A stretch of 24,000 bases of DNA from Acetobacterium carbinolicum. Its GTDB lineage: Bacteria > Bacillota > Clostridia > Eubacteriales > Eubacteriaceae. The stretch covers positions 2,617,105 through 2,641,104 of the forward strand of contig NZ_CP173357.1 of NCBI RefSeq assembly GCF_047456275.1. The letters are read 5' to 3'. The notes under the pieces are model-generated. The model worked only from the letters and a program-made list of their open reading frames with translations. It did no database searches and was not told where the DNA came from. Made by a program: the position numbers and the translations under genes. Positions 1 to 24,000 of this stretch are shown in pieces (positions within the stretch are counted from its first letter, which is position 1; every line of letters starts with the position of its first letter).

Positions 1-19
1 TGCATATAAGGAGAGCGTT

Positions 20-829
20 ATGAATAAACCATTATCCCCAGTTCTTGCTGAAAAACTGGCGACCCTGAAAGAGAATCTTTCCCGCTTCCCCAAGGTCAGC
101 ATTGCCTTTTCTGGCGGTGTAGACAGCACGCTATTGCTACAGGTAGCGGTTGACGTACTGGGGAACGCTGTTTTACCCATCACAGTCAATGGTGCTATGC
201 TACCCAGTTCCGAATTTACCGAGTCCCAGGCTTTGGCAAAGACCATCGGAGCGGTGCCGCTGGTGATTGAAGCAGATGTTTTTTCGCTGGAAAATTTTGT
301 CAAAAATCCGGCTGACCGCTGTTACCATTGCAAGAAATTTATTTTTACCCAAATCAAAGATGCCGCCCAGGCTAGAGGCTTTGAAGTCCTCCTGGACGGC
401 TCTAATTGGGACGATATGAAGGATTACCGGCCGGGCATTAAAGCCCTGGGAGAACTGGGTGTCTTTAGCCCTTTAAAAGAATCCGGCCTGACCAAACAGG
501 ATATCCGGGATCTGTCAACCTATTACAATCTCCCTACCGCCACCAAACCGGCTATGGCTTGCCTGGCCACCCGAATCCCCACTAATACACCGATCACGCC
601 GGAAGCCCTTGCGGCCATTGAAGCTGGGGAAGATTTTCTCAAATCCCTCGGTTTAAGCCAATATCGGCTGCGGCTTTTGGGTGATACAGCAAAAATTGAA
701 TGCGATCCCGACGATTTTGCTGCCATCATCAAAAACCGTCTGTCCCTAATCGACACCCTAAAAAAACTGGGCCTCAAAACCATCACCCTGGATCTGGCCG
801 GCTACAACTGCGGTAATATGAACGGTTGA
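20..829 (+). CDS. larE: LarE-type PP-loop ATP-dependent sulfur transferase (ATP pyrophosphatase superfamily)
   Basis: 269-aa ORF with an aaggag RBS (8-13) 6 nt before ATG 20. It has a PP-loop SGGVDS near the N-terminus, a DRCYHCK motif, and a Cys in AMACLATR at the position of the LarE sacrificial cysteine. Confidence 0.7.
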   Translation: MNKPLSPVLAEKLATLKENLSRFPKVSIAFSGGVDSTLLLQVAVDVLGNAVLPITVNGAMLPSSEFTESQALAKTIGAVPLVIEADVFSLENFVKNPADRCYHCKKFIFTQIKDAAQARGFEVLLDGSNWDDMKDYRPGIKALGELGVFSPLKESGLTKQDIRDLSTYYNLPTATKPAMACLATRIPTNTPITPEALAAIEAGEDFLKSLGLSQYRLRLLGDTAKIECDPDDFAAIIKNRLSLIDTLKKLGLKTITLDLAGYNCGNMNG

Positions 830-848
830 ATAATTTCAGGTTAAAACA

Positions 849-975
849 ACCGTAGTACCGACAATTGTTACATCATGTTGTACGCATCGGGGCGAACATG
901 GTGATAACCTGTTCGATCCCGCAGCGAACAACAGATTAACAAGGGTCTGACCCCTAGGTCATTGGTCGGTACGGT
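849..975 (+). other. Unassigned structured intergenic element (closing helix plus three hairpins); possible 3'UTR RNA or repeat element
   Basis: Hand-folded helices: 849-853/971-975 plus 857-862/965-970 (11 bp with a 3-nt bulge), 871-879/895-903 (9 bp, one G-U), 909-915/925-934 (7 bp with a bulge), and 942-945/952-955. It lies between convergent stop codons (829 and 1019), and no U-tract terminator is visible. Confidence 0.25.
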
Positions 976-1018
976 AACTGGTTGCCACCTTTATCCAACA
1001 ACCAAATCCGGCTAACAG

Positions 1019-2788
1019 CTAAAACTCTTCGTTTAATTCATCCAGCTCCCGGTACATCTGGTAGAGGTCATAGTAGACACCTTCTTCCTGGAGCAGTTCC
1101 TCATGGGAACCTTTTTCGACAATCCCATCTTCGGTGAGGACTAAAATCGAATCCGCATTTTTAATGGTGGTCAGCCGATGGGCAATCGTAAAGGTGGTTC
1201 GGCCCCGGGTCAGCTCTTTTAAAGATTCCTGAACAATCCGTTCGCTTTCATTATCCAGCGCCGAGGTGGCCTCATCCAAAATCAGAATCGGCGGGTTTTT
1301 CAAAAATACCCGGGCAATGCTGAGCCGCTGTTTCTGGCCACCAGAAAGCTTAATTCCCCGCTCCCCGATATTGGTATCATAACCCTTGGGGAGCTTTTTT
1401 ATAAACGCATCGGCGCCGGCATGTTTAGCCGCCTGAATCACGCTTTCCCGGGTGGCATCCGAGCGACCATAACTGATATTTTCATAAACGGTTCCCGAAA
1501 AAAGATAAACATCCTGCTGGACAACCCCCACCTGGGTGCGTAAGGAATGCAGGGTCAGGCTTTGAATATCCTGACCGTCGATCAGAATTCGGCCGGAGCT
1601 GACATTATAAAATCGGGGAATCAGATGGCACATGGTCGTTTTGCCACTGCCCGAAGGTCCCACAATGGCAATGTTTTCACCAGCTTTCACCGCTACATCA
1701 ATATGGGAAAGTACCGCATCGCCGCCATCGTTGTATTGAAAACTGACATCTTCAAAAATAATATCGCCCACAACATTTTTCAGTTCCACTTCATTGGACT
1801 GATTTTCATATTCGGTAGGTTCGTCCAGAATTTCGATAAACCGCTCAAACCCGGTCATTCCCCGCTGAAACTGTTCTGCGAATTCAACAATCCGGCGGAT
1901 GGAGGTTAGTAAGGTGGTGACATACATCAGATAGGCGACATAATCGCCGGGATTAATGGCACCATTGATCATAAAGATTCCCCCGAAAACCACCACCAGT
2001 AAATACATCAGTCCGTCAAAGAGCCGGGTGGTGGTCTGAAAACCGGCCATATAACGGTAGGTTTGTTTTTTTATTTCAAGAAATTTACTATTTCCTGTCT
2101 CAAACTTAATCTCTTCAATATTTTCGTTGGCAAAAGATTTCACAACTCGGATTCCCAAAAGATTATCTTCCACCTGAGCGTTTATTTCACCCGTTTGAAC
2201 CCGCGACCGTTTAAAGGCAATCCGCATCCGATTCCTGAAATAGGTGGTCGTTAAAAGCATGATCGGCAGGGCGGCAAAAATAATCACTGTCAACCAGATA
2301 TTAACTGAACCAAGAATGGCAAATGAAACGCCAATTTTTAAACCGGCAATAAAAAACTCCTCGGGACAATGATGGGCAAATTCCGTCACATCAAAAAGAT
2401 CAGTGGTGATCCGCGACATCAACTGACCGATTTTGGTGTCGCTATAAAAAGAAAACGACAGCTTTTGGAGATGTGAAAAGAGATCCCGGCGCATATCCGT
2501 TTCGATTCGGGCGCCCATGACATGGCCCACATCGGCCATAAAGTAGTTAGCCACTCCATCGATAAGCCGCAGTACCAAATATACCAGCCCCAGTTTTAAG
2601 ATCGTTTCCACCGTCAGACTGGCCAGATCATTGATGGCGGTATTGGTGATAAACCGTACGATCAGAGGCAAAACCAGATCGCATACCGTTGTCAGGGTAG
2701 CGCAAAACAGATCCAACAACAGAATCCATTTATATTTTTGATAATAAGGTATGAAACGTTTGATAAGTTGTGTGTTACTGATTCGCAA
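1019..2788 (-). CDS. ABC transporter, fused permease/ATP-binding protein (MsbA/multidrug-exporter type)
   Basis: 589-aa ORF with an N-terminal six-helix-type TMD. Walker A is GPSGSGKTT, the ABC signature is LSGGQKQR, and Walker B is ILILDEATSALD. It has an apparent TTG start at 2788 preceded by gaagga, with no nearby in-frame ATG. Confidence 0.9.
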   Translation of the reverse strand: MRISNTQLIKRFIPYYQKYKWILLLDLFCATLTTVCDLVLPLIVRFITNTAINDLASLTVETILKLGLVYLVLRLIDGVANYFMADVGHVMGARIETDMRRDLFSHLQKLSFSFYSDTKIGQLMSRITTDLFDVTEFAHHCPEEFFIAGLKIGVSFAILGSVNIWLTVIIFAALPIMLLTTTYFRNRMRIAFKRSRVQTGEINAQVEDNLLGIRVVKSFANENIEEIKFETGNSKFLEIKKQTYRYMAGFQTTTRLFDGLMYLLVVVFGGIFMINGAINPGDYVAYLMYVTTLLTSIRRIVEFAEQFQRGMTGFERFIEILDEPTEYENQSNEVELKNVVGDIIFEDVSFQYNDGGDAVLSHIDVAVKAGENIAIVGPSGSGKTTMCHLIPRFYNVSSGRILIDGQDIQSLTLHSLRTQVGVVQQDVYLFSGTVYENISYGRSDATRESVIQAAKHAGADAFIKKLPKGYDTNIGERGIKLSGGQKQRLSIARVFLKNPPILILDEATSALDNESERIVQESLKELTRGRTTFTIAHRLTTIKNADSILVLTEDGIVEKGSHEELLQEEGVYYDLYQMYRELDELNEEF

Positions 2789-2818
2789 AATATTCCTTCT
2801 TTCTTAATTGCTACACTT

Positions 2819-2865
2819 AAAAACTTTGGGCAATTGAAAAACGATTAACGTTTCCCAATTGCCCA
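2819..2865 (-). terminator. Intrinsic terminator after the nfeD-SPFH operon
   Basis: A 10-bp stem, tgggcaattg (2827-2836) / caattgccca (2856-2865). On the minus-strand RNA it is followed by aag-UUUUU (complement of 2819-2826). Confidence 0.6.
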
Positions 2866-2904
2866 TTCATGGTCTTTTACTGAAATTTCTTTTATTAACT
2901 GATC

Positions 2905-3846
2905 TTATTGACTGACCTTGCTCTGATCTGTCATGATTTCACTAAGGGATGTTGCCAAACCCGCCAAGCCCTGAATTTCAGAGGGAATAATAATCTTAGT
3001 GGCTTTGCCATCAGCTACCTTTTCAAAGGTAGATAAACTCTTAAGGGCAATAACTGACTGAATCGGATTGGCATCATTTAACATCTTGACCCCATTGGCA
3101 ACCGCTTCCTGAACCTTGACAATGGCTTCTGCTTCACCTTCTGCCCGTCTGATCTGAGCTTCCCGATCCGCTTCGGCGCTAAGAATAGCAGCCGCTTTTA
3201 AGCCTTCAGCTTGTAAAATTGCCGCTGATTTTTCGCCTTCAGCGACCAGAATGGCACTGGCTTTTTCGCCTTCTGCCTGGAGGATTTTTTCCCGACGTTC
3301 ACGCTCTGCCTTCATCTGCCGTTCCATCGCATTCTGGATCGCTTCTGGTGGCATGATGTTTTTAAGTTCTACCCTACCAATTTTAATCCCCCAGGGATCG
3401 GTGGCTTCATCGAGAATTACCCGCATTTTGGTATTAATAACATCCCGGGATGTCAGTGTTGCATCGAGCTCCATATCACCAATGATGTTACGCAAAGTGG
3501 TGGCGGTGAGATTTTCAATGGCTTTCATGGGATTATCCACCCCGTACATATAGAATTTAGGATCGGTAACCTGTAAATAAATTACCGTGTCAATCTGCAT
3601 CGTAACATTATCCTTGGTAATAACCGGTTGGGGCGGGAAATCCGCGACCCGTTCTTTTAAACTGATTCTTTTTGAAATCCGGTCAAAAATCGGAATTGCG
3701 ATGTGAAAACCGGTCTCCCAGGTGGAATGATAGGCTCCCAATCGTTCCACTACATAGGCATTAGCCTGGGGAACGATCTTCGCATTCACCACAATCACCG
3801 CAATAAAAATGATAAATAACACTGCTAGTAAAATAAATCCAAACAT
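2905..3846 (-). CDS. SPFH/band-7 (stomatin/prohibitin-like) membrane protein
   Basis: 313-aa ORF with an N-terminal TM helix and a band-7 core. Its C-terminal Ala/Glu-rich coiled coil has about four 11-residue repeats, AEGEKxxAILx (nt 3124-3276). It sits directly downstream of an NfeD gene, which is the classic pairing. Confidence 0.9.
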   Translation of the reverse strand: MFGFILLAVLFIIFIAVIVVNAKIVPQANAYVVERLGAYHSTWETGFHIAIPIFDRISKRISLKERVADFPPQPVITKDNVTMQIDTVIYLQVTDPKFYMYGVDNPMKAIENLTATTLRNIIGDMELDATLTSRDVINTKMRVILDEATDPWGIKIGRVELKNIMPPEAIQNAMERQMKAERERREKILQAEGEKASAILVAEGEKSAAILQAEGLKAAAILSAEADREAQIRRAEGEAEAIVKVQEAVANGVKMLNDANPIQSVIALKSLSTFEKVADGKATKIIIPSEIQGLAGLATSLSEIMTDQSKVSQ

Positions 3847-3866
3847 CTTAACGCCTCCTTGTTTAT

Positions 3867-4316
3867 TTAATTCAAATCTTGCTCTACTGTCTTAACCATA
3901 GCTTTAACCCCTTCAATCGCAACAACCTCAACTTCCATACCAACGGGAATAATCACCTCACCGTCGATGTTTCTGGCTGTCCAGGATTTTCCATCGACTT
4001 TAACCACCCCTATTCCCTTAAGATTATTGATTTCTTCCTCAACAATTCCTCGTTTTGTCAGAATGCGATCAGCATTGGTTGTTATCGTTTTAGAATCCAT
4101 GTGTTTCTTTAAGAACGGTTTTGTTCCCAATAATAAGCCAACGGAAATTAGTAAAAAAAGCGTCATCTGTACCCAGAATGGTGCGCCCAAATAAGCGACG
4201 GCCATTGCCACCAGAGAACCGACACAAAACCAGATGGAAACCAGCGCGCCAGCGGTAACCAATTCAACCAACAGAAAAACGATAAACAAGACCAACCAGA
4301 AAAGAATGAAATTCAT
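3867..4316 (-). CDS. nfeD: NfeD-family membrane protein (partner of SPFH protein)
   Basis: 149-aa ORF with several N-terminal TM helices and a C-terminal soluble beta-rich domain (VVKVDGKSWTARN...). A gggagg RBS is present, and the SPFH gene lies 20 nt downstream. Confidence 0.8.
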   Translation of the reverse strand: MNFILFWLVLFIVFLLVELVTAGALVSIWFCVGSLVAMAVAYLGAPFWVQMTLFLLISVGLLLGTKPFLKKHMDSKTITTNADRILTKRGIVEEEINNLKGIGVVKVDGKSWTARNIDGEVIIPVGMEVEVVAIEGVKAMVKTVEQDLN

Positions 4317-4345
4317 CCGCTCACCTCCCTTATTTACTTGATTTT

Positions 4346-4354
4346 ATTATAACA
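4346..4354 (-). promoter_or_regulatory. Candidate extended -10 promoter for nfeD-SPFH operon
   Basis: The minus strand reads TGtTATAAT (-10 hexamer 4346-4351, TG at 4353-4354), about 30 nt upstream of ATG 4316. No good -35 is present. Confidence 0.4.
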
Positions 4355-4411
4355 TAGTTTATTGTTTTTTTTTCTCATGAGTTACACAATCGACTTTTTT
4401 TTATTTTTTTC

Positions 4412-4440
4412 TTGCACTTTCATTTTTTAGTGTGTATAAT
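4412..4440 (+). promoter_or_regulatory. Sigma-A-type promoter of the riboswitch/bza operon
   Basis: TTGCAC (4412-4417), a 17-nt spacer, then TATAAT (4435-4440). It lies about 27 nt upstream of the riboswitch aptamer. Confidence 0.6.
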
Positions 4441-4466
4441 CAAAAGCAAGTAAATAGAAAAGCGAA

Positions 4467-4622
4467 CATATGGTGCCTTAACAATAAGGAGAATAGGGAA
4501 TCAGGTGAGAGTCCTGAACGAACCCATCACTGTAAGGGCGGAGCAAACCACAAAAACCACTGTTTTTTTAATGGGAAGGTGTGGCAAAGCGTTAAAACCC
4601 CAAGTCAGGAGACCTGCCTATG
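4467..4622 (+). promoter_or_regulatory. Cobalamin (B12) riboswitch aptamer
   Basis: B12 box AGTCAGGAGACCTGCC at 4603-4618. The upstream core is AATAGGGAATCAGGTGAGAGTCCTGAACGAACCCATCACTGTAAGG, followed by CCACTG...GGGAAGG. A P1-like pairing joins catatgg (4467-4473) to cctatg (4617-4622). The six-frame ORF 4432..4623 lies over this RNA. Confidence 0.85.
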
Positions 4623-4650
4623 AATCGATCCTGAATGAACGAAGGTAAAG

Positions 4651-4698
4651 TTCATGGCTGTTATTTAGAATAAATAACAGCTGTGGACTTTTTTATTT
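4651..4698 (+). terminator. Riboswitch expression-platform intrinsic terminator
   Basis: The perfect stem core is gctgttattta (4657-4667) / taaataacagc (4671-4681) with loop gaa. It extends with G-U pairs to 4651/4687 and is followed by c-TTTTTT-a-TTT (4689-4698). A competing small hairpin forms at 4635-4640/4650-4655. Confidence 0.7.
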
Positions 4699-4733
4699 GC
4701 CAAAATTCGTTGAGAATCATGCAGGAGGAAACG

Positions 4734-6035
4734 ATGACAATTCTTAAAAAAGCACAAGCCGGTGAGATCACCGCAGAAATGATTTATGTGGCACAAAAAG
4801 AAGGGCTCGATCCCGAGAACATTCGCCAGGGGGTAGCCGCCGGTGAAATCGTCATTCTAAAGAGTTCCCGGCCAAATATCAACCCGGTGGCGGTGGGCAA
4901 GGGTCTGTTTACCAAGGTTTCCGCCAGCGTTGGAATGTATGAAATAGATGATACCATCGCCGGTGAAATGGCTAAAATCGATCAGGCCGTAAAAGCCGAA
5001 GCGGATACGCTGATGGACTTAAGTGTTCGGGGTCCGATTGATGAAATGCGAGAAAAAGTCTTATCCACGGTGGACCGGCCGGTCGGTACCCTACCGCTTT
5101 ATCAAACCCTGGCTATGGCCCAGCAAAAATATGGCAGTGCTTTAGATATGACAGCTGATGATATGTTTGCGATGATGGAAAAGCATGCTTCCGAAGGCGT
5201 CAGCTTTTTAGCCCTGCACTGCGGCACCACCATGGACGTGATCAACCGCGCCAAAGAAGAAGGCCGGATTGATCCACTGGTTAGTTATGGGGGTTCCCAT
5301 CTGATTGGCTGGATGGTTCACAACCACTGTGAAAATCCCTTTTTTACCCAATATGACCGGGTCCTGGAAATCTGTAAAAAGTATGATGTCGTGCTGAGCT
5401 TTGCCGACGGCATGCGCCCCGGCTGTATTGCCGATTCCCTGGACGGCGCCCAGGTTCATGAATTGGTGATCCTCGGCGGTCTGGTTAAAAAGGCCCGGGC
5501 GGCCGGGGTTCAAGTGATGGTCAAAGGGCCGGGCCATGTGCCCCTGGATCAGATCCAGACCACTGTAAAGTTACAAAAACAACTATGCGGCGGCGCACCT
5601 TACTTTGTCTTTGGCTGTCTGCCCACCGACTCCGGGGCTGGTATGGACCACGTCACCGGTGCCATCGGCGGCGCGATCGCCGCCTATTACGGTGCCGACT
5701 TTCTCTGTTACGTGACCCCGGCCGAACATATCGGCATGCCTAATGCCGATGATGTGTATCTGGGCGTGATGGCCAGCCGCATTGCCGCCCATGCTGGTGA
5801 TGTTGGCAAAGGCCATCCGGCCGCGATTGCCTGGGATCTGGAAATGTCCCATGCCCGCCGGGAACTTAATTGGGGCCGGCAGATGGAACTGGCTATCGAT
5901 ACCGAAACCGCCACGAAGGTCTGGAAGGATCGTAGCACCAACTTCGAATCCGAGTGTAGCATGTGCGGCGACTTCTGTGCCATGAAAATTGTCGGTAAGT
6001 ATTTACGAGACGAAAACCAGGAAGCGAGGAACTAA
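4734..6035 (+). CDS. bzaA: ThiC-paralog radical-SAM enzyme, BzaA-type (5-hydroxybenzimidazole synthase component)
   Basis: I moved the start to ATG 4734, which has an aggagg RBS at 4723-4728; the track start at 4683 sits inside the terminator. ThiC-family blocks are present: LHCG, DGMRPG, KGPGHVP, TPAEH. The C-terminal Cys motif is CSMCGDFC (CX2CX3C, 5955-5978). Context is a B12 riboswitch, not a TPP riboswitch, with cobT downstream. Confidence 0.85.
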   Translation: MTILKKAQAGEITAEMIYVAQKEGLDPENIRQGVAAGEIVILKSSRPNINPVAVGKGLFTKVSASVGMYEIDDTIAGEMAKIDQAVKAEADTLMDLSVRGPIDEMREKVLSTVDRPVGTLPLYQTLAMAQQKYGSALDMTADDMFAMMEKHASEGVSFLALHCGTTMDVINRAKEEGRIDPLVSYGGSHLIGWMVHNHCENPFFTQYDRVLEICKKYDVVLSFADGMRPGCIADSLDGAQVHELVILGGLVKKARAAGVQVMVKGPGHVPLDQIQTTVKLQKQLCGGAPYFVFGCLPTDSGAGMDHVTGAIGGAIAAYYGADFLCYVTPAEHIGMPNADDVYLGVMASRIAAHAGDVGKGHPAAIAWDLEMSHARRELNWGRQMELAIDTETATKVWKDRSTNFESECSMCGDFCAMKIVGKYLRDENQEARN

Positions 6036-6037
6036 TT

Positions 6038-7321
6038 ATGACCCAAATGTTAAAAGCCCGTCAGGGTAAAATTACCGAAGAAATGGAAATGGTGGCACTC
6101 AGCGAAGGCTTCACACCTGAATTTATCAGAGCCGGAGTAGCTGCCGGCCGGATTGTCATTCCTAAAAATAAACTACGCAACCGTTCTAAGATCTGCGGCA
6201 TTGGTGGCGGCCTGGACGTCAAAGTCAATGGCCTGATGGGCACCTCCGGTGATCGGGATGATATGGACATGGAAGTCAAAAAACTAAAAATCATCGAAGC
6301 CGCCGGTGCCCACGGTTTTATGGATTTAAGTATGGGTGCCGATATTGATACCATGCGAACCTTAAGTCTAAATAATTCCAACATTGCCGCTGGCTGTGTG
6401 CCCGTTTATCAGGCTGCCAAAGAGGCGGCTGATAAACGGGGCCTGATGGTCAATATGACCTCTGATGATCTGTTTGAAGTGGTCGAAAAACAATGTCAGG
6501 CCGGTATGGATTTTATGGCGGTGCACTCGGCCTTGAATATGGATCTTCTCAAAATATTGAAAAAAACCGGTCGCGTTGCCGATATCTGTAGCCGTGGCGG
6601 ATCCTTGCTAACTGGCTGGATGTTCCATAACGATAAAGAAAATCCTCTTTATGCCGAATTTGACCGACTGCTGGAGATTCTCAAAGCGACCGATACGGTA
6701 CTTAGCATCGGCGACGCCATTCGACCCGGTGCCAATGCTGATTCTCTGGATCAGGCCCACCTGCGCGGCTTAATGGTCGCTGGTGAGCTGACCAAGCGGG
6801 CCCTGGCGGCCGGGGTTCAGGTGATGGTGGAAGGTCCCGGCCATGTGCCACTAAACCATATTCCCTCAGCGATGCTACTGCAAAAACGACTCTGTTACGA
6901 TGTACCCTACTATATTTTAGGCTTCCTGGCCACCGATATTGCTCCCGGATATGACAATATTACGGGTTCGATCGGCGGTGCCTTTGCCGGCATGCACGGG
7001 GCTGATTTCCTTTGTTACCTGACCCCAGCCGAACACCTGGGTCTGCCCAATGAGGAAGATGTCCGCATCGGTGTCGAAACGACCCGGATCGCCGCTAATG
7101 CGGCCAATGTCTTAAAGCGCGGCGGCGCGGCCTGGAACCGCGATCTGGCGATGTCCCGGGCCCGGGTTTCCCGCAATCAGGAAGAACAGATCAAAAACGC
7201 CATCAATCAGGCCAATCTGATCGCTGCCTTTGCGGCTCAAAAGCCTTCCCATGGTTGTGCCGTCTGTGCCGACAGTAAATGTCCGGCCGATGTCGCAGCG
7301 GAGTTTTTTGGGATATCCTAA
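6038..7321 (+). CDS. bzaB: ThiC-paralog radical-SAM enzyme, BzaB-type (second 5-hydroxybenzimidazole synthase component)
   Basis: 427-aa ORF that starts 2 nt after the bzaA stop, with a gagga RBS. ThiC-family blocks are present: CSRGGS, DAIRPG, EGPGHVP, LATDIAPGYDNITG, TPAEH. The C-terminal motif is CAVCADSKC (CX2CX4C, 7256-7282). By eye it is roughly 40 percent identical to the upstream paralog (not computed). Confidence 0.85.
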   Translation: MTQMLKARQGKITEEMEMVALSEGFTPEFIRAGVAAGRIVIPKNKLRNRSKICGIGGGLDVKVNGLMGTSGDRDDMDMEVKKLKIIEAAGAHGFMDLSMGADIDTMRTLSLNNSNIAAGCVPVYQAAKEAADKRGLMVNMTSDDLFEVVEKQCQAGMDFMAVHSALNMDLLKILKKTGRVADICSRGGSLLTGWMFHNDKENPLYAEFDRLLEILKATDTVLSIGDAIRPGANADSLDQAHLRGLMVAGELTKRALAAGVQVMVEGPGHVPLNHIPSAMLLQKRLCYDVPYYILGFLATDIAPGYDNITGSIGGAFAGMHGADFLCYLTPAEHLGLPNEEDVRIGVETTRIAANAANVLKRGGAAWNRDLAMSRARVSRNQEEQIKNAINQANLIAAFAAQKPSHGCAVCADSKCPADVAAEFFGIS

Positions 7322-7429
7322 ACCAGTAAACCCTTTGTGACGGGTAGCTTACCCGCCCCACGAAAAAAACAAGCGTTTATTATCCAAAAGCGTCATCCAT
7401 CATCCCATAGGGGCTTGTAATACAAGCCC

Positions 7430-7459
7430 TTACAAACCTCACTAATACAGTGATAAAAT
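7430..7459 (+). promoter_or_regulatory. Candidate internal promoter upstream of cobT
   Basis: TTACAA (7430-7435), an 18-nt spacer, then TGaTAAAAT (TG 7451-7452, hexamer 7454-7459), inside the 182-nt bzaB-cobT spacer. This is sequence resemblance only. Confidence 0.3.
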
Positions 7460-7503
7460 CAATCATATGTTTCATTTATTGCCAAGTAGAAAGGATAATT
7501 ACC

Positions 7504-8592
7504 ATGATCGAAACCAAATATACCTTAACACACGTCATCGACCATACCGAACCGGCTGACCCCAAGTGGCGTCAGGCTGCCCGCGATCATATTGAAAAAT
7601 TAGCGATTCCGCCCTGGAGTCTCGGTCAGCTGCTGGTTGTTGCTGAACAGTTGGCCGGGATTCAACGCACCATCCGACCCAATGTCGATAAAAAAATGGT
7701 CATCACCATGGCCGGAGATCACGGCGTGGTGGCCGAAGGGGTTTCTGCCTTCCCTCAGGAGGTGACCCCACAGATGGTGGAAAACTTTGTCAAAGGCGGA
7801 GCGGGCATTAATATTTTAGCCAAAGCCGCTGGCGCCGAAGTGATTGTCGTTGATATGGGCGTCGCTGTGGATATGCCCGAACTGGTTTCACAAGGCGCCA
7901 TCATTGACTGCAAGATCGCCCATGGCACCAAAAACTTTTATCAGGAACCGGCAATGACCCGGGAACAAGCCATTGCTGCGCTGGAAGCCGGGATCAATGT
8001 GGCTTCCAAGGTGATCAAAGAACAGGGGATCAATCTGCTGGCTACCGGCGATATGGGGATTGGCAACACGACCCCCAGCGCCGCTATTTTAGCGGTGATG
8101 GCCGAATATCCGGTTTCATCAGTAACCGGCCGGGGCACCGGCATTGATAACGCCACCTTGCTCAACAAGATCAAAGTGATCCGGGAATCGATCAATCGCC
8201 ATCAACCCGATAAAACCGATCCCATTGATGTCCTTTCCAAAGTCGGGGGCTTCGAGATTGCCGGGATTGCCGGCGTAATCCTGGGGGCTGCTTTTAATCA
8301 GGTGCCGGTTCTGGTGGACGGCTTTATTTCCACCGCTGGTGCGCTGATCGCCAAGGCCCTTTGTCCCCAATCGCTGGATTATATGATTCCCTCCCATCAG
8401 AGTGAAGAACCGGGGCATCAGCTAATGTGGCAAGCCCTGGGCTTACGCCCCCTGCTTAACCTCAATTTCAGATTAGGGGAAGGCACCGGGGCAGCGGTGG
8501 CGATGCACCTGGTGGAATCCTCGGCCCGGGTCATCTGCGACGTCTTAACCTTTACTGACGCAGGAGTAACCAATGGTCATGAATGGGTATGA
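7504..8592 (+). CDS. cobT: Nicotinate-nucleotide--dimethylbenzimidazole phosphoribosyltransferase
   Basis: I moved the start to ATG 7504 (gaaagga RBS); the track start at 7450 adds an implausible hydrophobic extension. CobT hallmarks are present: PPWSLGQL near the N-terminus, MAGDHGV, DMGIGNTT and LGEGTGA. Confidence 0.9.
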   Translation: MIETKYTLTHVIDHTEPADPKWRQAARDHIEKLAIPPWSLGQLLVVAEQLAGIQRTIRPNVDKKMVITMAGDHGVVAEGVSAFPQEVTPQMVENFVKGGAGINILAKAAGAEVIVVDMGVAVDMPELVSQGAIIDCKIAHGTKNFYQEPAMTREQAIAALEAGINVASKVIKEQGINLLATGDMGIGNTTPSAAILAVMAEYPVSSVTGRGTGIDNATLLNKIKVIRESINRHQPDKTDPIDVLSKVGGFEIAGIAGVILGAAFNQVPVLVDGFISTAGALIAKALCPQSLDYMIPSHQSEEPGHQLMWQALGLRPLLNLNFRLGEGTGAAVAMHLVESSARVICDVLTFTDAGVTNGHEWV

Positions 8593-9625
8593 TCCCCAAA
8601 CCAACGGCGGCCAGTATTTAGAAGACCTGGCCACCGCCTACTGGGTTTCCGATGCGCTGTTCACCGCTTTGGAAATGGATCTTTTTCAAACCATCGATGA
8701 TTTCGGGATCCGCGGTGCCAGTCTCTTAGAACTCGCCCCAAAACTGGGTGCCAACGAAAGCGCCCTGGAACGTTACCTGGCACTTCTAAACAGTCTTGGT
8801 CTAGTAGGATGCTACCAAAATGTTTATTATAACCAATTGATTACCAAAGAATATTTACTAATAGCGAGTCCGCTTTATCAGGGCGACTCGCTGCTGTGGC
8901 GTAAAAATCTTACTGATGACTGGAATACGCTTAAAGCTTCGCTGACTGCTGGTGGTCGGGTCAACTTTCTGCCGGCGGATATCAGCGAAGATGAACTTAA
9001 CCTGCGCCGGGCTAAATACATCAAAGCCATGGACAACGTGGCCAAGTTAAAAGCCCGCGACTGCACCACCTTTTTTACCGAACTCAGCGGTGATATTCTG
9101 GATGTGGGAACCGGCTCCGGAGCTATGGCACTGGCCTTTTTAGAAGCCTTTCCGGGCACTCGTGCCACCCTGCTCGACATTGTGCAGATGCTTCCTCAAA
9201 CTCAAAAACTTGTCGATGCCACCGCCTACGCAGATCGGGTTAACTACCACCCCGCTAATATTCTGGAACCACAATGGGGTCTTGCCAAAAAATATCGGTT
9301 GATCATTCTTTCTAATATTATTCACGCCTACGCCGAGTCGGAAAACGAACAGGTTTTAAAAACCGCAGCCAGCCATTTGAGTGATGATGGCATCATCCTG
9401 ATCCATGATTTTTTTAATGAGCATGACCCGGTCAAGGCTCACCTGACCGATATCAATATGTTTTTAAACACCTACAATGGCAAAGTTTTTTCCGGAGCCT
9501 GGGTAATTGCCGAGCTTAAAAAAAATGATCTACTCACCTCATCGCTGATTCCTCTGGCCACCGACACCGCCCTGATCTTTGCCGCCCGAAGCCAGATGGC
9601 ACTGGATACCATTTATTTCAAATAA
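8573..9625 (+). CDS. bzaC: Class-I SAM-dependent (O-)methyltransferase, BzaC-type
   Basis: 350-aa ORF with an aggag RBS (8562-8566) 6 nt before ATG 8573. It overlaps the cobT 3' end by 20 nt. It has an N-terminal helical dimerisation-type domain and the SAM motif I LDVGTGSGAMAL. Confidence 0.8.
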   Translation: MVMNGYDPQTNGGQYLEDLATAYWVSDALFTALEMDLFQTIDDFGIRGASLLELAPKLGANESALERYLALLNSLGLVGCYQNVYYNQLITKEYLLIASPLYQGDSLLWRKNLTDDWNTLKASLTAGGRVNFLPADISEDELNLRRAKYIKAMDNVAKLKARDCTTFFTELSGDILDVGTGSGAMALAFLEAFPGTRATLLDIVQMLPQTQKLVDATAYADRVNYHPANILEPQWGLAKKYRLIILSNIIHAYAESENEQVLKTAASHLSDDGIILIHDFFNEHDPVKAHLTDINMFLNTYNGKVFSGAWVIAELKKNDLLTSSLIPLATDTALIFAARSQMALDTIYFK

Positions 9626-9656
9626 TTATTATCGTTAACCAAATCAAGGAGAAACC

Positions 9657-10985
9657 ATGAAAATACTTTTCATCCAAGCCCTCTCAATGGAGGGTATCGA
9701 CATCGAGCGGGTTTATCCCATTGGGATCGTCGTGCTGGCATCTCAGGTCGAGCGGCAAACCAATCATGATCTGCAGCTTTTTGACATGAATATGGCCATC
9801 GATCCCTATGGCGATTTACGCTTACAACTGGATACCTATCAGCCGGACGTGGTCTGTCTGTCGCTACGAAATATTGATCCTTTGGGTAATAAAACCTCGT
9901 CGTTGATTCCCGGCTTTGCCGTTACCCTGGCTTTTATTAAACGCTACGCGGCTGATACCAAAATCTTAGTCGGTGGAACCGGTTTTTCGCTATTCCCGGA
10001 ACGGCTGATGCGCGAATATCCGGAAATTGACTTCGGCGTGACCGGCGAGGCCGAAAAAATCATTGTGCCACTACTGGAAAATCTCAATAACCCGCCCCAC
10101 CTCCCAGGGCTCTGCTACCGCGAAAACAAAGCGGTCTTGATCGTCCCACCGGTGGGTGATTATGATATGCTGGATTACGTGATGCCCAACCGCGATCTGC
10201 TTGATCCCCGCCCCTACCTCACCGTTAATAAATATGTGGAAAGTATTGGCGTGGAAACCAAACGGGGCTGCTGTTTTAGCTGCGGCTACTGTTCCTATCC
10301 GCTCCTGCAGGGCTCTAAAATGCGTTGCCGCACCCCTGAAGCGGTGGTCGATGAAATCCAGTTTCTCTACGAAACATACGGTGTCACCCGGATCCACTTC
10401 ACCGATTCGGTGGTCAATATTCCGGTGGATCACCTCGATACAATCTGCGCTGAAATCATCCGGCGAGGTTTAAAAATTAACTGGAGCGGTTTTTTTCGCG
10501 AAAACCTGTTAACCGAAGAAAACGTCGCCCTCTATACCCAATCCGGCTGCGAATGCTTTTCCCTGTCCCCCGACGGCCTGAGCCAAACGGCCCTGGATGC
10601 CATGGATAAGCATATGCGTGTCCAGGATATCCTCAACACTGCTCAGGTGTTGGCAGGCAGCGGTGTGGTCACAGTTTATCACTTCCTCGTCAATACCCCC
10701 GGGGATACCGCCGCAACCCAGCAGCAAGCCAGGGACCTCATCGATGCGATTTACGAGATCCATCACGCTTCCAAAACCCTGGGTACCATTGTACTCAATA
10801 ATATCCGTATTTTACCGGGCACCAAGGTAGAACAACAGGCTCTGGCAAACGGGGTGATCACCCCGGAAACCGATCTGCTCTACCCCACCTACTATAACCC
10901 GGCGCCCTTTGACCGGGTCCGCTATGATCTGGAAATCTATCATACCAAAAAAAATATCTTTATGTGGCAGGAGGTCACCTCATGA
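9657..10985 (+). CDS. bzaD: B12-binding-domain radical-SAM enzyme (class-B methyltransferase-like), BzaD-type
   Basis: 442-aa ORF with an aaggag RBS. It has an N-terminal Rossmann-like B12-binding-type domain and the radical-SAM triad CX3CX2C in GCCFSCGYC (nt 10269-10292). Confidence 0.8.
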   Translation: MKILFIQALSMEGIDIERVYPIGIVVLASQVERQTNHDLQLFDMNMAIDPYGDLRLQLDTYQPDVVCLSLRNIDPLGNKTSSLIPGFAVTLAFIKRYAADTKILVGGTGFSLFPERLMREYPEIDFGVTGEAEKIIVPLLENLNNPPHLPGLCYRENKAVLIVPPVGDYDMLDYVMPNRDLLDPRPYLTVNKYVESIGVETKRGCCFSCGYCSYPLLQGSKMRCRTPEAVVDEIQFLYETYGVTRIHFTDSVVNIPVDHLDTICAEIIRRGLKINWSGFFRENLLTEENVALYTQSGCECFSLSPDGLSQTALDAMDKHMRVQDILNTAQVLAGSGVVTVYHFLVNTPGDTAATQQQARDLIDAIYEIHHASKTLGTIVLNNIRILPGTKVEQQALANGVITPETDLLYPTYYNPAPFDRVRYDLEIYHTKKNIFMWQEVTS

Positions 10986-12466
10986 ATGTCATTCTTTTAG
11001 AACATCCCCGCTCCTACGGCGACGACCGCTGTAACGATATTGCCAACGCCCCCCTTTCAGCCTGCTTGAACACCGGCTATATTGGCGGCATGCTGGCCGC
11101 CAACAACATTGATGTGACAATTGTGGACGGCTATCTGGAACAGCTGGATTATCCGGCCATTGAAGAGCAAATAGCAACGCTAACGCCCACGATTTTAGGG
11201 ATTCACCTGGTTTATCACTGGGAGGACAACAAAACCCTTTATCAGTTTATTAAGCACATCAAACAAACCTATGGCATTGCTTATGTCTGCGTTTATGGTT
11301 TTTACCCCACCTTTGCCTATGAAGAAATTCTTAACCGCTGTCCGGCCATTGACTCAGCCCTGTTAGGCGAAGCTGAACTGACTTTCTTGACGCTGGCCGA
11401 AAATTTCCCCACCGTTCCCCAGTCGGGAATCGCCACACGCACCACTAATGGCATTGTCGCGACCCGAGGCGAGGTTGTTACGGATGTGGATTCATTGCCC
11501 TTTCCTCTGCGCAGCACCAGCTCCTATTCTTTTGGCGAGGTCAATATTTCCGGTAGCCGGGGCTGTTACGGTGGCTGTACTTTTTGTTATATCAACCCCT
11601 ACTACGGCGATACAAAACGGAAATGGCGGGGCCGAAGTCCGGAGAACATTATCACCGAAATCGATACAATAATGAAGCAAACCGATATCCGCTACTTTTA
11701 TTTTATGGACCCCAACTTCTACGGTCCCGGTCGCGCTGGAAAAGAGCGGGTCCTAAAACTGGCCCATCTTTTAAAAGAACGCCACATCCACTTTGGCATT
11801 GAAGCGCGGGCCAACGATATCGAAGAAGAAACCATCAAAGCCCTGACTGACGCCGGTCTTAAACACATTTTAATCGGTCTGGAAAGCGGCCTTGATGAAG
11901 CGCTGAAACGGCTTAATAAGCTGACCACCGTGGCTGATAATGAACAGGCTCTGGAAATCCTCCGGAAATACGGCATCGAACCCAGCGTCGGTTTTATTAT
12001 GTTTGAACCGGACTCGACCCTGAAAGATCTGAAAGTCAACTACGATTTTTTAAAACGAAACGCTCTACTGGATAAGCTGGAAATCAGCGTTAATGTACTC
12101 TATCATCATATGATTATTCTTAAGGGTAGCTCCTCCTACAAAGCCCTCCAGGATCAGGGGCGGCTAAATATTTCCCCTCACTCCACCTATGAGGCAGATA
12201 CTGATTATCTTAACCCAAGGGTGGCGATGTTAGCCGGGATGATGAGAGACATGACTAATCATATTTTTTCCTATATGAAAGATACCTGGGAACTGAGCTT
12301 TAAGAAAGATCCGGTAATTCTGGAAAAATATCGTCTGATCAATCAGCTGCTGATTCAATCCTTTGAAGATTATCTTTACTTACTAAAAAACAGAGAAATC
12401 ACTATTGATCAACGAAACAGTTTTGTGGATACCTTTAATCATACCGTTGATGGAATTATGGCATAA
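10982..12466 (+). CDS. bzaE: B12-binding-domain radical-SAM enzyme (class-B methyltransferase-like), BzaE-type
   Basis: I placed the start at ATG 10982, which forms an ATGA overlap with the bzaD stop (10983-10985). The radical-SAM triad is CYGGCTFC (nt 11564-11587). It has the same two-domain layout as bzaD. Confidence 0.8.
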   Translation: MNVILLEHPRSYGDDRCNDIANAPLSACLNTGYIGGMLAANNIDVTIVDGYLEQLDYPAIEEQIATLTPTILGIHLVYHWEDNKTLYQFIKHIKQTYGIAYVCVYGFYPTFAYEEILNRCPAIDSALLGEAELTFLTLAENFPTVPQSGIATRTTNGIVATRGEVVTDVDSLPFPLRSTSSYSFGEVNISGSRGCYGGCTFCYINPYYGDTKRKWRGRSPENIITEIDTIMKQTDIRYFYFMDPNFYGPGRAGKERVLKLAHLLKERHIHFGIEARANDIEEETIKALTDAGLKHILIGLESGLDEALKRLNKLTTVADNEQALEILRKYGIEPSVGFIMFEPDSTLKDLKVNYDFLKRNALLDKLEISVNVLYHHMIILKGSSSYKALQDQGRLNISPHSTYEADTDYLNPRVAMLAGMMRDMTNHIFSYMKDTWELSFKKDPVILEKYRLINQLLIQSFEDYLYLLKNREITIDQRNSFVDTFNHTVDGIMA

Positions 12467-12503
12467 AAAACGCCTAAAGGGAAATCCCTTTAGGCATTTT
12501 TTT
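12465..12503. terminator. Bidirectional intrinsic terminator between convergent bzaE and the CNNM gene
   Basis: Perfect 10-bp stem gcctaaaggg (12472-12481) / ccctttaggc (12486-12495). An A-run lies upstream (12465-12470) and a T-run downstream (12497-12503). Confidence 0.8.
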
Positions 12504-12511
12504 ATCTGATT

Positions 12512-13762
12512 TTATTCAGACTCAATTATTTCATTTCTAACAACATTTATCTCAATCACGTGACGTTCGTCCGACTTGGTAATGGTGAAGGTCAGATTTT
12601 CAAACTCAAAGGATTCACCCACATTGGGAACGCGATCCAGAAATTCAACAATCCAACCACCTACCGTGATCACGTCAAAATCATCATCCATATCAAAAAG
12701 ATCAAACATTTTTCCCAGATTTGCTTTTCCTAAAATCCGATATTCGTCTTTGGATATTTTTACAAATTCATCGATGACCTCATCATGTTCGTCCCAGATT
12801 TCACCAACCAGTTCTTCAATGACATCTTCAAGGGTGACAATACCAGCGGTTCCGCCATATTCGTCGGAAACGACAGCAATATGGCATTTTTTCTGCTGGA
12901 GCAGCGTTAGCAACTTGGAAATTTTCATATTTGGAGTGATAAAGACCACCGGGCTGATGATTTCTTCCAGACTGCTGTTGCCATTGGCCACATAATGGGT
13001 AAAATCCTTATAACTGATAAAACCGATAATCTGATCAATGGTCCCCTGATAAACTGGCAGCCGGGAAAAACCAGTTTCAAAAAACAACTTGGTAATATCC
13101 TCCTTGGGATTATCCACATCAATAGCGACCACATCCACCCGATGGGTCAGGATATCATCCACATCCAGGTCATTGAACTCGATCGCACTGCGAATCAATT
13201 CTCCATCCTGAAGATCGATGCCACCATCATTTTCTGCTTCTTCCACAATGGTCAGCAGTTCTTCTTCGGTCATGCTGCGTTCATCATTAACCTTAAACAA
13301 TTTATCAAGCATTTTTTTCCATAACATAAATAAAAAGTTCACTGGTGTTAATATAAACATCAGAAACCGAATAAAAGGAGCCGCAAACATGGCAAAACTT
13401 TCAGGTGAATCTTTAGCCAGACTTTTAGGTGAAATTTCACCAAAAATAAGTACCAGTACGGTCATCACCGCCGTTGAAATGGTCACTCCGGCATTGCCGA
13501 AATAGCGAACAAAAACCACCGTAGCAATTGATGCTGAAGCAATGTTGACAATATTATTCCCGATCAGAATTGTCGATAATAAAACGTCAAATCGATCAGA
13601 AAGTGCCAAAACCTGAGCCGCTCTTTTGTTTCCGTCTTTGGCCAAATTTTTTATGCGAATACGATTAATGGAGGTAAAAGCCGTTTCCGTCGCCGAAAAA
13701 TATGCTGACATCAGCAGCATCACCACTAGAACTGCAATAAAACCTATAACACTACTGTCCAT
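12512..13762 (-). CDS. CNNM/DUF21-CBS-CorC_HlyC family membrane protein (hemolysin-family / putative Mg2+ or divalent-cation efflux)
   Basis: 416-aa ORF with an N-terminal DUF21 TM domain (SATETAF motif), a central CBS pair and a C-terminal CorC/HlyC transporter-associated domain. A gggagg RBS is present. Confidence 0.9.
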   Translation of the reverse strand: MDSSVIGFIAVLVVMLLMSAYFSATETAFTSINRIRIKNLAKDGNKRAAQVLALSDRFDVLLSTILIGNNIVNIASASIATVVFVRYFGNAGVTISTAVMTVLVLIFGEISPKSLAKDSPESFAMFAAPFIRFLMFILTPVNFLFMLWKKMLDKLFKVNDERSMTEEELLTIVEEAENDGGIDLQDGELIRSAIEFNDLDVDDILTHRVDVVAIDVDNPKEDITKLFFETGFSRLPVYQGTIDQIIGFISYKDFTHYVANGNSSLEEIISPVVFITPNMKISKLLTLLQQKKCHIAVVSDEYGGTAGIVTLEDVIEELVGEIWDEHDEVIDEFVKISKDEYRILGKANLGKMFDLFDMDDDFDVITVGGWIVEFLDRVPNVGESFEFENLTFTITKSDERHVIEINVVRNEIIESE

Positions 13763-13938
13763 TGACTAAGATTCCTCCCAGTAAACAGATTCGTCAGTGG
13801 TCACGCTCTCCGATTTGATAAGTTGTGTCATTTTTGTCTCAGATAATGGTACGTCGTCCAATTCTATTCCTCTTTCAAATATTATTTGTCACTATGATAT
13901 CATATTTTTAGTTACAATTCCATAATATCTGATAAATT

Positions 13939-15120
13939 TTACCTAATTGGCGAATCTTTAAACTTTTTTAATTTTTCGTAATGGTTGAGAATAATCATAA
14001 ACAGCAGATTGTCGTGACCATTACACTTGAGGGAAAAACCAAGGCATTCTTCCATTTTATTTTTTCTGAAAATAACCGTATTTTTGTGGACAAATAAATC
14101 TTCGGCCACCTGTTCAAAGTGAAAATGATAATCAAATATTTTGCGCATCGTAATCATCGCTTCTTCGGTGCCTTTGCCGAAATATTTCTGAATTTTTTGA
14201 ATATAGGGTTCAATAACCAGGGTATAGGCTTCTTTGTCCAGTTGATTATAAAGACGCCATAAATAATGGTGATGAGAGAAATACACAGGTTGATTTTTCT
14301 TATAAATGCCGCTGCGATACATACCATAGGCTTCACCATAGGATTTCACGTAGCCCTTGACGCCCAGATAATAACCGCCCACAAAACATTGCATATTTTT
14401 AGCATCCGCAGCATTTTTCATAACGTCCAGATAGGTACTAATGGTCTTTTCTACCTCCCAGGGTTCTGTTCTCTTGAGCGTTTTGAAAACTAAAATAAAA
14501 CCGCCGGACATCACCGACGAAATATCGTCTTTTAAATGACTGTCTGACAGCTTAATCTGGTTGAGGATTTTTTCAAGCTTTCCTTTTTCAGACGTTTTAT
14601 GATCAATCCCAAAACTTAAAATTACCGCCACTCGACAACTTTCCATACTATAGCCGATGCGCTCGCCCCAATCCGCAATTTCTTCTTCACTGATGCTTTG
14701 CTGATCACTGATCAAAGTGTTTAAAAAGATTTCTTTATCGTTGCGATGGGAATAGAAGCGGTTCATCGTTTCTTGCTGTTCAATGATCAATTCTGCGGTC
14801 ATCTTCACCAGTTTCCCAATGTTTCGGACCTCATCCGGGTCTCCAGTTATTCCAACGACGCCAATGACTTCTCCACCTTTATCCACAATAGGCAAATTAA
14901 TCCCCGGCTTCACACCCCGAAGTTCTTTTGATTGTGTATCAGTCACTTCACAGGTAATCCCGTTTTGAATGGCAAACATGGCTGTTTCATGGAAGCTTCC
15001 AAGTCTGTCCGGCGAACCACTCCCAATTATAATTGCATTTTTATTCATAACATTGATGTTATAACCAAGGGTGTTCATAACTTCATCGGCAATTTTTTGG
15101 GCAATTTTCTTATCCAGCAT
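13939..15120 (-). CDS. cdaR: CdaR/PucR-family sugar-diacid transcriptional regulator
   Basis: 393-aa ORF with an N-terminal sugar-diacid-recognition type domain (NINVMNKNAIIIGSGSPDRLGSFHE) and a C-terminal PucR-type HTH region. It sits immediately downstream of glycerate kinase, which is a typical pairing. Confidence 0.8.
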   Translation of the reverse strand: MLDKKIAQKIADEVMNTLGYNINVMNKNAIIIGSGSPDRLGSFHETAMFAIQNGITCEVTDTQSKELRGVKPGINLPIVDKGGEVIGVVGITGDPDEVRNIGKLVKMTAELIIEQQETMNRFYSHRNDKEIFLNTLISDQQSISEEEIADWGERIGYSMESCRVAVILSFGIDHKTSEKGKLEKILNQIKLSDSHLKDDISSVMSGGFILVFKTLKRTEPWEVEKTISTYLDVMKNAADAKNMQCFVGGYYLGVKGYVKSYGEAYGMYRSGIYKKNQPVYFSHHHYLWRLYNQLDKEAYTLVIEPYIQKIQKYFGKGTEEAMITMRKIFDYHFHFEQVAEDLFVHKNTVIFRKNKMEECLGFSLKCNGHDNLLFMIILNHYEKLKKFKDSPIR

Positions 15121-15138
15121 CGCCCCACTCCTTTTATT

Positions 15139-16290
15139 CTATCTCATATTTTGCGGAAGCATGCATACAATTGCCAGAAAACGAAAAAGGTTATCGATCG
15201 TTTTCGCCAATAACTGGGGCGCATTTTGCATATGCCAGACCAACCCGCGATCGTTACTAAAGATGGCAAAGGCGGCCACCACCCCACAATTGTAAATCGC
15301 TTCATAACCATCATCTAACGCTCCTGAGATCACTACCACCGGAATATTTAGATTTTTTCCCCGTTTTCCAACGCCGGAAATCACCTTGCCCATCACACTT
15401 TGGGCATCGGTTTTCCCTTCTCCGGTAATGATCATATCGGCTCCGTCAATTGCCGCTTCAAAACCAATTTCATCCAGAACAATATCCAATCCGGATTTCA
15501 ACTGGCTTTTAAATAAAGCCACCAATGGTAATGCCATACCGCCAGCGGCGCCAATTCCTTTTAGCTTGACCAATTTCCTGGCTGTTCTTTTCTCAAGAAG
15601 TTGTCCAAACATACTGAGTCCCTGATCCAGAAACATCACCATCTCGCTGTTGGCACCTTTTTGAGGACCATAGATTGCCGCCGCCCCTTGAACGCCACAA
15701 AGAACATTATCAACATCACAAGCAATGACTATTTCCACCTCTTGCAATGCGGGCTTAACCTGGCTGGTATCAATTGTCCTCACCCGGCTTAAATTTTCGC
15801 CGACAGGGGCCAACAATTCCATATTTTGATCATAAAACCGGACCCCCAAAGCATTGGCAACTCCCAGACCGCCATCATTGGTCGCGCTGCCCCCTAAACC
15901 AAGGATAATTTTGTGGCAACCCCGCCTGATTGCATCCGCAATCATTTCCCCGGTACCATAGGTACTTGTTTTTAGCGGATTGCGTTCATCATCTGCTAAA
16001 AGCGGCAAGCCGGAAGCAGCCGACATTTCAATAACCGCTACTTCACCGTTTAAAATGCCGTAGATTGCGGTTATTTCTCTGAATAAAGGGTCTTTCGTTT
16101 TGATTTTTATGATCTCACCAGATTGATGCCTGACCAGTGCCTCTACCAGACCTTCTCCTCCATCCGAAACGGGAATTTTTACGATCTTAGCTGTCGGCAT
16201 AATTTTAAGAATTGAACCTTCAACGATATCACAAACCTCAGTAGCTGACATGGATCCTTTAAAAGAGTCCGGAGCAATCACTATTTTCAT
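15139..16290 (-). CDS. Glycerate kinase
   Basis: 383-aa ORF with the family-typical N-terminus MKIVIAPDSFKGS. The blocks GGSATNDGG and ITGEG(K)TDAQS are also present. Confidence 0.9.
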   Translation of the reverse strand: MKIVIAPDSFKGSMSATEVCDIVEGSILKIMPTAKIVKIPVSDGGEGLVEALVRHQSGEIIKIKTKDPLFREITAIYGILNGEVAVIEMSAASGLPLLADDERNPLKTSTYGTGEMIADAIRRGCHKIILGLGGSATNDGGLGVANALGVRFYDQNMELLAPVGENLSRVRTIDTSQVKPALQEVEIVIACDVDNVLCGVQGAAAIYGPQKGANSEMVMFLDQGLSMFGQLLEKRTARKLVKLKGIGAAGGMALPLVALFKSQLKSGLDIVLDEIGFEAAIDGADMIITGEGKTDAQSVMGKVISGVGKRGKNLNIPVVVISGALDDGYEAIYNCGVVAAFAIFSNDRGLVWHMQNAPQLLAKTIDNLFRFLAIVCMLPQNMR

Positions 16291-16326
16291 TTTGTGCTCT
16301 CCTCTAAATTATATTTTTTATGTCTC

Positions 16327-16366
16327 AAAAACAATAGCATGGGTAAACAGGAAAACCCATGCTATT
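16327..16366 (-). terminator. Intrinsic terminator after the alpha/beta-hydrolase gene
   Basis: 11-bp stem aatagcatggg (16333-16343) / cccatgctatt (16356-16366). On the minus-strand RNA it is followed by gUUUUUg. Confidence 0.7.
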
Positions 16367-16379
16367 GCAGTTAATCATT

Positions 16380-17189
16380 TCAGGATTTGATAAAGTCAGC
16401 AACGACTTGATTAAATTTATCAGCTTCTTCCCAGAATAGCATATGACCGGAATTCTCAAAAAACTCCAGTTTTGCTTCTGGAATCTGCTCAGCAACATAG
16501 GCGCTGCCCTGCCAATCAAAGACAGCACTGTGTCGGGCCACGCAGACCAGGGTCGGAAGATTAATCAATGGCAACAAATCTCGCCAGTCCAGATTAGTGT
16601 GATCCCGCATGATTTCAATACGCACTTTCGGCGGACACTTTGATATCTCATCGGCGATAAATTTTACTTCTTCTGATGTCGGTTCATGATACAGGCAGCC
16701 AAAGGCCAAGCCTTCTGCACTTTCTCGCGGAGCATACTCAATGGCACAACAGGTTCTGATGAACATTTCCACATCATAACAGCCATTTTGTCCCCATACC
16801 CAATCTGGGCCAGTGTATTGGAGCGGTGCCTGATCAACACAAACCAGTTTGCCAACCCGATGATTGCCAAATAATTCCAGATAACTCCACAGTACGGCAA
16901 CCCCCATGGACCATCCCAGTACGGTGACATCTTCAACATCCAGTTGATCCAAAAGTTCTTTCACATCCATCGCATAACGAGAAATCCGGTGACTGTGTAA
17001 GACCTTTTCAGATTCACCATGCCCACGAAAATCCATTACTATTACCTGAAAATTTTCAGCCAGTACATCGCTGTTTTTTTTGAAAAACTGGGTTGTACAA
17101 GTCCATCCGGGAATCATTAGCAAAGGTTTTCCTTTGCCCTTTACCTCATAATATAATTCAACATGATCATTGGTAAAAAAAGTTGCCAT
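16380..17189 (-). CDS. Alpha/beta-fold hydrolase
   Basis: I chose ATG 17189 as the start because it is preceded by aggggga; the longer track start at 17240 lacks an RBS. The nucleophile elbow is GWSMG, in a typical HGxxxS...GWSMG...H layout. Confidence 0.8.
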   Translation of the reverse strand: MATFFTNDHVELYYEVKGKGKPLLMIPGWTCTTQFFKKNSDVLAENFQVIVMDFRGHGESEKVLHSHRISRYAMDVKELLDQLDVEDVTVLGWSMGVAVLWSYLELFGNHRVGKLVCVDQAPLQYTGPDWVWGQNGCYDVEMFIRTCCAIEYAPRESAEGLAFGCLYHEPTSEEVKFIADEISKCPPKVRIEIMRDHTNLDWRDLLPLINLPTLVCVARHSAVFDWQGSAYVAEQIPEAKLEFFENSGHMLFWEEADKFNQVVADFIKS

Positions 17190-17350
17190 AGCTTTCCCCC
17201 TATTATTAATTAATACCTTGCCTGCTTCCCGCTTCGCCATCTAATCAAACCGCTACTCTTTTTCCGATCACTCAGAAACGATCAGCCTCATTCGATACCA
17301 AAGTACGATGTTTCTGTTTTCAAGCTTTATACAAAATACTATTGATTATT

Positions 17351-17378
17351 ATTATACCCAATCTGCAATAGTTTTCAA
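17351..17378 (-). promoter_or_regulatory. Candidate sigma-A promoter for the hydrolase gene
   Basis: The minus strand reads TTGAAA (17373-17378), a 16-nt spacer, then TATAAT (17351-17356). This would give a leader of about 150 nt. Confidence 0.4.
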
Positions 17379-17563
17379 TGGCATTTTAGCCAATTAATTT
17401 CATATTCATTAGACAATTATACAATAAGCACCTTCTTTCTTCGAACTTTTAAAATTATTGTTTAAATTTGCTACTGTTTTTTTTAAAACGAGGATTAAAC
17501 AAATTCCTTGTTCTGGAAAGTTTGACTATATCAAGAGCACCATATCTTTAAAAAAACCTAATA

Positions 17564-17602
17564 AAAAAACAACCAATATTATTTACTACTGATTGTTTTT
17601 TT
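17564..17602 (-). terminator. Probable terminator after the telA-like gene
   Basis: An imperfect A/T-rich stem, aaaaaaacaacca / tgattgttttttt, with one mismatch. It begins 5 nt past the stop codon and its arms are U-rich on the minus-strand RNA. Confidence 0.45.
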
Positions 17603-17606
17603 ATTA

Positions 17607-18758
17607 TTATCGCCTGATTTCAAGCATCTTGACTTTTAAATCATTCTCCAGTTTTTCAAGCTCAACTTCCACTTCTTTTCGTTTCTGACGGCCTTCGGTC
17701 TGGATTCGCAACACCTCATCAAAGGTACTAATCAGAGACTCATTGGAAATCCGCAGCGTTTCAATATCGACAATGCCCCGTTCCGATTCTTTGGCGGTAG
17801 CAATGGATTCCATCTTCAGGGTTTCGGCATTTTTTCGCAATAATTCGTTAGTCATATTGGTGACTTCGCGCTGAGCCTTGGCGGCCTGTCCCGAATGAAC
17901 GACTCCCAGGGCCAAAACCATTTGACTTTTCCATAAGGGAATGGTGTTGACAATCGAAGACTGGATTTTTTCAGCCATCAAGGTATCATTATGTTGAACC
18001 AGTCGGATTTGCGGCGCCATCTGAATCGAAATCATCCGGGTCAGTTCAAGATCATGAATTTTTTTCTCAAAGCGATTGCACATGGCTGACAAATCATTAA
18101 CCGCCTGAGCATCCTCCGGTAATCCGCTGAGCTGTGAGCGTTTGATCAATTCCGGCAAATCTTTATTTTCGACTTCCTTGAGCTTCTTTTTGCCAGCCAT
18201 GATATACATTGACAATTCTTTAAAGTAAGTTTTGTTGACGTCATAAAGTTTATCTAGCATGGCCACATCTTTTAAAAGCTGCATCTGATGTTTTTCCAGG
18301 GCTTCGGTAATCCGGTTGACATTGGTTTCGGCAGTCGCATAACGCGTCTGCATGGAGCTGAGCTTATTGCTGGTTTTTTTGAAAAAGCCCAAAAAACCTT
18401 TCTCTTCTTCCTCAATGTCAAAGTTTCGTAGTTCCATCACCATATCACCCAGCATTTTGCCGACCTCGCCCATGTCTTTAGTGCGGACATTGTTCAGGGC
18501 CGTTTCTGAGAAATCGGCAATTTTCTTCTGGGCTCCAACCCCAAACTGCATCACCAGGCTGGAATTAGTAAGATCAATTTTGCTGGCAAAATCGTCCACC
18601 ATTTTTCGTTCTTCCACCGTCAATCGACTTTCGTCAAAAACTTCCCGTTCACCCTTAAGCTCCTGATGCACATTGGCCGTCATCACCTTTTCTTCTTCGA
18701 ACGGGTCGAAGGTTAAAGTAGGGGTTGCCTGGGAATAATCATTCATATTGTCTTCCAT
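17607..18758 (-). CDS. telA: TelA/KlaA-family toxic-anion-resistance protein (YaaN-like)
   Basis: 383-aa soluble, helical ORF with a gaggag RBS. It shows family-level resemblance to TelA/YaaN and sits downstream of an XpaC-like gene, the same pairing as Bacillus subtilis xpaC-yaaN. Confidence 0.8.
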   Translation of the reverse strand: MEDNMNDYSQATPTLTFDPFEEEKVMTANVHQELKGEREVFDESRLTVEERKMVDDFASKIDLTNSSLVMQFGVGAQKKIADFSETALNNVRTKDMGEVGKMLGDMVMELRNFDIEEEEKGFLGFFKKTSNKLSSMQTRYATAETNVNRITEALEKHQMQLLKDVAMLDKLYDVNKTYFKELSMYIMAGKKKLKEVENKDLPELIKRSQLSGLPEDAQAVNDLSAMCNRFEKKIHDLELTRMISIQMAPQIRLVQHNDTLMAEKIQSSIVNTIPLWKSQMVLALGVVHSGQAAKAQREVTNMTNELLRKNAETLKMESIATAKESERGIVDIETLRISNESLISTFDEVLRIQTEGRQKRKEVEVELEKLENDLKVKMLEIRR

Positions 18759-18848
18759 CGCTATTCTCCTCGTCTTAATTAAGTTGATCCTTTCAAAGCT
18801 TTCATCAATTTAAAATATCATGGTGGGCTTTTCTGAATTCGGATCTTA

Positions 18849-20141
18849 TTACTTCGTCTCTTGTTTTTTAAAATCTCTTTTGGTTAGACCTTCCTGGGCC
18901 AGCATCGTATTAAGCACCGAAATATCCGTTGAAACATCCATTGCCGTGTCTTCATAAAAACTATCCAACAAATTTTCAAAGGCGTGGCTGATGGTGTCCA
19001 GGGTATCTTCAATCTCTTTTTTAGTCGCTAAAATATTGGTGCCCTGAATAGGTTCTGCATCTAAATCCCGATAGACCGAAACTAGCTTTAAGGTGGTCGG
19101 CAGATAATAGCCCATAAACTTCCGAATTTCCGGCAATCCATCCGGATTTTCCTCAATAAATTCAAAGATTTTGGTGATCACTATTTCCAGTCGATCCAGT
19201 TTATGGGAGATTACTTCCCCTGCAATCGCCAGATTAGCTTCGTTAATTTTTCTGATGATATCCTGACCTTCGGCAATCACCTCATGAACCGCCTTCATTT
19301 CCGGATTTTCTGATTCCAGTTTCTTTTTCTGTTCCAACGCTTCCTGTTCACGGCGAGCTCTTTGTTCCTCAAGTTTCTTTCCTGCCTTAAGTTTTAAATG
19401 ATTCTCATAAGCTTCATTACTAAGCAGTAAATATTCTTCCTGTTCATCAAACCGCCCCTCCGGGAACATCCCCAGGCTGATCATCTTACGCAGATCTTTT
19501 AGTACATATTTCTTGCTGCGCCCAATGGGCTCAGACAGTTCGGATATTCTACAAAATTGCCGTCCTTTCAGGCGACTGGCATACTGACGAAACCGTTTTA
19601 CTCGTCCCCGCAGGTTTGACCCCTTTGCCGCCATTAGTGCACTAATCGTAAAAATCGGCAACAGGATTCCGACCCCGATCCCCATCAGTGGCATACTGGT
19701 AAACGCAAAACCAAATACCGATGAAAAAATAAGCAGTAGAAGTAGTGAAACACCAATGCCAATATTTCCAAATATCATCAATAACATGCCGGAAATTCGA
19801 CCATGAGGCGATTTTGAAATCAGGTTATTGGGCCGTCTTTTGACGGGACTATAGGCATTTTGATAATTGTTTTTGGCAAGCATTTCCTTTGCCTGAGGTT
19901 TGTTCATTTTTTCCTGGGCTCTTCTGGCATTGGCCGCCTGCTTTCTGGTTCCCTGGTTGTTTTCCCGCTGCTGTCGCTGCTGCTCCTGCCAATACTGACC
20001 ACTTCGCTTAACTTCATCCATGGCTCGAGCGACAGTCGCCGAAATGTTCTTGTTCAGTTCTTTAAACTCCTCCGAATTCAAGGCATCCTGAACAATATCC
20101 TTGATATCATTACCGATATTCGAATAATCTTTTTTTGTCAT
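18849..20141 (-). CDS. xpaC: XpaC-like (5-bromo-4-chloroindolyl phosphate hydrolysis protein family) membrane protein with extended N-terminus
   Basis: I moved the start to ATG 20141, which has a gggagg RBS 7 nt upstream. A Q/R/K-rich N-terminal region of about 115 aa is followed by two or three TM helices and a C-terminal helical domain. Synteny with a telA-like gene supports the call. Confidence 0.6.
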   Translation of the reverse strand: MTKKDYSNIGNDIKDIVQDALNSEEFKELNKNISATVARAMDEVKRSGQYWQEQQRQQRENNQGTRKQAANARRAQEKMNKPQAKEMLAKNNYQNAYSPVKRRPNNLISKSPHGRISGMLLMIFGNIGIGVSLLLLLIFSSVFGFAFTSMPLMGIGVGILLPIFTISALMAAKGSNLRGRVKRFRQYASRLKGRQFCRISELSEPIGRSKKYVLKDLRKMISLGMFPEGRFDEQEEYLLLSNEAYENHLKLKAGKKLEEQRARREQEALEQKKKLESENPEMKAVHEVIAEGQDIIRKINEANLAIAGEVISHKLDRLEIVITKIFEFIEENPDGLPEIRKFMGYYLPTTLKLVSVYRDLDAEPIQGTNILATKKEIEDTLDTISHAFENLLDSFYEDTAMDVSTDISVLNTMLAQEGLTKRDFKKQETK

Positions 20142-20167
20142 CGTTTGACCTCCCAAACATTGAATTA

Positions 20168-20196
20168 ATTATATCTTATAAAATTTAAAATTTCAA
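20168..20196 (-). promoter_or_regulatory. Sigma-A promoter of the xpaC-telA pair
   Basis: The minus strand reads TTGAAA (20191-20196), a 17-nt spacer, then TATAAT (20168-20173), about 27 nt upstream of ATG 20141. Confidence 0.6.
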
Positions 20197-20270
20197 TTAG
20201 GAAACCATTTCCTGGCGCTATTCTTTAAGTAAATTCAAAATTTTTTTTGATTTTTCGATACAGGCGTCTT

Positions 20271-20301
20271 AAATCTAAAAAAGCTTGAACACATCAAGCT
20301 T
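20271..20301 (-). terminator. Intrinsic terminator after cbiO
   Basis: 8-bp stem aagcttga (20281-20288) / tcaagctt (20294-20301). On the minus-strand RNA it is followed by UUUUagaUUU. A second 8-bp hairpin (20321-20328/20343-20350) lies just after the stop codon. Confidence 0.7.
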
Positions 20302-20366
20302 TAAGCGGTCAAAAGATAACCATACTGATATTAAACCAGTAGTCAGTATGAAAGTTTTTGCGAACT

Positions 20367-21098
20367 CTATCGTACCCGCGGTTTTTGCATGCACAGGGGC
20401 AGCTCCAAATGACATTGAGATAAGAGGTTTTCGTCAAATAGGATATCTCGAACTGTGCCATCTGCAAACACGCTGCCATGATGTAAAATAATCACCCGGT
20501 CACAAATATCAAGGGCCATATCCAAATCATGGGTGGCAATAACTTTGGTCATTTTCAGGGTGTCGAGGGTATTAATTACATTTCGTCTGGCCTGGGGATC
20601 AAGAAATGAGGTCGGCTCATCAAACAAAATAACCCGGGGATTCATGGCTAACACCGAAGCAATGGCAATGACCCGCTTTTCACCACCGGATAAACGATGA
20701 GGCATCCGATCCCGCAGATGAATAATCCCCAACTGTTCCAAAACGTTGACCACCCGCTCTTCTACCACATGTTCATCGAGCAATTCATTTCGCGGACCAA
20801 AGGCAATGTCATCATAAACCTTTGTCATAAACAACTGATCATCCGGATTCTGAAAAACCATCCCGACTTTCCGGCGAATATCTTTCAGCGTTTTTTTCTC
20901 CACTGGCAAATCATCAACTATAATCGCTCCTTCTTTGATCTCAGAAATACCGATAATTAGCTTGAACAAACTGGATTTTCCCGCCCCGTTAGCTCCTACC
21001 AAGGCAATGCTCTCACCCTCTTCGATTTTTAGATTTACATCTCGAATAGCCTGATGGCCGTCGGGATAGGCATAATTCAACTTTTTTATTTCTAGCAT
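20367..21098 (-). CDS. cbiO: ECF/cobalt-nickel transporter ATP-binding protein
   Basis: 243-aa ORF. Walker A is GANGAGKSS, the signature is LSGGEKR and Walker B is VILFDEPTSFLD. It follows cbiQ with a 13-nt gap. Confidence 0.9.
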   Translation of the reverse strand: MLEIKKLNYAYPDGHQAIRDVNLKIEEGESIALVGANGAGKSSLFKLIIGISEIKEGAIIVDDLPVEKKTLKDIRRKVGMVFQNPDDQLFMTKVYDDIAFGPRNELLDEHVVEERVVNVLEQLGIIHLRDRMPHRLSGGEKRVIAIASVLAMNPRVILFDEPTSFLDPQARRNVINTLDTLKMTKVIATHDLDMALDICDRVIILHHGSVFADGTVRDILFDENLLSQCHLELPLCMQKPRVR

Positions 21099-21111
21099 TA
21101 AGAACTCCTCA

Positions 21112-21909
21112 TTATAAAAAACTGCCGATAAACAGGCTCAGATCAAAAAATCGCATCAAACACAAAACACCAGCTACAAAAACCAGATACAACCAATCAC
21201 CCTTATGAATCGGGCTTGGTTTAGCGTAAAGATAATTACCATCGTATCCACGACATTTCATGGCCACATAAATACTCTCAGCCCGATCAAAACTTTTTAA
21301 TAACAACTGCCCCACAAAGATACCCATGTCTTTCATTTTGATACCCTTGGAATCCGGTGCTCTTAAAATATAGGCTGTATACATATTTGAGACCTGCTCT
21401 AACAGCACCGAAATGTAACGATAAGTCAACATAATTTGTTCCACAATAATTTTGGGTACTTTAATCGATAATAATTGATAGGAAATTTTTGGCAATGAAG
21501 TTGTCGCAATCAGGATCAGCACCGCCATGACGGTAAATATCGTTTTAACCATAATAGACGTAAAGGAGATTAAACCATAACTGATCGGAACCGGTCCGAG
21601 CATCAATGCCAGTTGCTGATTAAAAATGATATTGGATAACCCCGCAAAAAAAGAAAAGGGCAAGGCGACCAATAGTCGCTTTAGCAAGGGTTTATAAGGT
21701 ATTTCAGCCAAGGCCATTAAAATCACCGGATAGAAAGCAAACACCACCAGTCCGGTAATATTAAAAGGGTTAAACGAAATAACCAGCACCAGATAAAGCA
21801 TCGTGGTAATCAGTTTGACCATTGGATGAAGACGATGGATGACGGTATTGCCATCGGCCATTTCCTCCAGAGAATTGATCGTATTCATTGAGTCGGTAAT
21901 TGTTGACAT
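21112..21909 (-). CDS. cbiQ: ECF transporter transmembrane (T) component
   Basis: 265-aa polytopic membrane ORF of CbiQ/EcfT type, with a C-terminal conserved region (SFDRAESIYVAMKCRGY). It is flanked by cbiM and cbiO. Confidence 0.85.
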   Translation of the reverse strand: MSTITDSMNTINSLEEMADGNTVIHRLHPMVKLITTMLYLVLVISFNPFNITGLVVFAFYPVILMALAEIPYKPLLKRLLVALPFSFFAGLSNIIFNQQLALMLGPVPISYGLISFTSIMVKTIFTVMAVLILIATTSLPKISYQLLSIKVPKIIVEQIMLTYRYISVLLEQVSNMYTAYILRAPDSKGIKMKDMGIFVGQLLLKSFDRAESIYVAMKCRGYDGNYLYAKPSPIHKGDWLYLVFVAGVLCLMRFFDLSLFIGSFL

Positions 21910-21934
21910 TGAGACTACCTTTCAGTTAAATATT

Positions 21935-21966
21935 AAATAACCTCTGTTTATAAACAGAGGTTATTT
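21935..21966 (-). terminator. Perfect 32-nt palindrome; terminator-like hairpin between cbiM and cbiQ
   Basis: aaataacctctgttta|taaacagaggttattt is exactly self-complementary. On the minus-strand RNA the core is CCUCUG/CAGAGG, the 3' arm is U-rich, and aaUaUUU follows. Confidence 0.45.
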
Positions 21967-22025
21967 AGAAAACTATTGTTAATGTTAACACATAAAGATT
22001 GCTATTTCAATTAGTAATAAATTGT

Positions 22026-23039
22026 CTAAGAAGCTTTTTCTTTTTTCCGTTTGATGGCATAAATCAGATAACCGGTGCCACCTGCCAGGATCAGCGTAAT
22101 ACCGGCCCCAACAATGCCAGAAACACTGGTTCCAGCAGCTGAACCGTCACCATCTGTTGATTTAAAACCATAATCGGGTAGGAAGGCGGTGCTTTCCTGA
22201 ATACTTCCAGCACTGCTGTAAATATCACCATCTGCTTCGAGTTCGGCGGTTCCGGCCACATTTTCCATGGCCCATTCCAGACCATCGGGATTTGCTGATG
22301 CAAAAAGTGATAAACCGCCTCCCACAACGACAGCAAAGATCAGTAGCGTTCCCATTACTTTCTTAATGGAAATATTTTTAGGCAATTTTGTATTTTCAAC
22401 CGATGATTCCAATAACTCCGGCCGCATTTTATATACAAAGACCAAAATTCCGCCGGTCACAATCCCTTCAACCAGACCAATGGCCAGGTGGATCGGAATC
22501 ATTAAACCAACAAAGGTCATAAATGGTAATTCGGTAATTCCCGATGCCAGCGTTTCAAGCACTACTGAAAAGGCGCCTAACGATAAAGCTAAAACGACCG
22601 AAACAATCGCTGCCACGGTAATCCGACTCGGTGTCAGTCCTCTTTTTACAATCGCTTTAAAGACAAAGGGGTAAACCAGCAAACAGGCATAAAAACCCAT
22701 ATTCCAGATATTTGCGCCTAAGGCCAAAAGCCCACCATCGGCAAAGAAGAGTGCCTGAATCAGCAATACCGCAGTAAGGGTTAAAAATGCGGGAAAGGGT
22801 CCCAATAGGGCTGCCAGTAAAATCCCGCCACCAATATGTCCACTGGAACCAGTCCCCGGAATAGTGAAATTAATCATCTGTCCGGCAAAGATCACGGCCC
22901 CCATAACACCCATTAATGGGATCTTTTTTTCATCTAAATCGTCTTTACATTTATACGCCGAATAGGCGATTGCTCCGGCGCTCGCCGCAAGCATGATTCC
23001 TCCAACTGCTGGAGAAACTAAAGCATCTGCCATGTGCAT
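22026..23039 (-). CDS. cbiM: CbiM/NikM-type ECF metal substrate component fused to a C-terminal PDGLE (CbiN-like) domain
   Basis: 337-aa ORF that starts with MH (MHMADALVSP), the metal-ligating N-terminus typical of CbiM/NikM. A conserved His lies in GSSGHIGGG near residue 68. The C-terminal extension contains ANPDGLEW followed by a final TM helix and a KRKKEK tail. There is no separate cbiN gene. Confidence 0.85.
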   Translation of the reverse strand: MHMADALVSPAVGGIMLAASAGAIAYSAYKCKDDLDEKKIPLMGVMGAVIFAGQMINFTIPGTGSSGHIGGGILLAALLGPFPAFLTLTAVLLIQALFFADGGLLALGANIWNMGFYACLLVYPFVFKAIVKRGLTPSRITVAAIVSVVLALSLGAFSVVLETLASGITELPFMTFVGLMIPIHLAIGLVEGIVTGGILVFVYKMRPELLESSVENTKLPKNISIKKVMGTLLIFAVVVGGGLSLFASANPDGLEWAMENVAGTAELEADGDIYSSAGSIQESTAFLPDYGFKSTDGDGSAAGTSVSGIVGAGITLILAGGTGYLIYAIKRKKEKAS

Positions 23040-23187
23040 AATAAAACCTCCTCAAAGTTTAAAAAACCAAACAAAAAAACACGAAATACACCTCCTGAGT
23101 TTCAACTCTGGAGATACCTTCATGGCATCATTTTTGCATCATAAAATTTGATTCGTATCCTGCACTTCAATGCGAAATACTAGCTAA

Positions 23188-23216
23188 ATTATAAATCACT
23201 TGTCTATACATGTCAA
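23188..23216 (-). promoter_or_regulatory. Consensus sigma-A promoter of the cbiMQO operon
   Basis: The minus strand reads TTGACA (23211-23216), a 17-nt spacer, then TATAAT (23188-23193). Both hexamers match the consensus exactly, and the leader to ATG 23039 is about 140 nt. Confidence 0.65.
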
Positions 23217-23256
23217 GAAATAATAACGGGAGTCTGTCGTTTTATCGGCAGACTCC
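23217..23256 (-). terminator. Probable terminator after the carboxypeptidase gene
   Basis: The stem is ggagtctg (23229-23236) / cagactcc (23249-23256) plus two or three inner pairs. On the minus-strand RNA it is followed by cgUUaUUaUUUcU. Confidence 0.5.
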
Positions 23257-23277
23257 GCCTACTCAGTACCACTTAAT

Positions 23278-24000
23278 CTAGCGTCTCCGCTTCGGTGGCT
23301 GATTGGATGATCTACTGTCGGAGCCGTTTTGCTTTTTCTTAATTTTAATTTTTTTGTACTTAATATTATTCTTGCGCATAAACTGGACAAACATGATCCG
23401 CAAAATAGCAAGTAGTATCATGATCACAATGATGGTCACATACCAGTAAAGAATTGGATAATCCATCCAGTTTCGGGCTTTCATGGCTTTGACTGCGTAC
23501 AGTGGCGCCGTCTCTACTAAGGTTTCGCCATTGTAAACCTGTAGTTCACCAAGCTGCTCGCCTTCCTTGATATCTGCTTCCAGATTTGCCAGGGTCTCAT
23601 CACCAATCATCTTTGTTTCATCCCATTTAACTTTAGCCGTGTAGTTAGCCTGATCCGTCTGGGGTGCCGCCGTAATCAGCGCCTCATTTGTTTTATATTT
23701 CAATTTATTGCCATCAAACACATGATAGTTGACTACCTGCACAACCCGGTCTTCATCCTCCGGATCCGACCATTCAAGCAGTTCATATTCTTTAACCACC
23801 GCATTAATGGTGTCGCTTGCTTCGCCAAAGACAACCGCCTGATCAGCATTGAGAATAATGCCAATCATTTTCTTATCATTACCTTCCCCTTCAAAAACCA
23901 GGCACTTATTTGCTTCTTCAGTAAAACCGGTCTTCCCACTGGTTGCGTAACCGTTAAAAACCGGATTGGCCCCCGATAAACCATTGATAACCCGAAACTC
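23278..24000 (-). CDS. Serine-type D-Ala-D-Ala carboxypeptidase (peptidase S11, PBP5-like); 5' end lies beyond the window
   Basis: My own translation shows the reading frame stays open from 23868 up to the window edge at 24000 (EFRVINGLSGANPVFNGYATSGKTGFTEEANKCLVFEGEGNDKK-MIGI...). This includes the KTG motif in SGKTGFT. It is followed by a PBP5-type C-terminal beta domain, a TM helix and a polybasic tail. Confidence 0.75.
   Translation of the reverse strand, partial: EFRVINGLSGANPVFNGYATSGKTGFTEEANKCLVFEGEGNDKKMIGIILNADQAVVFGEASDTINAVVKEYELLEWSDPEDEDRVVQVVNYHVFDGNKLKYKTNEALITAAPQTDQANYTAKVKWDETKMIGDETLANLEADIKEGEQLGELQVYNGETLVETAPLYAVKAMKARNWMDYPILYWYVTIIVIMILLAILRIMFVQFMRKNNIKYKKIKIKKKQNGSDSRSSNQPPKRRR

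Follow-up and report, generated by a model that had tools for sequence, protein, structure and literature searches.

[quoted passage not shown] The identity of its elements, their orthology, their synteny and the selection acting on them were established in this analysis. The chemistry and the end product, expected to be DMB/cobalamin, are carried over from the literature. The locus comprises the following features.

4412..4440, + strand: putative sigma-70-type promoter, from sequence reading and conservation in relatives
4454..4635, + strand: cobalamin riboswitch aptamer, RF00174 match with the B12 box inside
4616..4658, + strand: candidate antiterminator, from the fold of the nascent transcript 4600-4668
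4647..4697, + strand: riboswitch intrinsic terminator, 20-bp stem followed by a T-tract
4734..6035, + strand: bzaA, ThiC-like radical SAM protein, 433 aa (PF01964, 581 bits; BzaA clade)
6038..7321, + strand: bzaB, second ThiC-like protein, 427 aa (TIGR04386, 713.2 bits; BzaB clade)
7322..7503, + strand: bzaB-cobT spacer, two GC-rich hairpins without T-tracts and the cobT ribosome-binding site
7504..8592, + strand: cobT, nicotinate-nucleotide:benzimidazole phosphoribosyltransferase, 362 aa (TIGR03160, PF02277)
8573..9625, + strand: bzaC, short form, 350 aa (PF08100 and PF00891, no DUF2284)
9657..10985, + strand: bzaD, B12-binding radical SAM protein, predicted C-methylase, 442 aa (TIGR04385, PF02310, PF04055)
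10982..12466, + strand: bzaE, B12-binding radical SAM protein, predicted last step to DMB, 494 aa (PF04055, PF02310)
12472..12503, no strand assigned: bidirectional intrinsic terminator, 10-bp stem with six G-C pairs

The six ORFs are co-directional and tightly packed, with intergenic gaps of 2, 182, -20, 31 and -4 nt, exactly as a sequence-only reading of this DNA had described them. Public gene calls in a near-identical A. carbinolicum genome gave the same protein lengths (433, 427, 362, 350, 442, and 494 aa). The domain matches comprised two ThiC_Rad_SAM proteins, one DBI_PRT protein (CobT), one O-methyltransferase and two proteins with B12-binding and radical SAM domains, in agreement with the products that the earlier reading had named. 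The dN/dS ratios of 0.03 to 0.15 over all six genes indicate purifying selection. The terminator at the operon end, at 12472-12495, is bidirectional, as had been proposed, because an A-run precedes its stem and a T-run follows it; it also serves the convergent CNNM/CorC-family gene at 12512-13762. The window was 98.9% identical to A. carbinolicum CP173187.2. The six-gene order was common to about 40 loci, including those of Eubacterium callanderi (L019) and an E. limosum MAG (L022), and per-protein identities to the E. limosum/callanderi operon were 54 to 77%, which bears out the claim that the gene order is that of E. limosum. No BluB homolog was found within the window.

The putative promoter is read as TTGCAC (4412-4417) and TATAAT (4435-4440) with a 17-nt spacer between them, and a T-rich tract lies just 5' of it. 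Both hexamers were kept across 11 Acetobacterium loci, in which the DNA further 5' is divergent, and this conservation upholds the promoter that had been placed there from the sequence. The consensus promoter scan did not list 4412..4440, because the -35 hexamer fits the consensus at only three of six bases. An Rfam search of the whole window returned nothing besides one RF00174 match at 4454-4635 (+), with 111 bits (E = 2e-27; gathering score, 31.5 bits) over model positions 1-189, the full length. The leader thus scores as a cobalamin riboswitch. Its B12 box, AGTCAGGAGACCTGCC, lies at 4603-4618, and both this box and the strong leader terminator had been recognized correctly. RF00174 elements were also present 5' of bzaA in six comparison loci (L004, L008, L012, L019, L029, and L046; 98-116 bits), and the leader terminator, whose 20-bp stem and T-tract were placed at 4647-4691, showed compensatory stem changes in L011 and L012. 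In the predicted fold of 4600-4668, nucleotides 4616-4625, from the 3' strand of helix P1 of the aptamer, pair with nucleotides 4650-4658 in the 5' arm of the terminator; both segments were kept in relatives, and in the Rfam alignment 4616-4628 form the closing strand of P1. Folding and conservation together suggest a terminator/antiterminator architecture, which may act as a switch under control of AdoCbl. With AdoCbl bound to the aptamer, P1 would keep nucleotides 4616-4628, the terminator at 4647-4697 would fold and transcription would be halted. When the ligand is absent, 4616-4625 would pair with 4650-4658 and block the terminator, and the operon would be transcribed.

The cobT gene is preceded by the 182-nt spacer, whose hairpins are read at about 7331-7348 and 7411-7429. 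The spacer was 27 to 219 nt long among Acetobacterium loci, its recurring parts were the first hairpin and the ribosome-binding site only, and the Rfam search of 7322..7503 gave no match. CobT scored 449 on TIGR03160 (cutoff, 319) and 459 bits on PF02277, and its start at 7504 agrees with the public gene call and with the N-terminal sequence conserved in L002. Gene 5 scored 752.5 on the BzaD model TIGR04385 (cutoff, 450). BzaE is distinct from BzaD, on whose model it reached just 38 bits, and NCBIfam has no specific model for it; it was 64-65% identical to, and syntenic with, BzaE of the E. limosum MAG and E. callanderi. A KB-1 protein that is sequence identical to A. carbinolicum BzaE is named "5-methoxy-6-methylbenzimidazole methyltransferase". 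The CX3CX2C triads that had been pointed out in these two proteins were confirmed in BzaD of related loci and in the BzaE consensus. BzaD and BzaE are predicted enzymes whose activities have never been reconstituted, and the BzaE step has been called "enigmatic" (review PMC12931638), so that the description of three methyltransferases is a label.

In the tree of ThiC-like proteins, gene 1 grouped with the genes that come first in bza operons (BzaA clade) and gene 2 with those that come second (BzaB clade), each with a bootstrap of 100. The two clades joined with a bootstrap of 94, separate from a single-gene Nitrospirae clade and from canonical ThiC, which was represented by E. coli, Arabidopsis and Caulobacter. 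Gene 2 passed the BzaB model TIGR04386 by a narrow margin (713.2 versus a cutoff of 700), and its A. carbinolicum ortholog is named BzaB in RefSeq. Gene 1 has an AGGAGG ribosome-binding site at 4723-4728. It passed the ThiC equivalog PRK13352 (567 bits versus a cutoff of 410) and also TIGR00190, and it is called ThiC in RefSeq; on these grounds it could be a genuine ThiC (HMP-P synthase) that serves thiamine synthesis and adjoins B12 genes by chance. However, NCBIfam holds no competing BzaA model, so that the PRK13352 pass is not discriminating, and the RefSeq name follows from the same two facts. The position of gene 1 in the BzaA clade, far off canonical ThiC, also argues against a genuine ThiC, as do its control by a cobalamin riboswitch instead of a TPP riboswitch and the lack of thi genes nearby. 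A bza operon has been defined by adjacent ThiC-like bzaA and bzaB genes at most 2000 nt apart (Shelton et al. 2018), and here they lie 2 nt apart. Close homologs from A. dehalogenans and A. bakii scored 640 and 653 bits, respectively, on the published BzaA HMM, whose cutoff is 554 bits (Shelton et al. 2018). A thiamine role for gene 1 is thus highly improbable, and the evidence supports gene 1 as BzaA, one half of a predicted 5-hydroxybenzimidazole synthase. [quoted passage not shown]

By analogy with the literature, BzaA and BzaB together would rearrange AIR to 5-hydroxybenzimidazole, CobT would add a phosphoribosyl group to this base, BzaC would O-methylate the resulting ribotide, and BzaD and BzaE are predicted to act as the C-methylase and in the final step to DMB, respectively. 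The earlier view of successive methylations leading to DMB stands as far as the pathway is concerned, but probably not as regards free bases. BzaC prefers the CobT-activated 5-hydroxybenzimidazole-ribotide, according to a later report (review PMC12931638), and the methylations therefore probably do not take place on free bases. The operon might instead yield another benzimidazole, such as 5-methoxy-6-methylbenzimidazole or 5-methoxybenzimidazole, and a cobamide other than cobalamin. In favor of this are the unreconstituted activities of BzaD and BzaE, together with Clostridium formicaceticum, for which a 5-methoxy-6-methylbenzimidazolyl cobamide was reported (Stupperich 1988, as cited in Shelton et al. 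2018) and which has a BzaE homolog (P0073, 56% identity); gene content is thus not fully predictive of the product. Against it, none of the six genes is disrupted and all are under constraint, and both E. limosum and A. woodii carry a bza operon and make cobalamin (PMC8123684; Shelton et al. 2018, Table S6). In addition, the bzaABCDE operon is complete in Acetobacterium sp. KB-1, and in cultures that contain KB-1 its growth goes along with an approximately 20-fold rise in cobalamin (bioRxiv 10.1101/612242); the KB-1 BzaD and BzaE proteins are sequence identical to those of A. carbinolicum CP173187.2. A product other than DMB is therefore quite unlikely.

The only unusual trait of the operon is its BzaC, which is without the cysteine-rich end domain DUF2284 of most relatives. 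BzaC consists of an O-methyltransferase dimerisation domain (PF08100) and a class I SAM methyltransferase domain (PF00891), and DUF2284 (PF10050) was absent from this protein and from the entire window. The protein was 99% identical to A. carbinolicum WP_423055433 and 54% identical to the methyltransferase part of BzaC from E. callanderi and the E. limosum MAG. A KB-1 protein from its 90% cluster carries the submitter name "5-hydroxybenzimidazole O-methyltransferase". DUF2284-bearing BzaC was seen in E. callanderi, Desulfosporosinus and long-form Acetobacterium, and among the other fetched bza loci whose sequence includes the 3' end of bzaC, only two were without the domain. The published BzaC HMM has 279 positions and covers the methyltransferase domain (Shelton et al. 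2018); because it leaves DUF2284 out, the domain is typical of BzaC but does not define it.

This wide retention of DUF2284 is one reason to ask whether the bza operon is real but its short BzaC is an inactive remnant, with O-methylation carried out by a full-length paralog (methyltransferase plus DUF2284) elsewhere in the genome. Short, low-scoring BzaC-like proteins have been deemed degraded and were described as confined to genomes that also encode a full-length BzaC (Shelton et al. 2018). A. dehalogenans, listed with "bzaACCDE", has a 350-aa BzaC and a 520-aa paralog elsewhere in its genome, so that the active copy may not be the short one. On the published HMM, however, the short copy scored higher than the paralog (334 versus 269 bits), and a 348-aa BzaC of Dethiobacter reached 343 bits (Shelton et al. 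2018). Several observations on the short gene itself also speak against a remnant. An intact bzaC of about 350 aa was found not only in the window but also in seven loci of the Acetobacterium lineage (L001, L004, L005, L007, L008, L009, and L023), with a similar short form in L020 and L021. Its dN/dS was 0.10-0.15, it stops at the domain boundary, and it retains every invariant column shared with BzaC of E. callanderi, A. bakii and Desulfosporosinus. The 20-nt overlap of bzaC with cobT is consistent with translational coupling. An inactive BzaC is therefore unlikely, and on its sequence features the DUF2284-less BzaC is probably functional. We lean, with only slightly better than even confidence, towards the fuller proposal that the 350-aa BzaC has full activity as a minimal 5-hydroxybenzimidazole(-ribotide) O-methyltransferase and arose by clean domain loss at least two times, in the A. 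carbinolicum/malicum/wieringae/woodii lineage and in the Eubacteriaceae ES2/ES3 lineage; similar short forms occur elsewhere. On this proposal, DUF2284 would be dispensable for DMB synthesis or would act in trans, and the lineages with a short BzaC would offer a natural experiment on its role. Purifying selection on the short form argues against calling every short BzaC degraded in genome-based cobamide prediction.

The bza pathway is the route by which strict anaerobes make the base whose presence defines a cobamide as true vitamin B12, and Acetobacterium strains with the operon are thought to feed DMB/cobalamin to Dehalococcoides in bioremediation consortia (bioRxiv 10.1101/612242). The window contributes no new biology on this pathway. 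Because the same operon was reported for A. woodii and Acetobacterium sp. KB-1, the finding was already known, and the sequence-only reading was right to treat it as a published pathway. Its expectation that automatic annotation would miss the pathway was correct for gene 1 ("phosphomethylpyrimidine synthase ThiC"), gene 4 ("class I SAM-dependent methyltransferase") and gene 6 ("radical SAM protein"), but RefSeq names genes 2 and 5 BzaB and BzaD. With BzaA named ThiC and BzaC and BzaE named generically, automated metabolic reconstructions would call thiamine synthesis too often and DMB synthesis too rarely.

Finally, the operon was compared with known systems. BluB, the aerobic DMB synthase, shares the end product DMB but is an unrelated O2-dependent flavin destructase, unlike the bza pathway. 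ThiC (HMP-P synthase; PDB 3EPM and 4S25) resembles the window pair in its PF01964 fold family, in its use of AIR as substrate and in its C-terminal Cys motif, whereas it belongs to another clade, has long forms of known structure, makes another product and is typically regulated by a TPP riboswitch. BzaF, which serves as the sole 5-hydroxybenzimidazole synthase in Geobacter and Desulfuromonas, likewise belongs to the ThiC superfamily and uses AIR, but it is one gene, and the window proteins are a pair in separate BzaA and BzaB clades. The Moorella thermoacetica operon bzaA-bzaB-cobT-bzaC, for 5-methoxybenzimidazolyl cobamide, shares the BzaA/BzaB pair, CobT and BzaC; as described, it has no bzaD or bzaE. 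Its BzaC, the biochemically characterised one (PMC8123684), is a 515-aa protein counted among the DUF2284-bearing BzaCs and, like them, annotated "metal-binding protein". In the E. limosum/callanderi operon (2015, PNAS, as cited), the six genes and their order are as in the window and a cobalamin riboswitch precedes them (L019); the proteins of that operon were 77, 75, 72, 54, 69, and 65% identical to those of the window, in gene order. E. limosum BzaC has 518 aa with a C-terminal DUF2284, in contrast to the 350 aa without it here. The operons of Acetobacterium sp. KB-1, A. woodii and A. dehalogenans (bioRxiv 10.1101/612242; Shelton et al. 2018) are essentially the same locus, with no substantive difference; they have the 350-aa short BzaC in common with the window, which represents another strain of the same species group.

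Six co-directional genes, a leader and two terminators make up the bza operon, and the features are as follows.

4412-4440, + strand: putative promoter upstream of the aptamer (TTGCAC, 17-nt spacer, TATAAT)
4454-4635, + strand: cobalamin riboswitch aptamer (Rfam, full-length, 111 bits versus a gathering score of 31.5)
4603-4618, + strand: B12 box, AGTCAGGAGACCTGCC, from sequence reading
4647-4697, + strand: leader terminator hairpin 3' of the aptamer, with a 20-bp stem and T-tract
4734-6035, + strand: gene 1, bzaA
6038-7321, + strand: gene 2, bzaB
7322-7503, + strand: bzaB-cobT spacer of 182 nt, with two GC-rich hairpins without T-tracts
7504-8592, + strand: gene 3, cobT
8573-9625, + strand: gene 4, bzaC
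9657-10985, + strand: gene 5, bzaD
10982-12466, + strand: gene 6, bzaE
12472-12495, both strands: bidirectional terminator hairpin at the end of the operon, with an A-run on its 5' side and a T-run on its 3' side

The gaps between the six ORFs are 2, 182, -20, 31, and -4 nt, and the public gene calls of a near-identical genome have identical ORF lengths. The array first recognized in the sequence-only reading is present throughout at the positions given there. The Pfam search identified two ThiC_Rad_SAM proteins, one DBI_PRT protein (CobT), one O-methyltransferase with a dimerisation domain, and two proteins with B12-binding and radical SAM domains. Under NCBIfam, gene 2 passed the curated BzaB model (713 versus a cutoff of 700), gene 3 passed the CobT model (449 versus 319), and gene 5 was far over the BzaD cutoff (752 versus 450). 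Gene 6 had no specific curated model in NCBIfam; its product is 64 to 65% identical to that of the syntenic last operon gene of an E. limosum MAG and E. callanderi. Gene 1 passed the ThiC equivalog, a result that does not discriminate because NCBIfam has no BzaA model, and a ThiC-superfamily tree was therefore built.

The tree comprised 118 sequences and was computed by neighbour joining on corrected p-distances, not by maximum likelihood. From 18 bza loci it took the ThiC-like genes in first and second position; to these were added five single-gene Nitrospirae loci, representatives of 50% identity clusters drawn from a library of 1.8 billion proteins, and the ThiC proteins of E. coli, Arabidopsis, and Caulobacter. 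Structures of BzaA, BzaB, and BzaF were not found in the PDB; because it holds long-form ThiC only, the short-form relatives were drawn unlabelled from the 50% representatives. Gene 1 grouped in one clade with all the first genes and gene 2 in another with all the second genes (bootstrap 100 each), and these two clades were joined (bootstrap 94) apart from canonical ThiC and the single-gene clade. The models for BzaB, CobT, and BzaD, the position of both ThiC-like proteins outside canonical ThiC, and the synteny of BzaE with the E. limosum MAG support the gene identities originally proposed. That reading had also guessed that automatic annotation would give ThiC or generic names and miss the pathway. 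This held for BzaA ("phosphomethylpyrimidine synthase ThiC"), BzaC ("class I SAM-dependent methyltransferase"), and BzaE ("radical SAM protein"), whereas RefSeq properly names BzaB, CobT, and BzaD.

The cobalamin riboswitch was the sole family found by the Rfam scan of the 24-kb window, and it was detected upstream of bzaA in 6/6 loci tested. The leader scored as a full-length aptamer, and the B12 box, promoter, and terminator previously noted were all located. The promoter was skipped by a simple consensus scan because its -35 hexamer agrees with the consensus at just three of six bases; both hexamers were kept in an alignment of 11 Acetobacterium loci, with divergent DNA farther upstream. 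Compensatory changes in the leader terminator stem were observed in two relatives. Rfam places positions 4616-4628 in the 3' strand of the aptamer's P1 helix, and in the predicted fold of the nascent transcript 4616-4625 pairs with 4650-4658, the 5' arm of the terminator. Both pairing segments are conserved in relatives. Because the 3' strand of P1 would otherwise pair with the terminator arm, a ligand-stabilised P1 should free the terminator and would switch the operon off. In two of the loci fetched from other genomes (L008 and L023), the leader terminator is separated from the ribosome-binding site of bzaA by an additional ~170 nt that the window and most relatives lack.

The length of the bzaB-cobT spacer lies between 27 and 219 nt in the Acetobacterium loci, where its recurring parts are the first hairpin and the cobT ribosome-binding site only. 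A second regulatory RNA in this spacer was rejected on the basis of its variable length, its absence in A. bakii, and the lack of an Rfam match; the spacer may act in mRNA processing or stability, setting the amount of BzaAB relative to that of the downstream enzymes. The bidirectional terminator expected at the operon end was present and is common to the operon and a gene converging on bzaE, which encodes a CNNM/CBS/CorC-family membrane protein of the Mg/Co-efflux type (12512-13762, - strand). This arrangement is probably coincidental. The flanking genes in the window are unrelated (an ABC exporter, SPFH/NfeD proteins, the CNNM-family protein, a CdaR-type regulator, glycerate kinase, a hydrolase, and TelA). 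The start of the window (20-829, + strand) encodes LarE, a sulfur transferase that belongs to nickel-pincer cofactor synthesis, and the genes for an ECF transporter of the CbiM/NikM type are located ~8 kb downstream of bzaE (20367-23039, - strand). The transporter consists of a CbiM-PDGLE fusion, CbiQ, and an ABC ATPase, all under the curated CbiM cutoffs, and its substrate could be either cobalt or nickel. A riboswitch upstream of it was rejected, as there was no credible match at E <= 1.

The BzaC of the window has ~350 aa and ends at the domain boundary. Seven loci of the Acetobacterium lineage (L001, L004, L005, L007, L008, L009, and L023) share this short form, among them those of A. malicum, A. 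wieringae, and a MAG labelled A. woodii. In all but two other fetched loci covering the bzaC 3' end, the protein has 510 to 525 aa and carries, after the same methyltransferase, a C-terminal cysteine-rich DUF2284 domain (PF10050, 90 to 110 bits); the Eubacteriaceae ES2 lineage (L020 and L021) has a comparable short form of ~335 to 345 aa. DUF2284 sequence was not found anywhere in the window or in the 21-kb short-BzaC loci, and separate encoding of the domain within the window was rejected, since tblastn at E <= 10 returned noise only.

A less likely reading is that the short BzaC is an inactive remnant, with O-methylation carried out by a full-length paralog elsewhere. Shelton et al. judged short, low-scoring BzaC-like proteins to be degraded, yet their table gives 334 bits for the 350-aa BzaC of A. 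dehalogenans versus 269 bits for a 520-aa paralog (Shelton 2018). The short BzaC retains every residue invariant across the long and short forms, its dN/dS is 0.10 to 0.15, its gene overlaps cobT by 20 nt, and ~20 of its 120 top-ranking database homologs likewise combine short length with the lack of PF10050. Because of these features, the short BzaC is most likely functional, and we put the probability that it works on its own slightly above even, at roughly 0.55. When the window was compared with two closely related long-form loci (L002 and L006), bzaC had a synonymous divergence of 0.84 and 1.10, exceeding the 0.39 to 0.67 of the neighbouring genes. This hints at short and long alleles that predate the operon around them, as a result of recombination or allele replacement.

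A BzaE alignment used to scan the GTDB species genomes yielded 80 loci, including Acetobacterium, Eubacterium, Pseudoramibacter, Anaerovirgula, and Desulfoscipio. About 40 loci have the six genes in the order seen here. Among Acetobacterium relatives, all six genes showed dN/dS values of 0.03 to 0.15, indicating purifying selection, and the window is 98.9% identical to Acetobacterium carbinolicum CP173187.2 across 19.6 kb.

Several loci differ from this six-gene arrangement. In Neomoorella stamsii (L074, 5832-11428), bzaA, bzaB, and a bzaC with DUF2284 are directly followed by a BzaE-like gene; bzaD is absent and no cobT match lies between. The Shelton table also lists a BzaE match in Moorella thermoacetica, for which the pathway is described as ending with 5-methoxybenzimidazole (Shelton 2018). 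Six Desulfosporosinus loci (L045, L046, L048, L053, L060, and L063) lack cobT between bzaB and bzaC, and in L046 a 166-aa ORF in its place (6636-7136) appears PurE-like on sequence reading; if it is PurE, it would act on AIR, the substrate of the bza pathway. Eight loci from Nitrospirae and Thermodesulfovibrionales MAGs (L044, L049, L069, L071, L076, and L078 to L080) have another order, in which bzaC-bzaD-bzaE come first, a single ThiC-like gene follows, and cobT is last. This ThiC-like gene is 44 to 46% identical to BzaA, forms a separate clade, and is presumably BzaF-like. Clostridium formicaceticum has a BzaE homolog (P0073, 56% identity) and is reported to make 5-methoxy-6-methylbenzimidazolyl cobamide (literature cited in Shelton Table S6); thus, the presence of bzaE may be no guarantee of DMB as the product.

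Reviews of the literature assign the step from AIR to 5-hydroxybenzimidazole to BzaA and BzaB, and the activation of this base to CobT. BzaC O-methylates the CobT-activated base with a reported preference for the ribotide, and BzaD and BzaE are predicted to be radical SAM enzymes that depend on B12, with the step of BzaE described as still "enigmatic" (PMC12931638). Exactly this operon is reported in the cobalamin producers E. limosum and A. woodii (PMC8123684; Shelton 2018 Table S6), and A. dehalogenans and A. bakii were scored for bza genes (Shelton 2018). The bzaABCDE operon is complete in Acetobacterium sp. KB-1, and in a dechlorinating culture without added vitamins the growth of KB-1 tracks an increase in cobalamin of ~20-fold (bioRxiv 10.1101/612242). 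In database records, KB-1 and A. carbinolicum have BzaD and BzaE proteins of identical sequence, and BzaC, BzaD, and BzaE had already been named as the three benzimidazole methyltransferases by the GenBank submitter. The locus was thus rightly taken for a published pathway with nothing undescribed: because of the operons reported in E. limosum, A. woodii, and KB-1 and the submitter's names, the finding is correct but already known in this very species group, and its sole remaining value lies in the DUF2284-less BzaC and the persistent ThiC misannotation of BzaA.
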